Origin: a virus
Taxonomy: Duplodnaviria > Heunggongvirae > Uroviricota > Caudoviricetes
Direction: 5' to 3' (one strand)
Length of the DNA: 34,061 nucleotides
IMG/VR virus record: IMGVR_UViG_2734482587_000013
Part shown: positions 1 through 34,061 of the stretch, one piece after another
Layout: each line of letters starts with the position of its first letter
Numbering within the stretch: the first letter of the stretch is position 1
Notes under the pieces: model-generated
Seen by the model: the letters and a program-made list of their open reading frames with translations, nothing else
Databases searched by the model: none
What the model was told of the DNA's origin: nothing
Position numbers and translations under genes: made by a program

Positions 1-573
1 ATGTTTTGCGAAGAAAAAGTAGCTCAAATGGCTGCATACCTACTTCTTAAGCGAGGTGGGCGCATGGCATATCTGAAATTGATGAAGCTGCTCTATCTGT
101 CTAACCGCAAGTCGATTTTGAAGCATGGCAGGATGATCGGCGAAGATAGCCTTTACTCTATGAAATTTGGTCCAGTCATGTCGAATACGCTGAACTTGAT
201 TCGTGGTAAGGCTGAAGGCATTGGTGACTACTGGTACAACTTGATAGAGACGAACGGGCATGATGTGTTGTTGCGTTCAGATCCGAGGGAAATGGATGCA
301 GACGAGGTCTTTGATGAGTTGAGCCGTGCAGATATCCGGATTTTAGATGAAATCTATTCTCTGTATGGGCATATGAACCGATTTGATCTCGCAAACATGA
401 CGCATTTAGAAAGCGTTTGTCCAGAGTGGCACAATCCTGGCAATTCTCGTAAGCCTATAGACCTGAAAGAAATGCTGATCAGTGAGGGTAAAAGCGAGGA
501 TGAGGCTAATCGTATAATTGGCAAAATGGAAGAATCTCAGAAACTTAAGGAATTTTCTTTGCAATTATCATGA
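1..573 (+). CDS. Panacea (DUF4065)-domain protein, SocA/GepA-like antitoxin-type; ATG is at window position 1 so the true 5' end may lie upstream
   Basis: 190-aa ORF. Segment YLKLMKLLYLSNR...GR..GEDSLYSMKFGPVMSNTLNLIRG resembles the DUF4065/Panacea core as I recall it. Stop overlaps the next ORF start (ATGA). Region is visibly AT-richer than the phage core. Confidence 0.55.
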   Translation: MFCEEKVAQMAAYLLLKRGGRMAYLKLMKLLYLSNRKSILKHGRMIGEDSLYSMKFGPVMSNTLNLIRGKAEGIGDYWYNLIETNGHDVLLRSDPREMDADEVFDELSRADIRILDEIYSLYGHMNRFDLANMTHLESVCPEWHNPGNSRKPIDLKEMLISEGKSEDEANRIIGKMEESQKLKEFSLQLS

Positions 574-989
574 CGGATTATCAGCCATACAGGAAAGGAA
601 CTGTGCTTGCCCCAACTGGGCCATGCAATCATCTTCATGTGATTTGTAATGATCCTGTTTATTACCCCGTTAACGATTGTTATTGTGTTTTAGTTGTTAA
701 TATTTCTAGTATCAAGGATGGTGTCCCCCACGATCCGTCTTGCGTCTTGAATTCTGGTGATCATCGCTTTATCAAGCATCCAAGTTATGTTGTTTACGCT
801 GAAGCTATAATTTGGCGAGTGGATAACATGGTTAGAAAGCAGCGATCGGGTGAGATTTCTGTTCATGATGATATGCCAGAAGCTACATTCAATAGAATTC
901 TGGACGGTTTTGATATATCTGATGAAGTTACGCCAAAGAACCTTAAATTTAAAAATAAATATTGCGTATCATCTATTGATGATGAGTAA
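570..989 (+). CDS. Hypothetical 139-aa protein, translationally coupled to the upstream Panacea-like gene; candidate toxin/effector partner
   Basis: ORF start ATG overlaps the upstream stop by 4 nt (ATGA); same strand; AT-rich codon usage. I recognise no family from the sequence. Confidence 0.45.
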   Translation: MTDYQPYRKGTVLAPTGPCNHLHVICNDPVYYPVNDCYCVLVVNISSIKDGVPHDPSCVLNSGDHRFIKHPSYVVYAEAIIWRVDNMVRKQRSGEISVHDDMPEATFNRILDGFDISDEVTPKNLKFKNKYCVSSIDDE

Positions 990-1028
990 ACAACAGGAAT
1001 TTTTTCGGTATAGCTTCTGGAGTTTTCT

Positions 1029-1202
1029 ATGAAAGATCAAAAAGCAACCAAGCCACAGGTTAAGTTCGACACAATGAAAGCATTCGCAGGTATGGGGGCT
1101 GCTGTTGAAGTTCTGATGAAGGCTGTTCCTAATGCGTTCACTCACGCTACTGTCTCTGGTAAAGAGCAGCAGGGTAAGCTTCGTCGTCGCAAAGCAGCAT
1201 GA
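1029..1202 (+). CDS. Hypothetical small protein (57 aa, basic C-terminus KLRRRKAA); below the ORF-track length cut-off
   Basis: GGAG about 7 nt upstream of ATG at 1029; open frame to TGA at 1200-1202; followed about 20 nt later by an intrinsic terminator. Coordinates counted by hand from the sequence. Confidence 0.35.
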   Translation: MKDQKATKPQVKFDTMKAFAGMGAAVEVLMKAVPNAFTHATVSGKEQQGKLRRRKAA

Positions 1203-1221
1203 TCATAGCTGGTGCTTTTTG

Positions 1222-1248
1222 AAAACCCGCCTTCAGGCGGGTTTTTTC
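1222..1248. terminator. Bidirectional rho-independent terminator between the left-edge + strand module and the minus-strand early operon
   Basis: AAAA-CCCGCC-TTCA-GGCGGG-TTTTTT: GC stem flanked by an A-run and a T-run, so it can terminate on either strand. Confidence 0.7.
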
Positions 1249-1249
1249 T

Positions 1250-1531
1250 TTAGTGATGTTCTTTGCCCTTCTGTTTGACTGTTCTGACCTGTTCCCACTC
1301 GATACGTCCTTCTTCTCGCCTTTTGTCTATGTATTCCGCAAGATCCTGAATATTGATGCAACGTTTTGCTTTTTGTGATGTGCCGATGCGATATGTTGGA
1401 ACGGGCAACTTACAAGCGTTTGCTTTTGCTTCTGCCGTGGCTGGACTCATACCAAAGTACTTTTGGCTAATTGCTGAGAGTTCAATGTTTGGGGTATTGA
1501 ATTCAGCCATCAGTAAAAACAAGGTGTTCAT
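1250..1531 (-). CDS. PrtN-family (pyocin-activator-like) small DNA-binding protein
   Basis: Minus ORF 1250-1558; start chosen at the internal ATG (1531) preceded by GGAGAAAAT. Sequence MAEFNTPNIELSAISQKYFGMSPATAEAKANACKLPVPTYRIG... resembles the PrtN family from memory. Confidence 0.45.
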   Translation of the reverse strand: MNTLFLLMAEFNTPNIELSAISQKYFGMSPATAEAKANACKLPVPTYRIGTSQKAKRCINIQDLAEYIDKRREEGRIEWEQVRTVKQKGKEHH

Positions 1532-1567
1532 AATTTTCTCCATCAAAACCGGCTGCACCCGGGAAAA

Positions 1568-2140
1568 TCATAATTCTGTGCTGGTGGCAGGAATTAATTT
1601 CTGCCAGATAGCGGAAACATATTTTGCCTGATGACGGGCATCAGCTATGGCGTTGTGCCGTTCGCCATCGAAAGGCATGTCCATTTTGGGGTCGAATCCG
1701 ATGGAACGCCCAAGTGTAACGATCGTGCGTACATCGTGGTCATTCCAGTACGCCCACGGGCAGATTTGTCCTGCTCGCTCATAAGCTCCACGTAAAATTA
1801 CGTTGTCGAAGGTGGCTCCGTTACCCCAGACTTTTAAATATTTCGTATTGTCTGCGTGCCGGTTAATGAAATGGTTTAGTTCTGAGAGAGCATCGCTGAT
1901 CGACAAAGTATCATCAATACAGATTGCAGCTCGCGCTTCAGGGCTTTGTTTCAACCACCACAGGATGGTATCGCCGTCAGGTGTAGCTCCTTGCTTCATA
2001 GCACTGTCTAGGCTGACAACCGCATAGAATTCTTGTCCGATGTCTCCGGTTTCTGGAGTGAAGAACACCGCGCCAATGGAAACGATCGGTGCATCCTTAT
2101 TTTTCCCCATCGTCTCAAGGTCGATCATTAAGTTGTTCAT
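1568..2140 (-). CDS. DnaQ-like (DEDD) 3'-5' exonuclease
   Basis: MNNLMIDLETMG (Exo I D-x-E motif) and HNAIADARHQA (Exo III H-x4-D motif) are present. Start at internal ATG 2140 preceded by GGAGG; ATGA overlap with the upstream gene. Confidence 0.7.
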   Translation of the reverse strand: MNNLMIDLETMGKNKDAPIVSIGAVFFTPETGDIGQEFYAVVSLDSAMKQGATPDGDTILWWLKQSPEARAAICIDDTLSISDALSELNHFINRHADNTKYLKVWGNGATFDNVILRGAYERAGQICPWAYWNDHDVRTIVTLGRSIGFDPKMDMPFDGERHNAIADARHQAKYVSAIWQKLIPATSTEL

Positions 2141-2658
2141 CACTTCACCTCCTGCGGCGGTTCTGGTAGAGGCATCCAATTGATTACATCGCATTTAGGG
2201 ATGCTGATATCATCACCAAGCCACCCTTGACCTTCAGACCAGCATTGCACGTAATACCCGTATTCTGTGTTCACTACGCACCACTGCGCGTCGTTCGGCA
2301 TTCGATCACTACAGCTTATCCAACTATCCGGAGTTCCCGGATAGTTGCCATTTACATCGAAGTTTGGCTCTGCGTCCTGAACCAGGAGGATGTAACCATT
2401 CTTGGCAGTATCAAGTTCTAACGCCTCGGTGACGGTGCCGAAATAGCGATTACCTAAATCAGCATCACAAGTGCTTACATCAATGGAAACCTCCATGCCT
2501 TCGATTAATTCTGGCAAGTTGTAAGTTTGGCTTACAGGTTCTGCTCCCAGCGATGCCAGTGCAATCCGTGCCAGTTCCATTTGTTCGCCACGGGTAAGCC
2601 CGTTATCAAGCGGATTTTTAATGAATAATTCGATACGTTCTTTGGTAATAGTGGTCAT
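2140..2658 (-). CDS. DUF551-domain prophage protein
   Basis: 172-aa ORF; Trp-rich C-terminus ...QCWSEGQGWLGDD...INWMPLPEPP typical of DUF551 as I recall it; part of the contiguous minus-strand operon. Confidence 0.5.
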   Translation of the reverse strand: MTTITKERIELFIKNPLDNGLTRGEQMELARIALASLGAEPVSQTYNLPELIEGMEVSIDVSTCDADLGNRYFGTVTEALELDTAKNGYILLVQDAEPNFDVNGNYPGTPDSWISCSDRMPNDAQWCVVNTEYGYYVQCWSEGQGWLGDDISIPKCDVINWMPLPEPPQEVK

Positions 2659-2660
2659 AG

Positions 2661-2852
2661 CTATTTCACCTTAATCTCAACATTTCGCAGCTTTAGCTCT
2701 ACTGGCAGGTCTGACTTTCCTGTTAATGCTAATGCGAGATTTTCTGGGGTAATGAGAGCAGTTATTGCTTTCCCCATTGCCAGACGAATAATTATTCGTA
2801 TTTCGCGATCGTCACATGCTCCTGGTCGAACAATTGATATCTGTCCGTTCAT
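2661..2852 (-). CDS. Hypothetical small prophage protein (63 aa from the internal ATG)
   Basis: Minus ORF 2661-2894; ATG at 2852 lies immediately after the stop of the upstream gene (2854-2856), operon-like packing. Confidence 0.35.
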   Translation of the reverse strand: MNGQISIVRPGACDDREIRIIIRLAMGKAITALITPENLALALTGKSDLPVELKLRNVEIKVK

Positions 2853-2853
2853 C

Positions 2854-3576
2854 TCACTTTCCTTTGATGCGAATGCCAGCGGCACGGGAATCATTCCATC
2901 GCTTTACTTCTTCACGAATTACGTCAATGCATTCTTTCGAATCCATTAGGTAATCTTCATCAAAAAGCCTTTCCTGTTCGTTTTCTATCGCAACAATGAT
3001 TGCTTCAACTAACTTTTGTGCCTGAGAACCACTTTCTAACTCTGCAATGCGCTTCTCTGCGGCTTCCAGCTTCTCGCGCATATCGTCAACGTACTCGACC
3101 AGAGATCCGCCAGCAGGAATTTCGCACTCCTCGACCAGTTGGAAGTAGATATCAGCTGCGGCCCGTGTGTTGCTATGCCTAGCGTCGCCCATCTCACCTT
3201 CACGAAGAGCATCGCGTTCGGCGGTAAGATTGGCTATTTTGCTGTCTTTGCCTTCAAGCTCAACGCGCAGCTTCCCTACCGTTAGCGCAATATCCTCGTT
3301 CTCCTGGTCACGGCGTTTGATGTATTGCTGGTTTCTTTCCCGTTCATCCAGCAGCGCCTGCACTACTTCAGGGTTGAAAGCTGCGATATAACGAGCGTTG
3401 TTCTCTGCGTTGTTCTGTCCATCAAAGCCGGTCCATTTGATAACGTCTTCACATCGTTTATCACCAGGTGTATGCACCGCATATGTACCAGTACCAGACG
3501 AAATAAATGCGACCCATTCACCCTGTGTTGCCAGTTGCGCCGCTTTACGCAGTGCCTGATAGTCAATCTTGCTCAC
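2854..3576 (-). CDS. Ea22-like early-left protein with a coiled-coil central region
   Basis: Minus ORF 2854-3612; preferred start GTG at 3576 preceded by GGAGG with about 6 nt spacing and overlapping the upstream stop (GTGA). Long Glu/Arg/Lys-rich heptad-like segment. Confidence 0.5.
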   Translation of the reverse strand: MSKIDYQALRKAAQLATQGEWVAFISSGTGTYAVHTPGDKRCEDVIKWTGFDGQNNAENNARYIAAFNPEVVQALLDERERNQQYIKRRDQENEDIALTVGKLRVELEGKDSKIANLTAERDALREGEMGDARHSNTRAAADIYFQLVEECEIPAGGSLVEYVDDMREKLEAAEKRIAELESGSQAQKLVEAIIVAIENEQERLFDEDYLMDSKECIDVIREEVKRWNDSRAAGIRIKGK

Positions 3577-3812
3577 TGGTTGCCTCCTTTGCGGATCTGC
3601 GCTGCGATGCACGAAAAAAAAGACTCCCGCGTATGACTGTTAAGAGCTGGCGCGAACGCTGCGTTAAGAACGGCAGCATCACAGCCGTCATCGATATAGA
3701 GCGCAATTTTTTTCTCCAGGCGTGCTTTGGCTTCCTGCAACTGCATACCCCGGCACGCACGTGGGATATACTCAGCAATTTGAGCGATAGATTTTTCGTT
3801 CTGTTTAAACAT
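3573..3812 (-). CDS. Hypothetical small prophage protein (79 aa)
   Basis: ATG preceded by GAGGTGAAGC; tightly packed in the leftward operon. Confidence 0.4.
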   Translation of the reverse strand: MFKQNEKSIAQIAEYIPRACRGMQLQEAKARLEKKIALYIDDGCDAAVLNAAFAPALNSHTRESFFSCIAAQIRKGGNQ

Positions 3813-4008
3813 GCTTCACCTCGATCGGCTTGATGGTATCGATCAGCAGTCGGCGGCGAGTATTTTCTGCAAAGTGGCGGCGTCCGGTTTCTTTGTGGTA
3901 AAACTCGTTTTTTCCGACGACCCACATCCGCTTTGTCTGGTGCAGTTTTTTTACCTGCGGACCGTCTCGGGTGATAACAATTCCTGTATGAGTTTTTATC
4001 ACGCTCAT
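3805..4008 (-). CDS. Hypothetical small prophage protein (67 aa)
   Basis: ORF start overlaps the stop of the upstream yfdS-like gene; same operon. Confidence 0.35.
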   Translation of the reverse strand: MSVIKTHTGIVITRDGPQVKKLHQTKRMWVVGKNEFYHKETGRRHFAENTRRRLLIDTIKPIEVKHV

Positions 4009-4367
4009 TTCTTATTCTCCGGTGCTTTTGGCATTACTGCCCAGTGAGTGATATTGACGTTTTCAAGGTCCCCGACCTGAAATGTCCACTGCCATTCTCC
4101 GGTTTCTTTTTGTCCCCAGGTGTACCAGAGGGAACGCCAGCCAATCAGCCAGCCTTCTCCGTTAGCATCAAATAACAGAACACTTTCATTTGCTGGCGGC
4201 AGTTCAGCTGACACTGGTATTATTTTGTTTTCCAGTGCCGCACATTTAGCTTCAAGCGCGTCGAATTTACGTACCAGGTACTCGGCATTTGTTTCGTTCA
4301 CTTTCAGATCTCGCGGTACACATTTTCCGCGAAGAAACCCTTCCATTTCGAAAACATTCATGCGCAT
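4005..4367 (-). CDS. yfdS: YfdS-like protein (120 aa, DUF551-like C-terminus)
   Basis: 120 aa as I recall for CPS-53 YfdS; Trp-rich motif GWLIGWRSLWYTWGQKETGEWQW; sits downstream of the YfdR/YfdQ/YfdP-like genes in the same order I recall for E. coli K-12 CPS-53. Confidence 0.5.
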   Translation of the reverse strand: MRMNVFEMEGFLRGKCVPRDLKVNETNAEYLVRKFDALEAKCAALENKIIPVSAELPPANESVLLFDANGEGWLIGWRSLWYTWGQKETGEWQWTFQVGDLENVNITHWAVMPKAPENKK

Positions 4368-4894
4368 TTGCGTAACTCCGATAACTCGTTAAAACGTTCC
4401 ATAAACATCCCGTAGGCATGGCCCGGTGCCAGTGGAATCACGTTGAACATCTCTGTTGCCGGGATGCCTTCCAGTACAGGCCAGAAAGAGCCATCATCAA
4501 GCCCGAGATCGCGGCGTTCGGTTGCCAGCATGATGAGATCGGCATATTTCACAGGTGTGCTCATAACCGGGGGTAACCCGTATTTCTCACGGATTACGGC
4601 ATCTATTTTTTCTTCCATCCGTTTATAGTCAGGAAGAAGGCGTTTCAGTGGAGCGGGGATGTCCTGGCAATATGCTTCTGTTGCATCATGCATTAACGCT
4701 TCAAAAGCAAATTCCTGCGGTACCAGCTGGCTGCAAAGCACCGCATGCTGGGCGACACTGTAGAAGTGTGAAAGATGTCCTGCAAAGCGACAGATATTTG
4801 AAAGGGAAACCGCGATATCGTTAATAACGATGTCATCTTTATTTATCTTGTCATAATAAAAATGCTTCCCGGAAAAAGTTTTAATAAATGACAT
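4358..4894 (-). CDS. yfdR: HD-domain phosphohydrolase (YfdR-like)
   Basis: Internal ATG at 4894 preceded by GGAGAA gives 178 aa. H...HD metal-binding signature (HFYSVAQHA ... LMHDATEAY). Confidence 0.6.
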   Translation of the reverse strand: MSFIKTFSGKHFYYDKINKDDIVINDIAVSLSNICRFAGHLSHFYSVAQHAVLCSQLVPQEFAFEALMHDATEAYCQDIPAPLKRLLPDYKRMEEKIDAVIREKYGLPPVMSTPVKYADLIMLATERRDLGLDDGSFWPVLEGIPATEMFNVIPLAPGHAYGMFMERFNELSELRKCA

Positions 4895-4988
4895 TTTGTT
4901 CTCCACGTATATGCGCTGCACCGCGCTGAATTCTGGTAAAAGGAAGCCCTCACCATCCGGTGATTATTGAGTTAATTACGTTTCCATA

Positions 4989-5008
4989 AATGCCCCCGCA
5001 GGGGCATT
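4989..5008 (-). terminator. GC hairpin between the yfdQ-like and yfdR-like genes; weak terminator, attenuator or mRNA stability element
   Basis: ATGCCCC-CGCA-GGGGCAT perfect 7-bp stem; only a short T tract follows on either strand. Confidence 0.3.
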
Positions 5009-5021
5009 TGCAGTAATGAAA

Positions 5022-5846
5022 TCAGGCGGTGAAAGTACCAATAAAGGTTTCTACTTTGCTGTCTTTGAATTTCTCAACAAGCAGATCACGAAATTCGTTA
5101 GCCATTTCTTCCTGCACCGCTTCCAGCTGAATAATGCGCAGAACCAGTACAGGACGATCGCCAGTGATAATGCTGAGGCGTAATTTAAATGGACGTTCTT
5201 CCAGACCTTCAAACGGAACGCATTTAAATTCAAATGCCACTGGCATAATATCTTTGGTCTTCGCTTCGACAGACTCCATCAGGGAGCGTTTGCCGCTGAA
5301 GTCATTATCTTCAAAATCAGCGGTCTGGTTTGCTTCAATCGTGATTTTACGGACAGCCGCAGCCGCTTTTGTTGCCTGAATAGCGTCACCATTAGCATCA
5401 AAGCCTACAAGGTAGTCGGCCCAGTCTTCAATCCATTCTGCCAGTGACTTCTGGGAGTTACGCTCGCCGTTAACAGACAACAGAGCAGAGAACGGTGCTG
5501 TCTTTTTCAGTTTGAGAGTGGCGGTGTTATCTGCGTGACCTGGTTCATCAATAGTACCCAGGTTAAGCACACTGACGGCACGCATATTATCAGCATCGAT
5601 AAAGCAGCGGGTGCCTTCATCTGCAAGATCTTTAGAATAACGGGTAAAGTCATCGATGCTGGCAGTGGAAAGCGCACCACGGAAACGGAAGCGATTTAAA
5701 TTAAATTTTTCCAGATCATGAATGCGGAAGTTCTCAGGCAATGCCACAGCATCGGCACCAATCTTACTGATAATTTCATTAACACCCTGAGCAGAAATAA
5801 GGGCATGGATTTGATTAATTGCGGTTGCGTCTAAGTTCTGAGACAT
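5022..5846 (-). CDS. yfdQ: YfdQ-like protein (DUF2303 family, 274 aa)
   Basis: Length and N-terminus [17 protein letters not shown]... match my recollection of CPS-53 YfdQ; gene order yfdP-yfdQ-yfdR-yfdS is conserved here. Confidence 0.55.
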
Positions 5847-5911
5847 AATAAGTCCTCACTATATTAAGATATTCAGTGATGAGATAAATAATCAGTTAAT
5901 TAAGAACGATA

Positions 5912-6274
5912 TTAATGACCTGCTGCGCGGAGTTTTCCGTCAGGCTCACCGGCAAGAGTCAGTAATTGTCCCTGGTCTTCCTGCAGAATAGTCAGGCGAC
6001 CACCGCGATTGACATACATCGGCGTTTCGGTGGTGTCTTCTTCGGAAATTTTCCCGCGGTTAGTCGGGCGAACATATGAGAGTTTGTGTTTGATTTTCAC
6101 ACGGTTCTCATCAAACGGTTCGATTTCCAGGTTGAGCGAGACCTTACCTTTGGTTTTCGTGTTCATCACACCGGAAGCGACTTCACTGAGAACTGCGCCG
6201 ATTTTGGTTTCAAATACGCCGCCGTCCAGCTCCCCGATAAATGCCTGCACATCAGTACTGCGTTCGCTAGCCAT
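5912..6274 (-). CDS. yfdP: YfdP-like protein (120 aa from the internal ATG); first gene of the leftward early operon
   Basis: Minus ORF 5912-6487; internal ATG at 6274 is preceded by GAGGAG and gives a 120-aa product MASERSTDVQAF.... The upstream in-frame extension overlaps inverted repeats and lacks an SD. Confidence 0.5.
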   Translation of the reverse strand: MASERSTDVQAFIGELDGGVFETKIGAVLSEVASGVMNTKTKGKVSLNLEIEPFDENRVKIKHKLSYVRPTNRGKISEEDTTETPMYVNRGGRLTILQEDQGQLLTLAGEPDGKLRAAGH

Positions 6275-6321
6275 TTGCTGCTCCTCATCATATCGACCCT
6301 GCAAGGTCGGTTGGTTTCTCC

Positions 6322-6455
6322 ACAAAACAGAGAAGAACACCTGCGGTGCAGCCGCCCGGATGGATTGGGTTATGAGCCCGTCGTCCGGTGATGCTCTTCT
6401 CTGTTTTGTAAAAAGAGCGGTACCAGCCGGAAGCAAGTGTACAAACTGGTACCGC
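6322..6455. repeat. Two adjacent perfect inverted repeats in the 5' leader of the leftward early operon: IR1 15-bp arms (6322-6336 / 6395-6409, 58-nt loop); IR2 10-bp arms each containing GGTACC (6417-6426 / 6446-6455, 19-nt loop)
   Basis: Read directly: ACAAAACAGAGAAGA ... TCTTCTCTGTTTTGT and GCGGTACCAG ... CTGGTACCGC. On the minus-strand RNA a boxA-like CGCUCUUUUUA lies between IR2 and IR1. Function unknown. Confidence 0.7.
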
Positions 6456-6859
6456 CAAAGCAGTGGCTGTTGTGGTGGGGTTGTCACTCAGGCGTATGGT
6501 CAACCTGACAATCCGGTGTCCTCAACGGGGAAAGAGTAACCCCGCCATACTTACCGCCGCGCCATTTCGCGGATTACCACAACGCTGAGAGCACTTAGCC
6601 AGTTACGGCACCACACTTTGTCGCGGTTCCATAAATGCCATCATCGTTGCACCCTGGTCTCTTCCCAGGCGTCAAACCGAATCGCCACGCTGGTTAGGCG
6701 TCTTATCAGCATCCTCATTGACTTGCACATTCCGGCTACCTGGTTTGTTTGCCCGAGCAAGGAGTGGATTGTCCCCTTTAACGTCCCCAGACCGCTAACG
6801 ACGCATGTGCCATACGCCGTGTTACAACCAAATTTTGTCAGGACCTTGTTTGTTGGTCT

Positions 6860-6930
6860 GGAAAGAAAGATAAAATGAAATTGCGTAACGTGCAAGTATT
6901 TTATTGCGAGACATGCAATAGCGTGAGTAA
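6860..6930 (-). promoter_or_regulatory. Candidate leftward early promoter/operator region (pL/oL analogue)
   Basis: Two TTGC-N7-GCAA dyad sites (6881-6895 TTGCGTAACGTGCAA; 6904-6918 TTGCGAGACATGCAA) with the same pattern as a site in the cI-cro intergenic region; sigma70-like hexamers on the minus strand are only moderate matches. Confidence 0.3.
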
Positions 6931-6953
6931 TGAAAAGCCACCTTCTGGTGGCT
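6928..6953 (-). terminator. Rho-independent terminator downstream of the CI-like repressor gene
   Basis: On the minus strand: AGCCACC-AGAA-GGTGGCT followed by TTTTCATT; about 20 nt beyond the repressor stop codon. Confidence 0.6.
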
Positions 6954-6974
6954 AATTGATGTTGAGGTAGGGGG

Positions 6975-7667
6975 TTAATTGTGTCGCTTAAGGGTTTGTG
7001 ACTGACTGATTAAGACCTTTCCAAAGACCATAAACCGGTGTTCGTTTTCGCTGGTAATTCCCCATTCGCGGTAAATCTGATTATCAGAAATTACCAGCAG
7101 TTTATCAGGTATCATTTGCAGTCGTTTGACGTAAATTTTATCATCAAAACCAAATACATATATACCATCCCCATCAAACTGATTGATACTGATATCAACG
7201 AAGATGAGATCTCCTGGCTCAATGGTTGGACACATACTGTCCCCACGAACGTTGATAACTTTAATGTGATTTGCTGGTCGTCCACCAAACATCGATACAG
7301 CATTATCAGTTCTGTATTCAATGGCATGAATCACATCAATGACATCACCGCCCTGGATAAGGCCATTTCCCGCACTGGCACTGACATCCAGCATTTCAAT
7401 ACGGAATACATCCTTCACCTGCGCAACATCCTCACTAATACTGTTTTTACATACAGTATTACTTTTGAGGTCTGAGGTAAAGAGATCAGCAATATCAACA
7501 CCTAAGCTCCTGGCAATATTACTCAGGGCTTGTTCAGTGAATTGTTTCTGCTTACCTGTTTCGAGGCGCGAGATATTCGCCGCATCCACTCCTATTGCTT
7601 CAGCGAGATCGGCGATTTTCATGTTCTTCGCCTGGCGAAGTTGTCTGACTCGATTTCCTATGTTCAT
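6975..7667 (-). CDS. CI-like immunity repressor (N-terminal XRE-type HTH plus C-terminal S24 LexA-like autopeptidase domain)
   Basis: HTH segment IADLAEAIGVDAANISRLETGK; S24 catalytic Ser/Lys context (VRGDSMCPTI ... IYVKRLQ). No SD before the ATG, consistent with a leaderless pRM-type mRNA as in lambda cI. Confidence 0.8.
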   Translation of the reverse strand: MNIGNRVRQLRQAKNMKIADLAEAIGVDAANISRLETGKQKQFTEQALSNIARSLGVDIADLFTSDLKSNTVCKNSISEDVAQVKDVFRIEMLDVSASAGNGLIQGGDVIDVIHAIEYRTDNAVSMFGGRPANHIKVINVRGDSMCPTIEPGDLIFVDISINQFDGDGIYVFGFDDKIYVKRLQMIPDKLLVISDNQIYREWGITSENEHRFMVFGKVLISQSQTLKRHN

Positions 7668-7764
7668 GCGTTTATTACATTTCTTTATTGCGCGTTAAGC
7701 AAATCAACTTGCGCAAAATATTTGCGTGAAATAATATGCTCATCACGCAATATGTGGAGGTTAT
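7668..7764. promoter_or_regulatory. Divergent immunity control region (pRM/pR analogue with operator-like dyads)
   Basis: TTGCGCGTTAAGCAA (7688-7702, TTGC-N7-GCAA) and palindrome CGCAAA-ATA-TTTGCG (7712-7726). Rightward TTGCGC-17-TAATAT hexamers upstream of cro. Leftward TTGCTT-17-TGTAAT ending about 6 nt before the cI ATG. Confidence 0.45.
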
Positions 7765-8025
7765 ATGCAATCACCATTACGGAATGTGCGTAAGGCGCAC
7801 GGATTTACTTTGCAGCATGTTGCTGCGGGCGTTCAGGTCAATCCAGCGACGCTGAGTCGTATTGAAAGACTGGAACAAATTCCATCTATCGATCTTGCAG
7901 AACGTCTGGCCAATTTTTTTAAGGGTGAAATCAGCGAAATGCAGATTCTTTATCCGGCACGTTTTCAATCTAGCCAAAACCAGAATGGGTTTAAACCACA
8001 GGAACAGGAGGTAAGCCGTGGGTAA
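7765..8025 (+). CDS. Cro-like XRE-family HTH regulator
   Basis: HTH FTLQHVAAGVQVNPATLSRIERLEQIPS; GGAGG 4 nt upstream of ATG; divergent from the CI-like gene. Confidence 0.65.
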   Translation: MQSPLRNVRKAHGFTLQHVAAGVQVNPATLSRIERLEQIPSIDLAERLANFFKGEISEMQILYPARFQSSQNQNGFKPQEQEVSRG

Positions 8026-8569
8026 GCATCATTGGAAAGTGGAAAAACAACCCGAGTGGTACGTGAAAGCTGTCAGAAAAACTATCGCGGCATTGCCTGG
8101 GGGTTACGCTGAAGCTGCTGACTGGCTGGATGTAACAGAGAACGCTTTATTCAACCGCCTTCGTGCAGATGGCGATCAGATTTTCCCGCTGGGATGGGCA
8201 ATGGTTTTACAGCGTGCTGGTGGCACTCACTTCATTGCTGACGCTGTGGCGCAGTCTGCAAATGGCGTCTTTGTGTCTCTTCCTGACGTCGAGGATGTGG
8301 ACAACGCCGATATCAACCAACGCCTGCTGGAAGTCATTGAACAGATCGGCAGTTATTCAAAACAGATTCGTTCAGCAATTGAAGACGGTGTAGTGGAACC
8401 GCATGAGAAGACAGCAATTAATGATGAATTGTATCTGTCAATTTCGAAGCTCCAGGAGCATGCGGCACTGGTCTACAAAATTTTCTGCGCTCCAGAAAAG
8501 AGTGACGCCCGCGAGTGTGCAGCTCCGGGCGTCGTGGCGTTTTGTGTCTGTGGAGAAACTAACGCATGA
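8018..8569 (+). CDS. Phage 186-type CII-like regulatory protein (CP76 family)
   Basis: Position immediately after cro; segment NALFNRLRADGDQIFPLGWAMVLQRAGGTHFIADAVAQ parallels the 186 CII segment (...LRNKLNPEQPHQFTPPELWLL...DGFLAQ) as I recall it. Confidence 0.5.
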   Translation: MGKHHWKVEKQPEWYVKAVRKTIAALPGGYAEAADWLDVTENALFNRLRADGDQIFPLGWAMVLQRAGGTHFIADAVAQSANGVFVSLPDVEDVDNADINQRLLEVIEQIGSYSKQIRSAIEDGVVEPHEKTAINDELYLSISKLQEHAALVYKIFCAPEKSDARECAAPGVVAFCVCGETNA

Positions 8570-8714
8570 ACAGTTTAACGGCAAATAACCGTTTGTCGCA
8601 ACAGCTGGTGGTCAGTGTCGCTGCACACCTGTTGTTACGGCATGAATGCAGATTACCAAATCACCTGGCTGTAAGTAACCACAGAGAACTTTACCTGACT
8701 GTGGGGGGCGAGTT

Positions 8715-8894
8715 GTGCAGGAACTTAACCGCTGGTTTCGTGACGGAAGAGGACTTTATGTTCATGTTATTCGTTGGGAGCCAGAAACACAGCGCGTTAT
8801 CTATCTTCGCAAAGACTACCCGCATGAGTGCTTTAGTCCTTTGTGGAAATTCAGGCGTGATTTTGTTGAGTGTGAAGGACCACCAGCACATTGA
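8715..8894 (+). CDS. Possible small protein (59 aa, GTG start) in the gap between the CII-like gene and rha
   Basis: Frame differs from the long 8566-9714 ORF. Translation VQELNRWFRDGRGLYVHVIRWEPETQRVIYLRKDYPHECFSPLWKFRRDFVECEGPPAH has a protein-like mix of charged and aromatic residues; G-rich stretch upstream of the GTG. Below the ORF-track cut-off. Confidence 0.3.
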   Translation: MQELNRWFRDGRGLYVHVIRWEPETQRVIYLRKDYPHECFSPLWKFRRDFVECEGPPAH

Positions 8895-9168
8895 TTCTGC
8901 CATTCCGGGACGTTACACTGTTCAGGCACCTTATAAAGCGGGTGCCGGGATTGGCGTCCTGGAATTGCATACGGCGACAATTGGCGCGTTAGCGTCTTTT
9001 TTGTTGCTACAACTCAGCTATACCCAAATTATGGTGGGCTGGGTGGGGGCACCGAAAGGTGCGCCGGTTTCCGTATGCGCCGGTTACGCCAACCCTGCTC
9101 AGTTCACCACCAGCGAAATTGGCGTTTCCGGTGGTGGAAGTTATCCATTGCATACGGAGGCTGCCATC

Positions 9169-9714
9169 ATGGCTACGATCCCTGCCTTAGTTCAACCTGA
9201 ACTTTGCATTATTGCAGACAAAGTTGTTACTTCTTCTCTGGCTGTTGCTAGTTATTTCGGCAAACAACACAAAAACGTCATTCAAAAAATTGCGTCTCTT
9301 GAATGCTCTGCCGAATTTACTGAGCTGAATTTCCAGCTCAGTGAGTACATCGACGCATCAGGCCGCAAACTACCTTGCTATCAAATAACCCGCGACGGCT
9401 TTGCGTTTCTTGCTATGGGTTTCACGGGTAAACGTGCTGCCCAGTTCAAAGAGGCATACATCAATGCCTTTAACCAGATGGAGAAACAGCTTTCAAAGCC
9501 CGCTGTACCGAGCGACGTTGCACATAACGCCAGCGTTCTCTGTTCCTACATTTCATCAATTCATCAGGTCTGGCTGCAGCAGCTTTATCCTATGTTGGCA
9601 AAAGCCGAATCTCCGCTGGCTGTTAGCTTATATGACTATATTAATGATGCTTCGGCGCTGGCCTGCCTCATAAATTTGTCGCTGAACCCTTCAGAGGTAA
9701 GGGGGCGCAAATGA
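9169..9714 (+). CDS. Rha-family phage regulatory protein
   Basis: Internal ATG at 9169 preceded by GGAGG with 8 nt spacing; product MATIPALVQPELCIIADKVVTSSLAVASYFGKQHKNVIQKI... matches the Rha (Phage_pRha) N-terminal domain pattern. The in-frame 8566-9168 extension has non-protein-like composition. Confidence 0.6.
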   Translation: MATIPALVQPELCIIADKVVTSSLAVASYFGKQHKNVIQKIASLECSAEFTELNFQLSEYIDASGRKLPCYQITRDGFAFLAMGFTGKRAAQFKEAYINAFNQMEKQLSKPAVPSDVAHNASVLCSYISSIHQVWLQQLYPMLAKAESPLAVSLYDYINDASALACLINLSLNPSEVRGRK

Positions 9715-9935
9715 TCCGGAATATTTTCAAACGTTTTACCAATCAGACTTTCCGTTGTCCTCGTCCGGGTCAGTGGTACACCACGCCTGCAGGGCATGTT
9801 CTACGTGTTAGCCTGGTTGACCGTGAATGTCAGAAGGTGATTTGTGAACCGCTGGGCCGTAATTACCGCGTCAGTATGCCGCTTATAGCCTTTCGCTCCG
9901 GAAAAAACATGAAGCATCTCGGAGGTGCAGCATGA
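9711..9935 (+). CDS. Hypothetical small protein (74 aa)
   Basis: ATGA overlap with the rha stop; the next gene starts at its own stop. Confidence 0.4.
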   Translation: MIRNIFKRFTNQTFRCPRPGQWYTTPAGHVLRVSLVDRECQKVICEPLGRNYRVSMPLIAFRSGKNMKHLGGAA

Positions 9936-10750
9936 GTATGGAGCTGATGGTTAAAGCGATGAAAATTCGAGTGGGTAATCCATTGCGAAAACTGGTTCTG
10001 ATCAAGCTGGCTGATAATGCCAGCGATCAGGGTGAGTGCTGGCCCAGCTACCAGCATATTGCTGACCAGTGCGAGATTAGCAAACGTTCTGTGATGAATC
10101 ATATTGCGGCCCTCTGTGAGTCCGGGCTGGTAAAAAAAGTCACCCGGAAAGGTGAAAAAGGTAACTCAAGTAATATCTATCTTCTTCATCTTGATGGTGC
10201 AGGAGATTCACTAGGGGGTAGTGCAAATAATTCACTATCTGGTGCAGCAAATTCACCAGGTAGTGCAGGAGTTGCACCAGGGGGTAGTGCAGGAGATTCA
10301 CCCAGAACCAGTCACTCTTTTGAACCAGTCAAAGAACCAGTCAATGAACCAATAGCTGTTGGTGCATCAGTTGATGAGTCCGTGCGAGTTCGTTCAAACC
10401 GACCGGAATACTCTCCGGAGTTTGAGCAGGCATGGCTGGCATATCCCAAACGTGCTGGTGGCAATTCAAAATCTGCAGCCTTCAAAGCCTGGAAAGCCCG
10501 TTTGAATGAGGGAGTAAACCCCGAAACCATGCTGGAAGGTGTGAAACGCTACGCGGGCTGGGTATCTGCGATGGGTAACAGCGGCACACAATTTGTGAAA
10601 CAGGCTGTCACGTTCTTTGGTCCGGATCGTCATTTCGAAGAATCCTGGGAAGTTCCTGCGGTATCTGCAGCCAGACGTGAGGACCCGTACTTCAAAGCCA
10701 GTTACGACAACGTGGACTACAGCCAGATCCCGGCAGGATTCAGGGGGTGA
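9932..10750 (+). CDS. Phage replication initiation protein (N-terminal HTH, Gly/Ser/Ala-rich linker, C-terminal domain)
   Basis: N-terminus ...LIKLADNASDQGECWPSYQHIADQCEISKRSVMNHIAALCESGLVKK is a winged-helix typical of phage replication initiators; the linker is encoded by tandem DNA repeats (see repeat feature). Confidence 0.6.
   Translation: MSMELMVKAMKIRVGNPLRKLVLIKLADNASDQGECWPSYQHIADQCEISKRSVMNHIAALCESGLVKKVTRKGEKGNSSNIYLLHLDGAGDSLGGSANNSLSGAANSPGSAGVAPGGSAGDSPRTSHSFEPVKEPVNEPIAVGASVDESVRVRSNRPEYSPEFEQAWLAYPKRAGGNSKSAAFKAWKARLNEGVNPETMLEGVKRYAGWVSAMGNSGTQFVKQAVTFFGPDRHFEESWEVPAVSAARREDPYFKASYDNVDYSQIPAGFRG
10190..10340 (+). repeat. Iteron-like short tandem repeats inside the replication initiator gene; candidate replication origin
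   Basis: GGTGCAGGAGATTCAC occurs twice, GGTAGTGCA three times and GAACCAGTCAA three times, clustered at the linker-coding region. Confidence 0.45.
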
Positions 10751-11241
10751 TCATGAGTCTTTTGAATGAAGTTCAGAAATTCATTGAAGCCCATCCGGGG
10801 TGTACTTCCGGAGACATTGCGGATGCTTTTGCAGGTTACTCACGGCAGCGCGTTCTGCAGTCAGCAAGCAAGTTACGTCAGAGTGGGCGTGTGGCTCACC
10901 GTTGTGAAGGAGATACACGCAGACATTTCCCACGCCTGACTGAGAGAGCGCAGGAGCCGGAACCACAACCAGTTCGTGAAACCAAACCTGTGCGCAATTT
11001 CTATGTCGGCACTAACGATCCCCGGGTGATTTTGTGCCTGACCCGCCAGGCTGAAGAGCTGGAGTCCAGGGGGTTATACCGTCGTGCTGCAACGGTGTGG
11101 ATGGCGGCATTCCGAGAAAGCCACTCCCAGCCAGAACGAAACAATTTTCTGGCACGTCGTGAGCGGTGCTTACGGAAAAGCAGCAAGCGCGCTGCATCGG
11201 GTGAAGAGTGGTATCTGTCAGGGAATTACGTGGGGGCTTAA
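10747..11241 (+). CDS. Putative regulator with PerC-like C-terminal region (tentative)
   Basis: C-terminal segment AEELESRGLYRRAATVWMAAFRESHSQPERNNFLARRERCLRKS resembles PerC/Pch-family activators from memory; ATGA overlap with the upstream gene. Confidence 0.35.
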   Translation: MIMSLLNEVQKFIEAHPGCTSGDIADAFAGYSRQRVLQSASKLRQSGRVAHRCEGDTRRHFPRLTERAQEPEPQPVRETKPVRNFYVGTNDPRVILCLTRQAEELESRGLYRRAATVWMAAFRESHSQPERNNFLARRERCLRKSSKRAASGEEWYLSGNYVGA

Positions 11242-11894
11242 TGAGTAATAAATATTGCCGGGCGCTGGTGGAACTGCGGAACAAACCAGCCCATGAACTG
11301 AAGGAAGTGGGCGATCAGTGGCGCACGCCGGACAACATTTTCTGGGGAATTAACACCCTGTTTGGCCCGTTTGTTCTGGATCTGTTCACCGACGGTGATA
11401 ACGCCAAATGTACCGCGTATTACACGGCGGAAGACAACGCGCTGGCGCATGACTGGTCAGAACGTCTTGCGGAGCTTAAAGGTGCTGCCTTTGGTAATCC
11501 CCCATACAGCCGCGCCAGTCAGCATGAGGGGCAATACATCACCGGCATGCGTTACATCATGAAACATGCCAGTGCCATGCGTGATAAAGGCGGGCGCTAT
11601 GTTTTCCTGATCAAAGCTGCCACCAGCGAAGTGTGGTGGCCGGAAGATGCAGATCATATTGCTTTTATTCGCGGGCGTATTGGTTTTGAACTGCCTGCCT
11701 GGTTTATCCCGAAAGACGAGAAGCAGGTGCCGACAGGCGCTTTCTTCGCTGGTGCTATTGCTGTTTTCGACAAGACCTGGAAGGGACCGGCAATCAGCTA
11801 CATCGGGCGCGATGAACTTGAGGCATGTGGTGAGGCGTTTCTGGCGCAGGTTCGCCAGCAGGCGGAAAAACTGGTCAGGGAGATGGCGGCATGA
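11241..11894 (+). CDS. Phage-type N6-adenine DNA methyltransferase (Dam-like)
   Basis: Catalytic NPPY motif (GNPPYS) plus flanking sequence typical of phage Dam methylases; start ATG overlaps the upstream stop (TAATG). Confidence 0.65.
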   Translation: MSNKYCRALVELRNKPAHELKEVGDQWRTPDNIFWGINTLFGPFVLDLFTDGDNAKCTAYYTAEDNALAHDWSERLAELKGAAFGNPPYSRASQHEGQYITGMRYIMKHASAMRDKGGRYVFLIKAATSEVWWPEDADHIAFIRGRIGFELPAWFIPKDEKQVPTGAFFAGAIAVFDKTWKGPAISYIGRDELEACGEAFLAQVRQQAEKLVREMAA

Positions 11895-12217
11895 CGACGT
11901 TAACTCAATGCCAGCAGCAGGTGCTGGATATGCTGATTTCTTACCAGAAAGAACGTGGCTTCCCGCCAACCAATCAGGAGGTGGCAACCATGCTGGGATA
12001 CCGTTCAGTGAATGCAGCGGTGGAGCATCTTCGCGCACTGGAGAAAAAAGGCGTCATCACGATAAAGCGTGGCGTGGCCCGGGGGATAACGCTTCATACT
12101 GCGATGAAGGACGACGACAGCGAGGCGGTCGGGATTATCCGCTCACTGCTTGCCGGTGAGGAAAACGCCAGGCTGCGTGCAACCCACTGGTTACATGAGA
12201 GGGGCCTGAAAGTATGA
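11891..12217 (+). CDS. LexA-DNA-binding-domain-like small protein
   Basis: N-terminus LTQCQQQVLDMLISYQKERGFPPTNQEVATMLGYRSVNAAVEHLRALEKKGVI resembles the LexA N-terminal winged helix; no peptidase domain. Confidence 0.5.
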   Translation: MTTLTQCQQQVLDMLISYQKERGFPPTNQEVATMLGYRSVNAAVEHLRALEKKGVITIKRGVARGITLHTAMKDDDSEAVGIIRSLLAGEENARLRATHWLHERGLKV

Positions 12218-12630
12218 AGCTGATCTTGCCTTTCCCGCCCAGCGTGAACACGTACTGGCGACACCCCAACAAAGGGGCGTTTGCAGGTAAGAGCCTGATA
12301 AGCGCGGCGGGGCGCAAATTCCAGAGCGCGGCGTGTGCAGCAATAGTTGAGCAGTTACGTCGTCTGCCAAAACCAACGTCGGCACCTGCTTCAGTGGAGA
12401 TCGTGTTGTTTCCTCCGGATAACCGGATCCGCGATCTGGACAACTATAACAAGGCGCTGTTTGACGCCCTGACCCACGCGGGTGTGTGGGAAGACGACAG
12501 TCAGGTGAAAAGAATGCTGGTGGAGTGGGGACCGGTTATGCCGGAAGGGAAGGTCGAGATCACTATCAGTAAGTACGAGAAAACGGCGGGTGCAGCCGCC
12601 AGATCAAGAGGAGAAACGAAGTATGAATAA
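12214..12630 (+). CDS. rusA: RusA-family Holliday junction resolvase
   Basis: N-terminal LPFPPSVNTYWRH and acidic residues DLDNYNKALFDAL are characteristic of RusA; about 138 aa. Confidence 0.75.
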   Translation: MKLILPFPPSVNTYWRHPNKGAFAGKSLISAAGRKFQSAACAAIVEQLRRLPKPTSAPASVEIVLFPPDNRIRDLDNYNKALFDALTHAGVWEDDSQVKRMLVEWGPVMPEGKVEITISKYEKTAGAAARSRGETKYE

Positions 12631-13432
12631 TCTGATGGTCATTGATGGTATTGAAGTTCGTCGTGATGCTTATGGGCGTTACAGTCTGAACGATCTGCAT
12701 CGCGCAGCAGTAGCATCTGGTGCAAATGCCAGAACCAAGGAGCCAGGAAAGTTTCTTTCCAGCCAACAAACTGTTGAGCTTGTTCATGAATTGACCAACA
12801 CCCAGAATTTGGGTGTTGACCCGGTGAGTGTGATTCATGGGGGAAATGAACGGGGAACGTATGTCTGCAAGGAACTGGTGTATGCCTATGCAATGTGGAT
12901 CAGCCCGTCATTCCATCTGAAGGTGATCCGTACTTTCGACATGGTAACCAGCGCACCGGAAAAATTATCCGGACAGGCTGCTGACAAGATGCAGGCTGGT
13001 GTGATTCTGCTGGACTTTATGCGCCGGGAATTAAACCTGTCTAACTCTTCAGTGCTTGGTGCCTGTCAGAAACTCCAGGAGGCTGTTGGCTTACCGAATC
13101 TGGCACCGCGCTATGCCATTGATGCTCCTGCTGACGCGCCTGATGGCTCAAGTCGCCCCACGCTGTCGCTGAGTGCACTGCTGAAACAGTATGGTATCCG
13201 CCTGACGGCTAATCAGGCATATCACCAGATGGTGAAGCTAGGGATCGTTGAACAACGCGAACGATACAGCCGTACCGCGATTAACAACATCAAAAAATTC
13301 TGGTCGCTGACGGCGAAAGGCTGCATGTTCGGCAAGAACATCACCAGTCCCGCAAATCCGCGCGAGACGCAGCCGCATTTCTTCGAATCCCGATTCCCTG
13401 AGCTGTTAAAGTTGCTCGATACCGTTCATTGA
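12623..13432 (+). CDS. KilA-N domain protein with a C-terminal extension (Bro/antirepressor-like architecture)
   Basis: Start at internal ATG 12623 (MNNLMVIDG...); KilA-N features ...YSLNDLHRAA...GTYVCKELVYAYAMWISPSFHLKVIRTF. Confidence 0.55.
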   Translation: MNNLMVIDGIEVRRDAYGRYSLNDLHRAAVASGANARTKEPGKFLSSQQTVELVHELTNTQNLGVDPVSVIHGGNERGTYVCKELVYAYAMWISPSFHLKVIRTFDMVTSAPEKLSGQAADKMQAGVILLDFMRRELNLSNSSVLGACQKLQEAVGLPNLAPRYAIDAPADAPDGSSRPTLSLSALLKQYGIRLTANQAYHQMVKLGIVEQRERYSRTAINNIKKFWSLTAKGCMFGKNITSPANPRETQPHFFESRFPELLKLLDTVH

Positions 13433-13433
13433 G

Positions 13434-14429
13434 GTGACCGTGAGAGCACTACTGACCCCTGAAATTGCCCCGCGTATGGGGATCGTATTGTTCAGGCCAG
13501 GTTCAGAGCTGATGCCCCTGTTTATGCAGGGGCGTGTCCTGCTGGAGCCTGAGCCGGAACGTTATTCATCTTTCGCCAGTGGTGCCGTTCCGGCGGCATC
13601 ACAACCGCTGGCGGATGATCCTGCCGTTCGGGCCGTGTTCCGCAATGAGGCAGTGATCCGTCGTGCTGGTGGCGTGGAATGTCTTGAAAGCTGGTTACTT
13701 CGTGAAAAAGGCTGCCAGTGGCCTCATTCCGACTGGCACAGCGAGAACATGACAACAATGCGACACGCGCCGGGCGCAATCCGTCTGTGCTGGCACTGCG
13801 ATAACCAGCTGCGCGATCAGTTCACGGAACGGCTGGAATCAATGGCAACGGATAACTGTGCCCGCTGGGTGTTGTCTGTTGTGCGTCGGGATCTCGGTTT
13901 TGATGATAGTCACGTTGTGACAATGCCGGAACTGTGCTGGTGGCTGATTCGGAATGACCTGGCGGATGCCTTACCGGAAAGTGCAGCCCGTAAGGCACTG
14001 AGATTACCGAAGCCTGTTGTGCCGTCTGTCACCCGGGAAAGTGACCTTGTGCCTTCGGTTCCTGCCACCAGCATCATCCAGGATAAGGCGAAAAAGGTGC
14101 TGGCGCTGAAAGTGGATCCGGAGTCGCCGGAGTCTTTTATGTTACGCCCAAAACGTCGCCGCTGGGTTAATGAAAAGTACACGCGCTGGGTTAAGACACA
14201 GCCGTGTGCATGTTGTGGAAAGCCCGCTGATGATCCCCACCACCTGATAGGTCACGGTCAGGGTGGAATGGGAACAAAAGCGCATGACCTTTTTGTGTTG
14301 CCTTTGTGCAGAAAGCATCACGACGAGCTGCATGCGGATACCGTGGCATTTGAAGAGAAGTATGGCTCCCAGCTGGAGCTGATATTTCGTTTTATCGATC
14401 GTGCGCTGGCAATTGGCGTGCTGGCCTGA
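13434..14429 (+). CDS. DUF968-family protein with C-terminal HNH-like Cys/His motif (YdfU-like); start codon uncertain
   Basis: C-terminus [43 protein letters not shown]; common position before Q in lambdoid prophages. Confidence 0.55.
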
Positions 14430-14446
14430 TTTTGTGGAGAAAGTTG

Positions 14447-14812
14447 ATGCGTGATATTCAAATGGTTCTTGAACGTTGGGGGGCATGGGTGGCAAATAAT
14501 CACGAGGATGTCACTTGGTCGTCTATTGCTGCAGGATTTAAAGGACTAATCCCTTCAAAAGTAAAATCCCGCCCGCAATGTTGTGACGATGACGCGATGA
14601 TCATTTGTGGATGCATGGCTCGCCTGAAAAAGAACAACAGCGATTTGCACGATTTATTAGTGGATTATTATGTAGGTGGTATGACGTTTATGGCGCTTGC
14701 CCGTAAACATGGGCGTTCTGATTGCTGGGTTGGGCGTTTATTGCAAAAGGCTGAAGGTGTAGTTGATGGCATGTTAATGATGTTAGAAATTGAGCTAGAG
14801 ATGGATCGTTAG
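14447..14812 (+). CDS. Q: Late-gene antiterminator Q (phage 21/82-type family)
   Basis: Internal ATG at 14447 preceded by GGAGA; product [18 protein letters not shown]... with Cys-rich segment [16 protein letters not shown]; located just upstream of the lysis region. Confidence 0.7.
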
Positions 14813-14853
14813 AAGACCTCTTATTGAGAGGGTAATTGAATCAGTTTAATGTG

Positions 14854-14894
14854 TGGGGAGTCGATTTATTCTCCCCATTTTATTTAATTAATTT
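14854..14894 (+). terminator. Intrinsic terminator downstream of Q
   Basis: TGGGGAG-(10 nt loop)-CTCCCCA followed by TTTTATTTAATTAATTT. Confidence 0.5.
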
Positions 14895-14896
14895 AC

Positions 14897-15343
14897 TTAA
14901 GGTTTTAATTCATCAAGACGTTGTTGGATAGTGTTTTTGCTTGCGTTGTCTGTTATAGCCATTTGTTGTACTTGCCCCATTGCCATTTGAGTTTCCATCC
15001 ACATATCGGCCCACACTTTTGTATCGTTATTAACTTGAGCGATAGTAAATCTGACTTTTGATACCGGGGTTGTTGAATAGGCATTGCCGATTAACATTTG
15101 TCCAAAAACAGCAGACCCGCCTTCCAGTTCTTTACCACATATAACACTGCTGTTATCCGCGTTGTAAATTATCAACCCTCTACTATTGCAGTAATTCACA
15201 AGGGCATCTTTGACTTTATCTTTTGTCGTATTTTGATAAACCCCCTCAGGTTTTCCTGATTGAGTTTTCTTTATCAATGGTACGGAAGAAGTACAACCTG
15301 AAATGATAGTTGCGCTAAGTAATAGTACAGTCATTTTATTCAT
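14897..15343 (-). CDS. Lipoprotein of unknown function (moron on the opposite strand between Q and the lysis genes)
   Basis: N-terminus MNKMTVLLLSATIISGCTSS: signal peptide with lipobox ISG|C. AT-rich; opposite orientation to the flanking phage genes. No resemblance to Bor or Cor that I can see. Confidence 0.6.
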   Translation of the reverse strand: MNKMTVLLLSATIISGCTSSVPLIKKTQSGKPEGVYQNTTKDKVKDALVNYCNSRGLIIYNADNSSVICGKELEGGSAVFGQMLIGNAYSTTPVSKVRFTIAQVNNDTKVWADMWMETQMAMGQVQQMAITDNASKNTIQQRLDELKP

Positions 15344-15408
15344 GTTTCTTATCCATTGTTAAGGGCATACCTACACAATTATTTTTATTGGAGATGAATA
15401 ATCAACCG

Positions 15409-15436
15409 TTTACAATCGTAAAAAATCAAATATGCT
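15409..15436 (+). promoter_or_regulatory. Candidate sigma70 promoter (TTTACA-16-TATGCT) about 35 nt upstream of an intrinsic terminator; possible pR'-like late promoter or small-RNA promoter
   Basis: Hexamers read from the sequence; coordinates are by hand and approximate. Confidence 0.3.
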
Positions 15437-15465
15437 GTTAAGAGTGGTTACTTCGCCACACAACT

Positions 15466-15491
15466 TAAACCCGCCGCTGAGCGGTTTTTTT
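15466..15491 (+). terminator. Intrinsic terminator (possible tR'-like) in the Q-to-lysis intergenic island
   Basis: AACCCGCCGC-TGA-GCGG followed by TTTTTTT; no + strand ORF ends nearby. Confidence 0.5.
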
Positions 15492-15613
15492 GTACCTGTA
15501 AACTTGGTGCAGTACAGTAAACACGCTGGTGGTCGTGAATACTGACTTTTTATCTTGCTGGCTTTTTAGACAAGAGTTATTGGTATGTCATGTTAACCAG
15601 AAGGGAAAAAGAC

Positions 15614-15817
15614 ATGCTAAAACAGCAAGATATGACAGAAACCGCCGCCGCAGTCCTTCATTTCTTACCTGCTGACAAGTGGGTAACGCCACGCATGATG
15701 ACGAGAACTACCGGAGTAAGCGAAGCCCGGTGCCAGTTAATACTGACTCAGTTAGTTCTGGCGGGTCTGGCGAAGGATAACGGTGGGTACGGGAATAAAT
15801 TCAGACGCTGCCAGTAA
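15614..15817 (+). CDS. Small hypothetical protein (67 aa from the internal ATG), possibly a small DNA-binding regulator
   Basis: ATG at 15614 preceded by AAGGGA with about 8 nt spacing; lies immediately upstream of the orphan methyltransferase. Confidence 0.4.
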   Translation: MLKQQDMTETAAAVLHFLPADKWVTPRMMTRTTGVSEARCQLILTQLVLAGLAKDNGGYGNKFRRCQ

Positions 15818-15967
15818 TGGCGGTTTCCTGCTGTGAAAATGGGCGGCTGGTGGGTGTTGGTAGCACCTGCCAGCCATTCGCTCATGCTTACTGGTCACAA
15901 GCGAACCACGGCCCACTGCTTTAGCGCAAAAGCAGAGTGAGCCTACCAGAGTTACGCTTACTGATCC

Positions 15968-17020
15968 ATGAAAAATACTGTAAAAATAAACAGTGTTGAT
16001 TTAATCAACGCTGATTGCCTGCATTTTATTCAGTCCCTGCCTGATGATTCCATTGACCTGATTGTTACCGATCCGCCTTACTTCAAGGTGAAACCCAACG
16101 GTTGGGACAATCAGTGGAAAGGGGACGAAGATTACCTTAAGTGGCTGGACCACTGTCTGGCCCAGTTCTGGCGGGTGTTAAAACCTGCCGGAAGCCTTTA
16201 CCTGTTCTGTGGGCATCGTCTGGCATCTGATATTGAGATCATGATGCGTGAACGTTTCAACGTGCTTAACCATATCATCTGGGCGAAGCCGTCCGGACGT
16301 TGGAATGGGTGTAATAAAGAAAGTCTGCGCGCATATTTTCCTGCCACAGAGCGCGTTCTGTTTGCTGAACATTACCAGGGGCCATATCGCGGCAAAAGTG
16401 ACGGCTATGCGGCAAAAGAAAGGGAACTCAAACAGCACATAATGGCACCGCTGATATCGTATTTCAGGGATGCTCGTGCCGAACTGGGTATAACGGCAAA
16501 ACAAATTGCCGAAGCCACAGGTAAGAAAAATATGGTTTCCCACTGGTTTGGTGCCAGTCAGTGGCAGTTGCCGAATGAGGCTGACTATCGGAAGTTACAG
16601 GCACTGTTTTCCCGTATAGCGGCAGAGAAGTTTCAGGAACAACAACTGGAACAACCACACCACCAGCTGGTGGCATCTTATGATTCACTGAATCGCAAAT
16701 ATTCTGAATTGCTGGATGAGTTTAAATCTCTCCGGCGCTATTTCTCCGTATCAGTCTCCGTGCCTTATACCGATGTCTGGATGCATAAACCCGTTCAGTT
16801 CTACCCGGGTAAACATCCGTGTGAGAAACCTGCGGATATGCTCCGGCAAATAATCAATGCCAGTAGTCGACCTGGTGATCTGGTTGCTGATTTTTTTATG
16901 GGATCCGGTTCCACAATAAAAGCAGCAATGGCGCTGGGGCGTCGGGCCTTAGGTGTTGAGCTTGAGTCAGAGCGGTTTAACCAGACAGTGAAAGAGATAA
17001 ACGAGCTGGTGGGGAAATAA
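15968..17020 (+). CDS. Orphan DNA methyltransferase, N6_N4 amino-methyltransferase family (N6-adenine or N4-cytosine)
   Basis: Motif IV DPPYF near the N-terminus and the AdoMet-binding FxGxG motif (DFFMGSGST) near the C-terminus, with a long insertion (about 200 aa) between them. No restriction endonuclease gene adjacent. Confidence 0.8.
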   Translation: MKNTVKINSVDLINADCLHFIQSLPDDSIDLIVTDPPYFKVKPNGWDNQWKGDEDYLKWLDHCLAQFWRVLKPAGSLYLFCGHRLASDIEIMMRERFNVLNHIIWAKPSGRWNGCNKESLRAYFPATERVLFAEHYQGPYRGKSDGYAAKERELKQHIMAPLISYFRDARAELGITAKQIAEATGKKNMVSHWFGASQWQLPNEADYRKLQALFSRIAAEKFQEQQLEQPHHQLVASYDSLNRKYSELLDEFKSLRRYFSVSVSVPYTDVWMHKPVQFYPGKHPCEKPADMLRQIINASSRPGDLVADFFMGSGSTIKAAMALGRRALGVELESERFNQTVKEINELVGK

Positions 17021-17023
17021 TCT

Positions 17024-17051
17024 GGTGGCCACGTAGGTGGCCTTTTTATTT
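17024..17051 (+). terminator. Strong intrinsic terminator after the methyltransferase gene
   Basis: GGCCAC-GTAG-GTGGCC followed by TTTTTATTT. Confidence 0.7.
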
Positions 17052-17086
17052 CCATTACACAGCACCCGCATCTGCGAGGTGGGGTT

Positions 17087-17302
17087 ATGAAATCCATGGA
17101 TAAGTTAACAACGGGTGTCGCCTATGGCACCTCAGCAGGTAGTGCCGGGTACTGGTTTTTACAGTTGCTCGATAAAGTCACGCCCTCACAGTGGGCGGCA
17201 ATAGGTGTGCTGGGTAGTCTGGTATTTGGCTTGCTGACGTATCTGACAAACCTTTATTTCAAGATTAAAGAAGATAAGCGTAAGGCTGCGAGAGGTGAAT
17301 AA
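17087..17302 (+). CDS. S: Phage 21-type pinholin (S21-like), with dual-start motif
   Basis: [71 protein letters not shown] is near-identical in pattern to S21 holin as I recall it (71 aa; M1/M4 starts give antiholin and holin). Confidence 0.85.
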
Positions 17303-17492
17303 TGTCGCCATCATTACGCAAGGCTGTTGCTGCTGCTATTGGTGGTGGGGCTGTTGCCATAGCGTCTGTGCTCATCACTGGTCCGAGTGGTGACGATGGC
17401 CTGGAAGGTGTCAGCTACATACCATACAAAGATATCGTTGGCGTATGGACTGTATGTCACGGACACACCGGAAAAGACATCATGCTAGGTAA
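17302..17492 (+). CDS. R: SAR endolysin (R21-like lysozyme), 3' end lost in the sequence gap
   Basis: N-terminus [59 protein letters not shown]: signal-anchor-release domain followed by the start of the lysozyme catalytic region; runs into the N run at 17493. Confidence 0.8.
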
Positions 17493-17757
17493 NNNNNNNN
17501 NNNNNNNNNNNNNNNNNNNNNNNNNNNNNNNNNNNNNNNNNNNNNNNNNNNNNNNNNNNNNNNNNNNNNNNNNNNNNNNNNNNNNNNNNNNNNNNNNNNN
17601 NNNNNNNNNNNNNNNNNNNNNNNNNNNNNNNNNNNNNNNNNNNNNNNNNNNNNNNNNNNNNNNNNNNNNNNNNNNNNNNNNNNNNNNNNNNNNNNNNNNN
17701 NNNNNNNNNNNNNNNNNNNNNNNNNNNNNNNNNNNNNNNNNNNNNNNNNNNNNNNNN
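17493..17757. other. Assembly gap (265 N); no sequence information
   Basis: Continuous run of n; ORF-track entries across it translate as X and are artefacts. Confidence 0.99.
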
Positions 17758-18180
17758 ATCGTCTGCCTGTCGTGGGCGGTCAATCATTACCGTGATAACG
17801 CCATCGCCTACAAAGAACAGCGTGATAAAAAAGTCAGTGAGCTGAAGCAGGCGACCGCCACCATCGCTGACATGCAGCAGCGTCAGCGTGATGTTGCTGC
17901 GATCGATGCAAAATACACGAAGGAGTTAGCCGATGCGAAAACTGAAAATGAAACTCTGCACGCTGATGTTGCCGCTGGTCGTAAGCGCCTGCGGGTCAAT
18001 GCCAGTTGCTCCGCAGCCGTGCGTGAAGCCACCGGACCCACCAGCATGGATAATGCAACCAGCCCCCGACTGGCAGACACCGCTGAACGGGATTATTTCA
18101 CCCTCAGAGAACGGTTGATGACGATGCAGAAGCAACTGGAAGGGGCGCAGGAATATATCCGCACCCAGCGCATTAAGTAG
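17758..18180 (+). CDS. Rz: Spanin, inner membrane subunit Rz; 5' end lost in the gap
   Basis: ...[61 protein letters not shown]...[27 protein letters not shown] closely parallels lambda Rz as I recall it. Confidence 0.8.
17933..18118 (+). CDS. Rz1: Spanin, outer membrane lipoprotein subunit Rz1, embedded in the +1 frame of Rz
   Basis: [22 protein letters not shown]...[30 protein letters not shown]: lipobox plus Pro-rich region as in lambda Rz1; lies wholly inside Rz. Confidence 0.75.
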
Positions 18181-18201
18181 CTGGAGAAAAAACACGAATC
18201 T

Positions 18202-18564
18202 GTGGTTTTTACTGAGCGCGGTGTACACGGTGGAACATATGGCGGGAAGTTTGTTGCTTATGATTATGCAGCATGGCTAAACCCCGGATTTAAATATGCA
18301 GCCTATAAAGTCCTGGATGACTACTTCACCGGAGAACTTCAGCATCGCAACAGCTTAAGTGCGCAGCTCAATATGAAGTGTCATGAGTTTGATCAGAAAA
18401 AAGATATGGCGAGCTTCTGTGGACAAGGGCTGGCGGCATGGCGCTATACGAAGCCAGTGTTGGTCGCTGAGATTAACTCCCTGGCTAACCAGCTGCAGAT
18501 AACGATCCCCGGGCTGTCCGGTATTTGCCGGTATGAAATTACCGGAAGGCGCGGTCGTTACTGA
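18202..18564 (+). pseudogene. KilA-N-like domain fragment, probably a 5'-truncated remnant
   Basis: GTYGGKFVAYDYAAWLNPGFKYAAYKVLDDYF matches only the C-terminal half of a KilA-N domain; ORF begins with GTG directly after Rz with no convincing SD. Confidence 0.35.
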
Positions 18565-18830
18565 GTAACAGCAGGCATTACAGCAGCCCTTCACTGAGGG
18601 GCTGCGATAATGTGAGGAATAAAAAACCGGCAGGGGAAATCCATTGAAGATTTGCCGGTGGCAAAAGATGGCCATGCTTTTAACCTTAGTAGCAGAGTTA
18701 CGGAGTTCAACAACGACCGTCGCCGTTATCTTGCTGAAAGGCGTTTCAATGATTTTCATCAATTTATTCATCAGCAATGGTGATAATCACTCTCATTTTG
18801 GCGGGTCCTTCCGGTGGGGTGGCCTGCCAC

Positions 18831-18848
18831 GGGGCGGGAGCGTCGCGG
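18831..18848 (+). other. Candidate cos site (cosN-like) upstream of the small terminase gene
   Basis: GGGGCGGGAGCGTCGCGG resembles lambda cosN (GGGGCGGCGACCTCGCGG as I recall it); an AT-rich stretch follows before the terminase gene. Confidence 0.4.
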
Positions 18849-19027
18849 AAAAAGGCTAGTTTTTGCATTTCCATGGCGGCGGCAGCATGTTAGGTAATTT
18901 ATTGATAATTAAAAGTTATTTCTCTTTTCACCTGTACAATATTTTTTTCTCCCTGTCATTAGACCAGTTTTCAATTAATTGAAATATATAAATAAACCTG
19001 ATTTTCACCTGCCAGATGGAGTTGCTT

Positions 19028-19564
19028 ATGTCAAATGTGAGCGGGATCGGTGATGCTTATTACTGGAGTGTTTTTAAAATCGCCGAGGCCTTTGGGCTTC
19101 ACCGGGACACAGTAAAAAAACGGCTCCTCGCGGCCAACACTCCTGTGGCAGCGACTGTCAGGGGGAACCCCGTTTACGCCCTGCAGCATGTCGGGCCTGC
19201 CCTGTTTAGTGTGAAGCATGAGGCAGCAGACTCTGTTCATGATCCATCCCGTATGGAGCCGAAAGAGAGAAAGGATTGGTACCAGTCTGAAAATGAAAGG
19301 ATCAAGCTGGAAAAGGAGCAGCGAAAACTCATCCCCGTTGATGAAGTAGTCATCGTCTATTCGTCCATGAGAAAGGCTGTCGTCCAGGTTCTGGAGACAA
19401 TTCCGGATGTTCTTGAACGCGATTGCGCCCTGACTCCTCAGGCCGTCGGCGTTGTACAGCAGGCCATTGATGACCTGCGATACACTCTTCAGGAAAAATC
19501 CTACGAGGCTTGTGCTGCTGAATTAATTCCTGATGAGGAAGGAGAGAGTCTCCAGGAGGAATAA
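19028..19564 (+). CDS. Terminase small subunit (Nu1-like, N-terminal HTH)
   Basis: Start at internal ATG 19028 preceded by GGAG with 6 nt spacing; HTH-like ...WSVFKIAEAFGLHRDTVKKRL...; size and position (after cos, before the large subunit) match Nu1. Confidence 0.65.
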   Translation: MSNVSGIGDAYYWSVFKIAEAFGLHRDTVKKRLLAANTPVAATVRGNPVYALQHVGPALFSVKHEAADSVHDPSRMEPKERKDWYQSENERIKLEKEQRKLIPVDEVVIVYSSMRKAVVQVLETIPDVLERDCALTPQAVGVVQQAIDDLRYTLQEKSYEACAAELIPDEEGESLQEE

Positions 19565-21663
19565 TGGGTTTTTCATCAGCCCGAAATTTGGGAAGGGACA
19601 TATCGGCAGGATTTTCCCCACCACGTCGCATGCCGATTTCGGAGGCTGTTAAAAAATTCATGCGTGTTCCCAAGGGGGCTGGTAACTCGGTGCCATGGGA
19701 TCCTGAACTGACACCCTACATCATTGAGCCCATGAACTGCCTGGCATCGCGTGAATACGATGCGGTGATTTTTGTTGGTCCTGCGCGAACAGGGAAGACC
19801 ATTGGTCTGATCGATGGATGGATTGTCTATACCATCGTTTGCGATCCTTCGGACATGCTCGTTGTGCAGATGACCGAAGATAAGGCCCGCGAGCATTCTA
19901 AAAAGCGCCTCGACAGAACGTTCAGAAGCAGTGCGGCGGTAAAGAAAAGAATGAGTCCACGTCGTAACGACAATAATGTTCATGATAAGACGTTCAGGGA
20001 TGGCTCGTTCCTTAAAATTGGTTGGCCCTCGGTCAACATTATGTCGTCGTCGGATTACCGGTTTGTCGCCTTAACCGATTACGACCGTTTTCCGGAGAAT
20101 ATCGACAGCGAGGGTGATGGTTTCTCCCTGGCCTCAAAACGTACCACCACATTTATGTCCGCCGGGATGACTCTGGTGGAGAGCTCGCCGGGACGTGACA
20201 TCTGCGACAGCAAATGGCGACGTAAGTCGCCTCATGAAGCGCCACCGACGACTGGTATTCTTTCCCTTTACAATCGTGGTGACCGCCGCCGCTGGTACTG
20301 GCCATGTCCGCACTGCGGTGAATATTTTCAGCCAGCCATGGATGCCATGACCGGCTACCGTAATGAACCGGATCCCTTTAAAGCCAGTGAGGCGGCGTAT
20401 CTACTTTGCCCGCACTGCAGCGGCATTATCACTGCGGAGAAAAAGCGTGAGCTCAATAGTGCAGGAGTCTGGTTGCGTGAAGGTCAGGTCATTGATCGTA
20501 ACGGCAACGTTTCCGGTGAACCGCGCCGCTCCCGTATCGCCAGTTTCTGGATGGAAGGGCCAGCTGCTGCGTATCAGACCTGGGCGCAACTGGTTTACAA
20601 ATTACTGACTGCAGAACAGGAGTATGAAGCGACAGGAAGCGAAGAAACACTCAGGGCGGTTATCAACACCGACTGGGGATTGCCTTATCTTCCTCGTGCC
20701 AGCATGGAGCAACGAAAAAGTGAACTGCTTGAGCAGCGGGCAGAGCCAGTTCCTTCCCGCAGTGTGCCGGATGGCGTTAATTTCCTTGTGGCGACAGTGG
20801 ATGTGCAGGCGGGACGTCATCGCCGTTTTGTGGTTCAGGTAACAGGCTATGGCAGTCGTGGCGAACGCTGGATTATTGATCGTTACAACATCACGCAGTC
20901 ATTGCGCAGTGACTGCGACGGGGAGAGCCAGCGAATTGATCCGGCCAGCTATCCGGAAGACTGGGATGTCCTGCTGACAGATGTTTTTCATAAAAGCTGG
21001 CCGCTGGCCTCCGATCCTTCTCAACAAATGCGACTTATGGCAATGGCGGTGGACTCCGGCGGTGAAGACGGGGTCACTGATAATGCCTATAAATTCTGGC
21101 GTCGTTGCCGTCGTGATGGCCTTGGTAAACGTATTTACCTGTTTAAGGGCGACAGCATCCGGCGCGCAAAACTGATCAGCCGTACATTCCCTGATAACAC
21201 CGGACGAACGGGCCGACGGGCGCAGGCCGCAGGTGATGTGCCGCTCTGGCTTCTTCAGACGGATGCCCTGAAAGACCGGGTGAATAACGCGTTATGGCGT
21301 AACTCGCCAGGTCCTGGCTATGTGCATTTCCCTGACTGGCTGGGGAGCTGGTTTTACGACGAACTGACGTATGAAGAGCGGAGCAGTGACGGGAAATGGA
21401 GTAAGCCGGGTCGCGGTGCCAACGAAGCTTTTGACCTGATGGTGTATGCCGAGGCTCTGGTCATTCTGCATGGATACGAAAAGATCCGCTGGCCGGATGC
21501 ACCGGAGTGGGCGAGCCGGGAAACCTGGCTGGAGTGTGTCCCGGACAGTACCGAACCGTCACCCTCACCGGAACCGGTATCCACGCCTGTTAAAAAACAA
21601 AAACGGAAGAAAACAGTAACTGACGATGTTAACCCCTGGCTGACTTCCGGAGGATGGTTATGA
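19564..21663 (+). CDS. A: Terminase large subunit (lambda gpA-like)
   Basis: 699 aa; Walker A-like GPARTGKT; segments ...YWPCPHCGEYFQPAMD... and ...VATVDVQAGRHRRFVVQVTGYGSRGERWIIDRY... parallel lambda gpA; TAATG overlap with the small subunit gene. Confidence 0.85.
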   Translation: MGFSSARNLGRDISAGFSPPRRMPISEAVKKFMRVPKGAGNSVPWDPELTPYIIEPMNCLASREYDAVIFVGPARTGKTIGLIDGWIVYTIVCDPSDMLVVQMTEDKAREHSKKRLDRTFRSSAAVKKRMSPRRNDNNVHDKTFRDGSFLKIGWPSVNIMSSSDYRFVALTDYDRFPENIDSEGDGFSLASKRTTTFMSAGMTLVESSPGRDICDSKWRRKSPHEAPPTTGILSLYNRGDRRRWYWPCPHCGEYFQPAMDAMTGYRNEPDPFKASEAAYLLCPHCSGIITAEKKRELNSAGVWLREGQVIDRNGNVSGEPRRSRIASFWMEGPAAAYQTWAQLVYKLLTAEQEYEATGSEETLRAVINTDWGLPYLPRASMEQRKSELLEQRAEPVPSRSVPDGVNFLVATVDVQAGRHRRFVVQVTGYGSRGERWIIDRYNITQSLRSDCDGESQRIDPASYPEDWDVLLTDVFHKSWPLASDPSQQMRLMAMAVDSGGEDGVTDNAYKFWRRCRRDGLGKRIYLFKGDSIRRAKLISRTFPDNTGRTGRRAQAAGDVPLWLLQTDALKDRVNNALWRNSPGPGYVHFPDWLGSWFYDELTYEERSSDGKWSKPGRGANEAFDLMVYAEALVILHGYEKIRWPDAPEWASRETWLECVPDSTEPSPSPEPVSTPVKKQKRKKTVTDDVNPWLTSGGWL

Positions 21664-21872
21664 ATCAGAATGATATTGAAGCCATGATTCAGCGTTATAC
21701 GGAAGCTGAAATGGCGGTGCTGGACGGAAAATCCGTCACTTTTAATGGTCAGCAGATGACCATGGAAAACTTATCTGAGATCCGGCAGGGGCGGCAGGAG
21801 TGGGAGCGCCGCCTTGCGGCTCTGATTACACGACGACGTGGGCATCCCGGGTACCGGCTGGCGAGGTTCTGA
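21660..21872 (+). CDS. W: Head-tail joining protein W-like
   Basis: 70 aa; ATG overlaps the terminase stop (ATGA) with GGAGG upstream; ends ...RRRGHPGYRLARF similar to the lambda gpW C-terminus; position before the portal gene. Confidence 0.6.
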   Translation: MNQNDIEAMIQRYTEAEMAVLDGKSVTFNGQQMTMENLSEIRQGRQEWERRLAALITRRRGHPGYRLARF

Positions 21873-23347
21873 TGGCAATTCTTGATGATGTGATTGGCGT
21901 TTTTTCACCAGGATGGAAAGCGGCAAGGCTGCGTTCCCGTGCGGTGATCCAGGCTTATGAGGCCGTAAAAACGACGCGGACACACAAAGCCCGACGGGAG
22001 AACCGAACTGCCGACCAGTTAAGCCAGTACGGGGCCGTGTCGTTACGTGAGCAGGCCCGTTACCTTGATAACAACCACGATCTGGTCATTGGTGTATTTG
22101 ACAAGCTGGAAGAACGGGTGGTGGGGAAAAACGGGATTATTGTCGAGCCACATCCGGTATTACGCAATGGGGCCATTGCCCGTGATCTGGCAGCGGAGAT
22201 ACGTACCCGATGGAGTGAATGGTCTGTCAGTCCGGAGGTCACCGGGCAGTTTACCCGTCCGATGCTGGAACGTCTGATGCTGCGTACCTGGCTGCGCGAT
22301 GGTGAGGTGTTTGCCCAGATGGTTTCCGGGCGCATAAACAGCCTGACGCCTTCTGCCGGTGTTCATTTCTGGCTGGAGGCGCTCGAGCCGGACTTTATTC
22401 CCATGACCAGTGATGAGAGTAACAGGCTGAATCAGGGCGTGTTTGTTGATGACTGGGGGCGTCCCGAAAAATATCTGGTGTATAAAAGTCGTCCTGTATC
22501 CGGACGGCAGATGGAAACCAAAGAAGTGGATGCAGAGCGAATGCTGCATCTTAAATTTGTTCGCCGTCTGCACCAGATGCGCGGGACGTCTTTATTGTCC
22601 GGTGTGCTGATCCGCCTCAGCGCCCTGAAAGAGTATGAAGATTCTGAGCTGACTGCAGCAAGGGTCGCCGCTGCTCTGGGGATGTACATCCGCAAAGGCG
22701 ACGGACAGAGCTATGAAACGGATGGTAATTACAGCAAGGAGAATGAACGCGAGCTTACCATTCAGCCAGGCATTATTTACGACGATCTGAAACCCGGCGA
22801 AGAAATCGGAATGGTGAAGTCGGATCGCCCAAATCCTAACCTTGAAACTTTTCGTAATGCTCAGTTGCGTGCCGTGGCGGCGGGCAGTCGTCTGAGTTTT
22901 TCCAGTACAGCGCGCAACTATAACGGCACTTACAGCGCCCAGCGTCAGGAGCTGGTTGAATCCACTGATGGCTACCTGATCCTGCAGGACTGGTTTATTG
23001 GTGCCGTCACCCGCCCGATGTATCGTGCCTGGCTGAAACAGGCTGTGGCATCCGGTGTTATCAGGCTACCCCGCGATCTTGACCGTTCTTCACTGTATAC
23101 CGCGGTGTATTCCGGACCGGTGATGCCGTGGATTGATCCTGTTAAGGAGGCTGAGGCCTGGAAAATCCAGATTCGTGGTGGAGCGGCGACAGAATCAGAC
23201 TGGGTACGTGCAGGTGGTCGTAATCCGGATGATGTCAAACGTCGGCGCAAGGCCGAAATTGATGAAAACCGCAAGCTGGACCTGGTATTTGATACCGATC
23301 CGGCCAGTGATAAAGGAGGCAGCAGTGCCGCAACGAAACGACAGTAG
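21872..23347 (+). CDS. B: Portal protein (lambda gpB-like)
   Basis: About 491 aa from the internal ATG at 21872 (TGATG overlap with W); position and size typical of a lambda-type portal. Confidence 0.75.
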   Translation: MAILDDVIGVFSPGWKAARLRSRAVIQAYEAVKTTRTHKARRENRTADQLSQYGAVSLREQARYLDNNHDLVIGVFDKLEERVVGKNGIIVEPHPVLRNGAIARDLAAEIRTRWSEWSVSPEVTGQFTRPMLERLMLRTWLRDGEVFAQMVSGRINSLTPSAGVHFWLEALEPDFIPMTSDESNRLNQGVFVDDWGRPEKYLVYKSRPVSGRQMETKEVDAERMLHLKFVRRLHQMRGTSLLSGVLIRLSALKEYEDSELTAARVAAALGMYIRKGDGQSYETDGNYSKENERELTIQPGIIYDDLKPGEEIGMVKSDRPNPNLETFRNAQLRAVAAGSRLSFSSTARNYNGTYSAQRQELVESTDGYLILQDWFIGAVTRPMYRAWLKQAVASGVIRLPRDLDRSSLYTAVYSGPVMPWIDPVKEAEAWKIQIRGGAATESDWVRAGGRNPDDVKRRRKAEIDENRKLDLVFDTDPASDKGGSSAATKRQ

Positions 23348-25352
23348 CCGCAGTACACCGACGACCAGTCCGAAGAATAATTCCTGGTTCAGGATGCAGG
23401 CTGGTCACCAGAGTGACGCGGATATTTATATTTATGACGAGATTGGTTTCTGGGGTGTTACAGCGAAGCAGTTTATCAGTGATCTGAATGCACTGGGCGA
23501 TATCACCCACATTAATCTCCATATCAATTCACCGGGTGGCGATGTCTTTGAAGGCATCGCCATTTTTAATGCGCTGAAAACACATGGTGCGTCCATTACC
23601 GTTTATGTCGACGGTGTGGCGGCATCAATGGCGTCGGTCATTGCGATGGTGGGAAACCCGGTCATTATGCCGGAAAACACCTTCATGATGATTCATAAAC
23701 CATTTGGCTTTACGGGCGGTGATGCGGAGGACATGCGCACCTATGCCGACCTGCTCGATAAAGTTGAGGCGGTTCTGTTACCCGCTTATGCACAGAAAAC
23801 CGGGAAAACCACCGATGAAATTGCTGCCATGCTGGCGGATGAGACCTGGATGTCCGGTGCCGAATGTCTGGCACAGGGATTTGCTGATCAGGTGACGCCA
23901 GCCGTTAAGGCAATGGCATGTATTCAGTCAAAACGTACAGAGGAATTTAAAAAGATGCCGGAATCCATTCGAAACATGATTACTCCGCCACGCAACAGTG
24001 CTCCACGCGTACAGGATAATGAACCTGCAGCTTCCCGGACGCCAGTGCAGGCAGCAGCACCCGTGGTGGATGAAAACAGTATCCGTGCGCAGGTACTGGC
24101 AGAGCAAAAAGCGCGTGTAAACGGTATTAATGATCTGTTTGCCATGTTTGGCGGGCGTTATCAGACGCTGCAGGCTCAGTGTCTTGCCGATCCTGAATGT
24201 TCGCTGGAGCAGGCCCGCGAAAAGCTGTTGAACGAGATGGGGCGCGAGTCCACGCCATCCAATAAAAATACCCCGGCTCATATTTATGCCGGTAACGGTA
24301 ATTTTGTGGGGGACGGGATCCGCCAGGCGCTGATGGCGCGTGCCGGATTTGAAAAAACCGAACGTGATAATGTCTACAACGGGATGACCCTGCGTGAATA
24401 TGCCCGTATGTCACTGACTGAACGGGGTATTGGGGTTTCCAGTTATAACCCGATGCAGATGGTCGGTGCGGCGTTCACACACAGTACGTCTGACTTCGGT
24501 AATATTCTGCTGGATGTTGCGAACAAAGCCATTCTGCAGGGCTGGGAAGATGCCCCTGAAACCTATGAACAGTGGACGCGGAAAGGTCAGTTGTCTGATT
24601 TTAAAATTGCCCATCGTGTGGGTATGGGGGGCTTCAGTGCTCTGCGTCAGGTGCGTGAAGGGGCGGAATATAAATACGTCACCACCGGAGATAAACAGGC
24701 CACTATTGCACTGGCGACCTATGGCGAGCTGTTCAGTATCACCCGTCAGGCCATTATCAATGATGATCTGAATATGCTGACCGATGTCCCGATGAAACTG
24801 GGCCGTGCGGCGAAATCCACCATTGCCGATCTGGTTTATGCCATTCTGACGTCTAACCCGAAAATCTCCACAGATAATGTAAGTCTGTTCGATAAAGCGA
24901 AACATGCAAACGTACTGGAGAGCGCTGCAATGGACGTGGCATCGCTGGATAAAGCCCGCCAGTTGATGCGCGTTCAGAAAGAGGGTGAGCGTCATCTGAA
25001 TATTCGTCCTGCGTTCGTACTGGTACCGACGGCGATGGAGTCTGTTGCTAACCAGGTCATTCGCTCCTCAAGTGTCAAGGGGGCTGACATTAACGCCGGT
25101 ATTATTAACCCGGTGAAAGATTTTGCGACCGTTATTGCAGAGCCTCGTCTTGATGATAACAGCCAGACCACCTTCTACCTGGCTGCGTCCAAAGGCTCCG
25201 ATACGATTGAAGTGGCTTATCTCAACGGTGTGGATACGCCATATATTGATCAGATGGAGGGCTTCAGTGTGGATGGCGTGACAACGAAAGTGCGTATTGA
25301 CGCCGGTGTCGCGCCAGTTGATCACCGCGGTCTGGTGAAATGTACGGCGTAA
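23325..25352 (+). CDS. Prohead protease (ClpP/S49-like) fused with scaffold-like linker and major capsid protein
   Basis: One continuous ORF. N-terminal ClpP-like region ...DADIYIYDEIGFWGVTAKQF...INSPGGDVFEGIAIFNALK...; Ala/Gln-rich middle; C-terminal region of capsid-protein size. Preferred start GTG at 23325 preceded by AAGGAGG (alternative ATG at 23394). Confidence 0.7.
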   Translation: MPQRNDSSRSTPTTSPKNNSWFRMQAGHQSDADIYIYDEIGFWGVTAKQFISDLNALGDITHINLHINSPGGDVFEGIAIFNALKTHGASITVYVDGVAASMASVIAMVGNPVIMPENTFMMIHKPFGFTGGDAEDMRTYADLLDKVEAVLLPAYAQKTGKTTDEIAAMLADETWMSGAECLAQGFADQVTPAVKAMACIQSKRTEEFKKMPESIRNMITPPRNSAPRVQDNEPAASRTPVQAAAPVVDENSIRAQVLAEQKARVNGINDLFAMFGGRYQTLQAQCLADPECSLEQAREKLLNEMGRESTPSNKNTPAHIYAGNGNFVGDGIRQALMARAGFEKTERDNVYNGMTLREYARMSLTERGIGVSSYNPMQMVGAAFTHSTSDFGNILLDVANKAILQGWEDAPETYEQWTRKGQLSDFKIAHRVGMGGFSALRQVREGAEYKYVTTGDKQATIALATYGELFSITRQAIINDDLNMLTDVPMKLGRAAKSTIADLVYAILTSNPKISTDNVSLFDKAKHANVLESAAMDVASLDKARQLMRVQKEGERHLNIRPAFVLVPTAMESVANQVIRSSSVKGADINAGIINPVKDFATVIAEPRLDDNSQTTFYLAASKGSDTIEVAYLNGVDTPYIDQMEGFSVDGVTTKVRIDAGVAPVDHRGLVKCTA

Positions 25353-25372
25353 ACGTCGCAGACAACAACTCT

Positions 25373-25396
25373 GATGGCCCGTAAGGGCTTTTTTTG
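25373..25396 (+). terminator. Intrinsic terminator after the capsid gene
   Basis: GGCCC-GTAA-GGGC followed by TTTTTTT. Confidence 0.65.
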
Positions 25397-25438
25397 TACC
25401 TGAAATCAGCCCCTGAACGGGGCTGTGCGGAGACAGTT

Positions 25439-25762
25439 ATGGCAAAGAATTTTGTAGAAGAAGGAAAAACGGTGGCGATTGTTGCCAGTGCAGCCATCAG
25501 CAGCGGAGATCTGGTGCAGGTGGGTGATGTTTTTGCGGTAGCGCTGACCGATATTCCACAGGGTGAAACAGGCGACGGCCTGACCGAAGGTGTGTTTATG
25601 CTGCCTAAGCTGAAAACGGATGACATGAAAACGGGTAAGAAGGTTTATCTGAAGTCCGGAAAAGTTCAGTTGACTAACAGCGGCTCTGATCCGCTGGTCG
25701 GGGTTGTCTGGGCAGATGCCGGAACCAGTGCAGAAGAAGTGCCGGTAAAACTCAATGTCTGA
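25439..25762 (+). CDS. DUF2190-like small head protein (possible decoration/cement protein)
   Basis: Start at internal ATG 25439 preceded by GGAGA; Gly/Val-rich beta-type sequence; position immediately after the capsid gene. Confidence 0.45.
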   Translation: MAKNFVEEGKTVAIVASAAISSGDLVQVGDVFAVALTDIPQGETGDGLTEGVFMLPKLKTDDMKTGKKVYLKSGKVQLTNSGSDPLVGVVWADAGTSAEEVPVKLNV

Positions 25763-26030
25763 TCCCTTTTCCCGGCTGGCAGCGCGTATGGATGCGACCA
25801 CGGTCAGAAAGATGGGAAAGACAGCCTCGATTAATGATGTCGATATGACTGTGATCCCGGGAGAAACACTGGCAGAGCTGAATGCTCTGTCCGGACCTGC
25901 GGTCTCTCTGGTGGTGTTTTCTTCGGGATACCGCCCACGGCGCGGGGATCGCGTTGTTTATGACGGACAACAATGGACGGTCACACGGCATGAACGCTTT
26001 AACGGTAAGCCAATGATCTTTATTGAGTAA
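25755..26030 (+). CDS. Head completion / head-tail connector protein (FII-like)
   Basis: 91 aa; gene order and an RRGD-containing C-terminal segment reminiscent of lambda FII. Confidence 0.4.
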   Translation: MSDPFSRLAARMDATTVRKMGKTASINDVDMTVIPGETLAELNALSGPAVSLVVFSSGYRPRRGDRVVYDGQQWTVTRHERFNGKPMIFIE

Positions 26031-26041
26031 AGAGGTGTGGG

Positions 26042-26632
26042 ATGAAGGGGCTTGAGAATGCTATCCGCAATCTGAACAGCCTTGATACCCGTATGGTGCC
26101 ACAGGCCAGCGCATGGGCGATAAACCGTGTGGCACAGAAAGCGGTCTCGGTTGCCACCCGGCAGGTTGCCGGGAATACCGTTGCGGGAGATAACCAGGTG
26201 AAAGGGATCCCCCTGAAACTGGTACGTCAGCGTGTCCGGGTGTTTAAAGCCAGTCCGTCAGGAAAAATGACGGCCAGGATCCGCGTTAACCGGGGCAATC
26301 TGCCCGCCATCAAACTGAACACAACACGGCGGCGTGCTGGTGAAGGATTGAGAGTGGGAAAATACTTTTTCCGGGGGGCATTTATTCAGCAACTGGCGAA
26401 TGGCCGCTGGCATGTTCTGAGGCGTCTTCCTGAAGCGCGTTTTGCAACAGGGCATGACCATCAGGGCAGGCCAAGAAAAAATCGTCTTCCTGTGGAGGTA
26501 GTGAAAGTCCCGCTGTCCGGACCGCTGACACAGGCATTTGAAGATGCCCGCGACCGCATTATTGCTGCGGAAATGCCGAAACAGCTGGGGTATGCACTGA
26601 AACAACAACTGAGGTTATGGCTGACCCGATGA
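26042..26632 (+). CDS. Tail completion protein (lambda Z-like)
   Basis: 196 aa (lambda Z is about 192 aa); position between head completion genes and U. Confidence 0.5.
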   Translation: MKGLENAIRNLNSLDTRMVPQASAWAINRVAQKAVSVATRQVAGNTVAGDNQVKGIPLKLVRQRVRVFKASPSGKMTARIRVNRGNLPAIKLNTTRRRAGEGLRVGKYFFRGAFIQQLANGRWHVLRRLPEARFATGHDHQGRPRKNRLPVEVVKVPLSGPLTQAFEDARDRIIAAEMPKQLGYALKQQLRLWLTR

Positions 26633-27030
26633 ACCGACATACACAAATCCGCCAGGCCGTACTGGCACGCCTTCGGGAACAGTGTGGAGACAGCGCCACG
26701 TTTTTTGACGGGCTTCCGGCATTTATTGATGCGCAGGAACTGCCTGCCGTGGCGGTGTGGCTGAGTGATGCTCAGTACACCGGAAAAATGACGGATGAAG
26801 ATGACTGGCAGGCTGTTCTGCATATTGCTGTCTTCATCCGGGCACAGGCACCGGATTCAGAGCTGGATATGTGGATGGAGAGCACCATTTTCCCGGCCCT
26901 GAATGATATACCGGCACTTTCCGGACTCATCGACACCCTGATCCCTCTCGGTTTTAACTATCAACGTGATAATGAGATGGCCACCTGGGCGATGGCGGAA
27001 ATCACGTACCAGATCACGTACACGAATTAA
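26617..27030 (+). CDS. U: Tail terminator protein U-like
   Basis: ...ATFFDGLPAFIDAQELPAVAVWLSDAQYTG...WQAVLHIAVFIRAQAPDSELDMWMES...IPALSGLI... parallels lambda gpU as I recall it. Confidence 0.65.
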   Translation: MADPMNRHTQIRQAVLARLREQCGDSATFFDGLPAFIDAQELPAVAVWLSDAQYTGKMTDEDDWQAVLHIAVFIRAQAPDSELDMWMESTIFPALNDIPALSGLIDTLIPLGFNYQRDNEMATWAMAEITYQITYTN

Positions 27031-27035
27031 AGGAG

Positions 27036-27785
27036 GTGGCAATGACCACACCAAATCCACTGGCAAAAACGAAAGGTGCGGGAACGACGTTCTGGATGTA
27101 CACCGGCAAGGGCGATGCGTTTGCGAACCCTTTATCGGACACTGACTGGCTGCGTCTTGCGATGGTGAAGGATCTGCAACCTGGCGAAATGACCGCTGAT
27201 GCAGAAGATGACACTTATCTCGATGATGAAGATGCAGACTGGAAAACGACAACCCAGGGGCAGAAATCCGTCGGTGATACTTCGGCGACGCTGGCCTGGC
27301 GTCCGGGTGACAGCGGGCAGAAAAAACTGGTTCAGTTGTTCGACTCCGGTGAAGTCTGCGCGTTTCGTATCAAATATCCCAACGGCACTGTTGATGTTTT
27401 CCGTGGCTGGCTGAGCTCACTGGGTAAAACCATTGCCTCAAAAGACGTGATGACCCGCACAGTGAAAATCAGCGGTGTGGGGCGTCCGTATCTGGCAGAG
27501 GAAGGCACTGAAACAGTGAGCGTTACCGGGCTGACGGTGGCACCGGCATCTGCCAGTGTAAAAGTGGGAGCAACCACCACGCTGACCTTTACAGTAAAAC
27601 CTGACGGAGCCAGTGACAAAGCGATCAGTGTGCATTCGACAGATCCACAGACTGCCACGGTGACCCTGAACGGGCTTGTGGCCACGGTGAAAGGCGTGAA
27701 GCAGGGCAGTGTCAGCATTGTGGGCATGACTTCTGACGGCGATTTTGTGGCAGTGGCTGCGGTGGCTGTCAGCGCAGCAGGTTAA
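27036..27785 (+). CDS. V: Major tail protein V-like with C-terminal Ig-like (Big_2-type) domain
   Basis: 249 aa; C-terminal GLTVAPASASVKVGATTTLTFTVKPDGASDKAISVHSTDPQTATV... is Ig-like; position before G/T. Confidence 0.75.
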   Translation: MAMTTPNPLAKTKGAGTTFWMYTGKGDAFANPLSDTDWLRLAMVKDLQPGEMTADAEDDTYLDDEDADWKTTTQGQKSVGDTSATLAWRPGDSGQKKLVQLFDSGEVCAFRIKYPNGTVDVFRGWLSSLGKTIASKDVMTRTVKISGVGRPYLAEEGTETVSVTGLTVAPASASVKVGATTTLTFTVKPDGASDKAISVHSTDPQTATVTLNGLVATVKGVKQGSVSIVGMTSDGDFVAVAAVAVSAAG

Positions 27786-27803
27786 CAGGACGATACTCAT
27801 CAT

Positions 27804-27830
27804 TTGCCCCGGTTATCCGGGGCTTTTTTG
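27804..27830 (+). terminator. Intrinsic terminator between the major tail gene and G
   Basis: GCCCCGG-TTAT-CCGGGGC followed by TTTTTT. Confidence 0.65.
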
Positions 27831-27845
27831 CAGGTGGAGAACATG

Positions 27846-28232
27846 ATGTTTCTGAAACAGGGCACGTTTAATTATGAAAAGCAGTCCGTGGTGCTCAGTG
27901 AGCTGTCCGGGCTGCAGAGAATTGAATATCTGGCGTTTGTTCAGCAGCGAACGGCAAAGTTTGATGCCGAAGAGGGAGAACTGCCGGAGGCTGAACGACA
28001 GATTGCTTTTTTGCGGATGGGGATGGATATCAATGCCTGGCTGGTTTCCCGCTCACTGTGGAATGCGGAACAGTCTCAGGATGTTGAGACGCTTTGCGCA
28101 TCCGTTATTACAACATGGTCGTATGATGCCCTGGGAGCGGGGGCGGAGATGGTTCTGTCGCTGAGCGGTATGGGAGTCATTGAGAATGCCGGGGATTTGG
28201 AGCATGAGGTGCTGACGCCGGAAAAGTCCTGA
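27846..28232 (+). CDS. G: Tail assembly chaperone G
   Basis: Start at ATG 27846 (MFLKQGTFNYEKQSVVLSELSGLQRIEYLAF...) parallels lambda G (MFLKTESFEHNGVTVTLSELSALQRIEHLAL...). Confidence 0.75.
   Translation: MFLKQGTFNYEKQSVVLSELSGLQRIEYLAFVQQRTAKFDAEEGELPEAERQIAFLRMGMDINAWLVSRSLWNAEQSQDVETLCASVITTWSYDALGAGAEMVLSLSGMGVIENAGDLEHEVLTPEKS
28220..28226 (+). other. Candidate -1 programmed frameshift site for the G-T fusion
   Basis: GGAAAAG lies 2 codons before the G stop; the -1 frame is open from 28208 and continuous with T. Lambda uses GGGAAAG at the equivalent position. Confidence 0.4.
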
Positions 28233-28240
28233 CGCGGGAA

Positions 28241-28570
28241 ATGCAGTTTGTCATGCGGCTTGCCCGGGAGTTCCGGCGGGCAGACTGGCGGCGGATGCTG
28301 TCGGAAATGTCGGCCACTGAGCTTGGTGAGTGGGGCGATTATTTCCGGATGCAGAGCTTCAGTGATGTGTGGATGGATGCGCAGTTTGCCTCGCTGAAGG
28401 CATTGATCGTGAGAATGGTGTCCGGCAGCAATGATGCTGCGGTGGCTGATTTCAGCCTTTTACCGGAAGAGAACGGGATACCGGAGCGAACGGACGAAGA
28501 ACTGATGCATCTTGGGGAAGGTATTTCCGGAGGTGTGCGTTATGGACCAGATAGCCAACCTGGTCATTGA
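28241..28570 (+). CDS. T: Tail assembly chaperone T segment (expressed as G-T fusion by -1 frameshift)
   Basis: ORF in the -1 frame relative to G, immediately downstream; canonical lambdoid G/T arrangement. Confidence 0.6.
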   Translation: MQFVMRLAREFRRADWRRMLSEMSATELGEWGDYFRMQSFSDVWMDAQFASLKALIVRMVSGSNDAAVADFSLLPEENGIPERTDEELMHLGEGISGGVRYGPDSQPGH

Positions 28571-31500
28571 TTTGGGGATTGATGCGGCAGAGTTTAAAAA
28601 TGAAATTCCCCGTATCAAAAACCTTCTGAATGGTGCAGCCAGCGATGCAGAACGGTCTTCTGCCCGTATGCAGCGTTTTATGGAGCGTCAGACTCAGGCC
28701 GCCCGGCAGACAATGCAGGCGGCTTCTTCGGCTGCAACAGCCGCATCCGTCCATGCGCAGACGGTGGAGAAGAGCGCACAGGCTCATGAACGCATGGCCC
28801 GCGAGGTGGAGCAAACCCGCCAGCGCATGGAGGCGCTGAGCCAGAAAATGCGCGAGGAACAGGCGCAGGCCATGGCTCTGGCGGAGGCTCAGGATAAAGC
28901 GGCTGCCGCGTTTTATCGTCAGATTGACAGTGTGAAACAGGCCAGTGCGGGGCTGCAGGAATTACAGCGTATTCAGCAGCAGATCCGACAGGCCAGAAAC
29001 AGTGGCGGGATTGGTCAGCAGGATTATCTGGCGCTGATTTCTGAGGTTACGGCGAAAACCCGTGTTCTTACGCAGGCTGAGGAAGAGGCTACCCGACAGA
29101 AAGTGGCGTTTATCCGTCAGCTTAAAGAGCAGGCAACCCGCCAGAATCTTTCTTCTTCTGAGTTGCTTCGTGCTAAGGCTGCCCAGCTGGGGGTAAGCAG
29201 TGCTGCAGAAGTGTATATCCGCAAAATGGAGCAGGCAGGAAAAGCCACGCATTCGCTGGGTCTGAAAAGTGCAGCGGCCCGCCAGGAGATAGGCGTTCTG
29301 ATAGGTGAACTGGCCCGCGGCAATTTAGGGGCGCTGAGGGGATCCGGGATAACGCTGGCTAACCGTGCCGGATGGATAGACACTCTGATGTCACCGAAAG
29401 GCATGATGCTTGGCGGGGTTATTGGCGGTATTGCCGCGTCCGTCTATGGTCTGGGTAAAGCCTGGTATGACGGTCAGAAGGAGGGGGAAGAATTTAACCG
29501 CCAGTTGTCGCTGACGGGGCATTATGCCGGAGTCACTGCCGGGCAGCTGTGGACGCTTAGTCGTGCTATTTCCGGGAATGGTATCACGCAACATGCTGCA
29601 GCCGGTGCGCTGGCTCAGGTGGTGGGGAGTGGTGCATTTCGTGGAAACGATATCGGTATGGTGGCGAGAGCTGCCGCACAGATGGAGCGATCGGTTGGCC
29701 AGTCGGTCAGCGATACCATAAATCAGTTTAAGCGGCTGAAGGATGATCCTGTAAATGCCGCGAAGGCTCTGGACAATGAGCTGCATTTTCTTACTGCCAC
29801 TCAGCTTGAGCAGATACGTGTCCTTGGGGATCAGGGACGGTCCAGTGATGCTGCACGGATAGCCATGTCTGCACTGGCAGAGGAAACCGGTCGGCGTACT
29901 GCGGATATTGATAATAACCTCAATGCGCTGGGCAGTACGCTGAAGTATCTGTCTGATTTATGGAGTCGTTTCTGGGATGCGGCCATGAATATTGGTCGTG
30001 AAGACTCGCTGGATGAACAGATTTCCGCTTTACAGGAGAAAGTGTCGCGGGCGAAAAGACTCCCCTGGACGGCATCATCTTCTCAGGTTGAGTACGATCA
30101 GCAGCGTCTTAACGAGCTTCAGGAGAAAAAACGCCAGAAGGATTTGCAGGATGCAAAAGAGCAGGCAGAGCGGAATTATCAGGAGCAACAGAAACGCCGT
30201 AATGCTGAAAATGCTGCACTGAACCGGATGAATGAAACGGAAGCAGCACGACATCAGCGTGAAATTGCGCGTATTAATGCCATGCAGTACGCCGATCAGG
30301 CTGTCAGGGATGCGGCGATACAACGTGAAAATGAACGTTACGAGAAAGCCCTGGCATCCGGTAAGAAAAAAACACGCGAACCCCGTAATGATGAGGCCAC
30401 CCGGTTATTGCTGCAGTACAGTCAGCAACAGGCACAGGTGGAAGGACAGATTGCTGCTGCCAGACAGTCAGCAGGCATTGCCACGGAAAGGATGACAGAA
30501 GCGCATAAACAGCTTCTGGCTCTGCAGCAGCGCATCAGCGACCTGGACGGGAAAAAACTGACGGCAGATGAAAAGAGTGTGCTGGCCCGTAAAGATGAAC
30601 TGATTCAGGCACTGACGCTGCTGGATGTAAAACAGCAGGAGCTTCAGAAACAGACGGCACTCAACGAGCTGAAGAAAAAAACAATTCAGCTGACCAGTCA
30701 ACTGGCTGAAGAAGAGCGCGCTCAGCGTCAGCAACATGACCTGGATATCGCCACGGTGGGTATGGGTGATCAGCAGAGGCAGCGATATCAGGTACAACTG
30801 AGTCTTCGCCAGAAATATCAGCAACAGCTGGAGCAGTTGAGGCGGGATAGTGAGCAGAAAGGGACATATAACACGGATGACTACAGAAAGGCCGAGCAGG
30901 CGCTGACGGAGAGCCTGAACCGACAACTGAATGAGAATCGCCGTTATTGGCAACAGCTTGAAATTGCTCAGGGTGACTGGAAAAACGGAGTCCTGCGTGC
31001 ACTCCAGAATGTCACTGAGAAAGCAGATAACACAGCCGGGACAGTGGAACAGTTGTTCACGTCTGCGTTCAGTAGCATGAGTGACTGGCTGGCGACATTC
31101 TGTACTACAGGCAAACTCAATTTCAAATCCTTCACCTCTTCTGTGCTGTCAGATATGTCCAGAATCATGGCTCAGATAGCTTTAATGAAAGCGGTAAAAG
31201 GCATTGCTTCCGCGCTGCCTTTTGATTTTGTAGCCAATGCTGATGGCGGTGTTTATCAGTCGGCTGATTTGAGCCGCTACAGTGGCACGGTGGTTAACCG
31301 TCCGACGTTTTTTGCTTTTGCAAAAGGCGCGGGTGTGATGGGGGAAGCTGGACCTGAAGCCATTCTGCCACTGCGTCGTGGTGCTGACGGTAAGCTGGGG
31401 GTTGTAGCGGATATTGGTGGTTCAGGTATGGCGATGTTTGCCCCGCAGTACAACATCGAGATCAATAACGATGGCACGAACGGGCAGATAGGTCCGGCTG

Positions 31501-31598
31501 CCCTGAAGGTGGTTTATGACCTTGGGAAAAAAGCGGCAGCGGACTTTATGCAACAGCAGGCCCGTGATGGTGGTCGGTTAAGTGGAGCATATCGGTAA
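28542..31598 (+). CDS. H: Tail tape measure protein (gpH-like)
   Basis: About 1018 aa, Ala/Gln/Glu-rich and largely helical; start at ATG 28542 preceded by GGAGG; located between G/T and M. Confidence 0.85.
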   Translation: MDQIANLVIDLGIDAAEFKNEIPRIKNLLNGAASDAERSSARMQRFMERQTQAARQTMQAASSAATAASVHAQTVEKSAQAHERMAREVEQTRQRMEALSQKMREEQAQAMALAEAQDKAAAAFYRQIDSVKQASAGLQELQRIQQQIRQARNSGGIGQQDYLALISEVTAKTRVLTQAEEEATRQKVAFIRQLKEQATRQNLSSSELLRAKAAQLGVSSAAEVYIRKMEQAGKATHSLGLKSAAARQEIGVLIGELARGNLGALRGSGITLANRAGWIDTLMSPKGMMLGGVIGGIAASVYGLGKAWYDGQKEGEEFNRQLSLTGHYAGVTAGQLWTLSRAISGNGITQHAAAGALAQVVGSGAFRGNDIGMVARAAAQMERSVGQSVSDTINQFKRLKDDPVNAAKALDNELHFLTATQLEQIRVLGDQGRSSDAARIAMSALAEETGRRTADIDNNLNALGSTLKYLSDLWSRFWDAAMNIGREDSLDEQISALQEKVSRAKRLPWTASSSQVEYDQQRLNELQEKKRQKDLQDAKEQAERNYQEQQKRRNAENAALNRMNETEAARHQREIARINAMQYADQAVRDAAIQRENERYEKALASGKKKTREPRNDEATRLLLQYSQQQAQVEGQIAAARQSAGIATERMTEAHKQLLALQQRISDLDGKKLTADEKSVLARKDELIQALTLLDVKQQELQKQTALNELKKKTIQLTSQLAEEERAQRQQHDLDIATVGMGDQQRQRYQVQLSLRQKYQQQLEQLRRDSEQKGTYNTDDYRKAEQALTESLNRQLNENRRYWQQLEIAQGDWKNGVLRALQNVTEKADNTAGTVEQLFTSAFSSMSDWLATFCTTGKLNFKSFTSSVLSDMSRIMAQIALMKAVKGIASALPFDFVANADGGVYQSADLSRYSGTVVNRPTFFAFAKGAGVMGEAGPEAILPLRRGADGKLGVVADIGGSGMAMFAPQYNIEINNDGTNGQIGPAALKVVYDLGKKAAADFMQQQARDGGRLSGAYR

Positions 31599-31927
31599 TG
31601 GAGACGTTTCACTGGAAAGTGCGCCCGGATATGAATGTGGTATCAGAGCCGAAAGTGGTGACAGTGAAGCTGGGCGATGGTTATGAACAGCGTCGTGCGG
31701 CGGGACTGAATAACCAGTTGTCGACTTACAGCGTGACGATACGTGTTCGTAAATGTGAACACCCATCTTTAAAAGCCTTTCTGGAACGGCACGGTGGCGT
31801 CCGCGCATTTCAGTGGACGCCACCTTATGACTGGAAACCGATCAGGGTGGTTTGTCGTAAATGGTCGGCAAGCGTGGGGGCGCTGTGGGTAACCATAACG
31901 GCAGATTTTGAACAGGTCGTGGCATAG
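31598..31927 (+). CDS. M: Minor tail protein M
   Basis: 109 aa, same length as lambda M; TAATG overlap with H; position before L. Confidence 0.75.
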   Translation: METFHWKVRPDMNVVSEPKVVTVKLGDGYEQRRAAGLNNQLSTYSVTIRVRKCEHPSLKAFLERHGGVRAFQWTPPYDWKPIRVVCRKWSASVGALWVTITADFEQVVA

Positions 31928-31936
31928 GAGGCTCTG

Positions 31937-32635
31937 GTGCAGGATATTCCACAGGAAACACATCATGAGACGACACTCCTCACTCAGTCAGCCCAGGTGG
32001 TGCTCTGGGAAATCGATCTGACAGAGGTCGGTGGTGAACGTTATTTTTTCTGTAATGAGCAGAACGAAAAAGGTGAGCCGGTTACCTGGCAGGGGCGGCA
32101 GTATCAGGCATACCCCATTCAGGGGACGGGATTTGAACTGAACGGCAAGGGCAGTGCTGCCCGTCCGACACTGACGGTTTCTAACCTGCACGGCATGGTC
32201 ACGGGGATGGCGGAAGACCTGCAGAGTCTGGTCGGCGGAACGGTGGTCAGGCGTAAGGTTTACGCCCGTTTTCTGGATGCGGTGAACTTCGTCAACGGAA
32301 ACAGCGACGCCGATCCGGAGCAGGAGGTGATCAGCCGCTGGCGCATAGAGCAGTGCAGCGAACTGAGTGCGGTCAGTGCCTCCTTTGTGTTGTCCACACC
32401 GACGGAAACGGATGGCGCTGTTTTTCCGGGACGTATCATGCTGGCCAACACCTGCACCTGGACCTATCGCGGTGATGAGTGCGGTTATGATGGCCCGGCG
32501 GTCGCGGATGAATATGACCAGCCAACGTCCGATATCACGAAGGATAAGTGCAGCAAATGCCTGAGTGGTTGCAAGTTCCGCAATAACGTCGGCAACTTTG
32601 GCGGCTTCCTTTCCATTAACAAACTTTCGCAGTAA
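31937..32635 (+). CDS. L: Minor tail protein L
   Basis: 232 aa; ...VVLWEIDLTEVGGERYFFCNEQNEKGEPVTWQGRQYQAYPIQG... and C-terminal Cys cluster ...KDKCSKCLSGCKFRNNVGNFGGFLSINKLSQ are near-identical to lambda L as I recall it. Confidence 0.85.
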   Translation: MQDIPQETHHETTLLTQSAQVVLWEIDLTEVGGERYFFCNEQNEKGEPVTWQGRQYQAYPIQGTGFELNGKGSAARPTLTVSNLHGMVTGMAEDLQSLVGGTVVRRKVYARFLDAVNFVNGNSDADPEQEVISRWRIEQCSELSAVSASFVLSTPTETDGAVFPGRIMLANTCTWTYRGDECGYDGPAVADEYDQPTSDITKDKCSKCLSGCKFRNNVGNFGGFLSINKLSQ

Positions 32636-32640
32636 ATCCC

Positions 32641-33384
32641 ATGACAGAGACAGAATCAGCGATTCTGGCGCACGCCCGGCGATGTGCGCCAGCGGAGTCG
32701 TGCGGCTTCGTGGTGAGAACGCCGGAGGGGGAAAGATATTTTCCCTGCGTGAATATTTCCGGTGAGCCGGAGGAGTATTTCCGGATGGCTCCGGAGGACT
32801 GGCTGCAGGCAGAGATGCAGGGTGAGATTGTGGCGCTGGTTCACAGCCACCCCGGTGGTCTGCCCTGGCTGAGTGAGGCCGACCGGCGGCTGCAGGTGCA
32901 GAGTGATTTGCCGTGGTGGCTGGTCTGCCGGGGGACGATTCATAAGTTCCGCTGTGTGCCGCATCTCACCGGGCGGCGCTTTGAGCACGGGGTGACGGAC
33001 TGTTACACGCTGTTCCGGGATGCTTATCATCTGGCGGGGATTGAGATGCCGGATTTTCATCGCGAGGATGACTGGTGGCGTCACGGTCAGAATCTCTATC
33101 TGGATAATCTGGAGGCCACAGGGTTGTATCAGGTGCCGTTGTCATCAGCACAACCGGGCGATGTGCTGCTGTGCTGTTTTGGTTCATCGGTGCCGAATCA
33201 TGCCGCCATTTACTGTGGTGATGGCGAGCTGCTGCACCATATTCCTGAACAACTGAGCAAACGAGAGAGGTATACCGACAAATGGCAGCGACGCACACAC
33301 TCCCTCTGGCGTCACCGGGCATGGCGCGCATCTGCCTTTACGGGGATTTACAACGATTTGGTCGCCGCATCGACCTTCGTGTGA
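32641..33384 (+). CDS. K: Tail tip assembly protein K (MPN/JAMM-like plus NlpC/P60-like regions)
   Basis: HSHP JAMM-like motif (ALVHSHPGG) and Cys/His of an NlpC/P60-type fold (DCYTLF ... NHAAIY); order L-K-I-J. Confidence 0.8.
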   Translation: MTETESAILAHARRCAPAESCGFVVRTPEGERYFPCVNISGEPEEYFRMAPEDWLQAEMQGEIVALVHSHPGGLPWLSEADRRLQVQSDLPWWLVCRGTIHKFRCVPHLTGRRFEHGVTDCYTLFRDAYHLAGIEMPDFHREDDWWRHGQNLYLDNLEATGLYQVPLSSAQPGDVLLCCFGSSVPNHAAIYCGDGELLHHIPEQLSKRERYTDKWQRRTHSLWRHRAWRASAFTGIYNDLVAASTFV

Positions 33385-33923
33385 AAACGGGGGCTGAAGC
33401 CATCCGGGCGCTGGCCACACAGCTCCCGGCGTTTCGTCAGAAACTGAGCGACGGCTGGTATCAGGTACGGATTGCCGGGCGTGATACAGGTGAAACGGAA
33501 TTATCAGCCCGTCTTAATGAACCGCTGGCAAATGGTGCTGTGATCCATATCGTGCCGCGTCTGGCAGGAGCCAAAAGTGGCGGTGTGTTTCAGGCTGTGC
33601 TGGGGGCGGCTGTTATGGCGGTTGCTATATGGATGCCGGGGGTAGGAATTATGGCGAGTAATCTGCTGTTTTCTCTCGGTGCCAGTATGACGCTTGGCGG
33701 TGTTGCACAGATGCTGGCCCCTAAACCCAAAACCCCCAGCACACAGACAACGGATAACGGCAAACAGAACACCTATTTTTCTTCACTGGATAATATGGTT
33801 GCCCAGGGCAATGTTCTGCCCGTTCTGTACGGTGAAATGCGCGTGGGATCACGTGTGGTATCTCAGGAGATCAGCACAGCAGATGAAGGTGATGGTGGTC
33901 AGGTTGTGGTGATTGGTCGCTGA
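33282..33923 (+). CDS. I: Tail tip assembly protein I; start uncertain because the ORF overlaps the 3' end of K by about 100 nt
   Basis: ...GVFQAVLGAAVMAVAIW... hydrophobic Gly/Ala-rich segment and C-terminus ...NGKQNTYFSSLDNMVAQGNVLPVLYGEMRVGSRVVSQEISTADEGDGGQVVVIGR parallel lambda I. Confidence 0.75.
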   Translation: MAATHTLPLASPGMARICLYGDLQRFGRRIDLRVKTGAEAIRALATQLPAFRQKLSDGWYQVRIAGRDTGETELSARLNEPLANGAVIHIVPRLAGAKSGGVFQAVLGAAVMAVAIWMPGVGIMASNLLFSLGASMTLGGVAQMLAPKPKTPSTQTTDNGKQNTYFSSLDNMVAQGNVLPVLYGEMRVGSRVVSQEISTADEGDGGQVVVIGR

Positions 33924-33941
33924 TGAAAAACGTTTTATGTG

Positions 33942-33966
33942 AAACCGCCTCCGGGCGGTTTTATCG
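33942..33966 (+). terminator. Hairpin with T tract between I and J
   Basis: CCGCC-TCCG-GGCGG followed by TTTTATCGTTT. Confidence 0.45.
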
Positions 33967-33983
33967 TTTATGGAGCATGACGA

Positions 33984-34061
33984 ATGGGTAAAGGCAGCAG
34001 TAAGGGGCATACCCCGCGCGAAGCGAAGGACAACCTGAAGTCCACGCAGCTGCTGAGTGTG
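33984..34061 (+). CDS. J: Host specificity / central tail fibre protein J, first 26 codons only (runs off the window end)
   Basis: MGKGSSKGHTPREAKDNLKSTQLLSV matches the lambda J N-terminus as I recall it. Confidence 0.8.
   Translation, partial: MGKGSSKGHTPREAKDNLKSTQLLSV

Follow-up and report, generated by a model that had tools for sequence, protein, structure and literature searches.

A putative PanA–PanT toxin–antitoxin pair at the attL-proximal edge of a dusA-integrated lambdoid Escherichia coli prophage

Three small genes lie at the left edge of a 34,061-nucleotide stretch of caudoviral DNA (IMG/VR record IMGVR_UViG_2734482587_000013; the whole stretch is hereafter called the window), and they raise the question of whether a toxin–antitoxin system is carried there and whether its toxin is a new one. 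A reading made from the sequence alone had claimed three ORFs on the + strand, and all three were found: ORF1 (panA; 1–573, 190 aa), ORF2 (panT; 570–989, 139 aa), and ORF3 (1029–1202, 57 aa), the last co-directional with panAT. As that reading also held, they converge on the early-left genes of the phage, all of which are on the − strand. The last gene of this operon encodes a PrtN-family excisionase (xis; 1250–1558), which matched Pfam PF11112 (E = 7.6e-23) and phrog_1300 (E = 2.6e-39), and its neighbors include a 3′-5′ exonuclease, DUF551, Ea22-like and other genes of a lambdoid early-left operon. The GC content of bases 1–1202 was 41.9% vs. 50.7% for the rest of the window, and only 5.7% of the 1200-bp segments elsewhere in the window had a GC content as low, so the description of the three genes as AT-richer than the phage core was borne out.

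A GC-rich hairpin with an 11-bp stem and a 4-nt loop, found by a terminator scan and folded with RNAfold, occupies positions 1221–1246 between the + strand genes and the − strand excisionase gene. Its folding energies were −19.3 kcal/mol on the + strand and −18.1 kcal/mol on the − strand, while a long T-tract (TTTTTTCTTT) follows it on the + strand only, and the − strand carries 4 U. The hairpin is therefore clearly the terminator of the + strand module and a weaker terminator candidate for xis, so that the bidirectional terminator proposed earlier stands for the module side and only in part for the other, because the long T-tract is confined to the + strand.

The product of ORF1 was identified as a Panacea protein. 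It matched the Pfam SocA_Panacea profile PF13274 with E = 1.8e-18 and 67.9 bits (cutoff, 25.7), the domain extending over residues 27–137 and covering profile positions 1–109 of 113, in agreement with the Panacea/DUF4065 core recognized from the sequence. RefSeq names the protein "Panacea domain-containing protein" (WP_000458583.1), while the SocA equivalog model NF047745 (NCBIfam) gave 13.5 bits, below its cutoff of 190. An N-terminal accessory domain is absent from ORF1, and its last ∼50 residues form a charged tail after the conserved motif PEW-x-(D/N)P-x-x-S. As ORF1 starts at base 1, truncation by the window edge was considered, and it was rejected because the N-terminus aligns with those of 19 homologues, which have the same MF/Y-x-E-x-K-x-AQ start at the same position; judged by this alignment, ORF1 is a complete antitoxin gene. 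In the full prophage, a GAGG is found 8 nt upstream of its ATG.

The region upstream of the window was evaluated in E. coli APEC 102026, whose prophage (locus L001) is 99.9% identical to the window over bases 1–1300. There, about 470 bp of intergenic DNA separate panA from zur, and comparison with the free phage Lys8385Vzw located the att junction some 260 bp ahead of panA (attL, L001 7685–7755; attP, L002 5680–5740). At the far end of this ∼44-kb prophage, dinI is followed by the integrase gene, which runs directly into dusA (int-dusA, L036 12319–14542); the prophage is therefore a dusA-5′-end integrating element, a type that has been described before (Farrugia et al., 2015; PMC4482086). At attL, the 5′ end native to dusA (…RFSIAPML) is left with its promoter, pointing toward panA, and a surrogate dusA 5′ end carried by the phage next to int (MPEKTGVYWNSRFSIAPML…) restores dusA at attR. 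Thus, no upstream partner of ORF1, which had been thought possible, was encountered: attL and the displaced dusA 5′ end precede the pair in the lysogen, and a divergent integrase gene precedes it in the free phage. For the same reason, the view that ORF1 and ORF2 end a longer operon extending beyond the window was rejected. The phage part of the upstream region contains a weak sigma-70-like site, TTGACC-17-TAAACT, that matches the consensus at 9 of 12 positions, and sites of this quality were no commoner in the region than in shuffled sequence. Transcription of panAT toward the hairpin at 1221–1246 would start at a phage promoter in the ∼260-bp segment that separates attL from panA, or else reach the pair by read-through of transcripts begun at the displaced dusA promoter. 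The same prophage differs from the window elsewhere: a single ORF of 172 aa makes up the DUF551 gene of the window (2140–2660), while a shorter DUF551 CDS and a pseudogene fragment are annotated in the APEC prophage (L001 10140–10658), suggesting local variation or decay in the latter.

ORF2 overlaps ORF1 by an ATGA stop/start at 570–573 on the + strand, read directly from the sequence, and the same −4 overlap was repeated in 14 other loci, with a −1 overlap in two more. The ATGA coupling claimed for the two genes thus concerns a real and recurrent overlap, which indicates that panA and panT are translationally coupled. The RefSeq/PGAP annotation starts ORF2 at GTG603 instead, giving 128 aa (WP_014640052.1). 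Since the N-terminus of the family (MTxYxPYRKGT) aligns from ATG570 and the −4 overlap is conserved from that codon, the GTG603 start is probably too short, and the deposited start is then probably wrong in hundreds of genomes.

In searches of Pfam, NCBIfam and PADLOC, ORF2 had no match, consistent with the earlier remark that it belongs to no recognized family, and the curated-library scores of ORF2 and ORF3 (ICMT and DapC) were at noise level. The sole match of ORF2 in PHROGs was phrog_19071, a family without known function, and the 62 clusters returned by a word-indexed search were all unnamed. The family is large: an exhaustive profile search with ORF2 retrieved 2,703 representative clusters at E ≤ 1e-3, of which 929 remained at E ≤ 1e-10, the relatives among the matches listed being mostly stand-alone proteins of about 130 aa. 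Across the family, His21 is invariant, and Asp55, Cys58, Gly63, His65, Phe67, Ser72 and Tyr76 are each at least 90% conserved. As a separate observation, a 90%-identity clustering placed ORF1 (190 aa) and ORF2 (139 aa) in one cluster with 541 members of 53–232 aa, presumably a clustering artifact.

The PanA/PanT systems were defined, and their toxins clustered, by Kurata et al. (2022; PNAS, PMC8832971), and cluster T6 in that paper has "noNTD" PanAs, an A|T gene order, −4/−1 overlaps and no CDD match, while HHpred called its toxins "EndoA/PemK/MazF-family RNAses." The present pair is alike, with a stand-alone Panacea antitoxin, antitoxin-first order and a −4 overlap, and ORF2 resembles the T6 PanTs in length (about 130–140 aa), in having no CDD/Pfam match and in its MazF-like predicted structure. 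Two loci retrieved in this study connect ORF2 to the cluster. The T6 rows of Dataset S1 (PMC8832971) include "Yersiniaceae bacterium 2016Iso4" with the toxin WP_101821906.1 and an overlap of −1, and Pantoea septica LMG 5345 with an overlap of −4; both strains are among our loci (L007 and L008, respectively) with agreeing overlaps, and the L007 toxin was identified as WP_101821906.1 by exact-sequence look-up. ORF2 was 55% identical to this toxin (E = 4e-49) and 56% identical to that of P. septica. On these identities, ORF2 is assigned to PanT cluster T6, its link to the validated toxin of the cluster running through the published clustering and not through direct alignment. The exact E. coli accessions of the pair were absent from the supplement rows available. 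The T6 rows also show several Pasteurellales T6 toxins named "terminase" in RefSeq, probably a propagated misannotation of a small MazF-fold protein.

The validated T6 pair is that of Pseudomonas moraviensis (PanA, WP_083354365.1; PanT, WP_083201923.1). Its PanT was toxic in E. coli and neutralized by the cognate PanA, pulled down PanA, and specifically blocked 35S-Met incorporation (Kurata et al., 2022; PMC8832971). The termini of this toxin, taken from primers (MPGNIL… and …IRQNNF), matched no ORF2 homologue retrieved here, a second profile search included. The PanA N-termini are similar, MFCEEKVAQ in ORF1 and MIFSEQKVAQ in P. moraviensis, and the two pairs differ in setting: the P. moraviensis pair is flagged "NotPhage" in its Dataset S1 row (PMC8832971), while ORF1–ORF2 reside on a dusA-integrating lambdoid prophage of E. 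coli. Because ORF2 belongs to a described and validated family, already predicted to be MazF-like, the proposal that it is a possibly novel toxin was rejected.

The AlphaFold2 model of ORF2 (pLDDT 90, pTM 0.83) shows a beta-barrel followed by three helices, and the top matches in a Foldseek search of the PDB were all MazF. The predicted structure is thus an SH3-like beta-barrel toxin fold as in MazF, PemK and Kid, and we regard the modeled ORF2 fold as MazF/Kid/CcdB-like. At the sequence level, no homology to the MazEF or Kid-Kis (PemIK) toxins was detected: the Pfam PemK model PF02452 matched neither ORF2 nor the 57 family members scanned with it, MazF did not come up when PDB sequences were searched with a profile, and hhalign against MazF and Kid, whose sequences were entered by hand, gave a probability of 0.6%. 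In the non-significant local alignment with this MazF sequence, H21-L22-H23 stood opposite MazF H28-R29-P30, and S46/S47 opposite T52/T53. The catalytic pair of MazF is Arg/Thr (R29/T52 in E. coli MazF). The ORF2 family conserves a His/Asp/Cys/His set instead of this pair, so its chemistry could differ, and the conserved set within residues 21–76 resembles an active or metal site other than that of MazF. The ORF2 model also has two C-terminal helices more than the MazF/Kid toxins. The antitoxins differ as well, MazE and Kis being of AbrB/RHH type while ORF1 is a Panacea protein in which no DNA-binding domain was recognized, and the antitoxin-first order of panAT sets it apart from MazEF and Kid-Kis. 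RNA cleavage is the chemistry that we favor for ORF2, with less certainty than the toxin–antitoxin pairing because of the different catalytic residues.

To survey the pairing of the two genes, 32 genomic loci with ORF2 relatives from Entero-, Vibrio-, Methylococc- and Sutterella-type bacteria and Alphaproteobacteria were inspected, of which 30 were assessable, one of the others lying at a contig edge and one on a 277-nt contig. A PanA homologue was found directly upstream of the ORF2 homologue, on the same strand, in 30 of these 30 gamma-, beta- and alphaproteobacterial loci. The panA/panT overlap was mostly 4 nt across loci, whereas the flanking genes varied. Identities to the window proteins fell in parallel from a common 87%, PanA reaching about 29% and PanT about 30%; the two genes are therefore inherited together. 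Further, the pair was present in nine phage records, and it occupied unrelated genome positions in Klebsiella, Yersinia, Vibrio and P2-like Pseudomonas phages. These comparisons support panAT as a mobile accessory (moron-like) toxin–antitoxin cassette at the prophage edge. The sequence-only reading of a toxin–antitoxin moron with a novel toxin hence held for the cassette, on the Panacea domain and the 30/30 pairing, and failed for the novelty of the toxin, ORF2 falling in the known T6.

Whether ORF3 is part of this cassette was then evaluated from its distribution. ORF3 starts 40 nt downstream of ORF2, has a GGAG Shine-Dalgarno sequence 7 nt upstream and a basic C-terminal tail (GKLRRRKAA), and matched phrog_2741, a family with no known function (E = 5.6e-35). 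Its own Shine-Dalgarno, its direction and the terminator that it has in common with panAT would fit a system of three genes, with ORF3 serving the Panacea module as a functional third part, for example as its regulator or chaperone. However, among the PanAT loci ORF3 was confined to L001 and L002, those of the E. coli phages, and it was absent from the other 29, all of them non-E. coli, with no homologue in the Klebsiella, Yersinia and Pseudomonas phage copies of panAT. In phage mEp460, ORF3 adjoins the same excisionase without panAT, and gp23, a 177-aa hypothetical protein (L035 2271–2804), replaces panAT between attP and ORF3. Among E. coli records, 569 matched part of the region and only 205 of them carried the whole module. 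These distributions make a third component very improbable, and the earlier inclusion of ORF3 in the module is not upheld; ORF3 belongs to the xis-side phage backbone, where it might act as a small factor in recombination directionality or in regulation. ORF3 was 93–98% conserved wherever the excisionase type of the window occurred. Since gp23 fills the same place in mEp460, the position between att and ORF3 behaves as an accessory exchange point, and by this comparison it appears to be a cargo slot in dusA-integrating lambdoid prophages.

The domain of ORF1, the modeled fold and the family of ORF2, the conservation of the pairing and the mobility of the cassette are what this analysis shows, and we consider it highly probable that ORF1–ORF2 is a type II toxin–antitoxin pair, with PanT a MazF-fold translation inhibitor and PanA binding PanT directly. 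In this scheme, bases 1–989 would encode a PanA–PanT pair that a lambdoid prophage of E. coli, integrated in dusA, carries near attL as exchangeable cargo. The two proteins would be made from coupled genes through the ATGA overlap; PanT would arrest growth by shutting down protein synthesis, by analogy with the P. moraviensis relative, most likely by cleaving RNA; and PanA, a stand-alone Panacea domain with a C-terminal tail, would bind and neutralize it. Both the Panacea core and the C-terminal tail are known as modes of neutralization (Ernits et al., 2023). The founding Panacea/DUF4065 antitoxin belongs to SocAB, a type VI system of Caulobacter, and its SocA-like domain is common to ORF1, while the toxins differ, SocB being a clamp inhibitor and ORF2 having a modeled MazF fold. 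SocA acts as a ClpXP adaptor, whereas PanAs of the ORF1 type would, by analogy, bind the toxin directly. For the E. coli panAT, we infer the toxicity, the RNase chemistry, the neutralization interface and the promoter, as well as a biological role, for which the candidates are retention of the prophage, abortive infection and selfish maintenance.

Other explanations were weighed against this one. ORF2 may be a gyrase poison like CcdB, or some other effector that uses this SH3-like barrel without being a MazF-like ribonuclease, an alternative that we hold to be unlikely. Somewhat less likely still is that ORF1–ORF2 is a conserved two-gene module that is non-toxic in E. coli and has another function, for example in phage regulation, where a Panacea "sensor" would act with a partner that binds RNA or DNA. 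Such a module would accord with the sensory role proposed for Panacea (Ernits et al., 2023), with the location of panAT beside the xis/int recombination region, and with the finding that 8 of the 25 PanT candidates assayed in E. coli showed no toxicity there (Kurata et al., 2022; PMC8832971); against it, the P. moraviensis toxin of the same cluster T6 is toxic in E. coli and neutralized by its PanA, and the cassette travels on its own among phages and chromosomal sites that are unrelated. Autonomous movement is typical of toxin–antitoxin modules. A further explanation, also improbable, retains a toxin and changes its chemistry and control: T6 PanT would act by a non-MazF mechanism on the MazF scaffold, through a near-invariant His21/Asp55/Cys58/His65 center, and the cassette would be wired to the integration state as a sensor–effector. 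The dusA junction may offer such wiring, as the dusA promoter reads toward panAT in the lysogen, and the phage surrogate dusA 5′ end takes that place after excision. If true, the integration-wired panAT would be a sensor–effector for prophage retention or abortive infection.

PADLOC-DB v2 models gave zero matches at E ≤ 1 for ORF1, ORF2 and ORF3, and a literature search on Panacea modules in E. coli prophage defense returned nothing specific. What is new here is the E. coli prophage copy, the PanAT T6 family being known and tested in its Pseudomonas member, P. moraviensis; the value of the result is therefore mainly one of annotation, and it leaves the current understanding of these systems unchallenged. 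A "hypothetical protein" downstream of a Panacea gene, which at least 205 complete genomes of E. coli and several temperate phages encode, can now be named as a predicted PanT (T6, MazF-fold) toxin with a corrected start, and the E. coli prophage panAT would be a convenient native-host model in which PanAT systems may be tested for phage defense.

Follow-up and report, generated by a model that had tools for sequence, protein, structure and literature searches.

Results

An ORF-free gap made of conserved RNA modules

The window, by which we mean the whole 34,061-nucleotide stretch of phage DNA that was analysed, contains an ORF-free gap at 6275-6974 between yfdP (5912-6274) and a cI-like repressor gene (6975-7667), both encoded on the minus strand. 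PGAP annotation of an identical genome places nothing between these two genes, and none of the five mechanical ORFs in the gap had a family match in Pfam, in agreement with the original prediction that the gap lacks a credible ORF and has no N-like gene. Both inverted repeats described in that prediction are exact and in place. The 15-bp repeat (6322-6336 / 6395-6409) extends to 25 nt at 84% complementarity, and the arms of the 10-bp repeat (6417-6426 / 6446-6455) are separated by 19 nt. When the minus strand was folded as RNA, both performed far better than shuffled sequences: 6316-6412 folded at -48.8 kcal/mol (z -7.5) and 6408-6462 at -21.2 kcal/mol (z -4.1), with 0 of 200 shuffles as good in either case. 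Compensatory changes in other genera preserve both structures.

The leader is a minus-strand mosaic of three conserved RNA modules, named C, B and A from 5' to 3', and the three corresponding segments of the gap each have a different set of relatives. Rfam searches of the gap at gathering thresholds and at E values up to 10 returned chance-level miRNA and hairpin-ribozyme matches only, and ARAGORN, including runs at relaxed thresholds, found no tRNA at any leader module or elsewhere in the window. No leader module has a second copy in the rightward (pR) operon; a 13-nt match at 14430 was considered as a repeated module and rejected as an ordinary Shine-Dalgarno region.

We considered whether the gap is a decayed or unrecognised coding region, either an N-like pseudogene or a site of small proteins such as those annotated in phage mEp460. 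Mechanical ORFs of 71-86 amino acids are present, and some phage records annotate hypothetical proteins here (e.g. mEp460_036 and mEp460_037). Against this, neither Pfam nor PGAP recognised a gene, substitutions among homologues obey base-pairing rather than codon rules, and homologues of module C vary in length out of frame, by indels that are not multiples of three. The annotated ORFs also lie on the plus strand, opposite to the RNA strand, which G-U pairs in module C fix as minus. An N gene at this position in homologous prophages would have spoken against the original prediction; the region is noncoding in mEp460, SfII, ST64B, cdtI and Stx2c phages. A coding origin therefore has very little to recommend it.

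The repeats could alternatively be double-stranded DNA sites, acting as protein-binding palindromes or as recombination or replication signals, as would suit their perfect symmetry and the KpnI-like GGTACC core of one of them. Both repeats, however, change sequence between genera while their pairing is kept, the G-U pairs would be A-C mismatches on the other strand, and a U tract always follows the 10-bp repeat, on the minus strand only. Since G-U pairs and double substitutions fit a minus-strand RNA only, the DNA protein-binding role that had been suggested is unlikely, and we regard DNA-level function of any of these kinds as highly improbable.

Signals between the repressor gene and the leader

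The repressor gene ends in an intrinsic terminator on the minus strand (6932-6953) with a stem AGCCACC/GGUGGCU followed by UUUUC. It was matched by a terminator scan, folds at -12.3 kcal/mol (z -4.4) and is annotated at the same place in the SfII record. Two OL-type operator palindromes of the form TTGC-N7-GCAA follow (6881-6918), ATTGCATGTCTCGCAAT at 6918-6902 and TTGCACGTTACGCAA at 6895-6881. Both match the OR region at 7684-7752 by direct and inverted repeats, and repressor would be expected to bind at each. A pL promoter is predicted on the minus strand at 6867-6895, with a -35 element TTGCAC (6895-6890), a 17-nt spacer and a -10 element TATCTT (6872-6867), which would start transcription near 6860. 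The consensus scan scored it under threshold, and we therefore treat this promoter as predicted; the same geometry, TTGCGY-17-TATCTT, is found after cI-like genes in two other loci (L042 and L072).

Module C is a widespread structured RNA

Module C has a core of about 170 nt on the minus strand (6821-6649), which was defined by covariation and a covariance model. Our model, supported by covariation, comprises five helices and two pseudoknots. Helix P1 (6819-6812/6806-6799) has the loop GGCAC, from which a putative pseudoknot PK1 (6810-6807/6728-6725) would be formed, and helix P2 (6795-6788/6742-6735) encloses a three-way junction in this clade. These are followed by a variable helix P3 (about 6720-6703), helix P4 (6701-6698/6690-6687), the second pseudoknot PK2 (6695-6692/6678-6675) and helix P5 (6669-6665/6657-6653), with the loop GAAGAGA. 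In an alignment of 43 variants of less than 93% pairwise identity, 97.8% of cells were paired, compared to 25-47% when the alignment was slid, and there were 12 double-change pairs, a score that 0 of 500 shuffles reached. The copy in the window scored 135.6 bits with the model (R1). About 50 positions are invariant and the peripheral hairpins are variable. PK1 itself is invariant, and its 3' side falls inside the 19-mer used for collecting the sequences.

RNAalifold chose a long-range GCACAU/AUGUGC pairing over the local helix P1. This choice was not adopted: the local helix was kept because P1 co-varies, and four of the long-range pairs were placed as PK1. The P2 loop, CCUU, was also considered as a tertiary partner of the P5 loop, an idea dropped because the two did not co-vary. 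Module C also forms a GC-rich stretch of 150 nt. The modular mosaic had gone unnoticed in the original prediction, and its most elaborate structure (6649-6821) lies outside both inverted repeats.

Of 5426 E. coli genomes 1833, roughly one in three of the complete genomes, carry module C, in every case without annotation; its carriers include lambdoid, Stx-converting (Stx2), P1-like and phiV10-like phages. It occurs once only in the window. Rfam 15 gave no match to it, either in the whole window at gathering thresholds or in 6100-7100 at E values up to 10. The phage P1, phiV10-type and mEp460 copies likewise had no match at gathering thresholds, nor did the P1 copy, the one among these that was so searched, at E values up to 10. 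Literature searches by sequence string and by topic turned up no account of module C, although it could be among the roughly 10,000 anonymous candidates for phage RNAs that were catalogued in 2023 (PMC10690425).

The surroundings of module C differ between phages. In several it starts about 10 to 110 nt from the sigma-70 promoter that follows a cI-like gene, and in one locus (L063) about 7 nt past the -10 element. A same-strand tRNA lies within 1.5 kb of 45 of 128 copies, and these tRNAs mostly abut module C or sit 75-140 nt past its core. In phage P1 it sits 3' of a dicF-like terminator, directly before ban, and in phiV10-like phages it heads a short moron.

In the window, a long tail hairpin follows on the minus strand (6580-6649; minimum-free-energy fold), with a 16-bp stem formed by the arms CAACGAUGAUGGCAUU (6649-6634) and AGUGCUCUCAGCGUUG (6595-6580). 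Thirteen distinct arm pairs with compensating changes occur in other loci, as read by eye and not from the scripted pair counts, which were out of register here. In phiV10-like phages a tRNA-Arg gene begins directly 3' of the tail hairpin, and the homology to these phages stops at the 5' end of the tRNA. A boxA-like GUGCUCU (6594-6588) is base-paired within the hairpin.

We regard module C as accessory RNA cargo, comparable to the tRNAs and small RNAs found in its place or alongside it in related arrays. In several phages module C is the 5'-most element on pL-type transcripts, a position that a cis-acting element might also take. Another possibility is that module C controls or processes the transcript, either as a riboswitch that senses a ligand or as a ribozyme that cleaves itself. 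The many invariant positions, two pseudoknots and variable peripheral hairpins recall known aptamers and ribozymes, and module C is placed at junctions where RNAs need to be separated. No Rfam riboswitch or ribozyme family matched at E values up to 10, however, and for a riboswitch the genes that follow are wholly different by context (ban, tRNA-Arg, or a small RNA and yfdP) and the core has no overlapping expression platform, the nearest terminator being about 190 nt off. We consider a riboswitch or ribozyme improbable.

Module B occupies a DicF/STnc100-type small RNA slot

Module B (6410-6583, minus strand) was placed in a DicF/STnc100-type small RNA slot by its homology to the Qin prophage and by alignment. 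A closing stem pairs GUUGUGGU (6583-6576) with ACCACAAC (6476-6469) around three hairpins at 6572-6557, 6546-6524 and 6511-6481, the last with the loop GGUUGACCAUACGCCUGAG. A single-stranded 12-nt linker, AGCCACUGCUUU (6468-6457), leads to an intrinsic terminator (6410-6456) that is formed by the 10-bp repeat (6455-6446 / 6426-6417) and the U tract UCUUUUU (6416-6410). Module B is 89.4% identical over 123 nt to the K-12 Qin sequence just 5' of dicF, and its alignment with Qin and phage P1 contains compensatory changes. The module B terminator aligns with that of DicF in its stem, GGCGGUAYCAG, and in its U tract; Enterobacter, Kosakonia, Phytobacter and Providencia have other stem sequences here, with pairing and U tract retained. 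In common with the DicF locus, then, there is a homologous precursor hairpin and terminator stem in a repressor-controlled prophage early operon.

The Rfam DicF model (RF00039) gave no match in 6100-7100 at E values up to 10, the gathering threshold being 48 bits; the K-12 control scored 76.7 bits and relatives at the module B slot 28.4, 20 and 19.8 bits. The DicF 5' seed UUUCUGGUGACG is absent from the module B alignment and the sequence of the ftsZ-pairing loop differs. When module B was compared with the ftsZ start region using RNAduplex, even the K-12 DicF control failed to beat shuffles. STnc100 (RF02076) likewise had no match in the window at E values up to 10 (gathering threshold 47 bits), and sub-threshold scores were obtained at the module B slot of E. 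coli locus L004 (45.1 bits), SfII (39.5 bits) and ST64B (35.1 bits). By inspection, the architecture of module B is that of the STnc100 consensus, with a closing stem UGGUG/CACCA, inner hairpins, linker and terminator.

The string CGCUCUUUUUA that had been read as a boxA-like motif is present on the minus strand at 6420-6410. It is made up of one base, the three that end the terminator stem (6419-6417) and then the U tract, and is not a free boxA; what comes after it is a 20-bp stem and no boxB hairpin. As part of the 3' stem half and U tract of a terminator, with no boxB, it does not constitute a nut-like site.

Module A carries a copy of the initiator-tRNA anticodon arm

Module A (6322-6409, minus strand) is a 20-bp stem (6409-6390 / 6341-6322) that closes a three-way junction. 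The 15-bp repeat of the original prediction is the outer 15 bp of this stem. Arm 1 spans 6388-6353 and arm 2 is GCGG-CUGCA-CCGC (6354-6342). The module is conserved upstream of yfdP in at least ten named genera. The alignment of 18 sequences from these genera had 92.9% of cells paired (93.6% in the 20-bp stem) compared to 34-55% when slid, with 18 double-change pairs, and none of 500 shuffles did as well.

Alignment with K-12 metZ showed that the apical hairpin of module A, CGGGCUCAUAACCC (6367-6380, minus strand), matches the core of the anticodon stem-loop of the E. coli initiator tRNA-fMet (metZ and metY) in all 14 of its bases. The shared 14-mer comprises three G:C pairs and the loop CUCAUAA, and is the top-scoring, and the only 14-nt, match of module A to the metY region. 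Among the fetched loci there are 50 occurrences of the motif, of which the 45 listed are all in module-A-type hairpins. Neither relaxed ARAGORN searches nor the Rfam tRNA model found a cloverleaf at module A. Homology of module A to the metY-rimP leader was considered and rejected, since the 14-mer alone matches.

Where two RNA units join, the stem provides roughly two turns of double-stranded RNA, which is the geometry of an RNase III stem, and module A occupies the position that a long stem has after dicF in Qin. Its conserved three-way junction and its mimic of tRNA-fMet point to a function more specialised than that of a cleavage site. The rest of the yfdP 5' UTR (6275-6321, minus strand), identified by alignment, a fold of -8.5 kcal/mol and its sequence, consists of a conserved single-stranded GGAGAAACCAAC (6321-6310) and a small hairpin (6309-6294), and includes the yfdP Shine-Dalgarno sequence GAGGAG (6286-6281) ahead of the start codon at 6274.

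The leader has no recognisable put RNA

Several observations favour a reading in which module C or A is a cis-acting processive antiterminator, analogous to the put RNA of HK022, that would modify RNA polymerase so as to let it pass the module B terminator and later ones. The phage lacks an N-like gene, an intrinsic terminator separates module C from the first ORF, and the complexity of module C fits an RNA that binds a large machine. In several phages module C lies just 3' of pL-type promoters, as does putL in HK022 (PMC9378689), and a 2025 study proposed that the related N-less phages of the LLS/ST64B/mEp460 group may use put RNA (PMC12315714). The put-like site of the original prediction was nevertheless not found. 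A covariance model (R2) built from seven put sequences scored HK022 putL at 93.5 bits and putR at 47 bits; its best match in the whole 34-kb window had 7.4 bits (E 1.7) and lies outside the leader; conversely, the module C model had no match in HK022. Module C is present in single copy, and the pR operon contains no repeat of any leader module. SfII keeps the terminator, module A and the operon yet has only a relic of module C of about 35 nt, and ST64B has no module C. The placement of module C after the dicF-like terminator of phage P1 and at the head of the phiV10-like moron also argues against this function. Module A lies 3' of the terminator and so cannot suppress it. Module C was accordingly rejected as a put-like RNA on homology, a candidacy that its loss from SfII weakens further, and antitermination by either module appears unlikely. 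The absence of an N-like gene and the leftward-strand RNA of the original interpretation stand, and of the roles it offered, small RNA and processing element fit best; its nut, put and DNA-site readings are not supported.

Discussion

The comparisons above establish the modules of this gap, their strand, secondary structures, homologies and distribution. We propose, with a probability of roughly 0.7, that the gap is the untranslated head of a repressor-controlled pL transcript made up of tandem RNA cassettes, and not a decayed N/nut region. Transcription from the predicted promoter, starting near 6860, would make module C and then the long tail hairpin, followed by module B as a DicF/STnc100-type small RNA that ends at the terminator (6456-6410). 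Some polymerases would stop there, releasing a non-coding RNA of about 450 nt, and others would continue into module A and the yfdP-yfdQ-yfdR operon. The two long stems, at 6649-6580 and 6409-6322, are most likely RNase III-type processing sites, an assignment made from their position and length by analogy. Cuts there would split the precursor into separate RNAs and would fix the small RNA at its 3' end and the yfdP mRNA at its 5' end. The leader RNAs may also act in trans. What speaks against tandem cassettes is that module B of the window, which has no DicF 5' seed, goes unrecognised by the Rfam DicF and STnc100 models at E values up to 10.

A bolder reading, which we hold to be possible but doubtful, combines two claims: that module C is a previously undescribed class of phage RNA of about 170 nt with host- or transcription-directed activity, and that the anticodon-arm copy in module A is a decoy or competitor. 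Module C might then act in N- and put-independent processive antitermination or as a decoy for a host RNA-binding enzyme. Module A could target MetRS, the 30S P site or toxins of the VapC/MvpT type, which cleave tRNA-fMet (PMC7180214). If true, a defined target for module C or for the tRNA mimic would represent a new kind of phage-host RNA interaction. Two objects are thus worth taking to the bench, a widespread unnamed RNA and an exact copy of the initiator-tRNA anticodon arm that many enterobacterial genera keep in the 5' UTR of the first early-left gene, and regardless of their targets annotation gains three RNA features where it is now blank or holds spurious ORFs.

Among known systems, the clusters of tRNA genes in phages can carry extra stable RNAs, such as the species 1 and 2 RNAs of T4. 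Module C is likewise co-transcribed with and abuts tRNAs in phage tRNA clusters, including the ban operon of P1, although the window itself has no tRNA. Where module C abuts a tRNA, processing of the tRNA would set one of its ends.

The metY-rimP-nusA-infB leader resembles that of the window in that a stable RNA is followed by terminators, a hairpin and the mRNA, and in the shared 14-nt anticodon arm. The hairpin in that leader is reportedly an RNase III site (Regnier and Grunberg-Manago, 1989). There is no further sequence similarity between the two leaders, and the anticodon arm of the phage tops a long stem in a 5' UTR, outside any tRNA.

HK022 is, like the phage of the window, lambdoid and without N, and has a structured RNA just 3' of pL. 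Its put RNA is about 70 nt long, has two stem-loops and is found in both early operons, whereas module C is about 170 nt long, has five helices and two pseudoknots and is found once. How lambdoid phages of the ST64B/mEp460/LLS group, which lack N, control their early operons is a recognised question, and viewing the leader as an array of cassettes splits it into testable parts.

STnc100, a prophage small RNA of Salmonella and E. coli, shares its layout with module B, the inner hairpins of which are those of the Qin dicF precursor. The closest parallel in overall plan is the Qin dicBF operon (ydfABC-dicF-dicB), which is also a repressor-controlled early operon of a lambdoid prophage and in which, as in the window, the small RNA comes after a structured precursor, ends in a Rho-independent terminator and precedes, in turn, a stem that is 20 bp or longer and the Shine-Dalgarno sequence of the next ORF. 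In Qin a 21-bp stem comes directly after the dicF terminator. Termination, read-through and RNase III processing have all been published for the dicF-dicB junction (PMC9438474), and the 72-nt RNase III-made DicF end from that work maps within the 5' arm of the 21-bp stem. The two operons differ in that the module B copy in the window lacks the DicF 5' seed and ftsZ-pairing loop and is unrecognised by RF00039. The gene after the terminator is yfdP in the window and dicB in Qin, and the interior of the post-terminator hairpin is a three-way junction with a tRNA-fMet mimic in the window and an STnc100-like body in Qin; no counterpart of module C was found in Qin with the module C model. With neither an HK022-type put RNA nor a nut site, the pL leader of this phage is an array of RNA cassettes on the dicBF plan.

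Setting of the leader

The window is an E. coli lambdoid prophage of the SfV/mEp460/cdtI type, and strain APEC 102026 shows 100% identity to it across the query. The gap (6275-6974) is framed by the genes for a cI-like S24/HTH repressor (6975-7667, minus) and a cro-like protein (7765-8025, plus), and by yfdP, the first early-left gene (5912-6274, minus). It had been described as having no credible ORF and no N-like gene, and both statements held: PGAP annotates nothing between the repressor gene and yfdP, and a Pfam test of five mechanical ORFs from the gap gave no match. The two inverted repeats reported there as perfect, of 15 bp (6322-6336/6395-6409) and 10 bp (6417-6426/6446-6455), are exact at these positions. 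On the minus strand, RNA from 6316-6412 folds at -48.8 kcal/mol (z -7.5) and from 6408-6462 at -21.2 kcal/mol (z -4.1), with 0 of 200 shuffles as good in either case.

A terminator scan and folding placed the repressor-gene terminator at 6953-6936 (minus). It is followed by two TTGC-N7-GCAA palindromes (6918-6881) that repeat the pattern of the repressor operator OR, and by a promoter predicted by its geometry (TTGCAC-17-TATCTT, 6895-6867), which is the same as that of promoters after cI-like genes at two unrelated loci. The leftward transcript would therefore begin near 6860. The terminator hairpin at 6936-6953 also scores on the plus strand and could stop any rightward antisense transcript over the leader.

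Module C is a structured RNA without a described family

The first module of the leftward RNA, module C (core 6821-6649, minus), is a widespread and well-supported structured RNA for which no family has been described; an Rfam search matched none. Sequences were gathered by exact match to a 19-mer in the block with the strongest conservation, in at least 120 viral contigs, giving 102 distinct variants, of which 43 representatives (all pairwise below 93% identity) were aligned. Invariant blocks alternate with hairpins that differ in length and sequence. In the structure derived from the alignment, helix P1 is a local hairpin whose loop, GGCAC, pairs with GUGC to form pseudoknot PK1. P2 is variable and, in the clade of the window, forms a three-way junction, P3 is also variable, the short P4 has a loop that makes a second pseudoknot, PK2 (CACC/GGUG changing to AACC/GGUU), and P5 carries the loop GAAGAGA. 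Paired cells make up 97.8% of the alignment compared to 25-47% with slid partners, double changes occur at 12 pairs and the covariation score was reached by 0/500 shuffles; because the set was collected with the 19-mer, the columns that the 19-mer covers, among them the 3' side of PK1, cannot vary and carry no information on pairing. The G-U pairs show that the RNA is read from the window's minus strand. A covariance model of module C (R1) found one copy in the window and none in HK022, Qin, ST64B or yfdP loci lacking the 19-mer.

Conserved sequence past P5 forms the 5' arm of a tail hairpin (6649-6580, minus; 16-bp stem) whose 3' arm is AGUGCUCUCAGCGUUG. Compensating changes were seen in 13 distinct arm pairs from other loci, and the bases of a boxA-like GUGCUCU within the 3' arm are paired. 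The arms resemble those of module A in sequence. In phiV10-like phages a tRNA starts directly after this stem.

Module C behaves like a movable cassette

Of 5426 complete E. coli genomes, 1833 carry module C, as do 594 plasmids and 79 phage records. The plasmids are mostly non-mobilizable replicons of ~90-100 kb, which we take to be P1-like phage-plasmids. Among the matches listed, none has an RNA annotated on module C and a few have a hypothetical protein annotated over it. In several prophages it begins ~10 to 110 nt from a clear sigma-70 promoter 3' of a cI-like gene; at one locus (L063) its P1 stem starts ~7 nt past the -10. Of 128 copies, 45 have a same-strand tRNA no further than 1.5 kb away. 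The 5' edge of module C adjoins the end of a CAU-anticodon tRNA in P1-like elements, phage P1 itself has module C between trnI and ban, and in phiV10-like phages tRNA-Arg(UCU) begins 75-140 nt past the core. SfII has only a ~35-nt relic of module C, and its promoter, its terminator, module A and the operon that follows are the same. Because of these varied contexts and the relic in SfII, module C behaves like a movable cassette and is dispensable for a viable phage of this type.

The SfII relic (L003, 3950-4010, minus) is a remnant of the first hairpin of module C, and the early-left promoter pL is retained as well; the rest is replaced by an opposite-strand moron and STnc100-like sequence. 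O157 typing phage 9 (L036, phiV10-like) carries at 1850-2930 an opposite-strand moron between the terminase and portal genes, in the order promoter region, module C, tail hairpin, tRNA-Arg(UCU) and ORF; the related L056 has a DicF-like terminator and hairpin between tRNA and ORF.

BLAST of the gap against phages and yfdP loci from many genera resolved it into segments with differing relatives. Segment 6275-6477 goes along with yfdP; 6461-6583 has relatives in Qin, P1, PPompW-type phages and even an Actinobacillus phage; and 6577-6833 in phiV10-type phages, P1/P7, and Kosakonia and Phytobacter prophages. The Actinobacillus match (vB_Apl-pPE4, 6147-6262, hit H103) is 85% identical to the module B body (window 6465-6574) along ~110 nt, and the DicF-precursor-type hairpin therefore reaches beyond Enterobacterales.

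Module B and the antitermination question

Across 123 nt, module B (6583-6410, minus) is 89.4% identical to the stretch of K-12 Qin directly 5' of dicF, and it aligns to the DicF terminator stem and U tract. Three hairpins within a closing stem (GUUGUGGU/ACCACAAC) precede 12 nt of single-stranded linker and the terminator, a layout equal to that of the STnc100 consensus in Rfam. The same slot in relatives gave sub-threshold matches to DicF (28.4, 20 and 19.8 bits; K-12 control 76.7 bits) and STnc100 (45.1, 39.5 and 35.1 bits). The window's module B matched neither model and, unlike DicF, lacks the DicF 5' seed. On the identity, alignment, layout and relatives' scores, the 10-bp repeat is the predicted intrinsic terminator of a DicF/STnc100-type small RNA slot. 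Its structure is kept with differing sequence in Enterobacter, Kosakonia, Phytobacter, Providencia and others. At loci from several genera (L007, L022, L026, L027, L029, L030, L031) the terminator loop, which lies ~100-200 nt 5' of the yfdP homologue, holds an insertion of ~40 nt. A conserved motif in it, GAGGAUGAUGAUAAUGUUCUG, looks like a Shine-Dalgarno sequence and five-codon mini-ORF.

The original prediction had offered a nut- or put-like antitermination site, citing a boxA-like CGCUCUUUUUA, which is the 3' stem half and U tract of the module B terminator. We located HK022 putL and putR (putL backed by annotations in HK75, O276 and HK639) and built a covariance model from seven put sequences. 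HK022 putL scored 93.5 bits and putR 47 bits, whereas the best score in the whole window was 7.4 bits (E 1.7), outside the leader. The leader modules do not recur in the rightward operon, and the leader has neither an N-like ORF nor a free boxA-boxB pair, so that a mechanism of the put or nut type is unsupported. That the leader holds a new kind of cis-acting element is improbable in our estimate. The earlier observation was confirmed and its interpretation supported in part: an RNA element fits, and the put/nut reading is unsupported.

Module A and the dicBF plan

Module A (6409-6322, minus) is a 20-bp stem closing a three-way junction, and the 15-bp repeat is the outer part of this stem. An alignment of 18 sequences, which represent at least ten named genera, has 92.9% of its cells paired compared to 34-55% when slid, with double changes at 18 pairs. 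The place of module A is always 3' of the DicF-like terminator and 5' of the yfdP ribosome-binding site. Next come GGAGAAACYAAC, which is conserved and single-stranded, and a small hairpin; the layout in ST64B is the same. Its apical hairpin, CGGGCUCAUAACCC, matches the core of the initiator tRNA-fMet anticodon stem-loop at 14/14 bases and is kept in most homologues. The remainder has no tRNA likeness by ARAGORN, including relaxed settings, or by comparison with the metY region.

In Qin, a 21-bp stem runs from six bases past the dicF U tract to just before the dicB ribosome-binding site. The 3' end of the 72-nt DicF is produced by RNase III from read-through RNA (PMC9438474), and this published end falls within the 5' arm of the Qin stem. 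By position and geometry, module A may be the counterpart of the Qin RNase III site. The Qin dicF-dicB interval (L158, 2433-2642) also gives a sub-threshold STnc100 match (34.4 bits) and folds as the 21-bp stem around an STnc100-like body, which suggests that DicF and STnc100-type units both belong to a single design that is used repeatedly.

The P1 ban operon (L035, record 68.6-72.7 kb) has the same module set in another order: Pban, B-like hairpins, a 'dicF-like region', two tRNAs, tciABC, trnI, module C and ban. Elsewhere in the window, 8926-9114 (+) carries isrK (61.2 bits) and C4 antisense RNA (80.7 bits) within PGAP CDS 8566-9714 (382-aa 'Rha family'), whose first ~190 codons are probably non-coding; the arrangement resembles the c4-ant region of P1 immI.

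Beyond structure, strand, homology and distribution, we infer what the leader does. It is an array of RNA cassettes that follows the dicBF operon in its plan, with module C, an apparent new variant of the DicF/STnc100-type small RNA and a conserved hairpin bearing a copy of the initiator-tRNA anticodon arm that, by analogy with Qin, would be of the processing type.

Follow-up and report, generated by a model that had tools for sequence, protein, structure and literature searches.

The interval between the antiterminator gene Q and the holin gene of a lambda-like E. coli prophage was found to hold two unrelated things that flank a putative late promoter: a slot for opposite-strand cargo, occupied here by a lipoprotein gene, and a late module made up of a small winged-helix gene and an adenine methylase gene. 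The probability of this account as a whole is put at about 0.7. The window, the whole stretch of 34,061 nucleotides that was analysed, is 100% identical to the chromosome of APEC 102026, and positions 14813-17086 are exactly the interval from the Q stop (14812) to the holin start (17087). The original prediction had placed three genes between Q and the holin, and all three are real open reading frames in this interval. Its further claim, that they form a single island, does not hold: the winged-helix gene and the methylase gene belong to a widespread, terminator-bounded module, and the lipoprotein gene is separate. The features are listed below.

14447..14812, plus strand: antiterminator Q of the Q21/Q933W family, left border (PF06530, E 2e-51; RefSeq start)
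14855..14883, plus strand: GC-rich hairpin and T-rich run, probable terminator after Q (terminator scan)
14897..15343, minus strand: 148-aa outer-membrane-type lipoprotein of an uncharacterised family on mobile elements (ORF, lipobox, phrog_3152)
15378..15405, minus strand: candidate lipoprotein promoter, TTGATT, 16 nt, AATAAT (consensus match only, 9/12)
15409..15436, plus strand: putative late promoter PR′, -35 TTTACA, 16 nt, -10 TATGCT (promoter scan, 9/12 consensus, and conservation)
15443..15492, plus strand: short late leader and intrinsic terminator tR′ (terminator scan; stem ~15468-15485, then T7)
15614..15817, plus strand: 67-aa stand-alone winged-helix protein, first gene after tR′ (RefSeq start)
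15968..17020, plus strand: 350-aa beta-class N6-adenine methyltransferase of the M.EcoGII family (PF01555, E 2e-42)
17027..17051, plus strand: intrinsic terminator closing the module (terminator scan; -12.3 kcal/mol, z -2.4; annotated in SfV and Ayreon)
17087..17302, plus strand: phage 21-type holin S, right border (PF04971, E 2e-35; RefSeq name essD)

Q falls in the same Pfam family as the phage 21 antiterminator and matches the phage 21 Q structures 6P18 and 6JNX (E 7.5e-9). As in a Q21-type cassette, a promoter-like site, a short leader, and a terminator precede the late genes, although Q has 121 residues here against 162 in Q21 and, unlike in the Q21 cassette (Q, PR′ with a Q-binding element, a pause site, and tR′), a cargo gene separates Q from the promoter. 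The placement of PR′ is supported by comparison with related prophages. In four Q21-family prophages with differing surroundings, the -10 element occupies the same position and fits TAnnnT, and the sequence upstream of it covaries with the Q protein, with a Q-type-specific region between the hexamers. In cdtI just 23 bp lie between Q and a minus-strand cargo gene, so the late promoter must be downstream of the cargo. The late leader and its terminator are invariant across four Q21-family loci; the tR′ stem in the window is short (4-5 bp), and tR′ is shared with phages of another Q type and with SfV and Ayreon, in which the depositors annotated a terminator. Neither Q-binding repeats nor a pause element was identified with confidence. 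AATC repeats with a spacing of 10 bp occur at 15414-15433 and offer a candidate lead for a Q-binding element. An Rfam scan of 14300-17400 at a permissive threshold returned nothing above cut-off, and a sub-threshold match to STnc130 (26 bits against a cut-off of 55, E 0.56) was taken as chance.

The module downstream of tR′ was found, at a length coverage of at least 80%, in 1124 of 5426 E. coli genomes. It recurs behind differing Q types, and in P27 and WGPS2 it has Q on one side and the tRNA and stxAB genes on the other. In the phage copies nearest to M.EcoGII (93%, for example in WGPS2 and 1720a-02), the same winged-helix gene stands upstream, and the location behind Q is shared as well. 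The view of the Q-to-S junction as a cargo site is borne out by the Stx2 phages, which carry the same module immediately upstream of the tRNA genes and stxAB, whereas the module in the present prophage runs straight into the holin gene. The status of morons that had been suggested for the winged-helix and methylase genes is not borne out, their GC content being 0.48-0.51. This wide sharing, the terminators that bound the module, and its place downstream of the putative PR′ and tR′ point to late-operon content rather than lysogenic-conversion cargo.

The methylase is, by sequence, an M.EcoGII-family enzyme. Its 350 residues align with the 349 of M.EcoGII over the full length with 281 of 349 identical (~81%) and two gap positions, and it is ~89% identical to the tested ancestor Anc291, both values being approximate because the two reference sequences were read by machine from the supplement of PMC11551740 and contain small errors. 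Both the methylase and M.EcoGII are prophage-borne and have the same order of DPPY motif, target-recognition domain, and FxGxG motif; comparison with PADLOC gave generic MTase_II models only. The expected positions of motif IV near the N-terminus and motif I near the C-terminus were confirmed, with DPPY at residues 35-38 (nt 16070-16081) and FMGSG, the FxGxG motif, at residues 310-314 (nt 16895-16909). An unusually long insert had also been proposed between them. The long spacing is real, the 221 positions of PF01555 being spread over residues 29-341, but it is normal for the M.EcoGII family. Since the alignment at 81% identity runs contiguously and gap-free through residues 160-237, the proposed insert is the family's usual target-recognition domain (~nt 16445-16678); residues 160-237 were modelled as a four-helix bundle in PMC11551740. 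M.EcoGII and its reconstructed ancestors methylate adenine in any sequence context (PMC5778455, PMC11551740), and the 81-89% identity to these tested enzymes suggests non-specific adenine methylation by the present enzyme, which differs from M.EcoGII at about one residue in five and whose activity is a prediction. The absence of a cognate nuclease was correctly foreseen: the neighbours of the methylase gene are Q, the lipoprotein, the winged-helix gene, and the holin, and the locus does not constitute a Type II restriction-modification system. A DUF968/HNH gene lies upstream of Q and recurs at that place in the related lambdoid loci examined.

The conserved arrangement suggests how the module may work, with PR′ followed by a leader of ~50 nt, tR′, the winged-helix gene, and then the methylase gene. 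In the lysogen, transcripts would stop at tR′ and the methylase would be silent. After induction, Q would allow RNA polymerase to read through into the module, and the methylase could then modify adenines of the replicating phage DNA almost regardless of sequence context, whereby progeny DNA would resist many restriction enzymes. Late timing is suggested by this anatomy and by the report that M.EcoGII is silent in its native lysogen (PMC5778455). The most likely purpose of the module is thus broad anti-restriction methylation of progeny DNA, and protection from restriction, one of the two roles originally put forward, has been proposed in the literature for the close relative M.EcoGII. The other, an epigenetic role in the lysogen, appears unlikely in view of that silence and of the slowed growth that follows overexpression of M.EcoGII (PMC5778455).

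The small protein that precedes the methylase consists of three helices followed by a beta-hairpin wing, a minimal winged helix; an alternative 75-aa form would start at 15590. Its gene stands directly before the methylase gene in 12 of the 12 loci examined, and its N-terminus and helix 3 are invariant while the remainder varies. The gene exists as at least two alleles, ~50% identical, beside methylase genes with a DNA identity of 98-100%; the alleles are old and have been swapped inside otherwise identical DNA. A comparable arrangement is that of M.EcoPA8orf6770P and PNB-2, a two-subunit methyltransferase of an Stx phage, in which a phage adenine methylase that is poorly specific alone has a small winged-helix gene upstream (PMC10810198). 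However, M.EcoPA8orf6770P is Dam-like, similar to M.EcoGV, and located elsewhere in the phage. Identity of the present gene with PNB-2 was considered and rejected on map position: gp6/PNB-2 was placed at ~3.3 kb, beside the Dam-like methylase (PMC10810198), and the present gene maps to the Q-stx region of Stx phages, at 13-17 kb in the records, so the likeness is one of analogy.

On the other side of the late promoter, the minus-strand gene encodes a lipoprotein whose N-terminus, MNKMTVLLLSATIISGC, includes the lipobox. The signal peptide ends in LLSATIISGC, as expected of a bacterial lipoprotein; Cys17 is invariant in 35 homologues, and Pfam LPAM_1 matches 8 of 20 family members. The lipobox and the Thr at +2 suggest, as far as sequence can tell, anchoring in the outer membrane with the protein facing the periplasm. 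The earlier description of a protein of no recognisable family was substantiated: apart from the lipobox there was no Pfam family at E up to 5, no NCBIfam family, and, for the winged-helix protein as well, no PADLOC defence model at E up to 0.1. The sole PHROG match was phrog_3152 (E 1e-104), a PHROG of no assigned function, and a search for literature on phrog_3152 or on the RefSeq protein accessions retrieved nothing. The AF2 model (pLDDT 85.8) predicts a small alpha+beta domain closest to KA1, DUF3568/Flpp3, and BamC, and one disulfide, Cys52-Cys69, is probably formed. A Foldseek comparison of this model with the BFVD viral structures gave nothing at E 0.001 or better, and a PDB profile search with the family gave no meaningful match. 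A Xenorhabdus homologue is labelled ‘VirB7 lipoprotein’ in UniRef; the label had neither Pfam nor PDB support and was set aside.

The lipoprotein is probably expressed in the lysogen from its own promoter. A terminator of its own, as had been proposed, was upheld in part. A stable hairpin (14855-14874; -14.5 kcal/mol; z -3.4 on the plus strand and -3.6 on the minus strand) does lie past the stop codon, but the T-run is on the plus-strand side only, so that the hairpin looks more like a terminator following Q; possibly it also serves as the end of the lipoprotein mRNA.

Cargo status, which fails for the other two genes, suits the lipoprotein gene well. Its presence is patchy (185 of the 5426 E. 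coli genomes), its GC content deviates from that of the window (0.380 against 0.508), and other genes occupy its place elsewhere. Between Q and the late promoter, prophage L015 has a PADLOC HEC-04 ATPase, a candidate defence gene; L017, WGPS2, and cdtI have pairs of ORFs without assigned function; and some related prophages have other cargo or none. It is the lipoprotein alone, then, that is true cargo of the region, and we picture a variable slot between Q and the late promoter that would take opposite-strand cargo, filled in this prophage by the lipoprotein gene. The copies are near-clonal, with 184 of the 185 at 99% identity or more, in poultry, pig, dog, and human isolates. Homologues of 57-72% identity occur at other prophage positions (among tail genes, in the nin region, and beside P1-type DarA genes), and of the remoter homologues some adjoin a portal-like gene and others ToxN. 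The family comprises 521 clusters at 50% identity.

Classic examples of lambdoid opposite-strand cargo near Q or the lysis genes are nmpC in DLP12 and bor in lambda, and receptor-blocking phage lipoproteins include Cor and the Llp of T5. The present gene resembles nmpC, bor, cor, and llp in being an AT-rich gene on the opposite strand that encodes a small envelope protein and that some prophages have and otherwise similar ones lack; in certain phages it lies beside tail-tip genes, the usual site of cor-type genes. Unlike Bor, Cor, and Llp, with which it has no sequence or family similarity by Pfam or PHROG, it stands as a family apart. A role in superinfection exclusion or in the envelope is the best guess for the protein; that it alters the envelope to exclude other phages in the manner of Cor and Llp is a guess from context, which we hold tentatively and at somewhat less than even odds.

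Other explanations were weighed against this two-part account. A single cargo island, with an orphan methylase that contains an unusual insertion, modifies a specific motif, and has an epigenetic function in the lysogen, would fit the lack of an adjoining nuclease, the long motif spacing (the 221-position Pfam model covering 313 residues), and the label ‘site-specific’ that RefSeq gives to some copies of the methylase. This explanation is very improbable, however: the supposed insert matches the M.EcoGII target-recognition domain in a gap-free alignment, a conserved terminator of the late leader stands ahead of the gene, the lysogen-silent M.EcoGII is harmful if overexpressed (PMC5778455), and the module outnumbers the lipoprotein gene five- to sixfold and travels independently of it. 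If the lipoprotein is taken as separate cargo, it might still be a host-interaction or fitness factor, conferring Bor-like serum resistance or protection from envelope stress, rather than a phage-exclusion protein. It shares with bor the opposite strand and the vicinity of the lysis genes, and bor itself sits after the lysis genes in L015; the near-clonal spread across poultry, pig, dog, and human isolates and the fusion of distant relatives to the envelope domains PDZ, TPR/YfiO, and SHOCT point the same way. Against it, the protein is unlike Lambda_Bor or any other Pfam family, its near homologues cluster with tail and receptor-binding genes, and a candidate defence gene fills its slot in other prophages, and we regard a fitness role as unlikely. 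The size of the family and its PDZ, TPR, and SHOCT fusions mean that the family may have a general envelope role unrelated to phage exclusion.

Within the late module, the alternative to an enzyme that acts by itself is a two-subunit enzyme, in which the winged-helix protein would redirect the methylase to a particular nucleic acid such as rRNA or a form of phage DNA. Consistent with this are the constant adjacency of the two genes, the invariance of the small protein at its N-terminus and in helix 3, the methylation of RNA by M.EcoGII in vitro (PMC5778455) and the 16S rRNA preference that an upstream winged-helix partner confers on another phage methylase (PMC10810198). Yet M.EcoGII is fully active alone and, by the account in PMC11551740, needs no other protein; the methylase of the PNB-2 pair is Dam-like and encoded at a different locus; and the pairing of winged-helix alleles only ~50% identical with nearly identical methylase genes argues against tight co-adaptation. 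A two-subunit enzyme therefore seems quite unlikely. One could go further, with the winged-helix protein as a functional partner of the methylase rather than a transcription factor and, separately, the lipoprotein as founder of a new family of exclusion factors that hop between prophage slots, a conjecture that we consider improbable. Such a partner might steer or restrain the methylase, for example towards phage DNA or RNA, or it might instead attach to DNA that is heavily methylated and protect it against methylation-dependent nucleases. If the small protein is indeed a partner, its two swapped alleles would reflect an arms race.

Most of the region is ordinary, and the methylase adds little, since M.EcoGII can already be bought as a reagent and its family has been described. 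What is new is that M.EcoGII-type enzymes are the first long gene past the late terminator and always follow a small winged-helix gene, which was not considered in the published work on M.EcoGII and may matter for the behaviour of the native enzyme. The gap between Q and the late promoter in Q21-type prophages is, likewise, newly recognised as a swappable slot, which could be mined since it holds candidate defence genes and genes of no assigned function. The lipoprotein, finally, represents a sizeable family without a Pfam entry, and its recurrence on phages and plasmids recommends it as an inexpensive candidate for screens of phage exclusion or envelope function.

The window represents a lambda-like prophage of E. 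coli. Its 2.9-kb segment spanning Q through the holin gene shows 100% identity to the APEC 102026 chromosome, and 99% to PhiR40_1 and PhiR55_1, two induced phages. The original prediction, which described a single moron island here, was confirmed as an observation: its coordinates mark the exact gap between the Q stop and the holin start, and its three ORFs all exist, with the same ends in the RefSeq annotation. Its interpretation was half right. The lipoprotein gene does behave as cargo, but the methyltransferase does not, and the insertion described in the latter is not unusual.

14812 (stop): Q, left border; Q21/Q933W family (PF06530, E 2e-51), matching phage 21 Q structures
14897-15343 (-): lipoprotein, 148 aa
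15614-15817 (+): small winged-helix protein, 67 aa
15968-17020 (+): methyltransferase, 350 aa
17087 (start): holin, right border; phage 21-type

Beyond the holin, a run of 265 N (17493-17757) hides most of the endolysin gene, which is why endolysin and Rz appear in the ORF list as a single, fused ORF of 292 aa (17302-18180). Out of frame within the Rz region, inspection by eye picked out an ORF of 61 aa (17933-18118, +), rich in proline and with a lipobox, that looks like the Rz1 outer-membrane spanin. Directly past the lysis genes, a 120-aa ORF (18202-18564, +) carries an ORF11CD3 domain; both it and the central part of a KilA-N protein encoded upstream of Q (12590-13432, +) match phrog_129, and it is probably a partial duplicate. 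The early region encodes a PerC-like transcriptional activator domain (PF06069; 10747-11241, +) and a protein of 108 aa made up solely of a LexA DNA-binding domain (11891-12217, +).

The methyltransferase contains an N6_N4 methyltransferase domain (Pfam, E 2e-42), with DPPY at residues 35-38 and FMGSG at residues 310-314. The 221 positions of the Pfam model are stretched across 313 residues, so the long motif spacing reported earlier stands. However, the protein aligns with M.EcoGII end to end (281/349 identical, 81%, with 2 gap positions), and the supposed insertion is therefore the ordinary central domain of the M.EcoGII family. Identity to the reconstructed ancestor Anc291 is 89%; this and the M.EcoGII figure are approximate, since both reference sequences (that of M.EcoGII was taken from the SUPREM paper's supplement, PMC11551740) were machine-read with small errors. 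M.EcoGII methylates adenine in any DNA context and also in RNA; it is prophage-borne and unexpressed in its native lysogen, and its overexpression slows growth (Murray et al., PMC5778455). All six reconstructed ancestors methylate DNA and RNA, and no motif preference was found for M.EcoGII, Anc291 or SUPREM (Ochiai et al., PMC11551740). The enzyme is a fresh copy of a known, characterised kind. It was correctly called an orphan, as no nuclease gene is present among the adjoining genes. At 11208-11894 (+), in the early/nin region, lies the gene for another adenine methyltransferase, a member of the phage Dam family (PF05869, E 1.4e-45), and the prophage therefore has two methylases.

Comparison of the region with phages cdtI, SfV and Ayreon and with four chromosomal prophages revealed a common block, composed of a terminator, the small ORF, the methyltransferase gene and a second terminator, to the left of which the DNA differs. 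SfV and Ayreon, whose Q has 250 aa, match the window only from about 15468 rightwards, where a hairpin is annotated as a terminator by their depositors. Directly upstream of the terminator, an invariant 30-nt leader is found in four loci with a Q21-family Q, preceded at a fixed position by a TAnnnT hexamer (TATGCT, TAATCT, TATGCT and TATCGT). The 25 bp upstream of the hexamer are alike at 94% Q protein identity, and different at 43-49%. In cdtI, Q is separated from opposite-strand cargo by only 23 bp, so the late promoter cannot lie in that gap. Conservation and a 9-of-12 consensus match suggest the following placement.

15409-15436 (+): putative late promoter PR'
near 15443 (+): putative transcription start
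about 15468-15492 (+): putative terminator tR'

The predicted late leader of about 50 nt (15443-15492, +) contains a first hairpin (GUGGU...GCCAC), followed by the terminator, and has no Rfam match. If the promoter is constitutive, the leader would be made continuously in lysogens, like StxS, the small RNA of Stx phages (PMC7547250).

Given this placement, the late operon would begin with the small ORF and the methyltransferase gene, transcribed only when Q is present; such late reading agrees with the silence reported for M.EcoGII in its lysogen. Two Stx2 phages, P27 and WGPS2, carry this pair as well, with Q on one side and the tRNA and stxAB genes on the other; the WGPS2 enzyme is 93% identical to M.EcoGII (likewise approximate). 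With the pair placed behind a terminator and recurring ahead of tRNA and stxAB genes, the methyltransferase is better described as late-operon content than as lysogen cargo. Of 5426 complete E. coli genomes, 1124 have the module at a length coverage of 80% or more.

The small gene precedes the methyltransferase gene in 12/12 loci inspected. In a sliding comparison of the window with SfV or the chromosomal prophage loci L015 or L017, its body (about 15640-15830) showed 35-70% DNA identity, while the flanks (leader on the 5′ side; intergenic region and methyltransferase gene on the 3′ side) were 98-100% identical, indicating that two old alleles are exchanged within an otherwise identical module. 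The allele follows neither Q type nor methyltransferase variant; two protein segments, the N-terminus (MLKQQDMTETA) and helix 3 (RCQLILTQLV), are constant. A partnership between the small protein and the methyltransferase would have a precedent in Stx phages, where a phage methylase owes its preference for 16S rRNA to a winged-helix partner (PMC10810198). However, that enzyme is Dam-like and encoded at another locus, and M.EcoGII is active alone, making such a partnership unlikely here. The 150-nt gap between the two genes (15818-15967, GC 0.56) has no clear ribosome-binding site ahead of the methyltransferase start; beyond 15840, identity is 98-100% among the E. coli-type phages compared (cdtI, Ayreon, SfV, L015 and L017) and 80-88% in Citrobacter phage phiNP. 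The gap may be a conserved regulatory element.

The lipoprotein has a signal peptide and lipobox, and Cys17, Cys52 and Cys69 are invariant among 35 homologues. As predicted, the gene is AT-rich (GC 0.38, versus 0.51 for the window) and of no recognisable family: the protein matched no Pfam, NCBIfam or PADLOC model, its sole match being phrog_3152, of unknown function. The gene occurs in 185 of 5426 E. coli genomes, with at least 99% identity in 184 of the 185 copies. Homologues lie between tail genes K and I/J in Salmonella and Jejubacter, between the tape-measure gene and M in Citrobacter and other genomes, in a nin region in Phytobacter, and beside P1-type DarA and DdrB genes in Enterobacter; remoter ones adjoin a portal-like gene and a ToxN toxin. 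The slot between Q and the putative late promoter is also variable. In L015, the lipoprotein's place is taken by a 483-aa AAA-type ATPase (2136-3587, -) that matches HEC-04 (E 3.9e-47), a candidate defence model in PADLOC; other prophages carry unknown ORFs in pairs there, or else a DUF6731 protein. These scattered positions and varied slot contents bear out the lipoprotein as genuine mobile cargo. Uncharacterised and modest in interest, this mobile gene may act in phage exclusion at the envelope level, a reading towards which we lean because of its gene company and its frequent closeness to receptor-binding genes.

Follow-up and report, generated by a model that had tools for sequence, protein, structure and literature searches.

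Control of the late genes of lambdoid phages has been described in several systems, which differ in their Q proteins and in the signals around the late promoter. In lambda, where the elements are pR', the 6S RNA and tR', and likewise in SfV and Ayreon, a constitutive promoter produces a short terminated RNA and read-through depends on Q. The Q proteins of these phages belong to family PF03589, unrelated to the Q studied here, and their terminated RNA is longer than the one discussed below; promoter and leader of SfV and Ayreon are also of a different kind (TTGCAT-17-TAAGAT with a AACGATGGG pause motif). Phage 21 has a Q of family PF06530, and its elements succeed one another in the order -35 hexamer, Q-binding element (QBE), -10 hexamer, start, pause element and terminator, the RNA being about 50 nt long. 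Its QBE is composed of two 8-bp direct repeats, ATTGAGCA and AATGAGCA, at -27 to -12 (cf. 10.1101/651190, where they appear in figures only; the sequences used here come from the phage 21 GenBank annotation), and its pause element is TAAGCT at +2 to +7.

Two further systems are closer to the locus presented here. The Shiga-toxin (Stx) phages H-19B, 933W and Sakai Sp5/Sp15 carry a PF06530 Q of the Q933 type, 144 aa long. The primary start of the Sakai pR' was mapped by dRNA-seq in lysogens (Sy et al., PMC7547250). The primary transcript measures 258 nt, is cleaved by RNase E at GU/AUU after +173, and is processed into StxS, an Hfq-binding sRNA (PMC7547250). In the DLP12 prophage of Escherichia coli K-12 and B, Q controls the lysis cassette according to Rueggeberg 2013, as cited in PMC7918800. 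Our literature search found no paper dealing with the DLP12 promoter sequence, and PMC6266700 gives no promoter-level detail.

Here we examine positions 15409-15491 of the window, by which we mean the whole stretch of 34,061 nucleotides that was analysed. This stretch is a lambdoid E. coli prophage, and its features around the segment of interest are collected in Table 1. An original prediction, made from the sequence of the window, had noticed on the + strand the hexamers TTTACA-16-TATGCT followed about 35 nt later by a GC hairpin and a T7 tract, and had proposed either a pR'/tR' unit or a small RNA. The letters are exactly those described, and 36 nt separate the -10 hexamer from the hairpin. 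We give a probability of about 0.87 to the reading that this segment is the late-operon control unit, that is, pR' with its Q-utilisation site (qut) together with tR', belonging to the Q gene at 14447-14812. The reading is built on the anatomy of the unit, which follows the element order of phage 21 with a predicted RNA of about 50 nt, on its orthology with a promoter whose start is mapped, on its linkage to the Q subtype and on the modularity of its terminator. Q, the unit and the holin gene at 17087 follow one another on the + strand, the order of a pR'-qut-tR' arrangement, and a terminator comes shortly after the start (+31 to +49), as it should in such a unit, but its hairpin is weak.

Table 1. 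Features of the window from the gene preceding Q to the lysis genes; positions in brackets are relative to the inferred transcription start.
Feature	Position	Strand	Details
DUF968/HNH protein	13434-14429	+	
Antiterminator Q, 121 aa from ATG	14447-14812	+	Pfam PF06530 (Q21/Q933/QuuD family)
Hairpin GGGGAG..CTCCCC and T-rich run, just 3' of Q	14855-14883	+	terminator-like site at 14855-14874
Inserted gene ('moron'), predicted lipoprotein of 148 aa, lipobox ..IISGC	14897-15343	-	phrog_3152, function unknown
Dyad TTTACAATCGTAAA	15409-15422 (-34 to -21)		6 of 7 pairs symmetric; left half is the -35 hexamer TTTACA
-35 hexamer TTTACA	15409-15414	+	5 of 6 consensus positions
-10 hexamer TATGCT	15431-15436 (-12 to -7)	+	4 of 6 consensus positions; aligns with TATCAT of H-19B and Sakai
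Inferred transcription start	A15443	+	A of TAAGAgtgg; 7 nt 3' of the -10 hexamer
5' stem-loop of the short RNA, GUGGU-UACUUC-GCCAC	15444-15459 (+2 to +17)	+	from folding
Intrinsic terminator, homolog of tR'	15473-15491 (+31 to +49)	+	hairpin, then T7
75-aa ORF	15590-15817	+	phrog_331
DNA N6/N4 methyltransferase	15968-17020	+	PF01555
Second intrinsic terminator, GGCCAC-GTAG-GTGGCC and T-rich TTTTTATTTC	17027-17052	+	6-bp GC-rich stem
Phage-21-type holin S, first lysis gene	17087-17302	+	PF04971, E = 2e-35
Endolysin and Rz	after the holin		

The signals of the unit were compared with shuffled sequences. The hexamers, separated by a 16-bp spacer, match 9 of 12 consensus positions in total, and 8 promoter-like sites this good occur in 5 kb (5.8 +/- 2.6 in shuffles). 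The hairpin GCCGC-TGA-GCGGT (15473-15485; 5-bp stem, 3-nt loop), accompanied by T7 at 15485-15491, forms five pairs at -6.3 kcal/mol (z = -1.4), 19 of 200 shuffles folding as well, and terminator-like sites number 12 in 5 kb versus 4.5 +/- 1.9 in shuffles. Since the scores of hexamers and hairpin each fall inside the shuffle range, as would be expected if promoter-like hexamers and a small hairpin had met by chance in AT-rich intergenic DNA, the case rests on comparison with related sequences. That comparison makes a chance meeting hardly credible: the left and right boundaries are sharp, thousands of E. coli genomes and many phages conserve the unit, and it is orthologous to a mapped promoter. 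The 14-mer TTTACRWWCGTAAA occurs at one site only in the 34-kb window, where 0.04 matches are expected; being a near-palindrome, it matches both strands.

The unit can be aligned, from -34 as far as the T-run, with those of H-19B, Sakai Sp5, DLP12 and O157. With hexamers and conserved leader in uppercase, the aligned sequences are TTTACAatcgtaaaaaatcaaaTATGCTgtTAAGAGTGGTTACTTCGCCAC..AAACCCGCCGCTGAGCGGTTTTTTT in the window and TTTACGatcgtaaaaatctgcaTATCATgaTAAGAGTGGTTACATTGCCAC..AACCCGCCGATGCGCGGGTTTTTTT in H-19B. The Stx phages resemble the window in their PF06530 Q (about 80-83% identity), in the dyad (TTTACGATCGTAAA, against TTTACAATCGTAAA in the window), in the 16-bp spacer and -10 register, and in the start context TAAGAGTGGTTAC, which is followed by a 5' stem-loop and by a first hairpin with its T-run. 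They differ by about 200 nt more of transcribed sequence and a second terminator, giving the 258-nt StxS precursor, whereas the window is devoid of the StxS body. In H-19B, moreover, the -35 hexamer lies inside the last Q codons and the Q stop codon falls in the spacer, while in the window, whose hairpin is weaker, a reverse-strand gene lies between the promoter and Q (121 aa). The transcription start can be carried over from this group: the 258-nt length and the GU/AUU site at +173 each independently fix the Sakai start at A746 of the Sakai Sp5 locus (L008), and this A aligns with A15443 of the window.

DLP12 offers the same layout, quuD being followed by nmpC on the reverse strand, the promoter, and essD, rrrD and rzpD. 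Its dyad is TTTACGTACGTAAA, its -10 hexamer is TATGCT, and its leader carries one substitution in the first 27 nt. The differences are that the insert is a porin gene, nmpC (interrupted by IS1 in strain B), that the unit stands directly 5' of the holin gene, with no ORF or methylase, and that the hairpin allele of K-12 and B (GAGCTGG) is degraded at a different base than that of the window. Judged by these alignments, the unit is orthologous to pR', the late promoter, of H-19B, 933W and Sakai Sp5 and to that of DLP12; this orthology and the position between Q and the lysis genes, on the same strand, support the pR'/tR' reading of the original prediction.

The extent and the spread of the unit can be read from its relatives. 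Among loci with close Q relatives, the sequence 5' of -34 differs in at least 12 ways, and the unit therefore begins exactly at 15409, the left coordinate of the original prediction. At least part of a 121-bp region is matched in 3727 of 5426 complete E. coli genomes, and annotation of the unit in RefSeq E. coli is absent among the matches listed. In an O157:H7 prophage the same unit is located 3' of a forward-strand CPBP protease gene, and the deposited genome of phage PhiR40_1 contains a unit identical to that of the window.

The Q gene of the window encodes a full-length member of PF06530, scoring well above the curated threshold (E = 1.8e-51; 173.5 bits, the cut-off being 26; all 118 profile positions covered), and it matches the Q21 structures 6P18 and 6JNX at E = 7.5e-9. 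Identity amounts to 82.6% with H-19B Q, 79-82% with the Q of Stx2a phages and about 33% with phage 21 Q. The window Q ends just after ..LEMDR; H-19B Q runs 23 residues further, overlapping its own promoter, and QuuD has a short C-terminal tail of other sequence. Because the tails differ among these three proteins, the C-terminal tail of Q appears to be dispensable and to be replaced wherever a gene is inserted.

Linkage between Q and the promoter was analysed from both sides. On the Q side, we sampled 80 loci with a Q 85-100% identical to that of the window, 66 of which had enough downstream DNA. All 66 contain TTTACRWWCGTAAA, with at most one mismatch, 486-2845 bp downstream of Q; in the approximately 5 kb searched upstream of Q in the Q-side loci it was never found. 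The promoter core is kept in 27 Q-side loci where the transcribed region after the -10 hexamer is different and forms no hairpin. One sub-group (L261-L297, for instance L263 at 7256-7340) has a Q 93-94% identical to that of the window and keeps promoter and dyad, with a leader beginning AGTGTCAGTTTGTATAAAAAC instead; no terminator is obvious nearby, and a 246-aa ORF and then the holin gene come after the leader. On the promoter side, viral contigs were scanned using the transcribed leader as anchor, and wherever a locus extended far enough upstream, a PF06530-type Q was present there in the same orientation. A scan of 596 Gb with the 16-mer TGWTAAGAGTGGTTAY used too short a query, nearly all matches being due to chance and coming from unrelated phyla, and the corresponding loci (L009-L128) were excluded. 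The pR'/tR' reading thus gains from both halves of the unit: the promoter core follows the Q subtype in 66 of 66 loci, and the terminator is shared with SfV and Ayreon, whose Q is unrelated.

The original prediction had considered it unusual for the unit to lie downstream of an inverted lipoprotein gene and not directly after Q. The survey contradicts this view: 0.6-2.5 kb is inserted between Q and the unit in about three quarters of 104 sampled loci, the two being adjacent in about one quarter, and DLP12 has nmpC at this place. An insert between Q and pR' is therefore the commonest layout in this Q family, and the arrangement of the window is not unusual. The inserts fall into 23 unrelated groups, one of which is represented by the lipoprotein gene of the window, whose product has no Pfam match. 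The hairpin just 3' of Q probably terminates the transcript of Q, at the border of the inserted cassette; the segment 14855-14883 is absent from other loci with the same Q type and a different insert. Nor is there support for the alternative late promoter directly downstream of Q, which had been proposed at 14824-14852. Its hexamer TAATGT matches 3 of 6 positions, the site is missing from the output of the promoter scan, the segment is part of the inserted cassette, and a start from it would land within the hairpin that follows.

Two observations concern the insertion site itself. Upstream of the unit, a promoter-like TTGATT-16-AATAAT on the - strand (15378-15405), suited to the lipoprotein gene, stands back-to-back with pR', its -35 hexamer just 4 bp from the dyad, so that the insert brings a divergent promoter up to the Q-utilisation site. 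In Ayreon (L002, 1813-1856 and 2492-2530), the shared hairpin is duplicated and flanks a forward-strand lipoprotein gene, which looks like a footprint of how such genes insert here.

A Q-binding element near the -35 and -10 hexamers had been anticipated, to be recognized by comparison with phage 21. The promoters of window and phage 21 have no sequence similarity. A candidate element overlaps the -35 hexamer, in the form of the dyad at -34 to -21. The odd base in the dyad of the window makes the -35 hexamer TTTACA, closer to consensus, and TTTACRWWCGTAAA is invariant downstream of Q proteins of the window's subtype. Upstream of the shared leader, the promoter region exists in at least six sequence types, each with a dyad centred at -28 or -27.5 and followed by an A or T tract; the six dyads are TTTACGWWCGTAAA, GCGTACGC, GCGGTCCGC, TGGAATTCCA, TTCGTTACGAA and TGTTATAACA (loci L129-L327). 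In 20000 shuffles, a dyad at least as long arose at the fixed position 6-9 times for type A, 45 for E, 75 for D, 131 for F, 313 for C and 420 for B. With Q clusters cut at 70% identity, dyad type and Q cluster correspond one-to-one across 104 loci and 23 inserts, cases with Q adjacent included. The neighbours of the dyad, insert on the left and shared leader on the right, are exchanged freely, and physical linkage alone thus cannot explain the match, which goes beyond linkage and therefore makes the dyads good candidates for the Q-binding elements of the subfamily. In form as well as in position, they depart from the direct repeats of phage 21.

A natural chimera helps to locate the specificity within Q. 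In one Q cluster, residues 1-49 are 94% and residues 50-120 are 46% identical to the window Q, and this cluster goes with a different dyad; specificity would therefore follow the C-terminal, helix-turn-helix half of the protein. We put at about even odds the general proposal that, in the Q933/QuuD-like branch, the QBE is a dyad centred at -28 with an A/T tract, overlapping the -35 hexamer, and that at least six interchangeable pairs of Q and dyad share one leader and terminator. If so, Q would bind with two-fold symmetry, its specificity being set by the same C-terminal half. A dyad-type Q-binding element was not described in the literature searched, which did not extend to the older H-19B and 933W papers.

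Downstream of the start, the family is held together by a common RNA. Typical members, 47-50 nt long and folding at about -18 kcal/mol, form a stem-loop at the 5' end (+2 to +17) and a terminator stem of 8 bp. The five pairs of the 5' stem are kept in 32 distinct sequences, one pair changing from G-C to A-U in two of them and to G-U in five. The sole candidate for a pause element is TAC(T/A)T(C/T) at +7 to +12: in the window it reads TACTTC, without the final T of a -10 element, and the corresponding position in H-19B is TACATT (4 of 6), which leaves TACTTC a weak candidate for a sigma-dependent pause element. TAAGAG, considered by analogy with the phage 21 element, was rejected; lying at -4 to +2, it is too far upstream.

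The conserved 5' stem-loop, its one compensatory pair and the U-tail of the terminator, together with the processing of the short Sakai pR' transcript into Hfq-binding StxS (PMC7547250), could also be expected if the unit were mainly a gene for a trans-acting sRNA like StxS, the RNA of about 50 nt being what is selected and antitermination a secondary matter. We regard this as improbable, as functional StxS is the 3' part of its precursor, after +173, whereas homology with the window covers the first 50 nt or so and diverges after the hairpin, with none to the stable 3' fragment of the 258-nt RNA. Furthermore, the promoter core tracks the Q subtype and not the RNA, as seen in the 27 loci with another transcribed region, and there is no Rfam match on the strand of the unit (Vault, E = 9.8). 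A permissive Rfam scan of 14300-17400 returned nothing credible; a match to the Enterobacterial sRNA STnc130, scoring 26 bits (threshold 55; E = 0.56) and on the opposite strand, was discarded. An RNA is thus part of the picture, as the original prediction had allowed, but it is best seen as a by-product transcript of the late-operon unit.

It had also been stated that no protein-coding ORF lies between the hexamers and the terminator, which is nearly right. A 37-aa ORF (15432-15545, + strand) overlaps the unit, starting inside the -10 hexamer and extending through the terminator; as its ATG is upstream of the inferred start, it is untranslatable from the pR' transcript. In PhiR40_1 (PV340560.1; L328, 1333-1446) this ORF is annotated as a 'hypothetical protein' CDS, which, its ATG preceding the transcription start, is almost certainly spurious.

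The terminator of the window is a weakened member of its family. Position 15485 is T, in place of the G of most relatives (GCGGT instead of GCGGG), which shortens the stem from 8 pairs to 5; the folding energy of the entire short transcript is -12.6 kcal/mol, compared with -18.3 in most relatives, with their 8-bp stem. About 20 loci, carrying several Q types, share this T15485 allele, and phage PhiR40_1 has it in identical form. Many phages with other Q genes, among them SfV, Ayreon, mEp460 and Stx2c phages, are homologous to the window from 15468 onwards, where the hairpin has its foot, and the records of SfV and Ayreon annotate the homologous hairpin as a terminator. Some relatives of the window unit have, at equal distance from the start, unrelated sequences composed of a hairpin and a U-run. 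These comparisons support the view that swapping of the hairpin between Q types represents the modular behaviour to be expected of tR'. As a minus-strand terminator, the hairpin was rejected: its reverse version is followed by GTTTAAGTTG, with no T-run.

How tightly such a hairpin would close the operon can be judged from Sakai, where the 258-nt transcript runs past a stronger homolog of it (PMC7547250). Polymerase passes that homolog at least partly, so that incomplete termination is likely at 15491. The next genes are the 75-aa ORF and the methylase, and it is plausible that they are somewhat transcribed in the lysogen. As the second terminator lies between methylase and holin, the lysis genes are placed behind two terminators and the ORF/methylase pair behind the weak one only. 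The second terminator, stronger than the first, would be a further obstacle to polymerase unmodified by Q and may act as the principal barrier ahead of the lysis genes; in SfV and Ayreon the site homologous to it carries a terminator annotation.

The weak hairpin, the passage of polymerase through its Sakai homologs (PMC7547250), the accessory nature of the next genes, an ORF and a methylase instead of lysis genes, and the second terminator before S would likewise fit an ordinary promoter with a leaky attenuator, from which, in the lysogen, the 75-aa ORF and the methyltransferase would be expressed with no need of Q. Such an explanation is very unlikely, even more so than that of a trans-acting sRNA: it leaves unaccounted for the match between dyad and Q subtype across 104 + 66 loci with varied neighbours, as well as the presence of the same promoter directly before the stx and tRNA genes in Stx phages and before essD in DLP12. 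Leak-through in the lysogen is, besides, compatible with a Q-dependent late-operon unit and no alternative to it.

Beyond the hairpin, the window shares with SfV and Ayreon a downstream module made up of the ORF, the methylase, the terminator and the holin gene, and its lysis genes are of the S21 type, as in phage 21. The endolysin ORF (17302-18180) includes a run of masked bases translated as X, its sequence being incomplete in the window. In Sakai Sp5 (L008, 1015-1125), a remnant of 37 codons from the 3' end of the same methyltransferase gene as in the window (VKAAMALGRRAIGVELES...) lies right after the tR' of the Stx2a prophage, which suggests that the Stx phages derive from a layout like that of the window.

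Under the late-operon reading, and on the model of known lambdoid Q systems, sigma-70 RNA polymerase would start constitutively at A15443 from TTTACA-16-TATGCT, producing an RNA about 48-50 nt long that carries a stem-loop at its 5' end, and part of the polymerase would stop at 15473-15491. After induction, Q would bind the promoter dyad, inferred here to be its candidate binding element, and would load onto polymerase while sigma holds an early pause. The modified polymerase would then pass the first terminator, the 75-aa ORF and methylase, and the terminator at 17027, and go on into S, R, Rz and the remaining late genes.

Orthologous to elements of a well-studied kind, the unit is ordinary, and it lies where its Q family normally has it. 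For the window itself, recognizing it places the start of late transcription and explains a layout in which Q, an insert, pR'/tR', the ORF/methylase pair, a terminator and the lysis genes succeed one another. It also points to an annotation problem, the unit being missing from RefSeq E. coli and covered by an almost certainly spurious 37-aa CDS in at least one phage record of GenBank. Experiments might be worthwhile only on the Q-type-specific dyads and on the weakened terminator allele: natural pairs of Q and operator, and terminator alleles of reduced strength, are material for tests of DNA recognition and of leakage in lysogens, within a promoter family shared with the element that controls Shiga-toxin expression.
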